DNA of 64,000 bases, taken from NCBI GenBank assembly GCA_902616025.1, contig CACMRE010000002.1:48-64047 (forward strand), given 5' to 3'. Positions within the stretch are counted from its first letter, which is position 1. Each line of letters begins with the position of its first letter. Below the pieces are notes generated by a model that worked only from the letters and a program-made list of their open reading frames with translations, was not told where the DNA came from and did no database searches. Origin of the DNA: an uncultured Pelagibacteraceae bacterium. Lineage in GTDB: Bacteria > Pseudomonadota > Alphaproteobacteria > Pelagibacterales > Pelagibacteraceae. The position numbers and the translations under genes are program-made. Below are positions 1 through 64,000 of this stretch, piece after piece.

Positions 1-534
1 TTCATATTCTTTACCTTCAACGTCAGCAATCAAAATATCAAATTTCTCAATATTTGTATCATCTAACTTTTTCATTTGATTAAAAATTTTTTTACTATGA
101 ATTTCAGAAGACAATCTCTTATTTTCTATATCATCGTTTGTAATAACATGCATTCCACCAGTATTATTTTTTATTCTTTCATTATTATTGTCCAAAAAAT
201 AGATTTTCTCATTTTTATTACCAACTGCAAAATTAAAGGTTTCAATATTTTGAATAAAATTTAATTTTAAATTTTCATTTAAATGTTCAAAAGTTGGAGG
301 ATAAGCCTCAATTGCAGTAATTTTTTTAAAAAACTTAGATAATGGTATAGACAATGTGCCTATATGACTTCCGATATTCAAGCAATGCTGAAGATTATAT
401 TTTTTTTGAATACGACCTATTAATAAAATTACATCTTTATTCCATTGAATACCATTGCTAAGTGTTTTTTGGATAAGGTCATTTTTATTTTTTATAAGAT
501 ATTTAACCCCATCAATTTCTGAAATTTCAGACAT
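1..534 (-). CDS. FkbM-family SAM-dependent methyltransferase (partial, runs off left edge)
   Basis: Not in ORF track. Manual translation from ATG at 534: MSEISEIDGVKY...CLNIGSHIGTLS...AIEAYP...FAVGNK...DILIADVEGKEYE. Has FkbM-type (D/N)IGxxxG and DVEGxE motifs. Confidence 0.8.
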   Translation of the reverse strand, partial: MSEISEIDGVKYLIKNKNDLIQKTLSNGIQWNKDVILLIGRIQKKYNLQHCLNIGSHIGTLSIPLSKFFKKITAIEAYPPTFEHLNENLKLNFIQNIETFNFAVGNKNEKIYFLDNNNERIKNNTGGMHVITNDDIENKRLSSEIHSKKIFNQMKKLDDTNIEKFDILIADVEGKEYE

Positions 535-554
535 TACACCGATTTATAATTATT

Positions 555-1082
555 TTACGTACCTGAGTTTTCTGGGTCTTCAGAATCTAAATTTTCACTT
601 TCAGAGACCTGATCTAAAGAAACGTCTCCCTGTTCTGCTTCAGCATCATCGGATACAGGAGCTTCTGGCACTTCAGGCTTTGCTGTTTCAGACAATTCTG
701 CTAAATCATCTTTAGAAACCTGAATTTTTTCAGGAGCTTTTCGTGCTCTTTTAGATGGTAGAATAGGTGTTCCACTTTTCGAGATCTCACCTTTATATAA
801 GCTTTCAAAATCATCACCAACATCCTCATCAGCTTCAGCACCATCATCAACTTGTTCTACATGTTTTCTTAATTTGTAGACAGCGCTTTCAGTTAAATCA
901 ACTACTTTGATATTTTCTTCAGCTATTTCTCTTAAAGCAATCACTGTATTTTTATCGTTATCACGATCTAAAGTTGGTTCTATTCCAGTATTGAGTTGAG
1001 TTGCTCTTTCTTTTGCAACCAAAACTAATTCATATGGACTATCTACTTTATCAATACAATCTTCTACTGTAACTCTTGCCAT
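555..1082 (-). CDS. rpoZ: RNA polymerase omega subunit with long acidic C-terminal tail
   Basis: MARVTVEDC...LVLVAKERA...[12 protein letters not shown] is the alphaproteobacterial RpoZ signature. Confidence 0.97.
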
Positions 1083-1124
1083 GCCGGTTATCTATAAGCT
1101 GTGATTAAAAAAAGCAAGGATAAT

Positions 1125-2333
1125 TTAAACATATTCAGGATTTAACCTATTTCTAACCATAAACAGAGCAATTAAAGACAAAAATATATATACAAATGAA
1201 ATCACTGCTATTTGCTCAATAGTAAAGCCTTTGTCAATTAACAATCCAAATAAAGCTGTACCAAAAGCAGTAGAAAATACCATTAATGCTGTTGTTAATG
1301 CTTTAATTGATCCAATGTATTTTACGCCATAAATCTCAGCCCAGGTAGAAGATCCTAAGACATTCGCAAGCCCATTTGAAATTCCAATTAAACCAAGGAA
1401 TATAAAAGCAGAAATAGAAATATCTAAATAAAATAAAACTAACATTGAAATTAACAAAGGTATATTCATAAAGATCAATAATTTTCTACTAGTAAATTTA
1501 TCAATTAAAAACCCTGAGCCCAACAAAGTAATGACTGATAAGACAGAATAAGCCATAAATGATTGTGCTATGACAAATTCACCCCACTCTTTTGACTCTG
1601 TTATATATGACTGATAAACAAATACACCGGTAGCAATCCAAGGCATTGCTAACATATTCAAACAAACTATGTAAAATCTATAATCTTTTAAAACCTCAAC
1701 ACGTGTCCAATTTTTAATTTCTTTTTCAACAAAATTTTGATCATTTATATCTTCTCTAGAATCAAAGTTCAGATTTTTGATTAACGCAAAAGAAATAAAT
1801 GGTAAAAAAAATAGAATTAATACAGAAATAAACAACCAAATGTTTTGCCATGCAGTTAAAGTAAGTAAATAGACAATTAAAACTGGTAAAATAAATTCTG
1901 CAGTTGATAATCCAAACCAACCAATACTTAGAGCTTTGCCCCTAGATTTAGTAAAAAATCTTGAAATTGTTGTAGTTGCAGTATGAGACATTAATCCTTG
2001 ACCGGAAAACCTCATTAGAAAAACAGCAATAAATAAAAAAACTATTGATGAAATCTTCGAAAAGAAAAAACAAGAAAAAGCTAATAAAAGAGTTACATAT
2101 AAAGCAAATCTAAAAATATTTATATCATCAATTTTTTTACCAACCCAAATTAAAATAAAGCTGCTTAATAATGTTGCCGAAGCATAAATTGAGCCAAATT
2201 GTCCATGGGTTATTGAAAGTGTTTCTCTAATACTTGAGTTAAATAAACCAAGAAAAAAACTCTGTCCAAAACTAGAAAAAAATGTAAAGATAAATCCAAA
2301 TATAATTACTTTTAAACTTAAACTTTTAAACAT
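1125..2333 (-). CDS. MFS transporter
   Basis: About 12 hydrophobic segments; GxxxD motif-A variants (GKKIDD, GFLIDK). Confidence 0.9.
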   Translation of the reverse strand: MFKSLSLKVIIFGFIFTFFSSFGQSFFLGLFNSSIRETLSITHGQFGSIYASATLLSSFILIWVGKKIDDINIFRFALYVTLLLAFSCFFFSKISSIVFLFIAVFLMRFSGQGLMSHTATTTISRFFTKSRGKALSIGWFGLSTAEFILPVLIVYLLTLTAWQNIWLFISVLILFFLPFISFALIKNLNFDSREDINDQNFVEKEIKNWTRVEVLKDYRFYIVCLNMLAMPWIATGVFVYQSYITESKEWGEFVIAQSFMAYSVLSVITLLGSGFLIDKFTSRKLLIFMNIPLLISMLVLFYLDISISAFIFLGLIGISNGLANVLGSSTWAEIYGVKYIGSIKALTTALMVFSTAFGTALFGLLIDKGFTIEQIAVISFVYIFLSLIALFMVRNRLNPEYV

Positions 2334-2341
2334 AAAAAATT

Positions 2342-3211
2342 ATGAGCTGTAATGTTGCTTTCATTGGTCTTGGTGTAATGGGCTATCCAATGGCAGGATA
2401 TATATCAAAAGGTGGTCACAATGTAACTGTTTTTAATCGTACAAAATCAAAGGCAGAAAAATGGATTGGAGAATACAAAGGTAAAATGGCTGAAACTCCA
2501 GCGGATGCAGCTAAAGATGCGGAATATATTTTTACCTGTGTTGGTAATGATAATGATTTAAGAGAAGTAACTTTTGGTGACAAAGGGGCTTTCAAAACAA
2601 TTAAAAAAGGCGCAGTCTATATTGATAACACTACAGCCTCAGCAACAATTGCTAGAGAGATATATGATTATGCAAAGAAAAATGGATTTGGTGCATTAGA
2701 TGCTCCTGTATCTGGTGGACAAGCTGGTGCAGAGAATGGTGCATTAACAGTGATGATCGGTGGTGATCAAGCTGACTTTGATAAAGCAAAAGACAAAATT
2801 GATTGTTATAGCAAAAAAATGAAATTGCTTGGTAAAGCTGGTTGTGGACAATTAGCTAAGATGGTTAATCAAATTTGTATAGCGGGATTAGTTCAAGGAT
2901 TATCTGAAGGAATTAATTTTGGAATGAAGGCTGGATTAAATATGGAGGATGTAATCGAAGTTATCTCAAAAGGTGCAGCTCAGTCTTGGCAAATGGAAAA
3001 TAGATACAAAACAATGATTGATGATAAGTTTGATTTTGGTTTTGCAGTTGACTGGATGAGAAAAGATTTAAAGATTGCAATGGATGAAGCAAAAAATAAT
3101 GGTTCATTATTACCTGTAACAGAACTTGTTGATAAGTTTTACGGAGAAGTCCAAGAATTAGGAGGTAATAGATTGGACACTTCAAGCTTAATAAAAAGAT
3201 TTAGAAAGTAA
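2342..3211 (+). CDS. NAD(P)-dependent beta-hydroxyacid dehydrogenase (3-hydroxyisobutyrate dehydrogenase/tartronate semialdehyde reductase family)
   Basis: FIGLGVMG, DAPVSGG and KMVNQ motifs. Confidence 0.92.
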   Translation: MSCNVAFIGLGVMGYPMAGYISKGGHNVTVFNRTKSKAEKWIGEYKGKMAETPADAAKDAEYIFTCVGNDNDLREVTFGDKGAFKTIKKGAVYIDNTTASATIAREIYDYAKKNGFGALDAPVSGGQAGAENGALTVMIGGDQADFDKAKDKIDCYSKKMKLLGKAGCGQLAKMVNQICIAGLVQGLSEGINFGMKAGLNMEDVIEVISKGAAQSWQMENRYKTMIDDKFDFGFAVDWMRKDLKIAMDEAKNNGSLLPVTELVDKFYGEVQELGGNRLDTSSLIKRFRK

Positions 3212-3214
3212 TGT

Positions 3215-3814
3215 ATGCAACCAGCATACTATGAAAATTTTGAGGAAATTCAAAATAAATATTGGTCTATGCTCGATGATGCTGTGACTAATAGAGGTTC
3301 TCCTTTTAGAATCCCTGTTTTTATCTGTGCTCATCAAGATGAAGTAGATGGAAGAATTGTTGTTCTAAGAAAATCAGATAGAGCAAACAATCTATTACAA
3401 TTTCATACTGATATAAGATCACCAAAGGTAGAAATTCTTAAGAAAAATAATAACGCTTCTCTAGTTTTTTACGATAAAGAAGAAAAAATACAATTAAGAG
3501 TAAAAGTTGAGTGTGAAATAAATAATCAAAATTCTACTACAGAAGAGTCTTGGAAGAAAACTCAACATATCAGCAGAAGATGTTACTTAACTGATAGTCC
3601 TCCAGGAACCGCATCAGAAAATCCAACATCGGGTATGATATCTAAACTAGAAGATTTTGATTATACAATGGAACAAAGCGAGGAAGGTTACAAAAACTTT
3701 ACAGTTATTAAATGTAAAATAAAGTCTATTGAATGGTTATATCTCGCGGCTAGAGGGCATCGTAGAGCAAAATTTGATCTTGAAAACCATAAAAATAATT
3801 GGTTGGTTCCATAA
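3215..3814 (+). CDS. Pyridoxamine 5'-phosphate oxidase-like FMN-binding protein
   Basis: RIVVLR, FHTDIRSPK and QLRV motifs. Confidence 0.85.
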   Translation: MQPAYYENFEEIQNKYWSMLDDAVTNRGSPFRIPVFICAHQDEVDGRIVVLRKSDRANNLLQFHTDIRSPKVEILKKNNNASLVFYDKEEKIQLRVKVECEINNQNSTTEESWKKTQHISRRCYLTDSPPGTASENPTSGMISKLEDFDYTMEQSEEGYKNFTVIKCKIKSIEWLYLAARGHRRAKFDLENHKNNWLVP

Positions 3815-3817
3815 TAT

Positions 3818-4591
3818 ATGTTTAAATTTTTCAAAAGTTCAATAAATTCTTTATTAAAGTTAATTAATCTTAAAATTATAAATATAGATTCTTCATTCTT
3901 TATAAATAAAAAAGAATTATTTTCTTTTGATAATAATAATTCTGATTATCAACTTTATTTAGATGGTTTAAAAAAAAGTGGAAATAAAAAATCAGATAAT
4001 TCATTTAAACAATCTAGATTTTTAGATTTAATTAACTTAGTGAAATTTACTTTAAATAAAAATGAAATTGAAGATTTTGTAGAAATTGGATGTTGGCGCG
4101 GTCACTCGTCATATATAATATCAAGCCTCATCAAAAAATTTTCTAAAAAAAATATAAATTTTCATATTTTTGATAGTTTTGAAGGTCTTTCAGACAAATC
4201 AGAATTTGATAAAAATCTCTCTAAATTTGATAATGCTCAACTATTAAAAATACGTAATCAATTTAAATCAGATGAGGATTTTGTAAAAAACAAAGTTTTG
4301 GGTAATTTTAAATTTGTTAATACCTATAAAGGATGGATACCTGATAAATTTCATATTTTAGAAAATAAAAGATTTTCTTTAGTACATATAGATGTTGATT
4401 TATATGAGCCCACATTAGAAACACTAAAATTTTTTTTCCCCAAGCTTATTGATGGGGGTGTAATCATATGTGATGATTATAATTCGAAAGTATTCGATGG
4501 TGCAAAAAAAGCATGTGACGAATATTTTAAAGAAAAAAATTTCTCATTTTCTTTTCAACCAGCAACTGGTGGTTTCTTTGTAATTAAATAG
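3818..4591 (+). CDS. TylF/MycF-family O-methyltransferase
   Basis: VEIGCWRG, FDSFEG, VHIDVDLY and GGVIICDDY motifs. Confidence 0.88.
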   Translation: MFKFFKSSINSLLKLINLKIINIDSSFFINKKELFSFDNNNSDYQLYLDGLKKSGNKKSDNSFKQSRFLDLINLVKFTLNKNEIEDFVEIGCWRGHSSYIISSLIKKFSKKNINFHIFDSFEGLSDKSEFDKNLSKFDNAQLLKIRNQFKSDEDFVKNKVLGNFKFVNTYKGWIPDKFHILENKRFSLVHIDVDLYEPTLETLKFFFPKLIDGGVIICDDYNSKVFDGAKKACDEYFKEKNFSFSFQPATGGFFVIK

Positions 4592-4644
4592 AATTATATT
4601 AAACTTTCTCTAAGGATAAAAAGTGTTCGATATTAGAAAATATT

Positions 4645-5157
4645 TTAAAAAATTGATTTAGAATATTTTTTCCAATTATCTTGATAGTGCTTTGTGTTTT
4701 CAAAAACTGCTTTCTTTTCCTCTTCAGTAACTTCCCTTATAACTTTACCAGGTGAACCAATTACTAGAGAGTTATCTGGTATCTCTTTATTTTCAGTAAT
4801 TAAAGATTTTGCACCAATGATACAATTTTTTCCAATCTTAGCGTTATTAAGAATCACTGCACCAATTCCAATTAAACTATTGTCCCCTATCGTACATCCA
4901 TGAAGCATAACCATATGACCTATAGTTACATCTTTACCGACTTTAATGGGATATCCTGGATCGGTATGCAAAACACATCCATCTTGAACATTTGATCCCT
5001 CCCCTATATGAATATTTTCAATATCTCCTCTTAAAGTTGCATTAAACCAAACACTTGTATTTTTTTCTAAAGTTACATCCCCAATCACAACCGCATTAGG
5101 TGCTACCCAATTTTCGCCAGAGTTTTTTGGTTTTTTATCTTTTAAATCGTAAAACAT
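4645..5157 (-). CDS. Gamma-class carbonic anhydrase family protein
   Basis: Hexapeptide repeats; LRGD, NVQD, H..., GH...LHGC metal ligands. Confidence 0.92.
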   Translation of the reverse strand: MFYDLKDKKPKNSGENWVAPNAVVIGDVTLEKNTSVWFNATLRGDIENIHIGEGSNVQDGCVLHTDPGYPIKVGKDVTIGHMVMLHGCTIGDNSLIGIGAVILNNAKIGKNCIIGAKSLITENKEIPDNSLVIGSPGKVIREVTEEEKKAVFENTKHYQDNWKKYSKSIF

Positions 5158-5177
5158 AATTTATATATTATTACATT

Positions 5178-5732
5178 ATGCCAATACAAACTCCAATATG
5201 TGATTTCGGTCAAAAGGCTCACGACTTTAAGTTAAAATCAACTGACAATAATATTTTAGCTTTAGAGGATATTAAAGGTGAAAATGGAACCTTAATAATG
5301 TTTATTTGTAACCATTGTCCCTATGTTAAAGCAGTTACAAAAGATATTGCTGAGGATACCAAAAAATTGAAAGATTTAGGAATTAACTCTGTAGCAATCT
5401 GTGCCAATGATGCTGAGAATTATCCAGAAGACTCGTTTGAAAACATGATTGAATTTGCAAAAAAAAATAAATTCAATTTTCCATATTTGGTTGATGAAAC
5501 ACAAGAAATAGCCAGAACTTATGATGCTGTATGTACTCCAGATTTTTTTGGGTACAATAAAAATTTAAAGCTTCAATATCGAGGTAGATTAAGACAATTA
5601 AAAAATTTAGTTCCTGTAAGAGATGGTGATAGCGATTTATTTAATGCAATGAAACAAATTGCTGAAACTGGTAAAGGTCCTGAAAATCAAACTCCGAGTG
5701 CTGGCTGTAGTATCAAGTGGAAAAATAGTTAA
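5178..5732 (+). CDS. Thioredoxin-like/AhpC-TSA family protein
   Basis: FICNHCPYV, CTPDFF and GCSIKW motifs. Confidence 0.9.
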   Translation: MPIQTPICDFGQKAHDFKLKSTDNNILALEDIKGENGTLIMFICNHCPYVKAVTKDIAEDTKKLKDLGINSVAICANDAENYPEDSFENMIEFAKKNKFNFPYLVDETQEIARTYDAVCTPDFFGYNKNLKLQYRGRLRQLKNLVPVRDGDSDLFNAMKQIAETGKGPENQTPSAGCSIKWKNS

Positions 5733-6814
5733 TGTATTTAATCATTACAAGATCTTTTCCACCAGAGGTGGGTGGCATGCAAAGTTTAATGTGGGGTTTG
5801 GCAAAAGAAATGTCTAAAAACTTTATGATCAAAGTTTTCGCTGATTACTACGAAAATCATAAAGAATTTGATAAAAATGAAAATTTTTCAATTGAAAGAG
5901 TTGGTGGAATTAAATTCCTAAGAAAGATAAGAAAAGCACAGCTAATTAATGAATATTTAAAAGAAAGTAAAGTTCAGGGTGTTATAGCTGATCATTGGAA
6001 AAGTTTAGAATTAATAGAAACCTGTAAAAAAAAGTATTGTTTAATTCACGGAAAAGAAATCAATCACGCTAAAGGAAGCTATTTAAATAAAAGAGCAAAT
6101 AAAGTTTTAAATAGTGTTGAAAAAGTAATAGCAAATTCTGAATATACAAAGAATTTAGCTATTCAAAACGGTGTAGAACAAGAAAAAGTTATTGTTATAA
6201 ATCCAGGAATTAGCCCTGCCCAAGAATTAAATAAGACGTCATTAACTAAAGTTGAAAGCTTACTTAAAACAAAATCACCACGTTTAATTACAGTTTCAAG
6301 ATTTGATAAAAGGAAAAATCATGAAAAAGTATTAATGGCTTTGAGAAATTTAAAACAAATTTATCCAAATATTGTTTACATCTGCATTGGCTATGGAGAG
6401 GAAGAACAAAATTTAAAAGATTTGGTAAATGAACTCAATTTAAGTGGTCAAGTTATGTTTTTTAAAGAAATAACTAACGACCTTAAAAATGCATTAGTGG
6501 CAAAATCAAATATATTTGTGATGCCATCAGTAAAATATAAAAGCTCAGTTGAAGGTTTTGGTATAGCTTATATAGAAGCTGCGCAATACGGAGTTCCCTC
6601 TTTAGGTGGAACTGATGGAGGTGCAGCAGATGCAATTCAACATGACAAAACAGGACTAATATGTGATGGAAATAATCTAGATGAAATTTATTCATCATTA
6701 AATTCTATGATTGAAAATAAAAAATATTTGCATTTTGGTAAAAATGCAAAAGAGTTGTCATCTAAATTCGATTGGTCCAATACTATTGATGAGTATAAAA
6801 AAGTTTTAGTTTAA
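5732..6814 (+). CDS. Glycosyltransferase family 4
   Basis: FPPEVGG N-terminus; RKNH; EGFGIAYIEA. Confidence 0.92.
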   Translation: MYLIITRSFPPEVGGMQSLMWGLAKEMSKNFMIKVFADYYENHKEFDKNENFSIERVGGIKFLRKIRKAQLINEYLKESKVQGVIADHWKSLELIETCKKKYCLIHGKEINHAKGSYLNKRANKVLNSVEKVIANSEYTKNLAIQNGVEQEKVIVINPGISPAQELNKTSLTKVESLLKTKSPRLITVSRFDKRKNHEKVLMALRNLKQIYPNIVYICIGYGEEEQNLKDLVNELNLSGQVMFFKEITNDLKNALVAKSNIFVMPSVKYKSSVEGFGIAYIEAAQYGVPSLGGTDGGAADAIQHDKTGLICDGNNLDEIYSSLNSMIENKKYLHFGKNAKELSSKFDWSNTIDEYKKVLV

Positions 6815-8313
6815 CATTTCTTTTTTGAAAAAGTTTTATAGATATGCCACAGAACAATAAGAATTGTTGTAACCAATATACAAATTGTCAGAGTTCTATC
6901 CCATAAAAACTCCCATGATCCATTACTTAAAAGTAATGACCTTCTCAAATTCTCCTCCATCAAACCACCAAGAACAAAAGCTAGTATTAGCGGCGGCATT
7001 GGAAAATCATAAAGTCTTAAAAAAGTTGCAACCACTGCAATGCCAATCATCAAATAAATGTCAAAATTATTAAATGACATTACATAAATTCCTGTAATCG
7101 AAAAAAATAAGATTAACGGAATTAAATAATTTTTTGGTACTGCAAGAATTCTAGCAATGTAAGGAATTAATGGTAAATTTAATATTAATAATATTACCAT
7201 TCCAATATACATTGACATTATCACTGACCAAAAAATTTCAGGATTAGTCATATAAAGTCTTGGTCCTGGTTGTATACCAAAGCCCAAAAGTGCACCAAGC
7301 ATAACTGCTGTAGTTCCGCTACCTGGAATACCTAAAGTTAACATTGGTACAAAAGAACCTGAGCATGCCGCATTATTTGCTGTTTCAGGTGCAGACAATC
7401 CATTTACACTTCCTTTTCCAAATTTTTCTTTTTCTTCATCCTTTACTAAATTTCTTTCCATTCCATATGCTAGGAATGATGCAATAGTGGCACCTGCACC
7501 AGGTAATACTCCAATCAAGAAACCAATAACTGAGGATCTTGGAATAGTTCGATACATTTTACCTCGTTCTTCTTTATTAATTCTTATTGATCCAAGTTCC
7601 GTTAGAGAAACTTGTTTTGCTGCAGCTGTTGGATCATTTCGCTTTAATATGATTGTTAAGGCTTCGCTCATAGCAAATGTTGACATAACAACCAAAACGA
7701 AGCTTATTCCATCTGTTAAATTCATATTATCAAAAGTAAATCTTGTAATATCAGACAGAGAGTCTTGACCAACAGATGCAAGCATCAAACCAAGTACAAC
7801 CATCATCATCGCTTTTAAGAATTGTCCTTTAGATGAAAAAGCTGCTATTGCTGTTAACCCTAAAATCATTAACGCGAAATAATCTGGCGATCTAAACGAT
7901 AAACTTACTTTTGATAAACTTGGAGCCATAAACAATAAATAAATTGCTGATAGTGTTCCACCTGCAAATGAACTCCAAGCAGCGATAGCTAACGCTTTAC
8001 CAGCTTTACCTTGTTGTGCCATTGGATATCCATCAAAAGAAGTTGCAACAGTTCCTGGAACTCCTGGTGCATTTAACAAAATGGAGGAGGTAGAACCACC
8101 AAATACTGCCCCATAATAAACTCCAGCCATTAAAATCAGGCCTGTTGCAGGATCAAAACCATAAGTAATTGGTATCATTAAAGCAATTGCTGTCATGGGA
8201 CCTAAACCAGGTAACATTCCAATAATTGTTCCAAAGAAACAACCAATCATAACCATAAAAATATTTTGAAATGATAATGCTGTAGTTAAACCAATTAATA
8301 TTCCTTCTGTCAT
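6811..8313 (-). CDS. tctA: Tripartite tricarboxylate transporter large permease
   Basis: GMLPGLG, NAPGVPG, PETANNA and LTLGIPGS motifs. Confidence 0.95.
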   Translation of the reverse strand: MTEGILIGLTTALSFQNIFMVMIGCFFGTIIGMLPGLGPMTAIALMIPITYGFDPATGLILMAGVYYGAVFGGSTSSILLNAPGVPGTVATSFDGYPMAQQGKAGKALAIAAWSSFAGGTLSAIYLLFMAPSLSKVSLSFRSPDYFALMILGLTAIAAFSSKGQFLKAMMMVVLGLMLASVGQDSLSDITRFTFDNMNLTDGISFVLVVMSTFAMSEALTIILKRNDPTAAAKQVSLTELGSIRINKEERGKMYRTIPRSSVIGFLIGVLPGAGATIASFLAYGMERNLVKDEEKEKFGKGSVNGLSAPETANNAACSGSFVPMLTLGIPGSGTTAVMLGALLGFGIQPGPRLYMTNPEIFWSVIMSMYIGMVILLILNLPLIPYIARILAVPKNYLIPLILFFSITGIYVMSFNNFDIYLMIGIAVVATFLRLYDFPMPPLILAFVLGGLMEENLRRSLLLSNGSWEFLWDRTLTICILVTTILIVLWHIYKTFSKKKC

Positions 8314-8780
8314 CCCATCACTCCAATAGATTTTAAAAAGGGATCCCTTAAATAAATTTCAAGAACTCCGTGAAGCAAATACATAAATCCAGCAACAAAT
8401 GGAAAAGAAAGTAAAAACATTAAAACCCATCTTCTCTCACCTAAAAAGTAATAAGAAGCAAATAAAAATAAAGATGTAGTTAAAAAGTAACCCACTTTTA
8501 AAATTGTTGCCCCATAGATAATTGCAATAACAATTAGTAATGCTGTTTTTTTGTACTCTAATGTTCTATGTTCAACTTTTATGGTATCTGGATCTGGTAA
8601 GATTAATTTTAAACCAGAAAAAAATAAACCGGCATATCCTAAATAAATTGGAAAAGTTCTTGCATTAAATGGTGCATTTTCATCGAACGCAAAAACTTGT
8701 ATTTGATAAGCTGTATATAAATAGAATGCTGAGAAAATAAAAAAGAGCAGTGATATAATTTTTGTCGTATTTATATTCAC
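8310..8780 (-). CDS. tctB: Tripartite tricarboxylate transporter small permease
   Basis: Four TM segments; lies between tctC and tctA. Confidence 0.88.
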   Translation of the reverse strand: MNINTTKIISLLFFIFSAFYLYTAYQIQVFAFDENAPFNARTFPIYLGYAGLFFSGLKLILPDPDTIKVEHRTLEYKKTALLIVIAIIYGATILKVGYFLTTSLFLFASYYFLGERRWVLMFLLSFPFVAGFMYLLHGVLEIYLRDPFLKSIGVMG

Positions 8781-8808
8781 TGCTCTTTAAATTAATTAAT
8801 CCAGAGGA

Positions 8809-9789
8809 TTAAATAACTCCTAGTTTCTTCATAAGAGCTGTCATTTCTTTTGTTTGAGTTTTTAAAAACTTAACAAACTTTTTGTCTGGGTTATAAATAT
8901 TTACCCAGGCATTTCTTGCTCTTACTGCTTCCCATTCAGGAGTTTTTTGTACATCGCCTAACATTTTAGCAATAGCTTTTTTATCTTTGCTACTCATGCC
9001 TGGAGGACCAAAAAATCCTCTCCAATTTACGAATTGTACATCATATCCTTGCTCTTTAAGTGTAGGTGCATCAGGTGCATCACCAACTCTATCAGGCGCA
9101 GTTATACCAATGATTCTTACTTGATCTCTTGCTCCCATTAATTCACCTAAACCTGTAGATATAATTTGAGTTTCTCCAGATAAAAGTCCAGCTAATGCTT
9201 TTCCACCTGCATCATAAGGAATATAAGCTACAGCATTCGGATCTGCACCAGCAGCTTGAAATGCTAAAGCACCAATTAAATGGTCCATACTTCCTCTAAC
9301 AGAACCACCAGCCATTTTTATTGAACCAGGGTTTGCTTTATATGCATCAACAACATCTTTAAAGTTTTTGAAAGGTGAGTCTTTTGCAACTGCAATTGCA
9401 CCATAATCACCAATTACTCCAGCAATTGGCACAACATCTTTATAAGATAAAGTTCCACTTCCACTGACATAACCTTTGTGTCTTGTAATTGATCTCAAAA
9501 CTAGTGGTGTTGATTGAACTAAGATTGTATTCTCTGGCTTAGTATTAATCATGTAAGCCAGAGCTTTTCCACCACCACCACCTGACATATTTTCAAATGA
9601 TGCGCTTTTTAAAAATCCAGCTTTTGTCAAAGCTTCTCCAGTACCTCTAGCAGTTCCATCCCAACCACCACCAGCACCACCACCAATTACAAAGTGTAAC
9701 TTTTCAATTGCAATTGAGTTGACTGTTGTTGTTGATAATAAAAGAGCGGCAGAGAATAAAACTGAAAAAAAAGATTTAATTAGTTTCAT
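8809..9789 (-). CDS. tctC: Tripartite tricarboxylate transporter substrate-binding protein
   Basis: Signal peptide; GGGWDGTAR, ENMSGGGG and NWRGFFGPP (Bug family). Confidence 0.93.
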   Translation of the reverse strand: MKLIKSFFSVLFSAALLLSTTTVNSIAIEKLHFVIGGGAGGGWDGTARGTGEALTKAGFLKSASFENMSGGGGGKALAYMINTKPENTILVQSTPLVLRSITRHKGYVSGSGTLSYKDVVPIAGVIGDYGAIAVAKDSPFKNFKDVVDAYKANPGSIKMAGGSVRGSMDHLIGALAFQAAGADPNAVAYIPYDAGGKALAGLLSGETQIISTGLGELMGARDQVRIIGITAPDRVGDAPDAPTLKEQGYDVQFVNWRGFFGPPGMSSKDKKAIAKMLGDVQKTPEWEAVRARNAWVNIYNPDKKFVKFLKTQTKEMTALMKKLGVI

Positions 9790-9869
9790 TATTTCCTCTC
9801 ATTGTTATAGTTAATTACATAGATTAAACATACTTTTAGTAATCTAGTCAACAACCAAAGATAGAGTAC

Positions 9870-10949
9870 ATGCAGAACGTGATTCCCTTTAACCTAGAAA
9901 GTTTTAGGCAATTACTATCAAAAAAATTTTTATTAGTTATTGTGATCTCTATTCCTAGTGCAATTGTCGCTGACTTTTTTAAGGTCCCACTTGCCTGGAT
10001 GATTGGTCCGATGATAGCAACCTCCTTGATTGCCTTAAAAGGCTTTCAAGTAATAATGCCGAAATTGGCCCTAAGCTCAATCTTAATTATTTTAGGATTA
10101 CATATTGGAAACTATATTGATCAAAATTTACTTAATCAGATGGTAAATTGGATTTGGACCACAATTATAATGTTTTTTTATATTGTAATTAGTATTCTAA
10201 TTGTTTCTAAATATTTACAAAAATTTTCTGATTACAAAGAAAAAACATCTATATTTTCTGCAGCTCCAGGTGCATTAGGACCTTTAATGATTTTAGCAGA
10301 GTATGAAAAATCAGATTTATCTCAAGTAGCTACAGCTCATTTAATTCGGTTAATAATTATAATAACTTTATTCCCTTTTATAATAGTTAGTCTTTACCCA
10401 GCTGAAGCTTTAGAATTAGAAAAATTTGATTACATGTCTCAAAACCATTGGGAATTAATTATATTAATTATTGTATCGTTAGTGTTCATATTTTTTTTTG
10501 ATAAATTTAAAGTTCCAGCTGCACTCTTATCTGGAACACTAGTTGCAAGTGGAGTTTTGCAAATATCTGACATCGCGTCATACAAATTACCTGATGCATC
10601 AATAAATTTTTGTTTATTAATTTTGGGAGCTTCTGTTGGATGTAGGTTTGCAAATAAAACATTTAAAGAAGTGGCAAATAACTCTTTTCATGGATTAGTT
10701 GCAACCATACTTTTAGTTTTATTAGGTCTGATTGCAGCATACGTTGCAACATTTTTTGTAGATAATAACATTTTATCACTAATCCTATCCTTTTGCCCTG
10801 GAGGTATTTATGAGGTAGCAGTAATAGCGATTGCTTTTGACCTTGAGCCAGATTTTGTTGCTTTTCATCATATTATAAGATTGTTATTTATACTCTTTGT
10901 TGTGCCAGTGATTTTAAGAATAATTGAAAAAACTAGGTTAAAGAATTAG
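9870..10949 (+). CDS. AbrB-family duplicated membrane protein
   Basis: PLAWMIGPM; duplicated PG(A/G) and HLIRL/HIIRL motifs. Confidence 0.85.
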   Translation: MQNVIPFNLESFRQLLSKKFLLVIVISIPSAIVADFFKVPLAWMIGPMIATSLIALKGFQVIMPKLALSSILIILGLHIGNYIDQNLLNQMVNWIWTTIIMFFYIVISILIVSKYLQKFSDYKEKTSIFSAAPGALGPLMILAEYEKSDLSQVATAHLIRLIIIITLFPFIIVSLYPAEALELEKFDYMSQNHWELIILIIVSLVFIFFFDKFKVPAALLSGTLVASGVLQISDIASYKLPDASINFCLLILGASVGCRFANKTFKEVANNSFHGLVATILLVLLGLIAAYVATFFVDNNILSLILSFCPGGIYEVAVIAIAFDLEPDFVAFHHIIRLLFILFVVPVILRIIEKTRLKN

Positions 10950-11874
10950 ATAATCTTTCAAAAACTCTTTCAGCACTTAAGTTTTTTAAATCTGTAACTT
11001 CAATTGGTTTAAAATTTTCTCTTTCAATACTTACTTTGTACGCTGTTGTATGTTTGCCAAATAATGTAAGACCTTTGGCTCCTACATGAGCAGCTATGTG
11101 CGCAGGACCAGTATCATTTGCAACAACAAATGAACTATCTTTTATCAAGGAAGTAAGTTGAGAAATATTTAGCGCTCTTCCATTATCCAGTAAAGCTAAT
11201 GCATTAATATTTTTTGCTTCACTGATTTCGGTTGGTCCAGGAGCTGTAATAACTTTATATTCTTCACCATACTTATTCGATATTAAATCAATAAGCTTGT
11301 TGTAATAAGGCCATTTTTTAATCGATAAATGAGGTGAACAGAAAGGAAATAATAAAATATATTTTGTTATTTTATAAAAGTTTTTAATTTCACTTATGTC
11401 TGTAGCTGCCCAATTAAAATCTGGCCTTAGTGTATTCAATGTACTTAATCCTGAGTCTTTCAATTGATATTCAAATCTTTCGAGAACAGAATTTTTGTCA
11501 AATTCACTTTTATTTTTTCCTAATGGTAAAGTCGTTGTTGAGCTCGACCATATTTCCTTACCTGCTTTCGGAAAAAGAATATTCTTATAAAAATTAGTTC
11601 TAGATGAATTTTGCAAGTCAAAAACTTTAGAAAAGTTATGTTTTTTTATTTCACGCATTAAAAAATATAAATATATTAAATTAAACCTAGGTAGTCTTTT
11701 GTCTAAAATAACATTATGAATAAATGGATTTTTTTTGAATAAATCAATAAATGGTTTTGTAGTAAGAAGATGAATTTGATCATTTTTATGATTTTCAAAT
11801 ATGTCTTGAATAGCACCACTAGCTTGAGATATATCTCCTAAAGATCCGTGTTTGATAATTAGTATATTAGACAT
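10933..11874 (-). CDS. Glycosyltransferase family 9 (ADP-heptose:LPS heptosyltransferase-like)
   Basis: IIKHGSLGD, DLQ, KKWP and NDTGPAHIAA motifs. Confidence 0.9.
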   Translation of the reverse strand: MSNILIIKHGSLGDISQASGAIQDIFENHKNDQIHLLTTKPFIDLFKKNPFIHNVILDKRLPRFNLIYLYFLMREIKKHNFSKVFDLQNSSRTNFYKNILFPKAGKEIWSSSTTTLPLGKNKSEFDKNSVLERFEYQLKDSGLSTLNTLRPDFNWAATDISEIKNFYKITKYILLFPFCSPHLSIKKWPYYNKLIDLISNKYGEEYKVITAPGPTEISEAKNINALALLDNGRALNISQLTSLIKDSSFVVANDTGPAHIAAHVGAKGLTLFGKHTTAYKVSIERENFKPIEVTDLKNLSAERVFERLSNSLT

Positions 11875-11906
11875 ATTTATAACAAGATAACATAGTATTA
11901 AATTTT

Positions 11907-12296
11907 ATGAATAAAATTATAGTAGAAGTTTCAGTTGGAGAACTTTTAGATAAAATTTCAATTTTAGAGATTAAAAAAGAAAAGATAAAAGATGCTGAAA
12001 AATTAAAATTCATTAATAACGAACACTCTATTCTTAAAAATCAGTTAGATGAAAATATCAAATCTGATGAAAAGCTGAATAACCTTTACCAATCTCTTAA
12101 AGTAATTAACTCAAAACTTTGGGTTATCGAGGATGATAAAAGACAATGTGAGAAAGATAAAAATTTTGGAGAAAAATTTATTAAGCTTTCAAGAGATGTT
12201 CATTTTCTAAATGACGATCGGGCAAAAATTAAATTAGAGATTAACAATCACACTGGATCAACTATTAAAGAAATAAAAGAATACACTAGTTATTAA
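11907..12296 (+). CDS. Conserved hypothetical protein (DUF6165-like)
   Basis: SVGELLDKISILEIK...LWVIEDDKR...NDDRAKIK...EIKEY pattern. Confidence 0.75.
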   Translation: MNKIIVEVSVGELLDKISILEIKKEKIKDAEKLKFINNEHSILKNQLDENIKSDEKLNNLYQSLKVINSKLWVIEDDKRQCEKDKNFGEKFIKLSRDVHFLNDDRAKIKLEINNHTGSTIKEIKEYTSY

Positions 12297-12303
12297 ATCA
12301 TTA

Positions 12304-13455
12304 ATGGGACTTCATTTCTCAAAAGAAGAATTTAAAGTTAGAAAATCCAAAGTTTTAGATTCCATGAAAGATCAAAACATTGATGCTTTATTAATGTTTA
12401 GACAAGAATCTATGTATTGGTTAACTGGTTATGACACATTTGGATATGTTTTCTTTCAAACATTAATTTTAGATAAAAAAGGAAACACAATATTACTGAC
12501 TAGAGCTCCAGATTTAAGACAGGCACAAAATACATCCAATATTGAAGATATAAGAATTTGGGTTGATAAAGATGGATCAAACCCAACCGATGATCTTAAA
12601 GTTATTTTGGATGAGCTAAATCTCAAAGGAAAAAAATTAGGAGTTGAATATGATGCTTATGGATTGACTGGAAAAAATACATTGAAGCTTAATAAGTCTT
12701 TAGAAAATTATTGTTCTGTTGAAGATAAATCGGACTTAATAACAAAGTTAAGAGTAATTAAATCCAAAGAGGAAATTGTTTATGTAAAAAAAGCTGCAGA
12801 ACTAGCTGATCAAGCTTTGGATGAAATTTGGAAATATGCCAAAGCGGGTGTGAATGAGTCTAAGATTTTAGCTGAAATGAATAAAGTTATATTTGAAGGA
12901 GGTGGAGATTATCCTGCAAATGAATTTATTATTGGTTCAGGAAAAAATGCTCTTCTTTGCCGTTATCAATCAGAAAAACAAACTTTAAATAATCAAGATC
13001 AATTAACTATAGAATGGGCTGGTACTTATAGACATTACCATTCAGCAATGTTTAGAACAATTCCTATAGGTAAAGCAGATCCTAAACATCATAAAATGCA
13101 TGAGGCGTGTGTTGAAGCGTTAAAGAATTGCGAAAATAAATTAAAACCTGGAAATAAAATTGGAGAGGTTTTTGATATTCACGCAAAAACTTTTGATGAT
13201 CTTGGTTTTAATAAAGCAAGAATGAATGCATGTGGATATTCTTTAGGTACTACTTTCGCTCCAAATTGGATGGATTGGCCAATGTTGTACACAGGGAATC
13301 CATACGTGATTGAGACTGGAAATGTTTTTTTTATGCATATGATATTAATGGACTCAGAAAATCAATTAGCAATGAACTTAGGTGAAACTTATTTAGTCAC
13401 TGAACAAGGTAACGAAAGACTTGGTAAACAAAAAATTGATTTAGTTGTGCTTTAA
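12304..13455 (+). CDS. M24-fold hydrolase (Xaa-Pro peptidase family; creatinase/DoeA-like)
   Basis: Creatinase N-domain YWLTGY; LRVIKSKEE; pita-bread C-domain. Confidence 0.85.
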   Translation: MGLHFSKEEFKVRKSKVLDSMKDQNIDALLMFRQESMYWLTGYDTFGYVFFQTLILDKKGNTILLTRAPDLRQAQNTSNIEDIRIWVDKDGSNPTDDLKVILDELNLKGKKLGVEYDAYGLTGKNTLKLNKSLENYCSVEDKSDLITKLRVIKSKEEIVYVKKAAELADQALDEIWKYAKAGVNESKILAEMNKVIFEGGGDYPANEFIIGSGKNALLCRYQSEKQTLNNQDQLTIEWAGTYRHYHSAMFRTIPIGKADPKHHKMHEACVEALKNCENKLKPGNKIGEVFDIHAKTFDDLGFNKARMNACGYSLGTTFAPNWMDWPMLYTGNPYVIETGNVFFMHMILMDSENQLAMNLGETYLVTEQGNERLGKQKIDLVVL

Positions 13456-14126
13456 TTAAAGCTGTACTTCTTTTCTAAAAACTTAATCACATTATGAATT
13501 ATAAAGGTCATAAATAAATAAATACCACCAGCAACAATAAATACCTCAATTGGTTTAAAAGTTGTTGAAATTATATATTTTGCAACACCTGTAAGATCCA
13601 TTATAGTGACAGTACTTGCTAAAGAAGTTCCTTTCATCATTAGGATAATTTCATTTCCATAAGCTGGTAAAGATTGTCTTATAGCGATAGGAATTTGAAT
13701 TTTATAAAAGATTACTTTATTTGAGATACCCAAACTTTTACCTGCCTCTATTATTCCAAGTTTAATGGTTTGAAATGCTGATCTCAATATCTCGGAAGTG
13801 TAAGCACCCGTGTTTAGAGCAAAAGCAATTATTGCACACCAATATGGTTCTTTTAAAATTACCCATAAAATTGTTGATCTTAAATAATCAATCTGACCTA
13901 ATCCAAAATAAATAATGAATATCTGTACTAAAAGTGGTGTACCTCTAAAAACATAAGAATATCCATAAGCAAATCTATTGATAAATATATTTTTATTTAA
14001 TCTTAGAATTGCAAAAAATAAGCCAATGAATAATCCAATTATTAAAGAAACTGAAAGAAGTTTTAAAGTTATTACAGCAGCATTTAATAACTTTGGGAGA
14101 CTACTAATCATTAATTCAAGATCCAT
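13452..14126 (-). CDS. Polar amino acid ABC permease (HisM/OccM-like)
   Basis: FRGTPLLVQ, AYTSEILR and EAA loop. Confidence 0.92.
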   Translation of the reverse strand: MDLELMISSLPKLLNAAVITLKLLSVSLIIGLFIGLFFAILRLNKNIFINRFAYGYSYVFRGTPLLVQIFIIYFGLGQIDYLRSTILWVILKEPYWCAIIAFALNTGAYTSEILRSAFQTIKLGIIEAGKSLGISNKVIFYKIQIPIAIRQSLPAYGNEIILMMKGTSLASTVTIMDLTGVAKYIISTTFKPIEVFIVAGGIYLFMTFIIHNVIKFLEKKYSFN

Positions 14127-14818
14127 TAGTACCCCCTACTATATTTAACTTCTAATCTGTTAATTAATTTCATACTCACAAAAGTAAGTAGTAAATACAA
14201 AACTGCAGCAAATGAATAAAAGAATAATGGATCTCTCGTTGATCCAGCAGCAATATAAGATTGTCTCATGATTTCAACTAAACCTGTAACTGAAATTAGA
14301 GAAGTGTCTTTTAGAGTTATCTGCCAAACATTACTTAGATTTGGAATAGCTAATCTTAATGTTTGAGGTAAAATAATTTTAAAAAATTTTCCAAATTTAT
14401 TTAAACCTAATACATTGGCAGCTTCGAACTGGCCTTTATCAATTGATTGAATTGCTCCCCTAAAAACTTCAGTTGAATAGGCACCAGAAATTATTCCAAT
14501 TGCAAATGCACCTGTGATAAATGCATTTATTTCAATATACTCATTATAACCAAATATTGATGCAACAAACATAACTGCACCAGTTCCACCAAAAAAGAAA
14601 AGATAAATTACTAATAATTCTGGAACACCTCTTATTATAGTTGTGTAAGAATTGGCTATGAAATTTAAAAACTTATTTTTAGATAATTTTAATGGAGTAA
14701 AGATTAACGCAAAAAGAAAACCTATAATCATTGCTGTAATTGAAACAGCTATAGTCATTAGAGTGGCACGAAATAACTCGTCACCCCATCCAGTATCTCC
14801 AAATGCTAGAAGTTCCAT
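14126..14818 (-). CDS. Polar amino acid ABC permease (HisQ/OccQ-like)
   Basis: RGVPELL, GAYSTEVFRG and GQFEAA motifs. Confidence 0.92.
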   Translation of the reverse strand: MELLAFGDTGWGDELFRATLMTIAVSITAMIIGFLFALIFTPLKLSKNKFLNFIANSYTTIIRGVPELLVIYLFFFGGTGAVMFVASIFGYNEYIEINAFITGAFAIGIISGAYSTEVFRGAIQSIDKGQFEAANVLGLNKFGKFFKIILPQTLRLAIPNLSNVWQITLKDTSLISVTGLVEIMRQSYIAAGSTRDPLFFYSFAAVLYLLLTFVSMKLINRLEVKYSRGY

Positions 14819-14820
14819 AT

Positions 14821-14854
14821 AGATTGGCGACTATACATTATAGTCGCCAAATCT
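14821..14854 (-). terminator. Intercistronic stem-loop after the substrate-binding protein gene
   Basis: Inverted repeat TTGGCGACTATA-cat-TATAGTCGCCAA. Confidence 0.75.
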
Positions 14855-14862
14855 AAAATTAA

Positions 14863-15693
14863 TTACATAGAGGCATCAAAACCGAACCATTTTGTAGCTA
14901 TTCTACTAATGTCTCCGTTTTTTCTAGCCTTCTCGATTGCTTTGTTAAATGCTTTTAATAATTCAGTGTCGTCTTTTCTAATTCCAACTCCAACACCATT
15001 ACCAAATGCTCCACCTGAAAAAGTTGGACCTACAAGAACAACTGGTTTACCAGATTTTTCAGCATAATCTGTAAAAGCAACCGCAGCTGCTAATGCAACA
15101 TCACATCTTCCTGATGCTAAGTCTAAGTTTACTTCATCTTGAGTTTTGTAAGTTCTTAGATTTATTTTTCCTACATCACCAGATTCTAAAAAGTTTTGGT
15201 GAATAGTTGCTGTTTGTGTACAAACAGTTTTGCCAGCAAGTGCACCCGTTAAAGTTTTTAAAGTTTTCTTAACACCTGAACCACCTAGAGTAAGATTAAT
15301 TCCCTCTGGAGTATCCATACCTTCAAGGTCAGAACCTTTCATAACTGCTAAAGATGCAACTTCATCTGCATAACCTTGAGAAAAGCTTATAGCTTTTTGT
15401 CTTTCTGCAGTAATAGACATACCCGCCATAATTGCATCAAATTTTCTCATAATTAAAGCTGGTATCATTCCATCCCAATCTTGTTCAACAATCTCACATT
15501 GTTGTCCAATATATCTGCAAAGCGTGTAAGCTAATTCGACTTCAAATCCGATTAATTTACCTGATGCATCTTTAGAATTCCATGGAGGATAAGCACCTTC
15601 TGTACCAATTTTAATTTTATCAGCATTAACATTTCCAATTATTAAAAATGAAAATAAAACTGAAAAAATAACTTTTTTAAATATATTCATCAT
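14863..15693 (-). CDS. Lys/Arg/Orn/octopine-type ABC substrate-binding protein
   Basis: Signal peptide; TEGAYPPWN, WDGMIPAL and MSITAER motifs. Confidence 0.93.
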   Translation of the reverse strand: MMNIFKKVIFSVLFSFLIIGNVNADKIKIGTEGAYPPWNSKDASGKLIGFEVELAYTLCRYIGQQCEIVEQDWDGMIPALIMRKFDAIMAGMSITAERQKAISFSQGYADEVASLAVMKGSDLEGMDTPEGINLTLGGSGVKKTLKTLTGALAGKTVCTQTATIHQNFLESGDVGKINLRTYKTQDEVNLDLASGRCDVALAAAVAFTDYAEKSGKPVVLVGPTFSGGAFGNGVGVGIRKDDTELLKAFNKAIEKARKNGDISRIATKWFGFDASM

Positions 15694-15750
15694 TCTCTCC
15701 TTTAATAAAAAAATATTATTTCACAAATCAGAGACTTTAAAAAGAAAAAA

Positions 15751-16791
15751 CTAATGATTTATTGAAGACGAGAAATTCCAAGAACAATCAAAACTGGGTA
15801 CATAAACCCTGGATAATTTGGTATTTCCAAAATGATGATGAAAAACATTCATCCAATTTTCAACTTGAAGAGGTTTTTTATCTTGGCTACCAACTTGTGC
15901 TGTGATCACACCCTTTGGTTTTAATATTCTTACTAAAGAGTCCATATTTTTTGCTGCCAAATCTATACAAAACTGATCATCATTTAAATCTACAAAAATA
16001 TGATCGTATGTATCGTCTTTTACTGATTTAATACTATGAAACGCATCTCCCCAAACACATTTAACTGAATTTTTCTCTGTAGCTTTTTTTCCAATGTCCC
16101 CTAAATGTTTGTTACAAACTTCAACTACTTCTGGATCAAGCTCATACCAATCGATAAAATTAAATTTTTTAGATATGCATTCTCTAGCAACACCTCCGTC
16201 ACCACCACCAATGATTGCAGCTCTTTCATTATTTTTATTTAACTTCAATCCGGCACCTACAAACGTTGAGCTGTACAAATGTTCATCAGACTCAGCTACT
16301 TGAATTTCACCATCAATAAACAATGATTTTCCAAATTGCTCTAACTCTAAAATCTCGATATGTTGACCCACCTTTGATTTAAAATCTTCCAAAACTTCAT
16401 TTACAACATATGATTTTTGTAAACCCGGAGAGCTGTAAATATCGTGATAAAGAGATCTTGTATCTCTGTTAAATTCTTTTTTTACAATTCTTTTGTGCTT
16501 AAATTCTTTTTTAACAATATCAATCGCTACTGAGGGACTGATTTTTCCACAAGTAAAGAAATCAAAACTTATAATTCCTTTTTCAGGAAATGTATGAAAA
16601 CTAATATGACTTTCAGCTAATAACGCAAGAATTGTAAAGCCCTGTGGTTCAAACTTATATTTTGATATATTTAAGATTGTAACTTTAGCTTCTTTAGCAA
16701 TCTCATTGATAACTCTTTCATAAACTGACGGATCATATTCTTTATCAGTACCAATTATATCTAAAGTAATGTGCTCCCCTACTTTTATCAT
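15751..16791 (-). CDS. speE: Fused pyruvoyl-dependent SAM decarboxylase (SpeD) and aminopropyltransferase (SpeE)
   Basis: N-terminal LAESHISFHTFPE...FTCG (SpeD); C-terminal IIGGGDGG, ELDPEVV and GDA (SpeE). Confidence 0.9.
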   Translation of the reverse strand: MIKVGEHITLDIIGTDKEYDPSVYERVINEIAKEAKVTILNISKYKFEPQGFTILALLAESHISFHTFPEKGIISFDFFTCGKISPSVAIDIVKKEFKHKRIVKKEFNRDTRSLYHDIYSSPGLQKSYVVNEVLEDFKSKVGQHIEILELEQFGKSLFIDGEIQVAESDEHLYSSTFVGAGLKLNKNNERAAIIGGGDGGVARECISKKFNFIDWYELDPEVVEVCNKHLGDIGKKATEKNSVKCVWGDAFHSIKSVKDDTYDHIFVDLNDDQFCIDLAAKNMDSLVRILKPKGVITAQVGSQDKKPLQVENWMNVFHHHFGNTKLSRVYVPSFDCSWNFSSSINH

Positions 16792-16792
16792 A

Positions 16793-17449
16793 TTACCCTT
16801 TTTTATAATCTCTAGCTTTTTCCAAAACTTTTTTCATTTCTTCTAATGAAAGAATCTTTGGTTCTCCTAACTTTAGTGCAATAGTGTATTGATGACAAAT
16901 ATTTTCTATCTCTTGTGCTAGTTCAAATGCTTGCTGTAAATTTTTTCCAAAAGCAACCTGTCCGTGATTAGACATCAAACAAGCACTTCTATTTTCTAAA
17001 GCTTTAATTACATTTTGTGAAAGTTCTTTTGTCCCAAAAGTAGCGTATTCAGCACATTTAATGTCTTCTCCTCCTGCAAGAGCAATCATGTAATGAAACG
17101 GAGGTATGGATTTTCCGTGTGAAGATACAGCTGTTGCGTGTGGAGAATGTGCATGAACAATTGCTTGGGCATCTTTTTTATTTACATAAATATCTCTATG
17201 AAATCTCCATTCGGAGGAGGGTTTGTTTACTGAATCGTTATTTTCTGCTTCTTCATTTAAACCCATAAAAACAATATCTTCTGGCTTTAATGTTTCATAT
17301 TTTTTTCCTGATGGAGTAATTAAATAACCTCGAATATTATCTTGTTCTGCTCTCAAAGATATATTTCCTGATCGTAGCGGTGAAAGATTTGTAGAGTTCA
17401 ATTTTAGAGAATGCTCAATAATTTGATTTCTTTGGTCTAAATTCTTCAT
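16793..17449 (-). CDS. Class II aldolase (methylthio-/5-deoxy-ribulose-1-phosphate aldolase type)
   Basis: SGNIS, ITPSG, PSSEWRFH, HAHS and NHG motifs; in operon with mtnA and mtnP. Confidence 0.88.
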   Translation of the reverse strand: MKNLDQRNQIIEHSLKLNSTNLSPLRSGNISLRAEQDNIRGYLITPSGKKYETLKPEDIVFMGLNEEAENNDSVNKPSSEWRFHRDIYVNKKDAQAIVHAHSPHATAVSSHGKSIPPFHYMIALAGGEDIKCAEYATFGTKELSQNVIKALENRSACLMSNHGQVAFGKNLQQAFELAQEIENICHQYTIALKLGEPKILSLEEMKKVLEKARDYKKG

Positions 17450-18516
17450 TTAAATAATTCTTTTAGTCCTCTTTCTGATGCTTCACATATGCCTTTTTCC
17501 GTAATTAATCCTGTTACATATTTTGCTGGGGTTACATCAAAAGCCAAATTCATAGCTTTACTTTTTTTTGGATAAATTTGTATTTTTTTTACATTTCCTT
17601 TCTCATCTAAACCTTCCACATGAGATAATTCCTCTGAATTTCTCTCTTCAATTGGAATATCTTTATGATCTTTTATGTTCCAGTCAATTGTTGAACTTGG
17701 TAGTGCAACATAAAAAGGAATTTTGTTATCATGAGCTGCTAGTGCTTTTAGATAAGTTCCAACTTTATTACAAACATCTCCATTGGCAAGAGTTCTGTCT
17801 GTTCCAACAATACACATGTCAACCTCTCCTCTTTGCATCAAAATTCCACCTGTGTTATCTGTAATGATTGTGTTTTTAATCCCTTCTTCATTTAGTTCAT
17901 AGGAAGTAAGATTTGCTCCTTGATTTCTTGGTCTAGTTTCATCTGCCCATACATGAACAGGAATTCCTTTTTTATGCGCATGATAGATTGGAGAAGTTGC
18001 GGTCCCCCAATTTATTGTTGCAAGCCAACCTGCATTACAATGAGTTAAGATATTAACTATATCTTTTTTTTTATTATAAATTTCCTCTATTATTTTAAGA
18101 CCATTTAATCCTATATTTTTACAAAATTTTATATCTTCTTCGCATATTTCTTTTGCTTCATTAACAGCTATTTCTAAAATTTTATCACTATTTAAACCTG
18201 ACAATTTATTCATCATTCTATCAACAGCCCATTTTAAATTTATTGCTGTTGGTCTTGAACTTATTAATTCATCTGCAGATTTTTTCAAAAATGATTGATC
18301 ATTATTTTCAATAATTGCTAAAACTAATCCATAAGCTGCTGTAGCACCTATCAAGGGTGCGCCTCTTACTTCCATTATTTTTATAGCATTAATTGCATCT
18401 TTAACTGTCTTTAGATCCTTTATAATAAATTGATGTGGCAGTTTTGTTTGATCAATAATTTTTACAACATTATCCTCAAACCAAATAGTACGATAATCTT
18501 TTCCTTCTATTCTCAT
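17446..18516 (-). CDS. mtnA: S-methyl-5-thioribose-1-phosphate isomerase
   Basis: DQTKLP, VRGAPLIG, RPTAINL, LTHCNAG, ETRP and NKVGT motifs. Confidence 0.96.
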   Translation of the reverse strand: MRIEGKDYRTIWFEDNVVKIIDQTKLPHQFIIKDLKTVKDAINAIKIMEVRGAPLIGATAAYGLVLAIIENNDQSFLKKSADELISSRPTAINLKWAVDRMMNKLSGLNSDKILEIAVNEAKEICEEDIKFCKNIGLNGLKIIEEIYNKKKDIVNILTHCNAGWLATINWGTATSPIYHAHKKGIPVHVWADETRPRNQGANLTSYELNEEGIKNTIITDNTGGILMQRGEVDMCIVGTDRTLANGDVCNKVGTYLKALAAHDNKIPFYVALPSSTIDWNIKDHKDIPIEERNSEELSHVEGLDEKGNVKKIQIYPKKSKAMNLAFDVTPAKYVTGLITEKGICEASERGLKELFK

Positions 18517-19385
18517 TTATTTAGAACTCTACCCGCAACTGTTTTAAGTTTATTTATAGTTTTTTTTGTTCTTTTTTCCGGTGCAGTAATAATAGCAACA
18601 TCCAAACAATTATTAGTTGGATCATTTGGATCAATATGATTTTCAAAATTTTCTATCAAATTTTTAATCATATTTTTTGCTTTTGCAGCATTTCCTAAAA
18701 GAACTTTTATTACTTGTTGCACATCTACATTTTCATGATCTGGATGCCAACAATCATAATCAGTTACCATCGAAACAGATGCATACCTAATTTCTGCTTC
18801 TCTAGCTAATTTAGCCTCTGGCATATTTGTCATACCAATCACATCAGCTTTCCATGATCTATAAAGATTGGACTCAGCTAAAGTTGAAAATTGTGGCCCT
18901 TCCATTACTACATAGGTTCCACCTCTTTGATATTCTATTTTTTCTTTTTTAATAGCTTCTTCACACGCATTCATAAGACCATTTGATGTTGGATGAGCCA
19001 TAGAAACATGGGCAACGATTTCGTCATCAAAAAAAGTTTTATTTCTTGCGAAAGTTCTATCTATAAATTGATCAACAATTACAAATTTACCTGGCGGTAA
19101 ATCTTCTTTTAAAGATCCAACAGCTGATACAGAAACAATGTCAGAAACACCTAATTGTTTTAACGCATCAATATTAGCTCTAAAATTTATTTTTGAGGGT
19201 GAAATAAAATGCCCCCTTCCATGTCTTGGTAAAAAATAAACCTCTTTATTTTTATATTTTGTCTTTAAAATTTGATCTGAGGGTTTTCCCCAGGGAGTTT
19301 GTAAATCAACTAACTCTCGATTTTCAAATTCCTCAACATCATATAAACCGCTTCCACCAATGATTGCTAATTTATTTATTGTCAT
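18513..19385 (-). CDS. mtnP: S-methyl-5'-thioadenosine phosphorylase
   Basis: IIGGSG, PRHGRGH, EGPQFST, GMT and VTDYDCW motifs. Confidence 0.95.
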   Translation of the reverse strand: MTINKLAIIGGSGLYDVEEFENRELVDLQTPWGKPSDQILKTKYKNKEVYFLPRHGRGHFISPSKINFRANIDALKQLGVSDIVSVSAVGSLKEDLPPGKFVIVDQFIDRTFARNKTFFDDEIVAHVSMAHPTSNGLMNACEEAIKKEKIEYQRGGTYVVMEGPQFSTLAESNLYRSWKADVIGMTNMPEAKLAREAEIRYASVSMVTDYDCWHPDHENVDVQQVIKVLLGNAAKAKNMIKNLIENFENHIDPNDPTNNCLDVAIITAPEKRTKKTINKLKTVAGRVLNK

Positions 19386-19427
19386 CTTAAAATATTTTAA
19401 TTAATTATTAATATATAATTTAACCAT

Positions 19428-19955
19428 ATGAATTTAAAAGATTTTATTAGATCAATTCCAGATTATCCAAAAAAAGGGATATTATTTCGAGATATAACAA
19501 CACTAATTAAAAATGAAAAAGCATTTTCTGAAACAATAAACCAGATAGTTGAGAGGAGTAAAAAAGTAAAATTTGATAAAATTGCAGCTATTGAGTCAAG
19601 AGGCTTTGTTTTTGCTTCTGCTGTTTCATACATATTAAAAAAACCCTTTGTGATGCTTAGAAAGAAAAATAAATTACCAGCTGATGTTCACTCAATAGAT
19701 TTTGAACTCGAATATGGTACCGCAACAATAGAGGTGCATAAAGACTCTATTGATGAAAATGATGAGGTTTTAATTATTGATGATTTAATTGCAACTGGAG
19801 GGACGGCAGAAGCTGCAGCTAGGTTAGTTGAAATTTCTAAAGGAAAAGTTGCTGCTTTTATTTTTGTTATTAATTTATTTGATCTCAGTGGTACGGACAA
19901 ATTAATAAAAAAAGGTTATAAAGTTGAAAACCTTATTGATTTTCCGGGTCATTAA
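19428..19955 (+). CDS. apt: Adenine phosphoribosyltransferase
   Basis: GILFRDIT, ESRGF, LEYG and IDDLIATGGT motifs. Confidence 0.96.
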   Translation: MNLKDFIRSIPDYPKKGILFRDITTLIKNEKAFSETINQIVERSKKVKFDKIAAIESRGFVFASAVSYILKKPFVMLRKKNKLPADVHSIDFELEYGTATIEVHKDSIDENDEVLIIDDLIATGGTAEAAARLVEISKGKVAAFIFVINLFDLSGTDKLIKKGYKVENLIDFPGH

Positions 19956-19957
19956 AA

Positions 19958-20635
19958 ATGGAAAAATTAAATAAAATTTCTAAAATATTTAATAAGATTT
20001 ATTACAATCTTTTCGTTGAAAGTTTTAAGGGTAAACTTCATTACAATTTTCCACAAAATTATTATCGTTGGGATCTTATTGAATATTTGATTAACAAATA
20101 TGATTATTCTGATTACTTAGAAATAGGTTGTGATCAAAATCAGTTATTTTCAAAAATTAAGATACAAAATAAAGTTGGTGTAGACCCAAGTAGTGGTGGG
20201 AATGTTAGAAAAACAAGTGATGAATTTTTTAAGGAAAATAAAAAAAAATTTGACATAGTTTTCATCGACGGCCTTCATATTTATGATCAAGTAAAAAAAG
20301 ATATTCTTAATTCAATAAATTGTTTAAAAGACAATGGTATTGTCCTAGTACATGATTGTATGCCCGACTGTTTAAGTAAACAGGCCGTTCCTAGATATAG
20401 AATGATATGGAATGGTGATGTTTGGAAAGCAATAGTTGACTTAAGACAAAGAGAGGATTTAGAAATTTTTACATGTGAAATGGATCAAGGTATAGGAATA
20501 ATTAAAAAAAAGAAAAATACCTCGATCTTAGAAATAAAAAAACCAGCAAGAAATTTAAAATTTAAAGATTACTATGCTAATTACAAAAAGTTTTTAAGAG
20601 TAATAAGTGTAGAAGAATTAAAACAGAAATATTAA
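19958..20635 (+). CDS. Class I SAM-dependent methyltransferase (Methyltransf_24-like)
   Basis: YLEIGC, FDIVFIDGLH and HD motifs. Confidence 0.82.
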   Translation: MEKLNKISKIFNKIYYNLFVESFKGKLHYNFPQNYYRWDLIEYLINKYDYSDYLEIGCDQNQLFSKIKIQNKVGVDPSSGGNVRKTSDEFFKENKKKFDIVFIDGLHIYDQVKKDILNSINCLKDNGIVLVHDCMPDCLSKQAVPRYRMIWNGDVWKAIVDLRQREDLEIFTCEMDQGIGIIKKKKNTSILEIKKPARNLKFKDYYANYKKFLRVISVEELKQKY

Positions 20636-21648
20636 ATTTCTTTATTTTTCCACGTATCTGGAGTTAAATCATTATCAATCTCAATAGTTAAACGATAATT
20701 GAAATCTTTGGGTCCTCTTTTTTTTATATAATCGTAAGTTTTTTTGACACCATCACTCAAACTCACTTTTGTCTCATAATTTAATAATTTTCTTGCTTTA
20801 TCAGCGGAACAGGTAGCATGCTTTACCTCTCTTGGCCTGTCTTCTTTAAAAACCGCCTCAAGATTTGAACCAGTTATATTAGAACAAATTTCAACCACTT
20901 TATTTATAGTTACAAATTCTTCATCTGGTCCTATGTTAATTACCTGTTTATTTAAATTTTTTTGATCCAACATGGGAACTAAGCAGCTTAAACAATCGTC
21001 AATATATGAAAAGCATCGTTTTTGCTCACCATCACCATAAACTACTGGAGGTTTTCCTTGAAGCATTCTATTTAAAAATATAGAGACCACATTTCTATAT
21101 GGATCAGTGTAAATTTGTCTAGGACCTATTATATTATGAGGAACAGCAATTACCCACTCTATATTATTTAAATCACAAAGATTCTTTAATACATCTTCAG
21201 CTGCCACTTTCGAAATACCATAGGGGTCGACGGGTTTAGGAGTCATATCTTCTGTAAAGGGTGTTTGTTGATCTCCATATCTTGCCATAGAGGAGCAAAA
21301 AATAATTCTTTTTACTTTTTCATTAACTGCTGCAGAAAAAATTGAGACTGAAGCAAGGTAATTATTTTTTGTAATTTCATAAGGTGAAAATACCGACAAA
21401 CCCTCATGAGCTGTTGCTGCACAATGATAAACTACATCAATATTTTTCATTATTTTTTTTACTTTTGAAAAATCGCTACAATCAAAATTATGAAACTCTA
21501 TATCTTTATGTATATTATCTTCATAACCACCAATCATATTATCCACACCAACAACTTTATGACCAAGATCTAATAATTTTTCTGATAAATGTGAACCTAA
21601 AAAACCCGCTACACCAGTTACTAGAATATTATATTTAGTTGTCATCAA
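20632..21648 (-). CDS. NAD-dependent epimerase/dehydratase
   Basis: TGVAGFLG and YGISK (YxxxK) motifs. Confidence 0.92.
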   Translation of the reverse strand: MMTTKYNILVTGVAGFLGSHLSEKLLDLGHKVVGVDNMIGGYEDNIHKDIEFHNFDCSDFSKVKKIMKNIDVVYHCAATAHEGLSVFSPYEITKNNYLASVSIFSAAVNEKVKRIIFCSSMARYGDQQTPFTEDMTPKPVDPYGISKVAAEDVLKNLCDLNNIEWVIAVPHNIIGPRQIYTDPYRNVVSIFLNRMLQGKPPVVYGDGEQKRCFSYIDDCLSCLVPMLDQKNLNKQVINIGPDEEFVTINKVVEICSNITGSNLEAVFKEDRPREVKHATCSADKARKLLNYETKVSLSDGVKKTYDYIKKRGPKDFNYRLTIEIDNDLTPDTWKNKEI

Positions 21649-21668
21649 AAATCTAAATTATTATACAT

Positions 21669-22511
21669 TTAAAGCTTAGGTCTATACCATGATTTTCTTA
21701 ATAAAACAGAATTAATAATACCTGATAATCTATGTTTATAAATTTCACTTTTATCCTTTTGAAATGTTATCAAAAAAATTATAAATTTTATCAAAGATGA
21801 AGATAATTTCGGTAGAATTTTTATCATTGCAGCTGAGTATCCATAATGTTTTTTGTGAAAATAGAATGTTGACCACATCCAGTGCCAATTTCTAGAAAGC
21901 TCCATGGGTTTCTCAATTTCTGAATTATGTGATGTACCACCTAAATGGCTTACTTTGATTGTGGGATCTATAAATATTTTTGAATTATTTTTTTTTAATC
22001 TTCTACACAAATCTATTTCTTCAAAATAAAGGAAAAAATTATCATCAAAAAAATTAATTTGCTTAAGATTTTTCATATTCAAAAACATTGCAAAACCTTT
22101 GACATTATCTACCTCTTTAATTTCTTTATCCTCATTAATATTAAAATTATTGTATTTTTCATTTTGAGATATGGGAGCGATAATTCCAAAATCCCCCAAA
22201 TTATTGATGCTTAAAAAAAATTTATTCACTGCATCATTATTTAAAGTCACATCAGGGTTTACTATTAAAGCATAACTAGTTTTAACCCTTGATAGACCTA
22301 GATTGTTTCCTGCTCCATACCCTAAATTTTCTTTTGACAAAATACATTCCACATTTTGATATTTAGAGTGAATTTCTTCCTTTAATTTTTCATCATTTGA
22401 ATTTTCAATAACGATAATTTTAATACTTTTTTCAATTGACTCTATACAACTAAAAATTTTATCCCTGCTATAAAATGAAGTGATTATGACAGTTAAATCG
22501 AAAGTTTTCAT
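21669..22511 (-). CDS. Glycosyltransferase family 2
   Basis: NLGYGAGNNLG, NPD and FFLYFEEIDLC motifs. Confidence 0.92.
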   Translation of the reverse strand: MKTFDLTVIITSFYSRDKIFSCIESIEKSIKIIVIENSNDEKLKEEIHSKYQNVECILSKENLGYGAGNNLGLSRVKTSYALIVNPDVTLNNDAVNKFFLSINNLGDFGIIAPISQNEKYNNFNINEDKEIKEVDNVKGFAMFLNMKNLKQINFFDDNFFLYFEEIDLCRRLKKNNSKIFIDPTIKVSHLGGTSHNSEIEKPMELSRNWHWMWSTFYFHKKHYGYSAAMIKILPKLSSSLIKFIIFLITFQKDKSEIYKHRLSGIINSVLLRKSWYRPKL

Positions 22512-22523
22512 ATAAAATTAATA

Positions 22524-22600
22524 TGGTAGCGGGAAGTGGGATCGAACCACTGACCTCGGGCTTATGAGTCCCGCGCTCTAACCAACTGAGCTACCCCGCC
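22524..22600 (-). tRNA. tRNA-Met (CAT), probably elongator
   Basis: GGCGGGGTAGCTCAGTTGGTTAGAGCGCGGGACTCATAAGCCCGAGGTCAGTGGTTCGATCCCACTTCCCGCTACCA: cloverleaf, CAT anticodon, encoded CCA. Confidence 0.95.
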
Positions 22601-22693
22601 TTTTGATGAGATTTATAATAGTTTAATAATTTGATTCAATATTTATTAATTAAGTAAAAGTTATAAATTTAGAGAAAATTAACTAATATTTTC

Positions 22694-22900
22694 TTAGAAA
22701 ATGATTAGACCAAATAAAATCAACCCTGTTGAAGCAGCTGCTGAAAAATACAATTTTTTTCTACTTTCATTTTTTTTATTTACTGCAATTCTATTTAAAA
22801 GAACGTTTATGTTGCTACTTTTTGATTGAGTTGATAGTGGATCTTTTTCAAGGTATCTGGCTATAAGCTTTTCTTTGACGTTAATACCTGAATTTTTCAT
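22694..22900 (-). CDS. Small hypothetical protein with single C-terminal TM helix
   Basis: 68 aa; NINVLLNRI motif, basic stretch, then hydrophobic tail; resembles the neighbouring ORF. Confidence 0.7.
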   Translation of the reverse strand: MKNSGINVKEKLIARYLEKDPLSTQSKSSNINVLLNRIAVNKKNESRKKLYFSAAASTGLILFGLIIF

Positions 22901-22940
22901 GTCATTATTTAATCACGTAAAATCAATTTTTGCAAATTTG

Positions 22941-23162
22941 TTAGAAAGAAAGATAAATTCCAAAGGTTCCCACACCAATTATCAGCAAAGATAAAATGAA
23001 AATATTTTTTTTGAGCTCCTTCGTTTCTGTTTCCTCTAGCTTTGACTTTAGAATGTTTATATCAACTCTTTTCTTTAATGTTTTTAAAGGCTTTTCAGCA
23101 ACACCAACATCATTTGGGGTCTCGATGTTAGTATGTGTCTCTGCAAAGCCTTTATTATTCAT
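22941..23162 (-). CDS. Small hypothetical protein with single C-terminal TM helix
   Basis: 73 aa; VDINILKSKL motif, charged stretch, then hydrophobic tail. Confidence 0.72.
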   Translation of the reverse strand: MNNKGFAETHTNIETPNDVGVAEKPLKTLKKRVDINILKSKLEETETKELKKNIFILSLLIIGVGTFGIYLSF

Positions 23163-23207
23163 GTATGGATTAGTACATTAAAATATCTGTCGAACAATTT
23201 TTCTGAA

Positions 23208-23259
23208 GTTCAATTTGGGTCACTATTAGATTGACATGTGTTCAATTTGGGTCAATATT
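23208..23259 (+). promoter_or_regulatory. Putative sigma70 promoter bracketed by two perfect 15-bp direct repeats (operator)
   Basis: GTTCAATTTGGGTCA at 23208-23222 and 23240-23254; TTGACA at 23231-23236; AATATT 17 bp later (23254-23259). Confidence 0.65.
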
Positions 23260-23275
23260 CCCGAATTCAAATTTT

Positions 23276-24256
23276 ATGAGTATAGAACAAATCGATTTCA
23301 GTAAAACCTTAACCGACGATCAGGTTTATGAAAGTATAATGAATAACTACTCTGACTTAGCAAATGAGTGGATATCACATCAGTGGAATTGGATGAACAA
23401 TGTCTACTGGACGTTTAATGATCATTACAAATACATGATTATAATTTCATTGATAGAAAAAACACTCCAATTTTATGATCAAATGAATATTCAACAATCT
23501 TATGAAGAATATTATTCTAAATCATATGTTCAAATAGATAAGTTTAGTATTACTGAATTATGTGAGAAATTAGATCTACCAAAAGAAACGATAAGAAGAA
23601 AAGTTTTAGAACTTGAGAAAGCAGGTGTTATTAAAAGAGATAAAAAAAAGATTATAATTGACAATAAAGCATTTTCTTTTGTTAAACCTCAAAATCAAAT
23701 TAAACTTTCATCAAAATATATCTTATTAGTAGCTGAAGCTTTATATAAAGATAAGCACTTTTCAAAAAAAGTTGATGTCAAGTTAATTGAAAGTTTAATC
23801 AAAAAAAAATTTACATTATGTTGGCGGTGGTTTTATCGAATGCAAATACCATTAATAATTGGATATCACAAATTCATGCAAGATCTAAGTACCTTTCATG
23901 TTTGGGGAACTATTTGTATGAACCAATCATTGAATGTAACAAAAAATTTAAAAAATTCACATATAAAAAAATTACCATTAGATTTTGGTGCTGCAAGTAA
24001 ATTACTAATTGATAATGTTGGTTCGACCTCAGGTATAAGCGCAATGTCTATTTCAGACATGACATTAATACCAAGAGCAACAGTAATAAGAAAATGCAAA
24101 TACTTAATAAAAAATGATTTGATAAAACTTAATGAGAAAAAACAATATACTTTATCCTCATTCAATTTTAAGAAAATTTTACCTTACCAAACTGAAGCTT
24201 TTAAGTTTAAAGCTAAATTTATACGTAAAGTTCTAAATCTTCTTGTAATTTCATAA
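23276..24256 (+). CDS. Transcriptional regulator with two winged-helix domains
   Basis: Two HTH motifs: SITELCEKLDLPKETIRRKVLELEKAG and SAMSISDMTLIPRATVIRKCKYL. ATG at 23276 is preferred over the track's TTG at 23231, which coincides with the -35 box. Confidence 0.8.
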   Translation: MSIEQIDFSKTLTDDQVYESIMNNYSDLANEWISHQWNWMNNVYWTFNDHYKYMIIISLIEKTLQFYDQMNIQQSYEEYYSKSYVQIDKFSITELCEKLDLPKETIRRKVLELEKAGVIKRDKKKIIIDNKAFSFVKPQNQIKLSSKYILLVAEALYKDKHFSKKVDVKLIESLIKKKFTLCWRWFYRMQIPLIIGYHKFMQDLSTFHVWGTICMNQSLNVTKNLKNSHIKKLPLDFGAASKLLIDNVGSTSGISAMSISDMTLIPRATVIRKCKYLIKNDLIKLNEKKQYTLSSFNFKKILPYQTEAFKFKAKFIRKVLNLLVIS

Positions 24257-24300
24257 ATCTTAAATAAATTATAGACGTTATACTATTACACAGAGGGGTC

Positions 24301-25152
24301 ATGGAGATAGTAACAAAAATAGCACCTATCATACTCGCATTAATAATGTTGGGTTTAGGTTTGGGATTAAAGATTGACGATTTTACGAGAATATTAAAAA
24401 CTCCAAAAGATTTTTTTGTCGGTTTTTTTTCTCAATTAATTATTCTTCCATTAGTTGCTTACTTATTAATTATTATTTTAAAAGTACCACCTGAAATAGC
24501 AATTGGAGTTATGATTATCGCTGCTGCACCAGGTGGAGTTACATCTAATATATTAACAAAATTTGCTAATGGAGATGTTGCTTTATCTATTTCTTTAACA
24601 GCTGTAATCAGTTTAATTTCTATTATTACTGTTCCTCTTATAATTTTTACATCTGCTGATTTATTTGGAATTACTAATATTTCTCAAAATATTTCAATGA
24701 CTGGTATAGCGCTAAAAATGTTTTTGGTTGTAACTGTTCCGGTAATCTTAGGAATGATTATAAGAAAATTTGCTGAAAATTTTGTAAATTCGAAAATTCA
24801 GATATTTGAAAAACTCAACATAATATTATTTGTTATTTTTTTTATAGCTGCATTTTATGAAGAAAGAGAAAGTTTTATAGATTTTCTAATGCAAGCAGGT
24901 TTAATTACTTTTATTCTAAATATAACAATGATGATTGTGGCTTATTACCTTGGTAAAACTTTTGCCTCAGGAATAAAACAACAAAAATGTATTGCTTTAG
25001 AATGTGGATTACAAAATGGTACTTTAGCAATATTTGTTTCGACACAAATATTCGGTACAGATATAGTCTACATAACTCCAACAGCTGCATATGCTTTGAT
25101 TATGTACATCACTGGTTTTATATTTGTTTTTCTTTTAAAAAATAAAGTTTAA
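24301..25152 (+). CDS. Bile acid:sodium symporter family transporter
   Basis: MLGLGL, PGGVTSN, GDVALS and ECGLQN motifs. Confidence 0.92.
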   Translation: MEIVTKIAPIILALIMLGLGLGLKIDDFTRILKTPKDFFVGFFSQLIILPLVAYLLIIILKVPPEIAIGVMIIAAAPGGVTSNILTKFANGDVALSISLTAVISLISIITVPLIIFTSADLFGITNISQNISMTGIALKMFLVVTVPVILGMIIRKFAENFVNSKIQIFEKLNIILFVIFFIAAFYEERESFIDFLMQAGLITFILNITMMIVAYYLGKTFASGIKQQKCIALECGLQNGTLAIFVSTQIFGTDIVYITPTAAYALIMYITGFIFVFLLKNKV

Positions 25153-27593
25153 TTTGTCTTAAAATTGGTCTGTTTTATTGGTTTATTAATCAATTCAATT
25201 TCGTATTTTCTTTTCTCAACCTCGATAAATAATTTACTACCTTTTAATTTTTCATCAGAAAAATCGTTATTGATATAACCAAAAGTCAGGTTTTTCTTAA
25301 AGTTAAAAGAATAATTTCCTGAAGTTGATCTGCCTATTATTTTATCTTCTAAATAAATAGGCTCATCATGAAGTAATAGAGGTTCTCCAGGTTTACTATC
25401 TTTTAATGTAAACATAGCAAATCTTGTTTTGATCTTCTTATTATTAATTTTTTCAAGAGCTGACTTACCAATAAAATCTACATTTTTTTTATTACTGATT
25501 GTAAAAGACAAACCTGCTTGATATTGATTTTCCTCAGGGGAAATATCATGACCCCAATGAAGAAAGCCACTTTCCATTCGCATAATATCCATTGCATGCA
25601 TACCACAATTTGAAAGATTATGATCTTTTCCTTTTTCTATAATTAATTCATAAATTTTTTTGGCATCATTAGCTTTAACGTAAAGCTCATAACCTAATTC
25701 TCCAACATAAGACAATCTTTGAGCCCAAATTTTAGTATCATCTATTGAAATAAATTTTGCTGTTCCGAATTTGAAATTTTCATTATCAAAATTACCATTA
25801 CTCAATGAACTTAAAAGACTTCTACTCTTGGGTCCAAATAGACCAAAAACACAATAATCATCAGTTACATCTATTAATTCAATATCTTTATTTAAATGTT
25901 TCTTAATGTGATGCTTGTCTCTTTCTCTTGTTGCGGCAGAACTAATTATTCTAAAATGGTTTTCACCAATAGCCACTATAGTTAAATCAATCTCAATACC
26001 TCCATCTGAATTTAACATATGAGTATAGGTACATTTACCAACATCTTTCTTAATATTCGCAGTACAAATTCTTTGTAATTCTTGATGAGCTTTATCAGAT
26101 TTAATTTCAAACTTTGAAAAGGGAGTTAGATCAAATAAACCAACATTTTTTAAGGTATTATTTGTTTCATACTCAGCTGAGGGATACCAGCTTTGATAGT
26201 TATAGCTATATTCATACTCTGCCTTTTCACCATCTAGTGCAAACCACATTGGTCTTTCATATCCACCAGAGACACCAAAGCATGCTCCAAAACTTTTCAA
26301 ATTATCATGATGTGGAAGTTTTTTTATATCTCGAGAAGTTTTGTGTTGTTTAAAGGGCCAATGCATTCCATACAAATCTCCTAGTGATTCTGTAATTCTT
26401 TTTTTGATAAAACCTAATTCTGAATGAAACTTTTGAAATCTTTTTATATCATAACTAAAAATATCTTCATTAATATGACCGGTCATCAACCACTCCGCTG
26501 TAACTTTACCAACACCACCGCCACTGCCAATTCCGATACTATTTAACCCACAACATACAAAAAAATTCTTAATCTCAGGTACTTCGCCTAATAAAGTGTT
26601 GGTATCAGGGGTAAAAGATTCTGGCCCTGAAAAAAATTTTCTTATTCCAGCAGTTTCTAAAATTGGAAATCTTTTAATTGCTGAGGCTAAATAAGGTTCA
26701 AAATGTTCAAAATTTTCTTGAAACTCACCAAAAGAAAAATCTTCTGGAACTTTATTAGTTTTATTCCAAGCAGGAATTGAATTTCCCTCAAAAATTCCAA
26801 CGAGTATTTTTCCTGCATCTTCTTTTATATATGTTCGATTATCAAAATCTCTTACCACTGGTAAAGTTTTAGATAAATTTTCAATTGGTTCAGTAATGAT
26901 ATAAAAATGTTCTGCAGGATATAACGGAATACTGACACCGGCTTTTTCTCCTATTTGCCTAGACCACATACCTGAGGCTAAAACGATATAGTCACATTCA
27001 ATTTTTTGACCTTTAACTTTAACTCCAGAAATTTTTCCATCTTTCGCTAAAATTTCCTCGACTGGTGACTTTTCAAAAATTTGTGCACCCTCCATTCTTG
27101 CTGCTTTAGCCAACATATGAGTAACACCTGAAGGATCTGCAGCACCATCACCTGGCATTAAAATTCCTCCTATGACTTCATCTGTATTGATTATGGGGTA
27201 GTCTTTTTTAATTTGATCTTTATTTAAAATTCTTACATCAACATCATAAAGTTGTGCGGTCGTTGCTTGTCTTTGAAGTTCTTGCCATCTGCCTTTATGT
27301 TGAGCGATTGAAAGTGCTCCGTTTAATCTTAAACCTGCAGAATGATCAACTTTTTTTTCAAGCTCTTTATACAAATCTAAAGTATATTTTCTAATTTTTG
27401 TAACTGCTGCTGTTGGACCCAATTGACTTACTAAGCCTGCTGCATGCCAAGTTGTGCCTGACGTTAATTGATCTCTTTCTAAAAGGATTGTGTCTTTCCA
27501 ACCAAATTTAGCTAAATGATAAGCAACAGAGCAACCCACTACCCCACCTCCTATCACAACAACTTTTGTGCTACTTGGAAGTTTTTTTTCCAT
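25149..27593 (-). CDS. GcvT-family FAD oxidoreductase (dimethylglycine/sarcosine dehydrogenase-like)
   Basis: IGGGVVG, SGTTWHAAG, GPESFTPD and YVGELGYEL motifs. Confidence 0.92.
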   Translation of the reverse strand: MEKKLPSSTKVVVIGGGVVGCSVAYHLAKFGWKDTILLERDQLTSGTTWHAAGLVSQLGPTAAVTKIRKYTLDLYKELEKKVDHSAGLRLNGALSIAQHKGRWQELQRQATTAQLYDVDVRILNKDQIKKDYPIINTDEVIGGILMPGDGAADPSGVTHMLAKAARMEGAQIFEKSPVEEILAKDGKISGVKVKGQKIECDYIVLASGMWSRQIGEKAGVSIPLYPAEHFYIITEPIENLSKTLPVVRDFDNRTYIKEDAGKILVGIFEGNSIPAWNKTNKVPEDFSFGEFQENFEHFEPYLASAIKRFPILETAGIRKFFSGPESFTPDTNTLLGEVPEIKNFFVCCGLNSIGIGSGGGVGKVTAEWLMTGHINEDIFSYDIKRFQKFHSELGFIKKRITESLGDLYGMHWPFKQHKTSRDIKKLPHHDNLKSFGACFGVSGGYERPMWFALDGEKAEYEYSYNYQSWYPSAEYETNNTLKNVGLFDLTPFSKFEIKSDKAHQELQRICTANIKKDVGKCTYTHMLNSDGGIEIDLTIVAIGENHFRIISSAATRERDKHHIKKHLNKDIELIDVTDDYCVFGLFGPKSRSLLSSLSNGNFDNENFKFGTAKFISIDDTKIWAQRLSYVGELGYELYVKANDAKKIYELIIEKGKDHNLSNCGMHAMDIMRMESGFLHWGHDISPEENQYQAGLSFTISNKKNVDFIGKSALEKINNKKIKTRFAMFTLKDSKPGEPLLLHDEPIYLEDKIIGRSTSGNYSFNFKKNLTFGYINNDFSDEKLKGSKLFIEVEKRKYEIELINKPIKQTNFKTN

Positions 27594-27597
27594 CTAA

Positions 27598-28716
27598 TTA
27601 GTTATTGATTGCATCCCCTGGATTAACATATTCATGTCCAAAAACATCTGCAACCGCTTTATAAGTCACATGACCTTTGTGAACGTTTAGTCCTGCTAAA
27701 AAGTTTTTATCTTCACCAAGAGCTTTTTGATAACCTTTGTTAGCTAATTTAACCAAATAAGGAAGTGTTGCTTTATTTAATGCAATAGTGGAAGTTCTTG
27801 GAACTCCACCTGGCATGTTCGCTACACAATAATGAACAACATTATCCACTATAAAAGTTGGATCATTAAAAGTTGTTGGTTTACTTGTTTCCACACACCC
27901 ACCTTGATCGATTGCAACATCAACAATTACAGAGCCTCTTTTCATTAATTTAAGCATATCTTTAGTAACTAATTTTGGTGCCTCTGCGCCGGGGATTAAA
28001 ACTCCTCCCACTATTAAGTCCGCCTCGGCTACTAACTTTTTTAAATCTATTTTGTCGCTTTGTTCTGGAATTATTTTATCTCCAAACATTTCAACTAATT
28101 GTTTTAATCTTGCTTCTGATTTATCAACAACGTGTACTTTCGCCTTCATACCAGTTGCTATTGTTGCAGCATTTTCACCCACAACACCTCCACCTAAAAT
28201 TAAAACATTTGCAGGCTCACCGCCTGGAGCTCCACCCAATAATACTCCTCTACCCTTTTGGTTTTTTTCTAAACAATGTGCTCCTGCTTGAACCGACATA
28301 CGTCCAGCTACAGCACTCATAGGTGCTAACAAAGGAAGTCGTCCATTGTCATCTGTAATAGTTTCGTAGGCAATATTAATACTTTTAGATTTTACTAAAC
28401 CCTCAGTTAATTCTTTTGCAGCAGCCAAATGTAAATAGGTATAAACAATTTGATTTTCCCTAATCATTTCAACCTCAACTTTTTGAGGCTCTTTAACTTT
28501 AACAATTATCTCAGCATCATTAAAAATATCAGCAGCTTTTTCTATAATTTTTGCCCCAGCATTTTTGTACTGATCGTTATCGAAACCTGCTTCAAAACCT
28601 CCATTATTTTCAACTAAAACTTCATGACCCTCTGAAACGAGAGTTTTCACACTATCTGGTGTCAGGCCAATTCTATTTTCTTGAGGTTTTATTTCTTTAG
28701 GTACGCCAATTCTCAT
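27598..28716 (-). CDS. ald: Alanine dehydrogenase
   Basis: IGVPKEIK, TYLHLA, DVAIDQGG and VANMPG motifs. Confidence 0.96.
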   Translation of the reverse strand: MRIGVPKEIKPQENRIGLTPDSVKTLVSEGHEVLVENNGGFEAGFDNDQYKNAGAKIIEKAADIFNDAEIIVKVKEPQKVEVEMIRENQIVYTYLHLAAAKELTEGLVKSKSINIAYETITDDNGRLPLLAPMSAVAGRMSVQAGAHCLEKNQKGRGVLLGGAPGGEPANVLILGGGVVGENAATIATGMKAKVHVVDKSEARLKQLVEMFGDKIIPEQSDKIDLKKLVAEADLIVGGVLIPGAEAPKLVTKDMLKLMKRGSVIVDVAIDQGGCVETSKPTTFNDPTFIVDNVVHYCVANMPGGVPRTSTIALNKATLPYLVKLANKGYQKALGEDKNFLAGLNVHKGHVTYKAVADVFGHEYVNPGDAINN

Positions 28717-28725
28717 TAACGAAAT

Positions 28726-30072
28726 TTAATTCTTTTTACTCTTTGCGTAATTAGTAATTCCAGTTCTTAGTTTTTCTATGATTTCATCAATGTGTTTTTT
28801 TTCACAAATAAACATTGGTGCAATAATTAAACAATCACCAGTCGCTTTGAAATTTACTCCTGCATCGTAACAATGTTTGAAAGTAGCTAAACCTGCTTTA
28901 CCAGGTCTGCCATCAGTTTTAATATCTATTCCACCCATCATTCCATAACCTCTTATGTTATCTACTACATCAATATCTTTAAGAGAAAATAGACCTTCTT
29001 GGAAATAAGGAGCAAGCTCTTTTGCTCTATTAAAAATATCTTCTTTTTCAAAAATATCTTGAACGGCTAGTGCTGCAGCTACTGATACTGGAATTCCTGA
29101 GTATGTATAGCCATGAAATAATTCTATCGCACCTTTTGGAGAATTATCCATCACTGCATCATAAATTTCTTCTTTACATGCAACCACACCAAAAGGAACT
29201 ATTCCATTGGTTGTTGCTTTTGCCATTGTCATTATGTCAGGTGTTACACCAAATTCTTGAGCTCCAAAAGCTGAACCAGTTCTTCCCCAACCCGTAATAA
29301 CTTCATCAAAAATTAGTAGTATTTTATGTTTGTCACAAAGTTCTCTTAGTCTTTGTAAATATCCAACTGGTGGCACTAATGTTCCTGTTGAACCTGCAAT
29401 AGGTTCTACAATACAAGCTGCAATATTTTCAGAACCAAAATTAGTACAAATTCTCTCTAAATCATTTGCAATCTCAGCTCCTGTTTCAGGTTGACCTGAA
29501 ATAAATTTATGTTCATCTAAATGTGTATGTCTCATATGAACAACACCTGGCATCAATACACTTGCATACGCTTTAACGTTATTGATCATTCCGCCTACTG
29601 ATGTAGCTCCAATGTTCATTCCATGATAAGCACGCTCTCTTCCAACAAATCTAAATCTTTGTCCTTCACCTCTTGCTTTGTGGTAAGCGATACTAATCTT
29701 AATTGCAGTTTCTACTGCTGTCGATCCACATATCGTATAAAAAATTTTATTTAAATTTCCGGGTGTGTGTTTTGAAATTCTCGTTGCTAATTCAAATGAA
29801 CCACCAAAACCTTGTTGAAATGGCTGACAATAATCCAGAGTATTTAATTGATTTGTAATTGCCTCGATGATTTCTTTTCTTCCATGTCCTAAAGGATTAC
29901 AAAATAATCCTGAGCTTGCATCAATTTGTGTTTTGCCATGATGATTTTTTAAATAAACACCTTTTGCCTCAACAATTAATTTTGGATTTTCTTTAAAATC
30001 CTTATTAGATGTAAATGGCATCCAATGTTCATTAAGTGAATTAGGTACTGATGTTCTTTTTTCTGAGCTCAT
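28726..30072 (-). CDS. Class III omega-amino acid:pyruvate aminotransferase (probably taurine/beta-alanine)
   Basis: WMPFT, YHG, FDEVITG.GRTG, AK and HGYTYSG motifs; flanked by ald and tauABC. Confidence 0.88.
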   Translation of the reverse strand: MSSEKRTSVPNSLNEHWMPFTSNKDFKENPKLIVEAKGVYLKNHHGKTQIDASSGLFCNPLGHGRKEIIEAITNQLNTLDYCQPFQQGFGGSFELATRISKHTPGNLNKIFYTICGSTAVETAIKISIAYHKARGEGQRFRFVGRERAYHGMNIGATSVGGMINNVKAYASVLMPGVVHMRHTHLDEHKFISGQPETGAEIANDLERICTNFGSENIAACIVEPIAGSTGTLVPPVGYLQRLRELCDKHKILLIFDEVITGWGRTGSAFGAQEFGVTPDIMTMAKATTNGIVPFGVVACKEEIYDAVMDNSPKGAIELFHGYTYSGIPVSVAAALAVQDIFEKEDIFNRAKELAPYFQEGLFSLKDIDVVDNIRGYGMMGGIDIKTDGRPGKAGLATFKHCYDAGVNFKATGDCLIIAPMFICEKKHIDEIIEKLRTGITNYAKSKKN

Positions 30073-30142
30073 AATTAAATTTTAAAATACTTATAAATGA
30101 ATCCTTAGACTAATTGTCTTAAATTAACCACCAAAATAATGT

Positions 30143-30169
30143 CACAACTTAAAGTTGTGTAACTATAAT
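30143..30169. promoter_or_regulatory. Palindromic operator plus -10 box in the divergent aminotransferase/tauA region
   Basis: Perfect CACAACTT-A-AAGTTGTG at 30143-30159; TATAAT at 30164-30169. Confidence 0.55.
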
Positions 30170-30246
30170 GATCATTTTTTTGTTTTACATATAGGTGAAA
30201 TTAATCTTAAAATTGGAACATATAAATAAACAAGGAAGAGGCATAA

Positions 30247-31188
30247 ATGAAAAAAATAATAAGTTTTATTCTTGGATGTTTTGTAGCTCTTAATCTTTCA
30301 ATATCCGTTGCTAATTCAGCAGCAAATGAAGTTAGAGTTGCTTACTTCTTAGAGTGGCCAAGTCCAAATCTAGAGGACATGATGAAGAAAAACTTCGCAA
30401 AAGCTCTAGGGGTTCCAGTAAAGTGGACTAACTTTACTAATGGTGGTGCTATGACTGATGCGATGTTAGCAGGAGATATTGATATTTCTTATTCTCAAGG
30501 TTTAGTTCCATTTATTAACGCTGTAAAATCTAAAGCACCTATCAAATTAGTTGATATTGCTATGGAATACGGAATGGGAGGAACAACTTGTGTTACATCT
30601 AATGCATCTGGAATTACAAAAGCCAACGCAACTGAATTAGAAGGTAAAAAAGTTGCTGTTCCACTTGGAACAATGGCGGAATATGTTTTTGATGAAAGTA
30701 TGAAAGTTGTTGGAGCAGATAGAAAAAAAATGGATATCATTCAAATGGACCCTGAAGAAGGTGCTGCTGCTTTAGTAAGCGGTGATGTTGTAATGGCATG
30801 TTTATTTGGTGGTAATTCTATTAAAGCTGCTACTGCAGTTGGATCTAGATTACTAACAGTTCAAGAAGCTAGAGATGCAGGTATCCTAGGGATTGATATT
30901 ACTTCTGTAACTACAAAGTTTATGAAGGAGAATCCAGGAATGTTGAGAACTTTCATCGAGGTAACTCATGAAGCAAATGCAAGATATAGAGCTGGAAAAA
31001 GCGATATGAATGCAATGTCAAAAGCTTCAGAAATGAAAATTCCTGACATGAAAGAAACTTTAAGTGGTTTCAAATTTCTAACTCCAGAGGAAACAAAAAG
31101 TTCTATGGAAAGTGGAAATCTTGATGCATTCCTAAAAGGAATGGGAACACCAAGAGGAAACGTAGACACAAGTTTCTTACCTTTATAA
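30247..31188 (+). CDS. tauA: Taurine/sulfonate ABC substrate-binding protein
   Basis: Signal peptide; VAYFLEW, GKKVAVPLGT; SsuA/TauA-type. Confidence 0.85.
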   Translation: MKKIISFILGCFVALNLSISVANSAANEVRVAYFLEWPSPNLEDMMKKNFAKALGVPVKWTNFTNGGAMTDAMLAGDIDISYSQGLVPFINAVKSKAPIKLVDIAMEYGMGGTTCVTSNASGITKANATELEGKKVAVPLGTMAEYVFDESMKVVGADRKKMDIIQMDPEEGAAALVSGDVVMACLFGGNSIKAATAVGSRLLTVQEARDAGILGIDITSVTTKFMKENPGMLRTFIEVTHEANARYRAGKSDMNAMSKASEMKIPDMKETLSGFKFLTPEETKSSMESGNLDAFLKGMGTPRGNVDTSFLPL

Positions 31189-31208
31189 TCTAAAGGTAAT
31201 TAAAATTT

Positions 31209-31250
31209 AAATAGGCGCCAATTTTTTATTAAATTGGTGCCTATTTTTTT
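31209..31250 (+). terminator. Stem-loop with U-tract after tauA
   Basis: AAATAGGCGCCAATTT...AAATTGGTGCCTATTTTTTT. Confidence 0.8.
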
Positions 31251-31278
31251 ACTCTAAATTCTAATATAAAGTGGACAA

Positions 31279-32076
31279 ATGAGTGATCTAGTTTCTCAAA
31301 ATCTTAATATGATTTTTAAAACTCCAAAAGGAGAAACTGTACACGCTTTAAAAGATTTAAATTTTACTCTTAAAAAAGGAGAATTGTTAACAGTTCTTGG
31401 ACCATCAGGTTGTGGAAAAACAACTTTATTGAATATTACCGCAGGATTTATTCGACCAACTTCCGGAAGTATTACTTTAAACAGTAAAGAGATCGATGGA
31501 CCCGGTGTAGAGAGAGGTATGGTTTTCCAGCAAGGTGCTTTGTTTGAATGGTTAACAGTTGCTGAAAATGTCAACTTTGGATTAAGAATGAAAAAAAAAG
31601 ATCCAATTGAAACTCAAAAAAAAGTTGATGAATGGTTAGAAATAGTTGGCTTAAAAGGTTTTGGTAATACCCCAACCTATCAACTTTCAGGAGGTATGCA
31701 GCAAAGGGTTGCTCTTGCAAGATGTTTGATTAATGATCCCGATCTAATTTTAATGGATGAACCTTTAGGAGCTCTTGATGCATTAACAAGAGAAAAAATG
31801 CAATCTCTTGTTTTAAAAATTTGGAAAGAGACAGGGAAAACAATTATTTTAATTACCCACTCAGTTGAAGAAGCTTTGTTACTTGGTGAGAGATTATATG
31901 TGATGGCACCTCGACCAGGTAGAATTCATAAAGAATATAATCTTCCATTTGCCTCAATGGGACTGAAAGAAGATCTGAGAGAGATTAAAAAAAACAAAGA
32001 TTTTTCTGCGAAACGTGAAGAAATATTAGAGATGATTTGGAATATGGAAGAAGAAATTATGGGGAAAGATAATTAA
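31279..32076 (+). CDS. tauB: Taurine ABC ATP-binding protein
   Basis: GPSGCGKT, LSGGMQQR and DEPLGALD motifs. Confidence 0.9.
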   Translation: MSDLVSQNLNMIFKTPKGETVHALKDLNFTLKKGELLTVLGPSGCGKTTLLNITAGFIRPTSGSITLNSKEIDGPGVERGMVFQQGALFEWLTVAENVNFGLRMKKKDPIETQKKVDEWLEIVGLKGFGNTPTYQLSGGMQQRVALARCLINDPDLILMDEPLGALDALTREKMQSLVLKIWKETGKTIILITHSVEEALLLGERLYVMAPRPGRIHKEYNLPFASMGLKEDLREIKKNKDFSAKREEILEMIWNMEEEIMGKDN

Positions 32077-34002
32077 ATGTTAACCCAAATCGTCACCTTT
32101 TTAATTTTTTTTGCAGTTATTGGCTGTATTCTCTATGGAAGAAGATTAATCAAAACTGAAAAGGTTGATGCCGTTTTTGGAAATCCAGAAAGAGCAAGAG
32201 GTGGTACTCACTGGATTATAGTCGGAAGTAGTTTTCTATTATTGGTATGGCTTTACTATTCTTGGGATATTGCAAAAGGTTTTTACCCAAAATCAGCTAA
32301 TGAACTTTGCCAAGTGGCAAAAGTTAACGACTCTTTATTAGGTTTAAAATATCAATTTCCAATAGAGGAAAGAGAATTCAAAAGTACTGCTCAAATTAAA
32401 AAAGAAAATAAAAATCTAAAAGCAACTTTAAATGAAATTAAGTTTTCTGAAGATCTAAACTTGCAACAAAAAACAGAGCTCACTGAGTTTATCAATAAAA
32501 CTATTCAACTAATTCCTTTATTAACTAATGAGGATTTAATTGAAAATGAAACGAAGTTTAAAATAGATGAAATAACTGGTAAAATTAACTTATTAACTGA
32601 AAATTTTAGAAAACCTGAATATCCTTTTGAAACAGAACAAGAAGCCAATGAAAGACTTAAAGCAGTAAGTGAGCAAGGAGATTGGGGAATTATAAAAGTT
32701 CAATCTGGAACAGGGTCCATAGAAAATACGATCGAAGTACCTTTAGTTCCGGAGACTAAAAGAGGTTTAAAATTTGATGCTGCCGCAAAAGAATTACAAA
32801 TTATTAGTGATGAATTCTTTAAGTTAAGAAACCATAATCCACAGTTTAAAAATAAAATAAAAGAGCTCAAAGATGAGATCAAAGCTTATCGAAAAAATTT
32901 AGATGATACTCAAGAAGTAGCTTCAACTTATGCTAAAGATATTGTTAAAATTGCCCGACGAATAGAATTTGCAAGTATTTATCCACCTAATGCATTAAAT
33001 GAAATGCAAAATGCAATTATCAATTTTGATGTTGCCCAAAAAGAAGCTCAAGGGGGATTGAGATTTATAGATATATTTTTATTTCCAGCTGGCACTATTG
33101 TTGCAAGTGGGCCAAGCTGTTCGGAACAAGGATCTGGTAGATGGCTACCTAAGCCGTCAGATACATTAGATAAGTTCATGCTTATGCTTAAACCGAGTGT
33201 AGGTTACAAAGAAATTCCTCTTCTCTGGATAGAACTGGTTGATGTAAGTAAAATGATTGGTTTTATTTTACCAGATTGGATTGCTGATATTCTACCTGGT
33301 GAATACCCAGTTCATACTCAAGATGGAATTGTTAAACAAAATTTTAAAGGACAAGTTTTAAAATTAGTAACAGGAGACTTTAAGTTATTTAAAGTGCCCG
33401 TGCCTTATGGCCATATTTGGGATTCTTTTTTAAGGGTATTTTTAGGATTAGTGTTTGGAATATTAATTGGTGTGCCACTTGGATTATTTATGGGATTAAA
33501 TAGATTTGCCAAAGGTTTCTTCGATCCGTTAATTGAGCTTTATAGACCTGTTCCCCCTCTAGCTTGGGCTCCTTTAATTATTTCAGTTTTAGGAATTGAT
33601 AATACCGGGAAAGTTTTCTTATTATTTATGGTCTCATTATCAATCATGATTATTTCTGCAAGAGCTGGTGCCTCTGGTACCCAGTTGTCAAAAATCCATG
33701 CAGCTCACTCACTTGGGGCATCTAAAAAACAAATATTGAGATATGTAATTTTTCCAAATTCTTTACCTGAAATACTTACTGGAATAAGAGTTGCCGTGGG
33801 AATGTGTTGGGGAACTTTAGTTGCAGCTGAGTTTTTAGCTGGAACAACAGGTATAGGATTTGTTGAAAACGTTGCAAAAAAATATTTTCAATACGAAGTT
33901 ATTTGGATCACTATATTTATAATGGGAATGTTGGGTTTATTATTTGATGTCACTTTGAGAAAAATAATAGACAAAACAATTCCATGGCGTGGAAAAGGCT
34001 AA
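32077..34002 (+). CDS. tauC: Taurine ABC permease with large N-terminal extracytoplasmic domain
   Basis: C-terminal ~200 aa are TauC-like (RPVPPLAW, WGTLVAAE); ~440-aa N-terminal extension. Confidence 0.85.
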   Translation: MLTQIVTFLIFFAVIGCILYGRRLIKTEKVDAVFGNPERARGGTHWIIVGSSFLLLVWLYYSWDIAKGFYPKSANELCQVAKVNDSLLGLKYQFPIEEREFKSTAQIKKENKNLKATLNEIKFSEDLNLQQKTELTEFINKTIQLIPLLTNEDLIENETKFKIDEITGKINLLTENFRKPEYPFETEQEANERLKAVSEQGDWGIIKVQSGTGSIENTIEVPLVPETKRGLKFDAAAKELQIISDEFFKLRNHNPQFKNKIKELKDEIKAYRKNLDDTQEVASTYAKDIVKIARRIEFASIYPPNALNEMQNAIINFDVAQKEAQGGLRFIDIFLFPAGTIVASGPSCSEQGSGRWLPKPSDTLDKFMLMLKPSVGYKEIPLLWIELVDVSKMIGFILPDWIADILPGEYPVHTQDGIVKQNFKGQVLKLVTGDFKLFKVPVPYGHIWDSFLRVFLGLVFGILIGVPLGLFMGLNRFAKGFFDPLIELYRPVPPLAWAPLIISVLGIDNTGKVFLLFMVSLSIMIISARAGASGTQLSKIHAAHSLGASKKQILRYVIFPNSLPEILTGIRVAVGMCWGTLVAAEFLAGTTGIGFVENVAKKYFQYEVIWITIFIMGMLGLLFDVTLRKIIDKTIPWRGKG

Positions 34003-35008
34003 TTTGAAAACAGAAAATCTTAAAAAAGAAGTCATTAAAATTTTTAAAAATCACGGATTAAGCAATCCTCATGCTGTTATTTCAGCAAATGCTTTGATTA
34101 ATGCCGAGTTAGTTGGGGCTTATGGTCATGGTCTTTCTAGATTAAGAATGTATTGTGAAAGAATATCTAAAAAAGTCATTAATCCAAAACCTAAAATAAA
34201 AGTTAAAAAAATATCTCAATCTATTGCTCATATTGATGCTGATAATAGTATTGGCTTCGTTGCAGCAGATCTCGCTATTAGAAAAGCAATCGAATGTGCA
34301 AAAAAAACAGGTATCGGTTTAGTAGCAGTTAAAAATAGTGGTCACTATGGATTATCTGGTTACTACGCTGAACAGGCAGTTAAAAAAAATTTAATCACTA
34401 TGATTTATACTAATGCTCCTCCTGCAATCGCTCCTTATGGTGCAAAAAAAAGTTTGTTTGGAACAAATCCTATATGTTTTGGTTCTCCAACCGGAGCAAG
34501 GGTACCTTTTATACTAGATACAGCTATTGCAAAAATTAATAGAGGCAAAATTAGATTTGCAGCTAGAAATAATCAAAAAATTCCAAAAGGTGTTGCATTA
34601 GATAAATTTGGCAAACCAACGACAGATGCAAAAAAAGCTCTTTATGGAGTTCAATTACCGATAGCAGGTTTTAGAGGTTCTGGTTTGGCGTGGATGGTAG
34701 ATATTTTGAGTGGTGTTTTAACCGGTGGAAATCATGCGGGTAAAGTTAAGGATCCTTTTGATGATTTTTCAGGTCCACAAAATATTGGACATTTGTTTAT
34801 CACATTTAAAACAAACTTATTTGTCAAAAACTATACTTCAAGAATTAAGAATAATATTAAAACAATTAAAAGATTGCCTAAAATTAAAGGAGTAAAAGAG
34901 ATAATGTATCCTGGTCAAAATAAAGATAAAAGGTTTAAAATGAACTTAAAAAAAGAAATCAAATTGTCAAAAATTATTCAAAAAGATTTAATAGATTTAA
35001 GAAATTAA
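33989..35008 (+). CDS. Ldh_2-family oxidoreductase (ComC-like sulfolactate/malate dehydrogenase)
   Basis: GHGL.RL, NSGHYG, GTNPI and YPG motifs. Confidence 0.85.
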   Translation: MEKANLKTENLKKEVIKIFKNHGLSNPHAVISANALINAELVGAYGHGLSRLRMYCERISKKVINPKPKIKVKKISQSIAHIDADNSIGFVAADLAIRKAIECAKKTGIGLVAVKNSGHYGLSGYYAEQAVKKNLITMIYTNAPPAIAPYGAKKSLFGTNPICFGSPTGARVPFILDTAIAKINRGKIRFAARNNQKIPKGVALDKFGKPTTDAKKALYGVQLPIAGFRGSGLAWMVDILSGVLTGGNHAGKVKDPFDDFSGPQNIGHLFITFKTNLFVKNYTSRIKNNIKTIKRLPKIKGVKEIMYPGQNKDKRFKMNLKKEIKLSKIIQKDLIDLRN

Positions 35009-35009
35009 T

Positions 35010-35921
35010 ATGCTTTCCGATAAAGAAATTATTTGTCCTGATAACTTACTTAATGTTGCTCATAAAAAGAAAGGTGTTAAAGCAGGAATTGTTAATGCCG
35101 GAAAACCTTTACCCATGCAGTCCGTACAAGATGCTGTTAAAGAAAATCTAATTGAGCCAATTTTTATTGGTGATGAAAAAGAAATTAATAAGTGCGCACA
35201 AGATCTTAAATGGGATATCTCTAATTATGAGATAATACATGAGCCTGTTGAGAATAATACAGCAACGATTGCTGCAAAACTCGCAAGTGAACAAAAAATT
35301 AGAATTATTGTTAAAGGACATATTCATACTGACGTTCTAATGAAAGAAGTTTTGAAAAGAGAATACAATTTATTGGGAAAAACGAGATTAAGCCATATTT
35401 GGCATATGACTTTGGGGAAAGAGGATAAACCTTTAATAATAACGGATGGAGCATTAAACGTTTTACCTAATGTAAAAACAAAACTGCATATTCTTAAAAA
35501 TGTTATTAATTTTTCAAATAGGATCGGTATTGAAAAACCCAAGATAGCAATATTATCAGCTACGGAGGAAGTTTTAGATAGTGTTCCAAGTTCTAAAGAA
35601 GCTGAGGAATTAACTAACTTAGCTAAAAAAGAAAATTTGAATGCAGATGTTTTTGGTCCACTGGCATTTGATAACAGTATTTCAAAAAAATCTGCGGCTA
35701 TCAAAGGAATAGAAAATAGTGTAGCTGGTATGGCTGATGTATTGCTGGTTCCAAGTGTTGAAACGGGAAATGGCTTAGTAAAAATGCTTATATATTTTTG
35801 TGGAGCGTGTGCGGCAGGTGTGGTTGTTGGAGGTAAAGTTCCAGTCGTAATAACAAGTCGTTCGGATGAAGCACCCGCAAGATTAGCTTCCATTGCTGCA
35901 GCCGTTGTTGCTTTAGATTAA
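35010..35921 (+). CDS. Phosphate acetyl/butyryltransferase
   Basis: VKGHIHT, TDGALN, GPLAFDN and TSRSD motifs. Confidence 0.9.
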   Translation: MLSDKEIICPDNLLNVAHKKKGVKAGIVNAGKPLPMQSVQDAVKENLIEPIFIGDEKEINKCAQDLKWDISNYEIIHEPVENNTATIAAKLASEQKIRIIVKGHIHTDVLMKEVLKREYNLLGKTRLSHIWHMTLGKEDKPLIITDGALNVLPNVKTKLHILKNVINFSNRIGIEKPKIAILSATEEVLDSVPSSKEAEELTNLAKKENLNADVFGPLAFDNSISKKSAAIKGIENSVAGMADVLLVPSVETGNGLVKMLIYFCGACAAGVVVGGKVPVVITSRSDEAPARLASIAAAVVALD

Positions 35922-35982
35922 TTGTTTGATTGCAATAAAATTAAAATTGTCTTAAATAATTCAACGATAAAAAACAAATAAT

Positions 35983-37269
35983 ATGGCAATCACTTATTTA
36001 AAAAAATCTCCAAAAACATCGTCAACAGATGACAATAAAACAACGGGGATTGTTCAAGATTTATTAAAAGATATTGAAAGTACAAAAGAGCAAGGATGTA
36101 TTGATTTAACCAAAAAGTTCGACAAATACGATGGTGAAATCATTGTTTCAAAAGAGAGAATTGAAGAAATTAAAAAAACTTTAGATCAAAAAACTAAAGA
36201 TGATATTCAGTTTTCCTTTGATCGAGTAAGAAAATTTGCTGAAGCTCAACTTAAAAATTACGGACAAGACTTTGAGGTTGAATTATCTGATGGTTTGTAT
36301 GCAGGTCAAAAATTAGTTCCAGTTAATACAGCAGGTTGTTACATACCCGGAGGAAGATATGCTCATATCGCTTCTGCAGTAATGAGTGTGACGACAGCCA
36401 AAGTTGCTGGTGTTAAAAATATTATAGCGTGTAGTCCACCAAAAGAAGGAGTTGGTGCTCACCCTACTATTGTCTACACTGCTGATCTTTGTGGGGCAGA
36501 TGTAATTTTAAACTTGGGTGGTGTTCCTGCAATTGCTGCAATGACTAATGGATTATTTAAAAATCCCCCAGCAGACATAATTGTTGGTCCAGGAAACCAG
36601 TTTGTGGCTGAAGCAAAAAGAATTTTATATGGCAAGGTAGGTATTGATTTATTTGCAGGTCCAACTGAAATTGGAATAATTGCTGATGCAAAAGCTGATC
36701 CAGAAATAGTTGCTGTTGATTTAGTAGGCCAAGCGGAACATGGTTATAATTCACCATGTTGGCTGTATACAACTAGTAAAGAATTAGCTGAGAAAGTTAT
36801 GAAGAGAGTTCCAGAATTAATTGCAGAGTTACCGGAGGTTCCAAGAACTAGCGCAGAAGCAGCTTGGAGAGATTATGGTGAGGTAATTCTTTGTGACACT
36901 GATGAAGAAATTGTAAAAATTAGTGATGAATACGCTCCAGAACATTTAGAAGTTCAAACAGAAAATCTAAAATGGTTTCACGAACGATTAACAAATTATG
37001 GATCATTATTTGTCGGTGAAGAAACTACAGTTGCCTATGGAGATAAATGTTCAGGTACAAATCACATTTTGCCAACTAAAGGAGCTGGTAGATACACTGG
37101 AGGTTTATTTGTTGGTAAATTTATTAAAACTTTAAGTTTTCAAAGAATGACAAAAGAATCTACTGAACTAGTTGGTGCTGCTGCTGCGAGAATATCTAGA
37201 TACGAAGGAATGGAAGCTCACGCCAGAACTGGAGATGTAAGGCTCAAAAAATACGGCTATTCAAGTTAA
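35983..37269 (+). CDS. hpsN: Sulfopropanediol (DHPS) 3-dehydrogenase, HisD-like
   Basis: HisD fold (GPGN, QAEH, APEHL, GTNH.LPT) with HpsN-type features (PGGRYAHIASA.M, EHGYNSP, AWRDY, YGDK); sulfonate gene context. Confidence 0.82.
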   Translation: MAITYLKKSPKTSSTDDNKTTGIVQDLLKDIESTKEQGCIDLTKKFDKYDGEIIVSKERIEEIKKTLDQKTKDDIQFSFDRVRKFAEAQLKNYGQDFEVELSDGLYAGQKLVPVNTAGCYIPGGRYAHIASAVMSVTTAKVAGVKNIIACSPPKEGVGAHPTIVYTADLCGADVILNLGGVPAIAAMTNGLFKNPPADIIVGPGNQFVAEAKRILYGKVGIDLFAGPTEIGIIADAKADPEIVAVDLVGQAEHGYNSPCWLYTTSKELAEKVMKRVPELIAELPEVPRTSAEAAWRDYGEVILCDTDEEIVKISDEYAPEHLEVQTENLKWFHERLTNYGSLFVGEETTVAYGDKCSGTNHILPTKGAGRYTGGLFVGKFIKTLSFQRMTKESTELVGAAAARISRYEGMEAHARTGDVRLKKYGYSS

Positions 37270-37877
37270 AATAAATAACCAAATCTCGCTCTTATAGATT
37301 GTTTATGAACTTCCTCTGCATAAAAACTGGTCAAGTAATTAAGATCAAAAGTTGTTTCATCAAAATTTAATCCAATAAAATAATTTTCGTTTAATTTATA
37401 ATCAACTCCAAATCCCCTAGTCCAATAATCACGAACATAAGTTGGATCATTTTGATAATCTGTCCATGATGGGTGAACATCTCCAATCCCTAAATAAGTA
37501 AAAAAAACGAAATCTTTAAAATTGTATCCAATATTTAATTTTATCTCTTTTAATTTCTCGTATGTAATAGCCCCAGTTAAATTAGGACCTGGATTATTAT
37601 CTTTTCCAATATTTTCTTGAAAACTTGTTTCTATACCTAATAATAAATTATCTAGATAAAAATTATAACCTAAAAAAAAACCTAGATTTTCTTTTTCAGT
37701 ATCAGTCGAAGTATTATAAGGATAACCAGGATGAAATTTTGAGGTTGCTACAGAAGTTAATTTATCAAAAGATTTGTACATTCCTAAATAGAATTTTGCA
37801 TTGATTTTAGGTAATTCTTTTGCGTGCGCGTGAAAAGTAAAAAAAAAGAATACTAATAAAAATTTTAATATTTTCAT
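37266..37877 (-). CDS. Outer-membrane beta-barrel protein
   Basis: Start at 37877 (MKILKFLL, ATGA overlap with the lysE stop); signal peptide; C-terminal GYLF beta-signal. Confidence 0.75.
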   Translation of the reverse strand: MKILKFLLVFFFFTFHAHAKELPKINAKFYLGMYKSFDKLTSVATSKFHPGYPYNTSTDTEKENLGFFLGYNFYLDNLLLGIETSFQENIGKDNNPGPNLTGAITYEKLKEIKLNIGYNFKDFVFFTYLGIGDVHPSWTDYQNDPTYVRDYWTRGFGVDYKLNENYFIGLNFDETTFDLNYLTSFYAEEVHKQSIRARFGYLF

Positions 37878-38497
37878 GATTTTGTATAAAATTTTAATAC
37901 ATCTCCGAATACATATACTGTTATTAAAAACATAAACAAAATAATAAAAATATTTATATATTTCCATATTTTTTTATCATTCAAATACTTAGAAAAATAT
38001 TGTGATAAATATCCAATTAAGAAGAAAAATAAAAAAGAGGCTATTGTTGCCCCTATTCCAAAAAAATATTTTTCTATAATTAAGAGATTTTTAGCAAAAT
38101 TCCCTAAAAAAAATACAGTATCTGAATAAACGTGTGGATTTAAAAAGGTAAATCCTAAAGTTTTAAATATTACGTCTTTTTTTTCATTTAAATTAGAATT
38201 TTGATCTATCGTTACTTGAGAATTAAAAGATTTCATTTTTGAATATATAAAGTGAATTAAAAAAACGACTAATAAAATATTAAATACTAATTCAATTGTT
38301 GGGGTAAAATATTGGGTAAAATAATGAAAAAGAAATATTCCTAAAAATATAAGAATAAAATCAGAAATAGAGCAAATTAAACAAACTAAAAAAACATGTT
38401 GTTTTTTTAAACCTTGTTCTATAACAAAAACATTTTGAGCACCGATGGCTAATATTAAGCTTAACCCTGTTAAAAAACCTAATAAAGCAAATTCCAT
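37874..38497 (-). CDS. LysE/ArgO amino acid exporter
   Basis: LILAIGAQN and TFLNPHVYSDT motifs. Confidence 0.9.
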   Translation of the reverse strand: MEFALLGFLTGLSLILAIGAQNVFVIEQGLKKQHVFLVCLICSISDFILIFLGIFLFHYFTQYFTPTIELVFNILLVVFLIHFIYSKMKSFNSQVTIDQNSNLNEKKDVIFKTLGFTFLNPHVYSDTVFFLGNFAKNLLIIEKYFFGIGATIASFLFFFLIGYLSQYFSKYLNDKKIWKYINIFIILFMFLITVYVFGDVLKFYTKS

Positions 38498-38556
38498 AAA
38501 GTATATATTTGAATTTTTTGAACTTACTTTAAATCTTTAGAAAATAAAAATAATTA

Positions 38557-39018
38557 TCAAGTTTCAGGGATAAACAATAAACAAAGACCATTATTACAAA
38601 ATCTTTTACCAGTTGAGCTTGGCCCATCGTCAAAAACATGTCCATGATGAACACCACACTTAGCACAATGATACTCAATCCTTTTCATGCCAAATGAATA
38701 ATCTACTTTTGTTTTAAAAGCTCCTGGTAACGCTTCACTGAATGATGGCCAACCAGTGCCACTATCAAATTTAGCCTCTGAGGAAAATAATTTGTTTCCA
38801 CAATTGGCACAATGATAAAAGCCTTTTCTTTTCTCTTGCAGTAATTCACTAGTAAATGGTCTCTCAGTACCTTCGTTAAACATAATTTCTTTTTGTTTAC
38901 TAGTAAGGTTCTGATTGATTATTTTTTTGGTTTCAGAAAGTACAAATTTATATGGATACAAAATCCATGATAAACAGGATACACCAATAATCTTTAATAG
39001 ATTTCTTCTACTACTCAT
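38557..39018 (-). CDS. msrB: Peptide-methionine (R)-S-oxide reductase with Tat-like signal
   Basis: GTERPF, CxxC, KFDSGTGWPSF, HGHVFDDGP and RFCNN motifs; N-terminal SRRNLLK. Confidence 0.93.
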   Translation of the reverse strand: MSSRRNLLKIIGVSCLSWILYPYKFVLSETKKIINQNLTSKQKEIMFNEGTERPFTSELLQEKRKGFYHCANCGNKLFSSEAKFDSGTGWPSFSEALPGAFKTKVDYSFGMKRIEYHCAKCGVHHGHVFDDGPSSTGKRFCNNGLCLLFIPET

Positions 39019-39049
39019 TAAAACACACCTGAAAATAATTTAATAAAAA

Positions 39050-39460
39050 TTATTCAGGATTTGCCGTTAATGTTTTAATTTCTAAAATATTTTCGTTGGG
39101 GTCTTTAACAAAGAAAGTTTCTTGCTCATACTTTGTGCCTTTAAATCTTAAGTAAGGCTCATCATAGTATTTTGCACCTTTATCTTTTAATCTTTGTTTT
39201 AAAGTATCAAAATCTTTTCTTGATAAATGAACACCAAAGTGAGGTACGGAAACATTACCCATGTCGACATCGTGTCTTTCATTATCTAATTTATGTTCAC
39301 TTGCATGAAGTGTTAATTCATTTCCCCAAAAATCAACATCAGCCCACTCTTGAGCAGAATTGTCCAATCTGCAGCCTAATGTTTCGCTGTAAAATTTTTT
39401 TGCTGTCTCTAAATCACCGCATGGTATTGCTAAATGAAAGCAGTTCGTGTTTTTATACAT
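39050..39460 (-). CDS. VOC/glyoxalase family protein
   Basis: FHLAIP, VPHFG and DPNENILEIK motifs. Confidence 0.88.
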   Translation of the reverse strand: MYKNTNCFHLAIPCGDLETAKKFYSETLGCRLDNSAQEWADVDFWGNELTLHASEHKLDNERHDVDMGNVSVPHFGVHLSRKDFDTLKQRLKDKGAKYYDEPYLRFKGTKYEQETFFVKDPNENILEIKTLTANPE

Positions 39461-39532
39461 AATTTCTCCTTTAAATACTTAACAAAACAACTATATAAGC
39501 ATTAATTTTTTAAATCAAGTTGGCAAAGAATA

Positions 39533-40114
39533 ATGAATGATTTTTTACAATCTATAATAGACAGAGACCCTGCGGCAAAATCAAAGGTGAGTTTGATTCT
39601 TACCTACCCCGGAGTAAAAGCTATTTTTTTTCATAAAATTGCAAACTTTTTTGCAATCGCCAAATTTGATTTAGTTGCAAGAATCATTTCTCAATTTTCA
39701 AGATTCTTAACTGGTATAGAGATTCATCCAAAAGCAAAAATAGGAAAAAATTTATTTATTGATCATGGCATGGGAGTTGTAATTGGTGAAACCTCCGAGA
39801 TAGGAGATAACGTCACGATCTATCACAACGTTACGCTTGGTGGGATTGCTCCAAGTATTAATGCAAATGATCAAAGAAATGTTAAGAGACACCCAACATT
39901 AGAAGACAACGTCGTAGTTGGATCTGGTGCTCAAATTTTAGGACCAGTTGTTATTGGAAAAAATTCTTTAATAGGTGCTAATGCAGTGGTTACTAAAAAT
40001 GTTTCTGAAAAATCCATCATGGTTGGAATTCCAGCCACAAGAGTTGGAGATGCCACAAAAGGATTTCAACCTTATGCGGTTACTGATAAAGATAAAGATA
40101 ATGACACAAATTAA
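39533..40114 (+). CDS. cysE: Serine O-acetyltransferase
   Basis: [25 protein letters not shown] and KRHP motifs. Confidence 0.95.
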
Positions 40115-41102
40115 AAATAACTTTCTTGAGTCGATTGGAAATACTCCTTTAATTAAATTAAAAGCAGCTTCTGAAATCACAGGATGTCATATTTTTGGTA
40201 AAGCGGAATATCTTAATCCAGGTGGATCAGTTAAAGATAGAGCTGCTCTTGCTTTAATTAAAGATGCACAGGAAAAAAAATTAATTTCAGAGGGGGGAAT
40301 TGTAGTTGAAGGCACTGCTGGAAATACTGGAATTGGTTTATGTCTTTTAGGAAATTCTTTAGGTTATAAAACAATTATTGTAATGAATGATAATCAAACA
40401 CAAGAAAAAAAAGATACTTTAAAAAACATAGGTGCAGATCTTAGGTTGGTACCACCCAAACCATATAAAGATGATGGTAATTATGTAAAAGTCGCAGGTC
40501 GTCTTGCTGAAGAATTAAAAAGTACAAATAATAATGGTGTAGTTTGGGCTAATCAATTTGATAACACTGCCAATGCAAAAGGTCACTATGAAACCACAGG
40601 ACCAGAAATCTGGGAACAAACTGACGGAAAAGTAGATGGTTTTGTTTGTGCTTCTGGAACAGGTGGAACTATAGGTGGTGTAAGTAAATTTTTAAAAGAA
40701 AAAAATAAAGATGTTAAAATTTATTTATCTGATCCGACAGGTTCTGCTCTTTATAATTATATTACGAATGGTGAATTAAAAGCTGAAGGAGGATCAATTA
40801 CTGAAGGAATTGGTTCAAGTCGAGTAACTAAAAATTTTGCTGAGGCAAAAATTGATGGTGCTTATTCAATTAGTGATGAAGAGTCATTACCAATACTTTA
40901 TGATTTAATTCAAAATGAGGGTTTAAGTTTAGGAACCAGTTGTGGTGTAAATATTGCAGGTGCAATTAGACTTGGAAAAGAACTTGGCCCAGGAAAAACT
41001 ATTGTAACTATTCTTTGTGATAAGTCTGATAAATACAACTCAAAGATGTTTAATAAATCTTTTTTAAAGGAAAAAAACCTTCCAATACCTAGCTGGTTAT
41101 AA
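40101..41102 (+). CDS. cysK: Cysteine synthase
   Basis: Start ATG 40101 (MTQIKNN); [15 protein letters not shown] and GTGGT motifs. Confidence 0.93.
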
Positions 41103-41117
41103 TATCGCATATCAGCC

Positions 41118-41137
41118 ATGTAACAAAACAGTTACAT
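41118..41137. promoter_or_regulatory. Perfect palindromic operator upstream of the small-gene array
   Basis: ATGTAAC-AAAACA-GTTACAT. Confidence 0.55.
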
Positions 41138-41170
41138 TTTTAGAATAATATTAATTAACATCGAGGGGTC

Positions 41171-41545
41171 ATGAAGAAATATATAGCAGTAATACTATCC
41201 TTATTAATTTTTACATCTGCACATGCAGGTATGAGTAAGGATGATAAATCTAAAGCCTGGGATTGTATTGGAATTTATATGGCAAATTACTTTTTACCAT
41301 CTGGTGAAAAATTTGAATATGGCATGAAAGAAAAATCTATTTCAACAGTAAAAGTTTTAAAAACGTATGCTCTTGAAATTGGTATTCCAGAAAAAGAATG
41401 GGATGAAGGAGTAAATAAAGCAGTTGATAAGCATTATGGCTCCAAATACGACCAAGCTAAAACTGAAAAATGTCATACATTTGTTGAAGCTTTAGTTCCG
41501 AATGGAGCTGAACGAGTAAAAAAAGTAGTTCAAACTTTATATTAA
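41171..41545 (+). CDS. Secreted hypothetical protein
   Basis: Signal peptide ending AHA; two Cys; GAGGGG RBS. Confidence 0.8.
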   Translation: MKKYIAVILSLLIFTSAHAGMSKDDKSKAWDCIGIYMANYFLPSGEKFEYGMKEKSISTVKVLKTYALEIGIPEKEWDEGVNKAVDKHYGSKYDQAKTEKCHTFVEALVPNGAERVKKVVQTLY

Positions 41546-41562
41546 TAAAAAAGGAGAAAAAA

Positions 41563-41853
41563 ATGGAAAAAGAAATGTTAGTACTTCTTAAGCTTAAAGA
41601 GGGTAAATTAGAAACTTTCATGGGTTGGATGCAATCAGATGAAGGGATGGGTGTTAGAAAAAGTGTTGCCTATCCAGAAAAAACTGTTGGAGCCATGATT
41701 CCAGATAAAAGTGGGATGTTATTTAAAGTTAATGTTCATAATGAAGCTGGAATGAAAGAATTTGTAACTGGGAATAACCCTACTGCAAAGGCTATTTACG
41801 CAGAATGTGTAGAGAGTGCTAAATTATATGAACTATCTGAAGTAAATTTATAA
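41563..41853 (+). CDS. Hypothetical protein, possibly dimeric alpha+beta barrel
   Basis: AAGGAG RBS; LKLKEGKLETF resembles ABM/NIPSNAP N-termini. Confidence 0.75.
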   Translation: MEKEMLVLLKLKEGKLETFMGWMQSDEGMGVRKSVAYPEKTVGAMIPDKSGMLFKVNVHNEAGMKEFVTGNNPTAKAIYAECVESAKLYELSEVNL

Positions 41854-41862
41854 GGAGTATAA

Positions 41863-42069
41863 ATGAAAAAAATAATGTTAACGCTTTGTTTGATCTTATT
41901 TATGAGCTCAGCATACGCAGGTTCATGTCCGATGTTAGCTAAAAATATTGATGATAAGATTAAAAAAGCTCAAGAACTTAAAGATCAAGGTATGGATGCC
42001 CATAATAATGGTGATCATGCTAAGTCTGAAAAACTTTTAAATGAAGCACTTGCTTTATTTAAAAGCTAA
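41863..42069 (+). CDS. Small secreted helical protein
   Basis: Signal peptide ending AYA; mature N-terminus GSCP; HNNGDH motif. Confidence 0.75.
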   Translation: MKKIMLTLCLILFMSSAYAGSCPMLAKNIDDKIKKAQELKDQGMDAHNNGDHAKSEKLLNEALALFKS

Positions 42070-42084
42070 ACACAAAGGAGAAAA

Positions 42085-42375
42085 ATGAAAAACTATATAG
42101 TCACGCACACTTTTAAATCAAAAGAGGCAAAAGCTAAAATGATAGAAGTTACTGGTTCAATGTCTATGGAAGATATGACTAAAGCAATGACAAGTGATAA
42201 TGCAAAGTGTCAAATGAGTTGGAATACACCTGGAGACAATCTAACAATGTATTGTTGGTGGAAAGGTACTGATCCAGATGCAATTAATAAACAATTAGAG
42301 TCTATGAACGACTTCTATGAACCTCATAAATTTGTTGAGTGTACAGATGATGTTATAGATTTTAATGCTAAATAA
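42085..42375 (+). CDS. Hypothetical protein, possibly dimeric alpha+beta barrel
   Basis: AAGGAG RBS; YIVTHTF...YCWW..TDPDAI pattern. Confidence 0.75.
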   Translation: MKNYIVTHTFKSKEAKAKMIEVTGSMSMEDMTKAMTSDNAKCQMSWNTPGDNLTMYCWWKGTDPDAINKQLESMNDFYEPHKFVECTDDVIDFNAK

Positions 42376-42409
42376 AAATGCCTAAATTTTTACCAAATGA
42401 GGAGAAACA

Positions 42410-42727
42410 ATGAAGGTAATTTATACTAGAACAATGAGAGTAAAAGATGACGGCCTAGGAAAAGCAATGGAAATAGGAAAAGGTTTAGCGGCAGTCAGAA
42501 AAAAACATTATCCTAAACATGATGTCTATTTTTCTTTTCAAATGGGTGGAGATCCAAGAACAATAAGAGAAACTTTAATTGGAACTATGTTTGAAGGTGA
42601 TAACGAAGCTGACGCTAACATGTCGGCAGATCCTGAATATATAAAACTTTTAGATCAATTAAAAGAAGTTGCCATAGAAGGAACTATAAAGGACGAGATA
42701 AGACCAATATTTAGTGAAGGAGACTAA
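42410..42727 (+). CDS. Hypothetical protein (NIPSNAP-like tail)
   Basis: GAGGAG RBS; ADPEYIKLL motif. Confidence 0.72.
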   Translation: MKVIYTRTMRVKDDGLGKAMEIGKGLAAVRKKHYPKHDVYFSFQMGGDPRTIRETLIGTMFEGDNEADANMSADPEYIKLLDQLKEVAIEGTIKDEIRPIFSEGD

Positions 42728-42730
42728 ATA

Positions 42731-43147
42731 ATGTTAGAAAAATTTAATGGAATATTTTATTTAGCAGTTTTTATAATCCATTTTATAGGATTTGCTTATT
42801 ATGGATTTAGATGCGTTTTCCAGACAAAGTCCTTTTTGGATAAATATGGTATCGACGATACTGGTGCAGGAATGGTTAGATTTTTTGGATCAATATTTCT
42901 TGGTTCCGTAGTTATGGCTATTTATGTTGGTTTTATAAGACCTAATGGTTTAGAGACAACATGGGCATTCTTTAACTTGATCTTCTTGCAAAACTTATCT
43001 GCATTTATTGTTGGCTTTTATAACACAAAAATTAATAAACTTGGACACACAGACAAAACATCGGATGAGGGGATTTATGCTCCATTAGTTTTGACTATAC
43101 TTAGTGCTGTGATGATCTATGGTTTTAGTGACAAAATTTATATTTAA
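42731..43147 (+). CDS. Four-TM membrane protein
   Basis: Four hydrophobic segments. Confidence 0.75.
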   Translation: MLEKFNGIFYLAVFIIHFIGFAYYGFRCVFQTKSFLDKYGIDDTGAGMVRFFGSIFLGSVVMAIYVGFIRPNGLETTWAFFNLIFLQNLSAFIVGFYNTKINKLGHTDKTSDEGIYAPLVLTILSAVMIYGFSDKIYI

Positions 43148-43164
43148 CAACAAAGGAGTACAAA

Positions 43165-43485
43165 ATGTCGATGTTAGAGAAATATACCAATGCAATTGAT
43201 AAAAAAGATGAGTCAATTATGAATGAACTTTTGCATGATGACTTTAAATTCACAATGCACAAGTCAGGAAAAACCATAGGAAAAGCAGATGTTATAAAGT
43301 GGGCAATGAGCGGTGATATAAACCAAGATAAAGCTAGAGTGGTCTACGAAAATGATGAAATTGGAGTTCACCATTCAATAGTTACATTTAATGATGGGAA
43401 TGTTGAGGCAGTAATGGCAGTTTATAAATATAAAGATGGAAAAATTATAAGTTTAGAGACTGGCGCCACTCCAATGCCAAAATAA
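43165..43485 (+). CDS. NTF2/SnoaL-like protein
   Basis: ELLHDDF...KDGKIISLETG pattern; AAGGAG RBS. Confidence 0.82.
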   Translation: MSMLEKYTNAIDKKDESIMNELLHDDFKFTMHKSGKTIGKADVIKWAMSGDINQDKARVVYENDEIGVHHSIVTFNDGNVEAVMAVYKYKDGKIISLETGATPMPK

Positions 43486-43704
43486 GTGAGTCAATTACTT
43501 TTTCTTAGTATAATTATAACTGCACTTGATATTTTTTTAATCATTTACGCGTTGACTATCCCACTTTATCCAAAAAAATGGCGAAAAGAGGTAAATAAAA
43601 AATATAAAAATGAGACAGCTACTGGAGTAACAATAATTTTTGTAACGATGGCAGCTTGTTTTTTATGGGTAATTTATTTTTATTTCTTAATTTTTGATTT
43701 ATAA
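43486..43704 (+). CDS. Small two-TM membrane protein
   Basis: GTG start abutting the previous stop; two hydrophobic helices. Confidence 0.6.
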   Translation: MSQLLFLSIIITALDIFLIIYALTIPLYPKKWRKEVNKKYKNETATGVTIIFVTMAACFLWVIYFYFLIFDL

Positions 43705-43710
43705 TTTTCT

Positions 43711-43932
43711 ATGTTTCCAAAAAAATATTCAAAATTAATATTCATATTTTTTATGGGTCTTGGCATGAGCTTGATCATGACACTTATAATTACATATATC
43801 AATACAGGTTATGATGAACTTTATTATATGAGATTTTTTAAAGCTTGGTCAGTAAGCTTACCTGTTGCATTAGTTGCCACAACAATTGTAGCTCCTATAG
43901 TTGAAAAATTTGTAGATAAAATTACCAAATAA
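43711..43932 (+). CDS. DUF2798-like membrane protein
   Basis: MSLIMT...NTG...AW...PVA...P pattern. Confidence 0.78.
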   Translation: MFPKKYSKLIFIFFMGLGMSLIMTLIITYINTGYDELYYMRFFKAWSVSLPVALVATTIVAPIVEKFVDKITK

Positions 43933-43948
43933 TAATACTCTTTATATT

Positions 43949-44284
43949 GTGAGTAATATAATTGCCTACATAGTTCTTATACTTGCAGTAATTTTGGGGA
44001 CTGCAGCAAATGGTTTTGCTAAAGGAGCCAATGGTTTTACATTATTATTACCAAGCTTATTAACAGCAATAACAATAGTTGCTTGTATGTTTACATTATC
44101 AATTGTTATGAAAACTATTCCTGTGGGTATTACTTATGCCTCATTTGCAGGTCTATGTATTATCGCCACAACAATTGTTGGGGTATATAAATTTAATCAA
44201 ATGCCAGACGTTTTCACTATTGTTGGTTTAATTTTAATTATTTCAGGAGTGTTAATAGTTAATCTTCTTGGTAAAACAAATTAA
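43949..44284 (+). CDS. SMR/DMT-family transporter subunit (lacks Glu14)
   Basis: Four TMs; K...GF, PVGITYA..G and GLILIISGV motifs. Confidence 0.85.
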   Translation: MSNIIAYIVLILAVILGTAANGFAKGANGFTLLLPSLLTAITIVACMFTLSIVMKTIPVGITYASFAGLCIIATTIVGVYKFNQMPDVFTIVGLILIISGVLIVNLLGKTN

Positions 44285-44288
44285 ATTT

Positions 44289-44624
44289 ATGACTAATTTA
44301 TCTGGATATATATTTCTTCTACTGGCAATTATCTTAGGCATTACTTCAAATGGTTTTTTAAAATCAACTAATGGATTTACCAATATTGGCCCAACAATTT
44401 TTTGTGCAATATCAATAGTTGCTTGTATTTTTTGTTTATCAAAAGCAATGAATATCATTCCTGTAGGTTTCACTTATGCTACGTACGGGGGACTAACAAT
44501 TACTGCAGTAACTTTATTTGGTGTGTTTAAATATAATCAAATACCAAATCTCTATGGTATTATTGGGATAGCTCTAATTATTATTGGTGTGATTCTTTTA
44601 AATACTCTTGGTAAAACTACTTAG
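44289..44624 (+). CDS. SMR/DMT-family transporter subunit (lacks Glu14)
   Basis: Start ATG 44289; paralog of the previous gene. Confidence 0.85.
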   Translation: MTNLSGYIFLLLAIILGITSNGFLKSTNGFTNIGPTIFCAISIVACIFCLSKAMNIIPVGFTYATYGGLTITAVTLFGVFKYNQIPNLYGIIGIALIIIGVILLNTLGKTT

Positions 44625-45423
44625 TTATTGGTCTAAGCATTTTTAGAATTTTATTATGAATATTATTGTTAACTGAAGCAACAATATTTCCACCTTTAAC
44701 TGCATCAGTATTTTTCCATGTACTAACAACTCCACCAGCTGCTTTTATAATTGGTATCAAAGGGTGAATATCCCAAATTTTATTTCCACATTGAATAACC
44801 ACATCAACTTTACCCTCGGCAAGATGTGAGTAGCTAAGAGCATCTGCACAAGGAAACTGCATTAGTTTTAAAATTTTGGGTATTTTTTTTTGTTTATTTA
44901 AAGATAACATGCCATGAAAAGCAGCAGACATCTTTATATTTTTGAATAATATTTTTTTATTAACTTTAATTTTTCTTTTTTTTCTTTGATCCACAACATA
45001 TGCAACTTTATCTGAGGCATTAAAATAATGTTTTTTAAGAACGGGATAATTTGCCAGTCCAATTACAGGGTTGCCTTTATAATTCAAAGAAATTAAGTTA
45101 CTCCAAGTAGGATTACCAATTACATAAGATCTGGTTCCATCTATTGGATCAATGACCCAGGTAAAATCACTTTTGGTTTTCTTTTTGCCAAACTCCTCAC
45201 CTATGACTTGGTGATTAGGAAACCTTTTTTCTATCTCTTTCCTGATAAATTTTTCAAAAGCTTTATCTGAGGTTGTAACAGGATCGAATCCTTTGCCTCT
45301 TAATTTGTTAGAGACTTTAAAAGTTCTATTGAGCTTAGAGTAATAAAACTTAGTAAGTTTTCTAGCTAAGCTATCAACAAACTTAGAATATCTTTTAAAA
45401 TCTGATGAATTTAATTTTGACAC
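44617..45423 (-). CDS. Inositol monophosphatase family (HisN-like)
   Basis: DPVT..D, GEE, WVIDPIDGT and WDI motifs. Confidence 0.9.
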   Translation of the reverse strand: MSKLNSSDFKRYSKFVDSLARKLTKFYYSKLNRTFKVSNKLRGKGFDPVTTSDKAFEKFIRKEIEKRFPNHQVIGEEFGKKKTKSDFTWVIDPIDGTRSYVIGNPTWSNLISLNYKGNPVIGLANYPVLKKHYFNASDKVAYVVDQRKKRKIKVNKKILFKNIKMSAAFHGMLSLNKQKKIPKILKLMQFPCADALSYSHLAEGKVDVVIQCGNKIWDIHPLIPIIKAAGGVVSTWKNTDAVKGGNIVASVNNNIHNKILKMLRPITK

Positions 45424-45489
45424 ATGGGACTATTACTATTTAATTTATATTGATTAAAGTAAAATTTTAAATAATTCTCTTATTATTGT

Positions 45490-46590
45490 ATGAAAATAGA
45501 ATTAAACGATAACAAAGTGTTTTTTGAAAAACAGGGTGCAAAAAAAGAAATTCACCCTTTCTGGCTAAGAGAACGGGTAAATAGTGAGAACTTTTTAGAC
45601 CAAAAAACTCAACAAAGATTATTTGATCCAACAATGCTTAAAAATAGCTCAGAAATTTCAAAAGTAAATATTTCAGATAAATTTCTTGAGGTAAGTTTTA
45701 AAGATGGAGCAAACGCAAAACTAGTTATCGAAAATATACTTAAAGAGTTTGAGAAAGATAATGAATTATACTTTATCAATAAAATTTCATGGAAATCAGA
45801 GTTTCAAAATAACAATATTTATAAGTTTGATAAAAACTTTTTTGAGGAAAAAATAATGTATGAATCTTTATTAGACTTTTACAAATATGGATTTGTTATA
45901 TTTGAAAATGTTCCTACCCAAGATAACTTTATTGTCAATTTCGCTAATTCAATTGGAAGTATTAGACGAACTAATTTCGGTGAGTTTTTTAATGTCAAAT
46001 CAAAACCAAATCCAAATGATCTTGCCTATACTTCATTACCTTTAGCACCGCATACTGACAATCCTTATAGAAAACCAGTGCCTTGTATACAATTGCTGCA
46101 TTGCATCGAAAATGAAGTTGATGGTGGCTTATCAACGTTAGTTGATGGTCTTGCTGTAACAGAAGAATTAAAAAAAGAGCATCCAAGTTTTTTTCAAATT
46201 TTAACCGAAATAAAAGTCAGATTTCAATTTGTCGATGATAATGTTGTTTTAGAAGACTGGGCAGAAATGATCCGACTTGATGAAAACAAAAGACTTAAAC
46301 AAGTCAGATTTAGTCCTCGATTAGATTTTGTGCCCTTAATGGATAAGGAAAAATTAGAATTATATTACGCAGCTAGAAACAAAATATCAGAAATGTACAA
46401 CTCAGAAAAATTCAGAATTGAATTTAAATTAAAACCTGGTGATCTATTAATGATGGATAACTATAGACTTTTACACGGCAGAACCGAATATAATGCTAAT
46501 GAAGGTAATCGATTTTTACAAGGTTGCTATATAGATTATGATAGCACTGAGGGAAAACTTAAACACTTGAAAAGAAAATTTAATATATAG
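45490..46590 (+). CDS. Fe(II)/2OG dioxygenase, gamma-butyrobetaine hydroxylase-like
   Basis: WLR N-domain; HTDNPY, QLLHC and DNYRLLHGR motifs. Confidence 0.9.
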   Translation: MKIELNDNKVFFEKQGAKKEIHPFWLRERVNSENFLDQKTQQRLFDPTMLKNSSEISKVNISDKFLEVSFKDGANAKLVIENILKEFEKDNELYFINKISWKSEFQNNNIYKFDKNFFEEKIMYESLLDFYKYGFVIFENVPTQDNFIVNFANSIGSIRRTNFGEFFNVKSKPNPNDLAYTSLPLAPHTDNPYRKPVPCIQLLHCIENEVDGGLSTLVDGLAVTEELKKEHPSFFQILTEIKVRFQFVDDNVVLEDWAEMIRLDENKRLKQVRFSPRLDFVPLMDKEKLELYYAARNKISEMYNSEKFRIEFKLKPGDLLMMDNYRLLHGRTEYNANEGNRFLQGCYIDYDSTEGKLKHLKRKFNI

Positions 46591-46591
46591 A

Positions 46592-46771
46592 TTATTTGTT
46601 AAAGCAATTGTTAACTAATATTGCCATTAATATCCAAATTATAAATGTTTCCCCATGACTAAATGTGTAATCAGCTCCAGCAAAACCTGCTGCAATATTG
46701 ATAGCGTAAATAATTATCGTAGAGACAATTAAGCTTACAAGTAAGTTAATTAATCCTTTCACATATTTCAT
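46592..46771 (-). CDS. 59-aa two-TM membrane protein (not in ORF track)
   Basis: Manual translation MKYVKGLINLLVSLIVSTIIIYAINIAAGFAGADYTFSHGETFIIWILMAILVNNCFNK; its stop abuts the convergent dioxygenase stop. Confidence 0.7.
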   Translation of the reverse strand: MKYVKGLINLLVSLIVSTIIIYAINIAAGFAGADYTFSHGETFIIWILMAILVNNCFNK

Positions 46772-46866
46772 AATGAAACAATATAGATATTAAAACTCAA
46801 TGCAATTTTTAATTTTCTATTTTTAAGTGAAGTTTTTTTAAGATGTGGGAAGACTAATAAATAGTT

Positions 46867-46925
46867 AGGTTGTATTCAAGAAATATATTTAATTAATTTG
46901 TAAATAAATATCTTGAATACAACCT
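46867..46925. repeat. Long inverted repeat (15-bp perfect arms, extendable to ~25 bp)
   Basis: AGGTTGTATTCAAGA (46867-46881) / TCTTGAATACAACCT (46911-46925). Confidence 0.9.
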
Positions 46926-46937
46926 TGCTGAAATTTA

Positions 46938-47113
46938 ACCTCTAATTAAGGAGGTAGTTTTAATGAATCAAATGCCACCTGACACTTAGCTGGGTAGCTT
47001 TATATTTCATAAAAACGAAAACAAAAAACTTAAAGTCTATTCGGACTTAAATGCCATCAAGGCAACTTAAGGGAGCTCTTTTGGCTGGAGAGCAAAAGGG
47101 CAACCCCTTAAGT
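46938..47113 (+). other. Candidate structured RNA with micro-ORF (MNQMPPDT*)
   Basis: TAAGGAGGT SD, ATG at 46963, TAG at 46987-46989; several hairpins downstream. Confidence 0.45.
47065..47113. terminator. GC-rich long hairpin, likely terminator or RNA 3' structure
   Basis: ACTTAAGGG-AGCTCTTTTG-GCTGGAGAGC-AAAAGGGC-AAC-CCCTTAAGT. Confidence 0.65.
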
Positions 47114-47122
47114 AAATTGAAT

Positions 47123-47830
47123 TTACTTTTTTAAAATTCGGCAAATTAATTTATCTTTAAAATTTAGTCTTTTGTTATATTTCCTGCTGATTTCGCTTAT
47201 TCCTTTAAAAATATCTGCACTACTTAAATGCAATAATGTTGAAATGTATCGATTTTTAATCATTTCTACATATTTCTCTCTCGATATTTTTACTTTAAAA
47301 GAAAACATTTTTGAAATACTTCCAGGATATAAAACATTTATATATCTCAGTATTTTTTGATCTCTTTTAAGCGATTTATTCAATTTTTTTTTCATTTTTA
47401 AAAAAGTGGGAATCTCATTTTTAGATGTAGCCAAGGTAAATATTGCTATCCGACCGCCAGAATTAAGACAATTCATACATAGTAAAAATAGTTTTTTTAT
47501 ATCTTTAAGTGGTAAAAAATGAATTGTTTGTTTTAGTAAAATTAAATCAAATTTTTTTTTATTCTTTTTTAAGTAACTTATTGCGTCAGTTTTATTAAAA
47601 ATAATTCTTTTATCTCGATCTTTATGTTGCTCAATATCAATACCTATTGGCTTCTTAATTAATCTAAGCTTAGATGTTAGGTTTCCTAATATTTTACCTC
47701 TGCCACATCCAATATCTAAAATTTCAGAATTCTTATTGAGTTTAGTTTCTTTGATTAAGAATTTGTTAAATGATTTAATATAACTGGTTGATGAAAGCCA
47801 AGTTTTATTGTCCCAATTCTTTAATGACAC
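47123..47830 (-). CDS. Class I SAM-dependent methyltransferase
   Basis: ILDIGCGRG and FDLI...Q.IH motifs. Confidence 0.85.
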   Translation of the reverse strand: MSLKNWDNKTWLSSTSYIKSFNKFLIKETKLNKNSEILDIGCGRGKILGNLTSKLRLIKKPIGIDIEQHKDRDKRIIFNKTDAISYLKKNKKKFDLILLKQTIHFLPLKDIKKLFLLCMNCLNSGGRIAIFTLATSKNEIPTFLKMKKKLNKSLKRDQKILRYINVLYPGSISKMFSFKVKISREKYVEMIKNRYISTLLHLSSADIFKGISEISRKYNKRLNFKDKLICRILKK

Positions 47831-48267
47831 GCAATATTAAATTTTTTTAATCGCCAATAATTATAGGGCCAAGGAGTTAAAAAACCAGCTAAGAGCATAA
47901 TTGGCACAACCCACCATGTTAATATTGCACCACCAGTCAAAAAGTAATCAGTTAAGTTCATTGCAACTTCCATACTTATCATTGATATAAAACTCATTCC
48001 AATTGCAGTTTTAAAAGCTTTTGAAAAATCAAAACTTTGTCTCATTAATATAATTGTTTCCAAAATGATACTTGTAATCAAACCATTAATGATAGCTAAA
48101 ATCATAATTCCTAGAACAGGAAATGGAATTTGTGTTAGCTGAAAAAATAAAATTGTACCCAAATCTCCGATCGCACAACCCAATAAACACCAAGCGGTGT
48201 TTTTAGCACTTCTTTTCCAGGTATGTTTGCATGACCAATGAAAATTAGCCTTCGCAGTTGTGTCCAT
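47821..48267 (-). CDS. DUF4396-like membrane protein
   Basis: NTAWCLLGCAIGD, SMISME and PWPYNYW motifs. Confidence 0.82.
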   Translation of the reverse strand: MDTTAKANFHWSCKHTWKRSAKNTAWCLLGCAIGDLGTILFFQLTQIPFPVLGIMILAIINGLITSIILETIILMRQSFDFSKAFKTAIGMSFISMISMEVAMNLTDYFLTGGAILTWWVVPIMLLAGFLTPWPYNYWRLKKFNIACH

Positions 48268-48271
48268 TAAG

Positions 48272-48775
48272 TTAATTTATATCAACTTTAGCAATCATTC
48301 CAACTTGATAATGACCAGGAACATTGCAAGCTACTTCAATGTTAACTGCGTTATCAAATTTCCAGATGATTTCTCCCTTTTGTTTTGGTTCAAGCAAAAC
48401 ACTATTGCTATGTGAATGGGCCATAGCTTTATCCATTTTTGCCATTTTTTTCATTTTTTCTTTATCAATGGAATCAGCTAATAGAATTTCATTTTCAACC
48501 ATTTTTATCATTTCTGGTTGATGTTTCATGTGCATCATCTTATTTGCAATATTAAATTCATGGACAAGCATACCAGCATTTTCCACTTCAAATTTAATTG
48601 TTTCACCAGCTTTAATTTGAAATGAACTTGGTTCATAATAGTTGTCATACATCACAACTTTAACTACACGTGAGATTTCACTTTCTTTACCTTTAGAGCC
48701 TATTTTCATATTTTTATCAGCATAGGCAAATGTATAAGTAAATATAAAGATAACTAAAAATTTAAATATTTTCAT
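48272..48775 (-). CDS. Periplasmic cupredoxin with His/Met-rich insert (CopI-like)
   Basis: Signal peptide; HEF...ACNVPGHYQVGM type-1 Cu site. Confidence 0.88.
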   Translation of the reverse strand: MKIFKFLVIFIFTYTFAYADKNMKIGSKGKESEISRVVKVVMYDNYYEPSSFQIKAGETIKFEVENAGMLVHEFNIANKMMHMKHQPEMIKMVENEILLADSIDKEKMKKMAKMDKAMAHSHSNSVLLEPKQKGEIIWKFDNAVNIEVACNVPGHYQVGMIAKVDIN

Positions 48776-48848
48776 AATGTGTGTAGAAGTAATCCTTGGT
48801 ATTATTTTTACAATGGGTCAATTTGTACTTATGTGTTATTATAATTAA

Positions 48849-49529
48849 ATGATTTTCAAACAATTATTCGACAAAAATTCTTCTACATATACCTATTTAG
48901 TTTCATCTGGAAAAGGAAGAGAGGCGTTAATTATTGATCCTGTGTTAGAAAATGTTGGCGAATACATAAATTTACTAAAGGAGTTAGATTTAAAATTAGT
49001 AAAAGTAATTGATACCCACATACATGCAGATCATGTAACAGGGGCATCTAAGCTTAAAGATATTACTAAATGTTCTACTATTATGGGCGCCCATACTCCT
49101 GCAGATGCTGTTGAAATAAAAGTTAAAGATGATGAATATATTAGTCTAGATAATCTTAAAATTAGAGCGATGTATACTCCTGGACATACTTCAGATAGTT
49201 ATAGCTTTTTAATGGATAATTATCTTTTTTCAGGTGACACACTACTAATTAACGGAACTGGTCGAACAGACTTTCAAAATGGTAGTTCGAAAGATGCTTA
49301 TAATTCAATTTTTAATAAACTTTTAAAATTACCTGAGGAAACTCTTTTGTACCCTGCTCATGATTATAAAGGTGAAAAAGTAAGCACGATTGGTAAAGAA
49401 AAAAAACAAAACCCAAGATTACAAGTAAGTAGTGTTGATGAATATATTGAGATCATGAACAATCTTAATTTAAAAAAACCTGCTCAGATTGATTTCAATG
49501 TATCTAAAAATATTAATTTAGGTGTTTAA
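48849..49529 (+). CDS. MBL-fold persulfide dioxygenase (ETHE1-like)
   Basis: SSTYTYL, THIHADH, TPGHT, GRTDFQ, PAHDY and NPRL motifs. Confidence 0.88.
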   Translation: MIFKQLFDKNSSTYTYLVSSGKGREALIIDPVLENVGEYINLLKELDLKLVKVIDTHIHADHVTGASKLKDITKCSTIMGAHTPADAVEIKVKDDEYISLDNLKIRAMYTPGHTSDSYSFLMDNYLFSGDTLLINGTGRTDFQNGSSKDAYNSIFNKLLKLPEETLLYPAHDYKGEKVSTIGKEKKQNPRLQVSSVDEYIEIMNNLNLKKPAQIDFNVSKNINLGV

Positions 49530-49530
49530 A

Positions 49531-49899
49531 TTAAATCGAGGACTCTAAAGCTTTATAGATTAGTTCTTTAGTAGTCTCTCCAAGACTTCGATAAACTTCT
49601 TTATTATCTTTAAAAATTAAAAGTGTAGTTTGATATCGTACATTAAAAAAATTAGCAATTTCTTTGTTGGTGACATCAAATGCAAAATATTCAATATTTT
49701 TAAAATCATTTTTTGCTTTTTGCAAAACTTTCATTTGACTAGCACAGGACATACAATACTTAATCCAAGAGCTCACTACTACAACCTTACCCTCAGATTG
49801 TGCCTTATCAAATAATTCTTTTTTAAAAGTTGTTTCTTTTTCCATCGCATTGACATTGAATGCAAATAAAAGAAAACAGAAAGTTAAAATTTTTTTCAT
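49531..49899 (-). CDS. Exported thioredoxin-family protein
   Basis: Signal peptide; CMSC (CxxC) motif. Confidence 0.8.
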   Translation of the reverse strand: MKKILTFCFLLFAFNVNAMEKETTFKKELFDKAQSEGKVVVVSSWIKYCMSCASQMKVLQKAKNDFKNIEYFAFDVTNKEIANFFNVRYQTTLLIFKDNKEVYRSLGETTKELIYKALESSI

Positions 49900-49905
49900 G
49901 ATTGA

Positions 49906-50220
49906 TTATACAACAAATATTAAAAACCAATAAGAAGCTAAACCTGAAAATATTGTCGCAATTATACTCCTTGAGAAAATACCAATAACCATTGCAATTA
50001 TTGCTGCTAATATCTTTGGATTATTATCTATTTCAAACAAGCCTTTGTCATTAATAAAAATTGCTGGAAAAATTATCGCAGGAAATATTGCAGATGGCAC
50101 AAATGACAATATCTCTCTAATTCTATCATTGAACATTTCCTTTTTAATTAAAGCTATCATGGAAAATCTTGTTAGATAAGTAATCAATCCACAATATAAA
50201 ATTAATGCCCAGTTACTCAT
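49906..50220 (-). CDS. azlD: AzlD-family membrane protein
   Basis: TYLTRF and FVPSAIF motifs; follows azlC. Confidence 0.8.
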   Translation of the reverse strand: MSNWALILYCGLITYLTRFSMIALIKKEMFNDRIREILSFVPSAIFPAIIFPAIFINDKGLFEIDNNPKILAAIIAMVIGIFSRSIIATIFSGLASYWFLIFVV

Positions 50221-50909
50221 ACTTTTTTGTTTTTCATTGTTAATATCATTGCTGTAAATAGTCCTGCAAAAGCAGCAACTATGACGTAGGCTTTAAAAGG
50301 AATATAGTTATATCCAAATGTAGCAACCAATCCTGAAATAATTATTACAATCACATTTATAAATTTTCTAAAGTCATTAACTAATAAAGCTAAGAAAGTT
50401 AAAGGAACTGCAAAACTTAGTCCGAGTTTTTCTGGAATAGCTGCTCCAAGTATAATTCCTAAAAATGTTGTTGATTGCCATATCACCCAACAAGTAGCTC
50501 CCCCACCTACTAAATGAAAATATCTATTATTATCTTTATTCTTTTTTAAATATTCATTTGATATTGCAAATGCTTGATCGATTAAAAAGTATGAAATAAT
50601 AATTTTCCAAATTAATTTTAAATCTGATAGATGTTCGGATACGACTGCACCATAAAGTAAATGTCTTGAATTAACAGCTCCAACAGAACTTATTATTACT
50701 AAAGATGAAGCTCCTCCTGAAAATAATTGCAATAATACTATTTGCGAAGCACCACCAAAAATTATTAAAGACATTGCCATTGTTTCAATCGGAGTAAATC
50801 CAATATCAATAGCCAATACGCCGAATATTAAACCAAATGGGACCACTGGTATCATAAGTGGGCTTACATCAATAATTCCCTTTAAAAAAACTTTAAAGTT
50901 ACTTTTCAT
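50217..50909 (-). CDS. azlC: AzlC-family branched-chain amino acid permease
   Basis: PFGLIFG, GASQ, VNSRHLLYG and DQAFA motifs. Confidence 0.88.
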   Translation of the reverse strand: MKSNFKVFLKGIIDVSPLMIPVVPFGLIFGVLAIDIGFTPIETMAMSLIIFGGASQIVLLQLFSGGASSLVIISSVGAVNSRHLLYGAVVSEHLSDLKLIWKIIISYFLIDQAFAISNEYLKKNKDNNRYFHLVGGGATCWVIWQSTTFLGIILGAAIPEKLGLSFAVPLTFLALLVNDFRKFINVIVIIISGLVATFGYNYIPFKAYVIVAAFAGLFTAMILTMKNKKV

Positions 50910-50926
50910 TTTCTAAAAGGTTTTTA

Positions 50927-51988
50927 TTAGAAGCAAACTATATGATCAATATGAATTGGTCTTTTGATACCAAATTTCTCATCCACTTCATGTTGATGTA
51001 TATGGTGTGAGTGAACAAATACTGGAATTAAAGTATTGCTTGGAGCTCTAAGAGTATAAATAAAATTAGTGCCTCTAAATTTTCGATCAACTACCTCAAG
51101 TTTTAAATTACTTGTATCATCATGCTCTAAATCTTCTGGCTGAAGTAATAATTGCACATTGGCACCTTCTGGATACTCTTTTATAAAATTCCCCTCAATA
51201 GTGCCTAAATCCCAGTTTTCTAAAGTATTTTTTCCAGTCACTTTTGCTGGAACTAAAATTCCTCTATTTAAAAAATTTACGACTTCAATAGAATTTGGCA
51301 AATGATAAACCTTGTAAGGATCATCAAATTGTTTCAGTTCTTGATTTAAAATTATTCCGCATTTTGATCCTAAATAAAATGCCTCATAAGAGTCATGTGT
51401 AACAATGATTGTTGTGATCTTTAATTTATTTAAAATTTTTTTTAATCTTACTTGGATTTCTTCTTTAAAACTTTGATCTACATTTGATAATGGCTCATCA
51501 AGTAACAACAAGTCTGGTTGCATTATTAACGATCTTGCTAATGAGGCTCTTTGAGCTTCACCGGCACTTATTTCATGCGGGTATTTATTAAGAATGTGAA
51601 ATATGTCTAATAAATCTACTATTTCCTTTAAACTAATTTTTTTCTCTTTTTTTTCCTTATTTCTTTCAGAACCAAGCGAAATATTTTTTTCAATAGTGTA
51701 ATGTGGGAATAGACTGTTATCTTGAAAAGCAAGTGAAACATTTCTATCTTCTGGCTCTAAGTTAATATTTTCAGAAGATAAAGTTTTTCCATTTAATATG
51801 ATTGATCCCTTTTTTAATTTTTCAAGGCCCGCAATCGTTCTCAAGATTGTAGTTTTCCCTATTCCTGAAGGACCTAAAAGACATATTACGTCACCTTGAT
51901 TTTCAATTGCAAAAGAAACATTTTTAACTTTAGTTTTATTACCTACATTAAAATCAACGTTGTTAACTTCAAAAAAATTTTTAGTCAT
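50927..51988 (-). CDS. fbpC: Fe3+ ABC ATP-binding protein
   Basis: GPSGIGKT, FQD..LFPH and LLLDEP motifs; His-rich C-terminus. Confidence 0.88.
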   Translation of the reverse strand: MTKNFFEVNNVDFNVGNKTKVKNVSFAIENQGDVICLLGPSGIGKTTILRTIAGLEKLKKGSIILNGKTLSSENINLEPEDRNVSLAFQDNSLFPHYTIEKNISLGSERNKEKKEKKISLKEIVDLLDIFHILNKYPHEISAGEAQRASLARSLIMQPDLLLLDEPLSNVDQSFKEEIQVRLKKILNKLKITTIIVTHDSYEAFYLGSKCGIILNQELKQFDDPYKVYHLPNSIEVVNFLNRGILVPAKVTGKNTLENWDLGTIEGNFIKEYPEGANVQLLLQPEDLEHDDTSNLKLEVVDRKFRGTNFIYTLRAPSNTLIPVFVHSHHIHQHEVDEKFGIKRPIHIDHIVCF

Positions 51989-53600
51989 TATTATCTCTTA
52001 AAATATATTTAGATGTAACAATTATGAAGAAAGTTGCAATCAAAATCAAAAATAATGAAGGTACCGCAGCAGCCTCAAGTAAATCCTCTGATGCAGAGAT
52101 ATAAGCTGTTGTTGCAAAAGTTTCAAAATTAAAGGGTCTTAAAATGAGAGTAATTGGTAGTTCTCTTATTATTTCTAAAGAGACTAGTATTCCAACAAAC
52201 AACAAAGAATTTCTCAAAAAAGGAATATGAATATTCATAAAAGTTTTTCTTTTAGAGTAACCAAGTAAATATGAGCTTTCATCGACTGAAATATTAATTT
52301 TTTCATAGCCTGATTTTATTCCGTTATAAGCAAGAGAATAAAATCTTATAAAATATACAAGCACTAATCCAAGGATTGATCCTATAAAAACTTTTTTGAT
52401 AGAAACAAAACCCAAATTTTTAATCACACTATCATCAAACCATGCAATAAAGGTTATGAATGCGACAGCTAAAATAACTCCAGGAATTGCATAACCTGAA
52501 ATAGATAATGTGGATAAAATATTTAACGTTTTATTTTTATTTACTCTGTTTCCATAATTGGAAACTAAACCAAATATTATCAACAGCAGACTTGATAAAA
52601 TTACTAGATAAAGAGTATTCATTAATAAATCTAAGATTTTTAAATCAAACAAGTTTTCTGGAAATTTAATTGTCCAATACATCATCTGACTAAGCGGAAA
52701 TAAAAAGCTTAAAAAGAATACTAAAAAACAAAAAGAAAAAGCTAAAAAAGCTTTTTTACCTGAAAGTTGTATTTTTTGTTTTTGTTTAAACCCTGCCTTG
52801 GTATTGAAGTGATATTTGGCATTTTTTCTCGATAAATTTTCTAAGATAAAAAGTGCAAAAATAAATAACAATAAAAAGAAAGATAATTGATTTGCAAATG
52901 CTAAATCGTCAAACGCAATCCATGAATTATAGATACCTGTAGTTAACGTATTTATTGAGAAGAAATCTACTGCACCAAATTCAGCTAGTGTTTCCATAGC
53001 CACTAGCGATAAACCAGCAACTATAGCAGGCCGTGCTGCTGGGAGAATGATTGAATAAAATGCCTTAAACTTTGTAAACCCTAGGTTTTTTCCCAAATCA
53101 ATTATGTTTTGTGATTGATATAAAAAAGACGCTCTCGCTAAAATATACACATAAGCATAAAGTGAAAAAGAAATTGATAATACTACACCTAATAAACCAT
53201 CAAACTTAGGAATGCTTTGGTTGTAATTACCCTCACCAAATAAATTTTTTAAAATAGTATAGGCAGTTCCATAATTTTCAAAAAAAGCTGTTAATGAATA
53301 CGCATAGATATAAGGGGGTACAGCAAAAGATAGAATTAGTGCCCATTTAAAAAAATTACTAAACGGAAAATTAAAAAATGAAACTAAGTAAGCTGATCCT
53401 GTCCCTATAATAAAAGTTAAAATTAAAACACTCACCAATAAGATTAGGGAATTGAAAATATACTCCAATAAAAAAGTATCTTTTAATACTTGATAGTAAT
53501 TGGAGGTATTATCAAAAAAACTAGAAAAGACAGTTAAAATTGGAATGATTACAAATAATGAAATTACAAAAGAAGATATATGCCAAAAATTTATTCTCAT
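51981..53600 (-). CDS. fbpB: Fe3+ ABC permease (duplicated)
   Basis: PAARPAI, ETLAEFG and ELPITLILRPFNFET motifs. Confidence 0.9.
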   Translation of the reverse strand: MRINFWHISSFVISLFVIIPILTVFSSFFDNTSNYYQVLKDTFLLEYIFNSLILLVSVLILTFIIGTGSAYLVSFFNFPFSNFFKWALILSFAVPPYIYAYSLTAFFENYGTAYTILKNLFGEGNYNQSIPKFDGLLGVVLSISFSLYAYVYILARASFLYQSQNIIDLGKNLGFTKFKAFYSIILPAARPAIVAGLSLVAMETLAEFGAVDFFSINTLTTGIYNSWIAFDDLAFANQLSFFLLLFIFALFILENLSRKNAKYHFNTKAGFKQKQKIQLSGKKAFLAFSFCFLVFFLSFLFPLSQMMYWTIKFPENLFDLKILDLLMNTLYLVILSSLLLIIFGLVSNYGNRVNKNKTLNILSTLSISGYAIPGVILAVAFITFIAWFDDSVIKNLGFVSIKKVFIGSILGLVLVYFIRFYSLAYNGIKSGYEKINISVDESSYLLGYSKRKTFMNIHIPFLRNSLLFVGILVSLEIIRELPITLILRPFNFETFATTAYISASEDLLEAAAVPSLFLILIATFFIIVTSKYILRDNND

Positions 53601-53635
53601 AATTTATAATCCGCCTTATAAACATGAAAGTATTA

Positions 53636-53682
53636 TGTTCAAGGCCTTAATAAAAAGACAACTTAACTAAGGCGCTTGAACA
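53636..53682 (-). terminator. Intercistronic stem-loop upstream of the permease gene
   Basis: Minus strand TGTTCAAG-C-GCCTTAGT...ATTAAGGC-CTTGAACA. Confidence 0.7.
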
Positions 53683-53691
53683 CCCAGAAAA

Positions 53692-53862
53692 TCAAAAATC
53701 AAATACTTTTAGGATATGCGGAACCTCCTCAGTTTTAATTTCTGAAAGCTTTCTGTTATTTACTCTTTTATTGATTTTTTCACACTCCAAACTGCATGGG
53801 GAACATGCTTTGGAAGATTTATTTAAATCAACTTCAGAAATAAATTTCTTTTGTTCTTCCAT
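53692..53862 (-). CDS. 56-aa Cys-motif (CxxCxxxC) small protein inside the iron operon (not in ORF track)
   Basis: MEEQKKFISEVDLNKSSKACSPCSLECEKINKRVNNRKLSEIKTEEVPHILKVFDF; ATG 3 nt after the SBP stop; fills the gap up to the hairpin. Confidence 0.65.
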   Translation of the reverse strand: MEEQKKFISEVDLNKSSKACSPCSLECEKINKRVNNRKLSEIKTEEVPHILKVFDF

Positions 53863-53865
53863 CGG

Positions 53866-54894
53866 TTACTTCCAACCAGCTGCTGTCATTACTTCAACTG
53901 CAGCAGCTTGATTTTTTCCATAAGAAGCTAATTTAGTTTTCATATCTTGTTTGAAATCTAATCCTAAATTATTGACTACTAATGGACTTGGTGAAACACC
54001 GTCAATCATTGGGAACTCAAAAGTATTGTTTGTAAAATGCTCTTGGGACTCTGGAGTTAATAAAAACTCTACAAGTTTAACAGCGTTAGCTTTGTTAGTT
54101 GCACCTTTTACTAAAGCCGCACAACTAACATTCATATGCGTTCCTCTATCATTTTGATTGGGAAAGAAAGCTTTAACTTTTTTCGCAGCTTCTTGTTGCT
54201 CTGCACCTTTTTTACCGGATAACATAAGAGCTAAGTAGTAAGTATTAGCTACCGCAATGTCAGCTTCACCTGCTGCGACTGCCATTATTTGTGCTCTATC
54301 ATTACCTGTAGGTGTTCTTGCCATGTTGGCAACAACTCCCTCAGCCCATGCTGCTGTTGCAGCTTTTCCATTATTTTTAATTAAAGACGCTACAAGAGAT
54401 TTATTATAAATATTGCTAGATTTTCTTATTACTAATCTACCTTTCCATTTTGGATCAGCTAAACCCTCATAAGTCATTCCCGATAATTCAGCACCAGTTA
54501 CTCTTTCTGGTGAGTAATAAATTATTCTTGCTCTTTTTGCGATTCCAACCCACTTGTTTGTTCTAAAGCTTTTTGGAACAGCATCTTTAATTGCTGCAGA
54601 TGTTAAACCACTTTGAAGAGTGCCTTTAGCATCCATTGCTCCACATCTTCCTGCATCTGCAGTGATGTATAAATCAGCAGAAGAGTCTGCACCTTCACTT
54701 ATGATTCTTTTTTCTAAAGCACCTGATTTTCCGTTTATCAAATTAACTTTAATCCCAGTCATATTTGTAAACTTAGAATAAAGCTCAGAGTCTGCTTTAT
54801 AATGTCTTGCATTGAAAACATTAACCTCGTCAGCAATTGCTAATGATGATGCAATTACAGAAAAGACCAACGTTATAATTGATATCTTCCTCAT
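53866..54894 (-). CDS. fbpA: Fe3+ ABC substrate-binding protein (FbpA/FutA/SfuC-type)
   Basis: ARHY, ADAG, NIYN, GNDRAQI and ANTYY motifs. Confidence 0.93.
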   Translation of the reverse strand: MRKISIITLVFSVIASSLAIADEVNVFNARHYKADSELYSKFTNMTGIKVNLINGKSGALEKRIISEGADSSADLYITADAGRCGAMDAKGTLQSGLTSAAIKDAVPKSFRTNKWVGIAKRARIIYYSPERVTGAELSGMTYEGLADPKWKGRLVIRKSSNIYNKSLVASLIKNNGKAATAAWAEGVVANMARTPTGNDRAQIMAVAAGEADIAVANTYYLALMLSGKKGAEQQEAAKKVKAFFPNQNDRGTHMNVSCAALVKGATNKANAVKLVEFLLTPESQEHFTNNTFEFPMIDGVSPSPLVVNNLGLDFKQDMKTKLASYGKNQAAAVEVMTAAGWK

Positions 54895-54930
54895 TTATTC
54901 TCCGTTATTCCTAGTTCTTCCGCATGATTT

Positions 54931-54970
54931 AATGAGAATGAGAACTATTCTCATTGAGAATGATTATCAA
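54931..54970. promoter_or_regulatory. Tandem Fur-type iron boxes
   Basis: AATGAGAA-CTA-TTCTCATT palindrome (54937-54955) overlapping TTGAGAATGATTATCAA (54954-54970), which resembles the 7-1-7 Fur box. Confidence 0.8.
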
Positions 54971-54988
54971 TCGCAATAGTGTCGCAGC

Positions 54989-55882
54989 CTATTGGGATTT
55001 CCAGTCACCTATTTTGCTAAATAAGAAATTTCTAAAAGCTGTTACTCTAGCTGTGTTTTTTAGAGATTGAGGATATACAAAGTGCGCTTCTGTGATTGGT
55101 CCCTCTGATTTTGGGAGAACTTTTATTATATTTCTTGAATTACTGACAAGATATTCTGGTAATGCAGCTAGACCAACACCAGCTTCTACTGCTAAAAGCA
55201 GTCCCATTACGCTATTAACCTTCATAATAGTCTTTCGCTTTTTACCATCATGCATTCCTAATTTAAGCGCCCAATCTGGATTATAAACTGGTGATGGAGC
55301 CCCTTTACCAAAAGATATAAATTTATGCTTATTTAAATCAGCTATAGTCTTAGGCATACCATGTTTCTCCAAGTACTTATTTGAACCATATATAAAGTAC
55401 TTAAGATCAATCAACTTTTTTTGGATATAATTTAGTTGTTTTGGTCTTCTCATAAAAATACCAATATCAGCTTGTCTAGTACTCAAATCTAGCTCTTTGT
55501 CCTCAAAAATAAGCTCTATTTCTACTTCAGGGTTTAGACGCATAAATTCTTCAATTCTTGGTGTTAACCAATGTGTACCGAAACTTCTAACTGTTGTGAT
55601 TGTTAATTTGCCAGTAGGTTTATTTTTTTGATCTCCTAGAGAGGTTTCAACTTCTTTTAATTTGCTAATAACCTCATGAGCAGTCTTAAACACATATTCT
55701 CCATTTTCTGTAAGTGTGAGCCCTCTTGCATGTCTTTCAAATAATTGAACTTTTAGATCCTGTTCTAAAGATTGAATTTGTCTACTAATTGCAGATTGAC
55801 TAAGGTTTAAATTAACAGTGGCATTAGTAAAACTTCCTGCCTCCGCTACTGCATGAAAAATCTTAAGTTTGTCCCAATCCAT
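54989..55882 (-). CDS. LysR-family transcriptional regulator
   Basis: MDWDKLKIFH..AEAGSFT...LSQSAISRQI. Confidence 0.94.
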   Translation of the reverse strand: MDWDKLKIFHAVAEAGSFTNATVNLNLSQSAISRQIQSLEQDLKVQLFERHARGLTLTENGEYVFKTAHEVISKLKEVETSLGDQKNKPTGKLTITTVRSFGTHWLTPRIEEFMRLNPEVEIELIFEDKELDLSTRQADIGIFMRRPKQLNYIQKKLIDLKYFIYGSNKYLEKHGMPKTIADLNKHKFISFGKGAPSPVYNPDWALKLGMHDGKKRKTIMKVNSVMGLLLAVEAGVGLAALPEYLVSNSRNIIKVLPKSEGPITEAHFVYPQSLKNTARVTAFRNFLFSKIGDWKSQ

Positions 55883-56883
55883 TATTTATTTAAATCAACC
55901 AAAACTCTCCCGGAAATTTCACCCTTTAATATTTTAGGATAAGTTTCAATTAACTCCTCTAAGCTAACTGTTTGAACTGATTTTTCTATTAAATTAAAAT
56001 CAATTAGTTTTGCTGCTTCACCCCAAATGAATTCTCTTCTTTTGATACTGCAATTAGCAGAGTCCATTCCCCAAAGTTTTATTCCCCGTAACATAAATGG
56101 AATAACATTAGTATTAAGCTCATTAGTACTAGCATTACCACAGACTGCAATAATTCCATTTGAATTCGTTTGAACAATCGCATTTGCTAAAATTTTTCCA
56201 CCGACTGTATCAACTACACCATCCCATAGTCCCTTATCTATAAGCTTAGGATCTTTATCAAATTCACTACGATTTATAACATTTTTAGCACCTAACGATT
56301 TAAGATAATCTGCTTTTGAGTCTTTGCCTGATACAGCTGTTACATTGTATCCCATTTTATTTAGTATCATAACCGCAATACTTCCAACTCCCCCTGATGC
56401 TCCAGTAACTAAAACATCATTTACTTTTGCACCAAGTAATATTTCTTCTCTTGCTTTAATTGCAAATGCAGCCATCAAAGAAGTAAAGCCTGCAGTTCCT
56501 AAAATCATTGCTTGTTTAGTAGTTAAGTCATCTGGTTTCTTAACTAAAAAATTACCATTGACTTTAGCCATTTGCGAGTAACCACCATAAAAGATTTCTC
56601 CAACTCTAAACCCAGTTAAAATTACTTGATCACCTGACTTAAACTTTGAATTTTCACTTTCAACAACAGCTCCTGAAAAATCAATTCCAGGGATGTGAGG
56701 AAATTCTTTTACTAATCTTCCGCCGTTTTTTAAAATCATTCCATCTTTAAAATTCAGATCTGAATAATCTACTTTGATGGTTACATCACCATGTTTTAAA
56801 AAACTTTTATCTACTGATTTTACTTCTCTTGTAAAGTTGTCACCTTCTTGATTTAAAACTAATGCTTTAAATTGATCTGACAC
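55882..56883 (-). CDS. acuI: YhdH/AcuI-family quinone oxidoreductase (acryloyl-CoA reductase-like)
   Basis: LNFKD, PGID, GTAGFT, VTGASGGVGS and PFMLRG motifs. Confidence 0.82.
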   Translation of the reverse strand: MSDQFKALVLNQEGDNFTREVKSVDKSFLKHGDVTIKVDYSDLNFKDGMILKNGGRLVKEFPHIPGIDFSGAVVESENSKFKSGDQVILTGFRVGEIFYGGYSQMAKVNGNFLVKKPDDLTTKQAMILGTAGFTSLMAAFAIKAREEILLGAKVNDVLVTGASGGVGSIAVMILNKMGYNVTAVSGKDSKADYLKSLGAKNVINRSEFDKDPKLIDKGLWDGVVDTVGGKILANAIVQTNSNGIIAVCGNASTNELNTNVIPFMLRGIKLWGMDSANCSIKRREFIWGEAAKLIDFNLIEKSVQTVSLEELIETYPKILKGEISGRVLVDLNK

Positions 56884-56885
56884 TT

Positions 56886-57500
56886 TTAATCTTTTGAATT
56901 GCTAATTAACCTTAAATATCTATTTTGATAACTTAGATCTTCTTTGAATTGACCTAAATAATAATTTGTAACTGTTGTTGCATGTTCTTTTTTAATTCCT
57001 CTCATCGTCATGCACTGATGAGTTGAGTCTATTGTCACTGCTACTCCTTTGGCATCCAATGCCCCCATTAGTGTATTCGCAATTTGCATAGTTAATCTTT
57101 CCTGAGTTTGCAGTCTTTTTGAGAAAACCTCAACAACTCTTGCCAATTTACTTAACCCAACAACTCTTTCATTGGGAATGTAAGCTACGTGCGCTTTACC
57201 TATAATAGGTGCCATGTGATGCTCACAATGACTTTGAACAGAAATATTCTTTTGAATAACCATGTCATCGTACCCATCAACATCACCAAAAGTTTTATCT
57301 AAAACTTGGATAGGATCTTCTTTGTAACCTTTGAAATACTCTTTGAATGCTTTAACCACTCTTTTTGGTGTTTCTAATAATCCTTCTCTACTTGGATCTT
57401 CACCCATCCAAGCTAAAATAGTTTTAAAAGCTTCTTCAGCTTCCTTATCAGAAATCTTTTTAGAATTTTGATTATTATCTATATCTTTAACTAATTTCAT
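56886..57500 (-). CDS. folE: GTP cyclohydrolase I
   Basis: REGLLETPKR, CEHH, GLSKLAR, QERLT and HQCMTMRG motifs. Confidence 0.96.
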   Translation of the reverse strand: MKLVKDIDNNQNSKKISDKEAEEAFKTILAWMGEDPSREGLLETPKRVVKAFKEYFKGYKEDPIQVLDKTFGDVDGYDDMVIQKNISVQSHCEHHMAPIIGKAHVAYIPNERVVGLSKLARVVEVFSKRLQTQERLTMQIANTLMGALDAKGVAVTIDSTHQCMTMRGIKKEHATTVTNYYLGQFKEDLSYQNRYLRLISNSKD

Positions 57501-57576
57501 GGTGGGTTTTATACCTATAAATGCGTATTTTTAAAATATTTAATATATCGAGATATGTGCTACATAATCACCGAAT

Positions 57577-58044
57577 ATGTTCAAAAAAAGAGAAAATGTG
57601 CTGGAAATTGAAGAGGGGAATCTACTTTCTCCTAAATTTGATAATGATGGATTAATCCCTGTTATTACAATGTGTTCTCAAACAAAAGAAATTTTAATGC
57701 ATGGTTATATGAATGTTGAAGCGTTAAAAAAAACTATCGAAACAAAAGAGGCTCATTATTACAGCAGATCAAGAAAAGCTATCTGGCATAAAGGTAAAAC
57801 AAGTGGTTTTGTTCAAAAAGTAACTGAAATTAAAATTGACGATGACCAAGATTCTGTTTGGTTAACTGTTGATATTGGTGATGGCGCTAGCTGTCATGTT
57901 GGTTATCGATCTTGTTTTTATAGATCTATTCCACTTGGACCAATTGAAAATGGTCGAGAAGTGCAGATGAAATTTACCGAAAAAGAAAAAAAATTTGACC
58001 CTGAAAAAGTTTATAAGGGCCAACCCAATCCAACAAAAATTTAA
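57577..58044 (+). CDS. hisI: Phosphoribosyl-AMP cyclohydrolase
   Basis: YSRSR..IWHKG.TSG, DDDQD and SCHVGYRSCF motifs. Confidence 0.94.
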   Translation: MFKKRENVLEIEEGNLLSPKFDNDGLIPVITMCSQTKEILMHGYMNVEALKKTIETKEAHYYSRSRKAIWHKGKTSGFVQKVTEIKIDDDQDSVWLTVDIGDGASCHVGYRSCFYRSIPLGPIENGREVQMKFTEKEKKFDPEKVYKGQPNPTKI

Positions 58045-58051
58045 TATCACT

Positions 58052-58660
58052 ATGAGAGTATTTAATCCTTTTGGTCCTAAGATTGCTATAACTAAAATTC
58101 CAAAAAAAATAATAAATAAAATAAATAAAGAAGTGGATTTGATTATAAATAATAAATCTAGATCAAAAAAAAGTGATTATTCTAAAGAACTTGTCGGTCA
58201 AGTAAAACAAGAGATAAAATTATCAAATAAATTTGTAAATAAACATATTTTGAAATTTATTAAATCAAATGTGAAAAAATATATCAAGCAATGTACTAAT
58301 AAGAACGTAAAAAAAATGAATCTAAAAAGTTTTTGGGTAGTAAGACAATATAAGAATGAATATAACCCTGTACATTTTCATAATGGTAATATCTCAGGAG
58401 TTGGGTATTTAAAGATACCAAAAAATATTACTAAAGGGACAAAAAGACTTAAAACAAATGGGACTATAGATTTTATACATGGTTCAAAATCTTTTTTAAG
58501 TAATAGTTTACATAATCACAATCCTAAAGTTGGTGATATGATTATATTTCCAAATTATTTAATGCACACTGCTTATCCTTTTAAAAGAGAGGGTGAGAGA
58601 AGATCTTTTTCATTTAATTTAGATATTGATAAAAAAACATTTAATGTTTTCTATGGATAA
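58052..58660 (+). CDS. Putative 2OG-Fe(II) oxygenase
   Basis: Start ATG 58052; YNPVHFH, FPNYLMH and RRSFSFN motifs. Confidence 0.82.
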   Translation: MRVFNPFGPKIAITKIPKKIINKINKEVDLIINNKSRSKKSDYSKELVGQVKQEIKLSNKFVNKHILKFIKSNVKKYIKQCTNKNVKKMNLKSFWVVRQYKNEYNPVHFHNGNISGVGYLKIPKNITKGTKRLKTNGTIDFIHGSKSFLSNSLHNHNPKVGDMIIFPNYLMHTAYPFKREGERRSFSFNLDIDKKTFNVFYG

Positions 58661-59027
58661 GATTCAAAAAAATGTTCTTGGTGAAAAGTTAGAGGAATGT
58701 TCTCTAGATCCGTTAACGGGTTGGTATCGAGATGGCTGTTGTAATACTGATGAAAATGATCATGGTTTACACACAGTTTGTGCAAAAGTTACAACGGAAT
58801 TTTTAGAGTGGTGTAAAGAAGCTGGGAATGATTTAATTACCCCACACCCTGAATTTGGATTTCCAGGCTTAAAAGATGGTGATGGATGGTGTGTTTGTGC
58901 TACTTGGTATGCTCGTGCAGTAGAAGCTGGTAAAGGTTGTCCAATATTTTTAAAGAGTACCCACGAAAACACACTTAAAATTTTACCAATTGAAACTTTA
59001 AAGAAATTTGCAATAGATCTATCTTAA
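58653..59027 (+). CDS. DUF2237-family protein
   Basis: Start ATG 58653; NVLGE.LE.CS..PLTGWYRDG.C, GNDL.TP and WCVCA motifs. Confidence 0.88.
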   Translation: MDKIQKNVLGEKLEECSLDPLTGWYRDGCCNTDENDHGLHTVCAKVTTEFLEWCKEAGNDLITPHPEFGFPGLKDGDGWCVCATWYARAVEAGKGCPIFLKSTHENTLKILPIETLKKFAIDLS

Positions 59028-60653
59028 TTACATATTACCATACTTAGGTCCTCCACCACCTTCCGGGGTGACCCAAGTAATATTTTGTGATGGCTCTTTA
59101 ATATCACAAGTTTTACAATGAATACAATTTTGAGAATTAATCACGAACTTTTGAACATTGTTTTCATTTTGAACTTCATAAACTCCAACTGGACAATATC
59201 TTTGAGCAGGTTCATCAAATTTTTCTAACGTATAACTAATTGGCAAATTTGGATCTTTCAATTTCAAATGCACCGGTTGATTATCAGCGTGATTTGTACC
59301 CGTTAAATATACCGAGCTTGTTTTATCAAAAGTGATGATATTATCAGGTTTTGGGTACTCAATTTTTGGCATTTCATTTGCTGGCTTAAGTGTTTCGTGA
59401 TCAGCATGTTTATGTTTTAAGGTAAAAGGCATTCTACCTCTGAATAAAATTTGATCTATTCCTGTAAAAATAATACCCAAAACAAGACCCCAACTAAAAC
59501 TTGGTTTGACATTTCTAGCCTTATAAAGCTCGTCATAAACCCAGCTATTTTTGAACTTTTTCTCAAAGATCGACAAATCTTTTTTCAATTTAAAATGTTC
59601 ATCAATAGTTTCGGCGGCTATCATCCCACTTTTCATGGCTGTATGCGAACCTTTTATCTTAGGCATATTTAGCGTACCCGCATCACATCCAACAAGTAAT
59701 GCTCCAGGCATAAACATTTTCGGTAAACTTTGAAAACCGCCTTCAATTAAAGCTCGCGCTCCATAAGAAATTCTTTTTCCACCTTCAATAATTTTTCTGA
59801 TTGCTGGATGAGTTTTAAATCTTTGAAATTCATCAAAAGGAGATAAGTGAGGATTTTTATAATCTAATCCAATGACATAACCTAAGAAAACTTGTTTGTT
59901 CTCAGCGTGATATATAAAACTTCCACCATAAGTGTTTTTATCTAATGGCCAACCAGCTGTATGCATGACCATCCCCTCTTCATGATTTTTTTCATCTATT
60001 TCCCAAATTTCTTTAAAACCAATTCCATATTGTTGAGGATCTTTTCCTTTATCTAATTCAAACTTATTAATTAATTGTTTACCCAAATGACCTCTACAAC
60101 CTTCTGCAAAAACAGTTACTTTACCAATAAGATCAATACCAGGCTCATAACTATCTTTTTTATTTCCTTCTTTATCTAAACCCATATCTTGAGTTGCAAC
60201 TCCTTTAACAGAGCCATCGTCGTTATATAATATTTCACTTGCCGGAAATCCTGGAAAAATTTCAACACCAAGTGCCTCAGCTTGTTCTGCAAGCCATCGA
60301 CATAAGTTTGCAAGACTAATAATATAATTTTTATGATTTTTTTGAACTGCTGGAAGTAACCAGGTTGGCCAGCTCAAGGATTTATTCTTTCCTAAAAATA
60401 AAAATTTTTCTTTAGTAACTTTAGTTTTGATGGGTGGGTCTAATTCTTTCCAACCAGGAATTAGTTCATCTAAAGCTCTTGTTTCAAAAACGTTTCCACT
60501 TAAAATATGTGCACCTATTTCAGATGCTTTCTCTAACAAACAAATATTTAATTCAGAATTTAGTTGTTTTAATCTAATAGCTGTAGCGAGTCCTGATGGA
60601 CCTCCACCTACAATAACTACATCATATTCCATTGTCTCTCTGGACATACTCAA
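59028..60653 (-). CDS. Electron transfer flavoprotein-ubiquinone oxidoreductase
   Basis: VGGGPSG, GAHILSG, KIKGSHTAMKSG and NCIHCKTCDIK motifs. Confidence 0.96.
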   Translation of the reverse strand: MSMSRETMEYDVVIVGGGPSGLATAIRLKQLNSELNICLLEKASEIGAHILSGNVFETRALDELIPGWKELDPPIKTKVTKEKFLFLGKNKSLSWPTWLLPAVQKNHKNYIISLANLCRWLAEQAEALGVEIFPGFPASEILYNDDGSVKGVATQDMGLDKEGNKKDSYEPGIDLIGKVTVFAEGCRGHLGKQLINKFELDKGKDPQQYGIGFKEIWEIDEKNHEEGMVMHTAGWPLDKNTYGGSFIYHAENKQVFLGYVIGLDYKNPHLSPFDEFQRFKTHPAIRKIIEGGKRISYGARALIEGGFQSLPKMFMPGALLVGCDAGTLNMPKIKGSHTAMKSGMIAAETIDEHFKLKKDLSIFEKKFKNSWVYDELYKARNVKPSFSWGLVLGIIFTGIDQILFRGRMPFTLKHKHADHETLKPANEMPKIEYPKPDNIITFDKTSSVYLTGTNHADNQPVHLKLKDPNLPISYTLEKFDEPAQRYCPVGVYEVQNENNVQKFVINSQNCIHCKTCDIKEPSQNITWVTPEGGGGPKYGNM

Positions 60654-60669
60654 TTTTTTACAGATTATA

Positions 60670-61623
60670 TTATTTTTGTATAGTGTTTAATTTGTTCAAT
60701 TCCTCTAAGAACTGAGGAACTGCTTCAAAAAGATCAGCTTCAAGTCCATAATCTGCGACACTAAAAATTGGCGCTTCACCATCTTTATTGATCGCCACGA
60801 TCACTTTACTTTCCTTCATACCAGCTAAATGTTGAATAGCACCTGAGATACCAACAGCGATATATAAATCAGGAACAACAACTTTTCCAGTTTGACCAAC
60901 CTGATGATCATTACTTATATATCCTGCATCAACTGCTGCTCTTGAAGCTCCAATAGCTGCATTTAATTTATCAGCTAAAGAAGTAATTAATTTAAAATTA
61001 TCACCACTCTGCATTCCTCTTCCACCAGAAACAACAACTCTCGCTGTACCAAGTTCAGGTCTGTCTGATTTTACTTCTTCCCTTTTGATAAATTTTGTTT
61101 TTGCAAATTCTTCAACAGGATCTGCTTTTTCTATAGGAGCCGATCCACCTGAGCTTTCACATGGATCAAAAGATGTGGGTCTAATAGTTACACATTTTTT
61201 TGCATCTTTGCTTTTAACAGTTGCAAAAGCGTTTCCTGCATAAATTGGTCTTAAAAAGGTATCAGGCGCAATAACTTTAATAATATCACTTATTTGAGAT
61301 GTATCTAAAGCAGCAGCAATTCTTGGCATTAAATTTTTGCCAAAGGTATTTGCTGAACTGATAATATGTGAATAATTTTCAGCTAATTTTACAATTACTG
61401 GCGCGAAATTTTCAGCAACAAAATTTTCATAGTGAGGAGCTTCAACTTGGATGACCTTTTTGATTAATGGTAATTCTGAAAGCACTTTTGCAGCTTCATC
61501 ACAATTATGTCCAATAATAACTGCATGTACATCACTATCAATTTGAGAAGCTGCTGTACTTGCATTTAGTGTGAATGGCTTTAACTCTTTGTTATTATGT
61601 TCTGCAACTAATAAAACCGACAT
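60670..61623 (-). CDS. etfA: Electron transfer flavoprotein alpha subunit
   Basis: SGGRG, GASRAAVDAG, QVGQTGK and GISGAIQH motifs. Confidence 0.96.
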   Translation of the reverse strand: MSVLLVAEHNNKELKPFTLNASTAASQIDSDVHAVIIGHNCDEAAKVLSELPLIKKVIQVEAPHYENFVAENFAPVIVKLAENYSHIISSANTFGKNLMPRIAAALDTSQISDIIKVIAPDTFLRPIYAGNAFATVKSKDAKKCVTIRPTSFDPCESSGGSAPIEKADPVEEFAKTKFIKREEVKSDRPELGTARVVVSGGRGMQSGDNFKLITSLADKLNAAIGASRAAVDAGYISNDHQVGQTGKVVVPDLYIAVGISGAIQHLAGMKESKVIVAINKDGEAPIFSVADYGLEADLFEAVPQFLEELNKLNTIQK

Positions 61624-62372
61624 TATATTACCTTAGCTTCATTTTTTAATTTTTGAACCAACTCAGCAACACTTGAGACTTTTATTCCAGCTTTTCTCTT
61701 AGGTGGCTCTTCAACTTTAACTTGCTCGATTCTAGGAGTTATATCTACCCCTAAATCTGACGCATTTAATTGTTCTATAGGTTTTTTCTTTGCTTTCATT
61801 ATATTTGGTAATGACGCATACCTTGGTTCGTTTAATCTTAAGTCACAAGTTACTATTGCTGGAACATTAATCTCAATTGTTTCTAAACCTTCATCTATTT
61901 CTCTAGTAACTTCTAATTTACCATCTTTGATTTCAATTTTAGATGCAAAAGTTGCTTGAGGCCAATTTAAAAGTGCGCTTAACATTTGACCTGTTTGATT
62001 ACAATCATCATCAATTGCTTGTTTACCCATAAAAACTAAATCTGGTTTTTCTTTTTCAACAATTTTTTGTAACAATTTTGAAACAGCAAGCGGTTCAATT
62101 ATACCTTCGGTCTTAACAAGTATTCCTCTATCCGCCCCAACTGCTAAAGCTTTACGAACTGTTTCTTGAGCTTTCTCTTCACCAATACTTACTGCAACAA
62201 CCTCTGTAGCTTTACCGGTTTCTTTAATTTTAACTGCTTCTTCGATCGCATTATCATCAGGTGGATTAGTAGACATTTTAACATTGTCAGTTACAACACC
62301 TGTGTTGTCTTCCTTAACTCTAATTTGAACGTTGTAATCAATTACTCTTTTTACTGCGACTAAAATTTTCAT
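61623..62372 (-). CDS. etfB: Electron transfer flavoprotein beta subunit
   Basis: [14 protein letters not shown] and LNEPRYASL motifs. Confidence 0.96.
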
Positions 62373-64000
62373 TAAGCTCTCAATAATTTATTTTCAGCGT
62401 CATAAGGACTTTCATCTAATATTGTAGCTTCATACATCTTGCCTAAAATATCAACCTTAAGTTTCTCCCCTACATTAGCCAAGTCTGGTTTTACCATTGC
62501 TAATGCAATTGACTTATCTAATCTAAATCCATATTCACCACCTGTAGCTCTTCCAACAACTTTGTCATCTTTATAGATTGGATTATTGCCTAATACATCT
62601 GAGTCAGTTGTATTATGAACTTCGAGAGTAACTAATTTATTATCAAAACCTTTTTCTCTCCACTTATTTAATGCTTCGAGACCTATGAAATTTCCTTTGT
62701 TGGGATGGACAAACCTATCTAAACCAGACTCATATGGTGAATATTCTATTGATAACTCTGTTCCGACTAATTTATAAGATTTTTCAATTCTCAAACTATT
62801 CATTGCTCTTATTCCAAAAGGTTTCAGTCCTAAATCTTTTCCAGCTTCCATTAATTTATCAAAAATATGATTTTGGTATTCGATTGGATGATGTAATTCC
62901 CAACCTAATTCTCCAACAAAGTTTACCCGCATCGCATTGACTGGGGCATAACCAACATTAACATTTTTAGCTGTTAACCATTTAAAGTTTTCATTAGAAA
63001 AATCATCTGTGGAAACTTTTTGCATTAATTGTCTTGATTTTGGTCCAGCTACAACAAGTACCCCTGTACTATTAGTTAAATCTTCAAATATCACTGATCC
63101 ATCAGTTGGCATCCATTTTTGAATCCAATCGTGATCTAATCTTAAATTTGCACCTGCTGAAACAAGGTAATAGCTGTTTTCAGCCTCTTTCATGATTGTA
63201 AATTCTGAATGAACTCCACCTTTGGTATTTAGTGCATGACATAGATTTATTCTGCCAATTTTTTTAGGAAGTTTATTTGCAACTAAATAATCTAAAAATT
63301 CCTCAGCTTTAGGACCTTTAATTCGACATTTAGCAAATGCCGTCATATCTAATAGACCAACATTTTCTTTTACATTCTGACACTCTTTCTTGATTGCATC
63401 AAACCATTTTGATCTTCTAAATGACCAGTCATCTTTTTGCTCCATACCATCAGTTGCAAAAAAATTGGGTCTTTCCCAACCAAATTTTTGACCAAACACA
63501 GCACCTAAATCTTTCATTCTTTCATAACAAGGAGATGTTCTTAATGGTCTTGCAGCTGGTCTTTCCTCATCAGGATAATGAACAATAAAAACGTGGCTAT
63601 AAGCCTCTTCATTTTTTGCTTTTAAATAAGATTTGGTTGCATAATTTCCGTAACGTCTAGGTTCAACACCAAGCATATCAATTGTTGGTTCTCCATCAAC
63701 AATCCACTCTGCTAGTTGCCAACCTGCACCACCAGCAGCTGTGATACCAAAACTATGCCCCTCATTAATCCAAAAATTTTTTAATCCCCAAGCTGGACCA
63801 ACTATTGGATTGCCGTCTGGCGTATAACAAATTGCTCCATTGTAAACTTTTTTAACTCCAACCTCACCAAAAGCAGGAACTCTGTGAATAGCACCTTCAA
63901 TATGAGGTGCCAGTCGATCTAAATCTTCTTGAAATAATTCGTATTCAGAATCTTTTGAGGGTCCTTCAACATAACAAGCTGGAGCACCATCTTCATAAGG
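62372..64000 (-). CDS. GcvT-family dimethylglycine dehydrogenase-like protein (5' part outside window)
   Basis: Frame stays open from 64000 (PYEDGAP...[11 protein letters not shown]...); GWERPN and FVGELGWEL motifs; directly upstream of etfB. Confidence 0.9.

What the first reader, a model, noticed from the sequence alone, without database searches (positions are those of the whole stretch)
46938..47113. Stand-alone micro-ORF behind a perfect, hairpin-sequestered SD, with an in-frame amber stop and tandem hairpins
Seen: a full-consensus SD (TAAGGAGGT, 46947-46955) can pair with upstream ACCTC and precedes ATG 46963. The ORF is only MNQMPPDT-TAG. The frame stays open after the TAG (LGSFIFHKNENKKLKVYSDLNAIKAT) to a TAA at 47068-47070, at the foot of a long GC-rich hairpin. 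Two small hairpins (AAGTC-tattcg-GACTT and TGCC-atcaa-GGCA) are punctuated by ACTTAA at 47028, 47045 and 47065. No + strand gene follows, so this is not a classical leader. Known: Pro-Pro motifs near stop codons slow elongation or termination, and SD sequestration is typical of dual-function sRNAs and type I toxin mRNAs. Inference: this may be an undescribed peptide-coding structured RNA (ribosome-stalling sensor, read-through product or dual-function sRNA), kept despite genome streamlining.
Basis: partly seen in the sequence, partly recalled or inferred. Interest (0 to 1): 0.72.

Follow-up and report, generated by a model that had tools for sequence, protein, structure and literature searches.

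The report
SAR11 sORF-2 micro-gene (PPDT peptide RNA)
This is a real, conserved, free-standing mini-gene of the ocean bacterium Pelagibacter: an 8-codon reading frame ending in Pro-Pro-Asp-Thr, followed by three RNA hairpins. It was published in 2019 as the "sORF-2 motif", and its function is still unknown.

Summary
It is not new. It is the "sORF-2 motif" of Stav et al. 2019 (PMC6429828, Table S1 and supplementary text): a SAR11 short ORF with conserved PPDT next to RNA hairpins, without a fixed gene partner. Their HIMB5 coordinates (794806-795152) overlap my hits.

- **Distribution:** it occurs in 164/274 genomes of the window's genus, which the matching records name Pelagibacter, in two sister genera (7/8 and 3/3), and in no other group searched.
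- **Coding:** every copy keeps a strong SD, an ATG and PP[D/E][T/I]-stop. Within the genus, differences fall only at third codon positions.
- **Stop codon:** it is never a sense codon, but TAG, TAA and TGA all occur, so it is neither a nonsense allele nor RF1-specific.
- **Read-through:** the frame after the stop is not conserved.
- **SD sequestration:** the SD/ACCTC pairing is not conserved.
- **RNA structure:** three downstream hairpins covary, and G·U pairs favour the + strand.
- **Context:** in the genus's PPDT copies the downstream gene is always convergent (130/130). The hairpin P3 is not a canonical terminator.

My mechanism is inferred, not shown: an EF-P- or Mg2+-sensitive, MgtL-like stalling micro-ORF that gates a trans-acting structured RNA. 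The scan's earlier notes hold this element only on this same window.

The parts
46851..46879 (-). Candidate leftward promoter P_L. On the - strand, TTGAAT runs 46879->46874, then N17, then TAGTCT runs 46856->46851. It includes the near-invariant box GGTTGTATTCAA (46868-46879 on +). It points at the 59-aa gene.
   Evidence: TTGAAT-N17-TAnnnT with exactly 17 nt spacing is found in 145/161 unique relatives. The box is present in 135/136 loci at a fixed 102-113 nt from the PP codons. Promoter activity is not shown.
46913..46941 (+). Candidate promoter P_R of the micro-ORF RNA: -35 TTGAAT 46913-46918 (the right arm of the 15-bp palindrome), a 17-nt spacer, and -10 TAACCT 46936-46941.
   Evidence: TTGAA[TA]-N16-18-TAnnnT is found in 138/161 unique relatives, and the -10 ends 7-11 nt before GGAGG in 125 of them. 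If it is real, ACCTC (46938-46942) is promoter DNA and is not in the RNA.
46947..46955 (+). Shine-Dalgarno sequence TAAGGAGGT.
   Evidence: (A)AGGAGG is present in all aligned relatives, and is GGAGGAGG in the two sister genera.
46963..46989 (+). Micro-ORF MNQMPPDT plus TAG stop (the sORF of the sORF-2 motif).
   Evidence: Peptides are M-x(1-4)-PP[DE][TI]-stop in every copy. Seven distinct cores within the genus all encode PPDT* and differ only at codon position 3. All 83 CM-positive genomes of the genus also carry the intact ORF pattern, and none of the CM-negative genomes listed does.
46990..47031 (+). A-rich spacer of variable length. CTGG directly after the stop is conserved only within the genus.
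   Evidence: Alignments A1 and A2. After the stop, CTGG or CTGA occurs in 138/146 unique elements. The sister genera have different sequence and an extra hairpin here.
47032..47049 (+). Hairpin P1 (AAGTC-tattcg-GACTT).
   Evidence: 5 pairs, 98.8% of cells paired, and a G-C<->A-U compensatory change in 11 of 33 sequences. It is kept as a 10-bp hairpin in the sister genera.
47052..47064 (+). Hairpin P2 (TGCC-atcaa-GGCA).
   Evidence: GCC/GGC changes to GCG/CGC in a compensatory way. It has a GNRA-type loop in the sister genera.
47066..47112 (+). Hairpin P3: a long GC-rich stem with a conserved 2-3-nt bulge on its 3' side (AA here, GAA in most relatives). It marks the 3' end of the conserved element.
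   Evidence: 14 pairs, 7 of them with compensatory changes. G·U pairs sit on the + strand. No U tract follows on either strand: mean 2.7 U in 8 nt. The architecture is kept in the sister genera.

Best explanation
**Identity (about 0.95).** This is the window's copy of the published SAR11 'sORF-2 motif'. It is a single-copy, free-standing gene of about 170 nt on the + strand. It has its own candidate sigma70-type promoter, a very strong SD, a translated 6-9-codon micro-ORF ending in PP[D/E][T/I]-stop, an A-rich spacer, and three covarying hairpins (P1-P3).

**Mechanism (inferred, about 0.35).** The micro-ORF is not made for its peptide. It works as a translational sensor.
- Pro-Pro-Asp/Glu right after the start is hard to translate. 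It depends on EF-P and resembles the N-terminal D/E/P motif MEPDPT of MgtL, which aborts translation when ribosomes are destabilised, for example at low Mg2+.
- Whether ribosomes run through, pause or fall off would then set ribosome occupancy on the 5' end of the RNA.
- That occupancy would set the stability or availability of the 3' structured domain.
- The 3' domain would act in trans, more likely by binding a protein than by Hfq-assisted pairing, since SAR11 lacks Hfq.

**Shown:** conservation, coding constraint, RNA structure, stand-alone context.
**Inferred:** transcription start and end, stalling, and any trans target.
For: **Identity.**
- Table S1 of PMC6429828 lists sORF-2 at HIMB5 794806-795152 with the same neighbour genes: 3-hydroxyisobutyrate dehydrogenase and SMR upstream; unknown, DUF952 and cytochrome c convergent downstream.
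- My hits in G013 are at 794895-795168 and 794989-795151, and I find the same neighbour families.
- The paper's text names the conserved PPDT peptide and the adjacent hairpins.

**Translation is under selection.**
- SD, ATG and stop are intact in every copy.
- Within the genus, variation in the core falls only at codon position 3.
- Across genera the peptide changes conservatively, D/E and T/I, while the stop changes among TAG, TAA and TGA.

**RNA structure on the + strand.**
- 96.7% of cells are paired, 10 pairs carry double changes, and 0/500 shuffles reach this.
- About 34 G·U cells would be A·C mismatches on the - strand.

**Not a cis leader.** The downstream gene is convergent in 130/130 loci, across about 10 unrelated families.

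**Sensor idea.**
- The conserved part is the last four residues plus an immediate stop, while the N-terminus varies in length and sequence. That is the pattern expected for action at the peptidyl-transferase centre.
- MgtL's MEPDPT aborts translation within six residues, and the effect is maximal for very short nascent chains (bioRxiv 10.1101/2021.02.02.429294).
- That PPD and PPE are EF-P-dependent stall motifs is from my own knowledge (Peil et al. 2013), not tested here.
- EF-P is present in all five complete genomes searched. Hfq is found in none of them.
Against: - There are no expression data.
- No alternative RNA pairing links ORF translation to P1-P3. The stop lies about 45-60 nt before P1.
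- No trans target or partner protein is identified.
- The exact conservation of one more codon (T/I) and then a stop is not needed for a simple PP[DE] stall.
- The element is missing from closed genomes of the same genus that do have EF-P, so it is accessory.
- The peptide has only three D/E/P residues, fewer than the four-in-six used to define IRD motifs in E. coli.
Confidence: 0.4

Rival explanations
1. The tiny peptide (fMet-x(1-4)-PP[D/E][T/I]) is itself the functional product, for example a ligand or inhibitor of a protein. The hairpins only stabilise and end a very short mRNA.
For: - There is amino-acid-level conservation with synonymous variation.
- The C-terminal residue is restricted to beta-branched T or I, and the ORF always ends there. 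A pure stall at PP[DE] does not need this.
- The SD is strong.
- Stav et al. consider that such sORF peptides may have their own functions.
- There is precedent for a 7-codon gene (mccA of microcin C), from my own knowledge.
Against: - The N-terminus varies in length (1-4 residues after Met) and in chemistry.
- No modifying, export or receptor gene is linked, and neighbours are diverse.
- Three hairpins are kept across three genera, with conserved stem sequence and a conserved bulge. That is more than an mRNA stabiliser needs.
- P3 is not a canonical terminator.
Confidence: 0.25
2. It is essentially a non-coding, protein-binding or base-pairing small RNA. The micro-ORF merely loads ribosomes to protect the transcript, and the peptide sequence has no role of its own.
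For: Covarying hairpins have conserved sequence. The context is stand-alone. The authors propose an sRNA component.
Against: A ribosome-loading ORF would not conserve PP[DE][TI] and its exact position before the stop across three genera while the stop codon and the third codon positions vary. Hfq is absent.
Confidence: 0.1
3. It is a cis-acting element for its neighbours. It would act either as a shared two-way terminator or barrier for the convergent gene, or as an attenuator that sets antisense read-through into that gene.
For: A convergent gene ends within about 10-30 nt of P3 in 130/130 loci. P3 is a stable GC hairpin.
Against: - The convergent genes belong to about 10 unrelated families.
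- No U tract follows P3 on either strand.
- G·U pairs favour the + strand.
- A terminator does not explain the SD and the conserved ORF.
- The second copies (in two genomes examined, L181 and L186) and one sister-genus copy have a co-directional small ORF downstream instead.
Confidence: 0.07
4. It is a DNA-level feature: a recombination or island-insertion hotspot, or a small mobile cassette, whose conservation reflects DNA function.
For: - Gene content varies on both sides.
- Identity between G000 and G023 drops from 96-100% to about 60% exactly after P3.
- Distribution within the genus is patchy, and some genomes hold two copies.
Against: - It is single copy in most genomes, with no terminal repeats or integrase seen.
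- Codon-periodic conservation and the G·U asymmetry indicate RNA and translation.
- It is not found in viral contigs.
- Being next to a variable region is also typical of RNA genes used as insertion sites, so this is compatible with the main reading.
Confidence: 0.05
5. It is a nonsense allele or a programmed read-through gene that gives the 34-residue product MNQMPPDT-x-LGSF...KAT.
For: In this window the frame stays open for 26 codons after TAG.
Against: No relative has a sense codon at that position (146 unique elements). The extension is 2-33 codons long and is interrupted by indels.
Confidence: 0.01

Closest known systems
sORF-2 motif (Stav et al. 2019, BMC Microbiol 19:66, PMC6429828; Fig. 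6a, Table S1, supplementary text)
   Same: It is the same element. Both are SAR11-only and have a short ORF with conserved PPDT next to hairpins, diverse flanking genes that point toward it, and the same neighbour families. The HIMB5 coordinates overlap my hits.
   Different: Nothing differs in kind. This report adds five points:
- PPEI and PPET variants in two sister genera and in second copies.
- Use of all three stop codons.
- Presence or absence counts by genus.
- A conserved divergent promoter module.
- P3 is not a canonical terminator, and a variable-region boundary lies at P3.
MgtL leader peptide and intrinsic ribosome destabilisation (IRD) (Chadani et al.; bioRxiv 10.1101/2021.02.02.429294)
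   Same: Both have a very short nascent chain rich in Pro and Asp/Glu directly after the start (MEPDPT versus MSPPET or MxxxPPDT). Such chains abort or pause translation, and the cell uses this as a sensor.
   Different: MgtL is a cis leader of mgtA with alternative RNA structures and Rho. Here no downstream gene exists. The motif has adjacent prolines, only three D/E/P residues, and ends at a stop one codon later. Stalling or IRD was not tested.
EF-P-dependent XPPX stalling motifs (Peil et al. 2013; cited in PMC4176338)
   Same: A Pro-Pro pair followed by Asp or Glu is a known strong stall context. EF-P is encoded in these genomes.
   Different: Known cases lie inside ordinary proteins such as CadC. 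A free-standing micro-ORF built around such a motif has not been characterised.
rnTrpL/peTrpL of Sinorhizobium meliloti and other dual-function sRNAs (PMC7968998, PMC7298713)
   Same: It is an alphaproteobacterial small RNA that carries a translated leader-type ORF, and both RNA and peptide act in trans.
   Different: rnTrpL derives from a real attenuator upstream of trpE(G) and has Trp codons and a terminator. sORF-2 has no cis gene, no canonical terminator and no sequence similarity to it.
Classical ribosome-mediated transcription attenuators (trp, his, leu leaders)
   Same: Both have a short ORF with a strong SD followed by hairpins.
   Different: There is no co-directional regulated gene, no terminator/antiterminator alternative and no U tract.

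Membership tests
sORF-2 motif (Stav et al. 2019) | The representative at HIMB5 NC_018643.1/794806-795152 belongs to the same alignment as this window's element. | tested here: met
   The window element matches G013:C1:794895-795168 by BLAST. The CM built from relatives matches G013:C1:794989-795151 at E = 1.3e-25. G013 is a closed genome of about 1.3 Mb. That G013 is HIMB5 is inferred from the coordinates and neighbours.
sORF-2 motif (Stav et al. 2019) | [quoted passage not shown] | tested here: met
   MNQMPPDT* lies at 46963-46989, behind TAAGGAGGT. The same holds in all relatives.
sORF-2 motif (Stav et al. 2019) | RNA hairpins lie adjacent to the ORF. | tested here: met
   P1-P3 show covariation.
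sORF-2 motif (Stav et al. 2019) | It is restricted to SAR11. Flanking genes are diverse and often oriented toward the element: 3-hydroxyisobutyrate dehydrogenase and SMR upstream; unknown, DUF952 and cytochrome c downstream. | tested here: met
   All 119 genome-contig hits are Pelagibacteraceae. The neighbour families match.
Ribosome-mediated transcription attenuator | A co-directional downstream gene or operon is under its control. | tested here: not met
   The downstream gene is convergent in 130/130 loci.
Ribosome-mediated transcription attenuator | Mutually exclusive terminator and antiterminator hairpins, with a U tract after the terminator. | tested here: not met
   RNAalifold finds three independent hairpins and no conserved alternative pairing. 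No U tract follows P3.
Programmed stop-codon read-through or recoding | A conserved open, codon-like frame lies beyond the stop. | tested here: not met
   The extension is 2-33 codons long, with indels that are not multiples of three. All three stop codons are used.
Type I toxin mRNA | A hydrophobic toxin of about 20-60 aa, and an overlapping antisense RNA. | tested here: not met
   The peptide is 6-9 aa and hydrophilic. Antisense RNA is not testable here.
Hfq-dependent base-pairing sRNA | Hfq is present in the organism, and the RNA has a terminator hairpin with a U-rich 3' tail. | tested here: not met
   PF17209 is absent from 5 complete SAR11 genomes, with positive controls. There is no U tail.
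Any Rfam 15 family | A score at or above the family's gathering threshold. | tested here: not met
   Only a tRNA is found in the window. At E <= 10 there are only chance miRNA-like matches to the AT-rich palindrome.
MgtL-type IRD or EF-P-dependent arrest peptide | Translation pauses or aborts at the motif, depending on Mg2+ or EF-P. | not testable with these tools
   Only the sequence resemblance (PP[DE]T versus EPDPT) and the presence of efp could be checked.

The most novel reading that the evidence does not exclude
A free-standing 'ribosome-gated' regulatory RNA. Translation of a 6-9-codon PP[D/E][T/I] micro-ORF stalls or aborts according to EF-P activity, Mg2+/polyamine status or prolyl-tRNA supply. 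This would switch the activity of an attached structured RNA domain that acts in trans in an Hfq-less, regulator-poor organism. It would be a translational-status sensor uncoupled from any cis gene, in the most abundant marine bacteria.
Probability: 0.2. Interest if true: 0.75.

Novelty: already known. Interest (0 to 1): 0.35.

Why it matters
SAR11 cells are among the most numerous organisms in the sea and have very few regulators. A gene this small is therefore notable when it is kept in most genomes of the genus that the matching records name Pelagibacter, duplicated in some, and conserved at both the peptide and the RNA level. The motif has been in the literature since 2019, but only as an orphan in a supplement, and it did not turn up in the Rfam search.

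The added comparative facts narrow the possible mechanisms:
- The invariant unit is PP[D/E][T/I] plus any stop codon.
- The shortest form has 6 codons.
- There is no read-through product.
- There is no canonical terminator.
- Hfq is absent.

These facts give a concrete test: EF-P- or Mg2+-dependent stalling, as with MgtL. For the scan itself, the result is that this finding is a rediscovery.

Tried and rejected
- **Known RNA families:** Rfam at gathering and at E <= 10 gave nothing relevant. ARAGORN found no tmRNA or tRNA here.
- **RF1-specific (amber) sensing:** rejected, because a clade within the genus uses TAA, one sister genus uses TAA and the other uses TGA.
- **Nonsense allele or read-through product:** rejected.
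- **Small hairpin inside the PPDT core predicted by RNAalifold:** rejected, because the few substitutions break it without compensation.
- **SD pairing with the Pro-Pro codons (AGGAGGU/RCCACCU):** it is predicted in the sister genera (pair probability 0.41) but is weak in the window's genus (0.15), and I saw no covariation. Left open.
- **SD pairing with upstream ACCTC:** not conserved.
- **Second upstream micro-ORF across the conserved box:** rejected. There is no consistent start codon and no codon-like variation (read by eye).
- **Phage origin:** the 14 pattern matches in viral contigs are not the element by CM.
- **Functional clue from neighbours:** Pfam on about 27 flanking proteins shows unrelated families.
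- **Transcript evidence:** The Red Sea mdRNA-seq paper maps TSSs on HTCC7211, but its SAR11 table is not held.
- **Earlier description:** Meyer et al. 2009 do not describe this element.
- **Follow-up papers:** searches for sORF-2 or PPDT found none.
- **Divergent copies in CM-negative closed genomes:** only noise.

Full report
**1. What is there**

The window is about 29% G+C. Its assembly, G000, is a 750-kb genome that is 61% complete.

The finding lies in a 351-bp gap between two - strand genes. One is a 59-aa predicted membrane protein at 46592-46771. The other is a 235-aa methyltransferase at 47123-47830.
- TAAGGAGGT at 46947-46955.
- ATG at 46963 and the ORF MNQMPPDT-TAG, ending at 46989.
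- An open frame of 26 further codons to TAA at 47068.
- Hairpins P1 (about 47034-47047), P2 (47052-47064) and P3 (47066-47112).
- Three ACTTAA hexamers.

The region folds far better than shuffled sequence on either strand (z = -7.9 and -6.6). Rfam gives nothing, either at gathering thresholds or at E <= 10.

**2. Conservation**

- BLAST against 61 relatives found the whole element in many genomes of the same genus.
- An exact-pattern scan of 185,579 species genomes returned at least 119 loci, all labelled Pelagibacteraceae or Pelagibacter.
- A covariance model of the SD-to-P3 part (R1) found it in 83 of 107 high-quality genomes of the genus. It gave weak hits in one sister genus and none in the other genera or in the second family.
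- A peptide-level pattern (SD, ATG, PP[DE][TI], stop) matched 164/274 genomes of the genus. It matched 7/8 and 3/3 genomes of two sister genera. It matched none of 10, 35 and 7 genomes of three other genera of the family, nor any of 60 in the second family. A reversed-pattern control gave zero matches everywhere.
- The CM-positive genomes and the pattern-positive genomes coincide.
- Closed genomes of the genus such as G085 and G095 truly lack the element, so it is accessory.
- At least seven genomes hold two copies.

**3. The ORF is under selection for translation**

- All copies keep a strong SD: AAGGAGG in the genus, GGAGGAGG in the sister genera. All keep an ATG and a stop.
- Within the genus the peptide is M-x(2-4)-PPDT, with a variable N-terminus.
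- The seven distinct core sequences recovered without a peptide filter all encode PPDT-stop. They differ only at third codon positions.
- Second copies encode MSLSPPEI. One sister genus encodes MSPPEI and the other MSPPET.
- The stop is TAG in most copies, TAA in one clade of the genus and in one sister genus, and TGA in the other sister genus. No copy has a sense codon there.
- It follows that the TAG is not a nonsense allele and the amber codon has no special role.
- The frame beyond the stop runs 2-33 codons and is broken by indels, so read-through is not supported.

**4. The downstream RNA structure is real and on the + strand**

On 33 diverse sequences, 96.7% of cells in P1-P3 are paired. 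Ten of 22 pairs show compensatory double changes, and no shuffle or slid register comes close. About 34 cells are G·U on the + strand and would be A·C mismatches on the - strand. The sister genera keep the same architecture with different sequence:
- P1 is a 10-bp hairpin.
- P2 has a GNRA-type loop.
- P3 has a 3-nt bulge on its 3' side.

P3 is not a canonical intrinsic terminator. The eight bases after it hold 2.7 U on average on either strand.

**5. Context**

In 130 of 130 loci where a downstream ORF could be called, that gene is convergent and ends just beyond P3. The genes belong to about ten unrelated families: unknown, aminotransferase, cytochrome c', methyltransferase, DUF952, cupredoxin, DoxX, hexapeptide transferase, DUF4396 and one more. 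Upstream genes are on either strand. Only the second copies (examined in two genomes, L181 and L186) and one sister-genus copy have a small co-directional ORF downstream. So the element is a stand-alone unit, not a leader.

Upstream of the SD lies a conserved module. The box GGTTGTATTCAA sits at a fixed 102-113 nt from the PP codons, and there is an often palindromic partner arm. I find this rightward promoter in 138/161 unique relatives and the leftward one in 145/161. If the rightward promoter is real, the RNA starts a few bases before the SD. ACCTC would then be promoter DNA, not part of the RNA. In any case, the ACCTC/SD pairing is not conserved.

**6. It is already described**

Stav et al. 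2019 (PMC6429828) analysed the intergenic regions of SAR11 strain HIMB5.
- It gives 3-hydroxyisobutyrate dehydrogenase and SMR upstream, and unknown, DUF952 and cytochrome c convergent downstream.
[quoted passage not shown] My hits in the closed genome G013 fall at 794895-795168 and 794989-795151 and have the same neighbour families. I found no follow-up work.

**7. How it most likely works**

*Shown:* a translated micro-ORF whose last four residues and immediate stop are constrained; a structured 3' domain; a stand-alone context; no Hfq in five complete SAR11 genomes; EF-P present.

*Inferred:* the constraint sits exactly where a nascent chain touches the peptidyl-transferase centre, and the N-terminus is free to vary. 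Pro-Pro-Asp/Glu is a known EF-P-dependent stall context (my own knowledge). N-terminal D/E/P-rich chains such as MgtL's MEPDPT abort translation in a Mg2+-sensitive way, most strongly when the nascent chain is very short.

I therefore favour, at about 0.35, a translational sensor whose ribosome occupancy governs the fate or activity of the 3' RNA domain acting in trans.

The main rival, at about 0.25, is that the free peptide is the product. The strict T/I-stop ending fits that reading better. The other rivals are:
- A plain sRNA with an incidental ORF (0.1).
- A cis barrier or antisense attenuator for the convergent gene (0.07).
- A DNA-level recombination site (0.05).
- Read-through (0.01).

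Nothing here tests stalling, transcription or targets.

**8. Verdict**

The novelty class is 'already known': a published orphan motif of unknown function. The added value is the wider variant set (PPEI and PPET, all three stops, a 6-codon minimum), the distribution figures, the exclusion of several mechanisms, and a specific testable hypothesis. Interest is moderate to low as a finding, and higher if the sensor model proves true.

Noticed in passing
window 46851-46941: A back-to-back candidate promoter pair sits on a 15-bp palindrome (GGTTGTATTCAAG / CTTGAATACAACC). The leftward TTGAAT-N17-TAnnnT is more conserved than the rightward one (145/161 vs 138/161). It is kept, with a conserved spacer and downstream bases, even where the upstream gene is co-directional and no divergent gene follows. 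What it transcribes there, or which factor binds the box, is unexplained.
   Followed up: partly
window 47113-47170 (and L001 vs L002): Identity between this genome and its closest relative G023 is 96-100% from 45272 through the element. It falls to about 60% directly after hairpin P3 and becomes unalignable after about 47870. In other genomes, genes are inserted between P3 and the methyltransferase. The 3' end of the element marks the edge of a variable region.
   Followed up: partly
window 46592-46771 (- strand): A 59-aa predicted two-helix membrane protein with no Pfam family is divergently placed from the element. Homologues (78-98% identity) sit next to the element in L002, L003, L004, L006 and L013 but not in all contexts.
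   Followed up: partly
L181:1525-1697 (-), L186:1546-1718 (-) (also seen in G092, G093, G139, G143, G229): Some genomes of the genus carry a second copy that encodes MSLSPPEI-TAG instead of PPDT. In the two second-copy loci examined (L181, L186) a co-directional 71-aa ORF of no known family follows about 110 nt downstream, then DUF465 and CBS genes.
   Followed up: partly
L192-L197, L183, L184 (sister genera): Hairpin P1 is the invariant 24-nt palindrome GAATTCATTT-TTCT-AAATGAATTC in two different genera, although the flanking sequence differs. In these genera the SD (GGAGGUG) is predicted to pair with the Ser-Pro-Pro codons (CACCACCU), with the AUG in the loop.
   Followed up: partly
G013, G064, G085, G061, G252 (whole genomes): No Hfq gene (PF17209) was found in five complete SAR11 genomes, while the same search finds it in E. 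coli, Caulobacter and other controls.
   Followed up: no
window 47123-48775 (- strand): Downstream of the element lie a methyltransferase, a DUF4396 membrane protein and a cupredoxin-like protein. In relatives the same slot holds cytochrome c', DoxX or DUF952 genes. It is a small redox- or copper-flavoured variable cluster.
   Followed up: no
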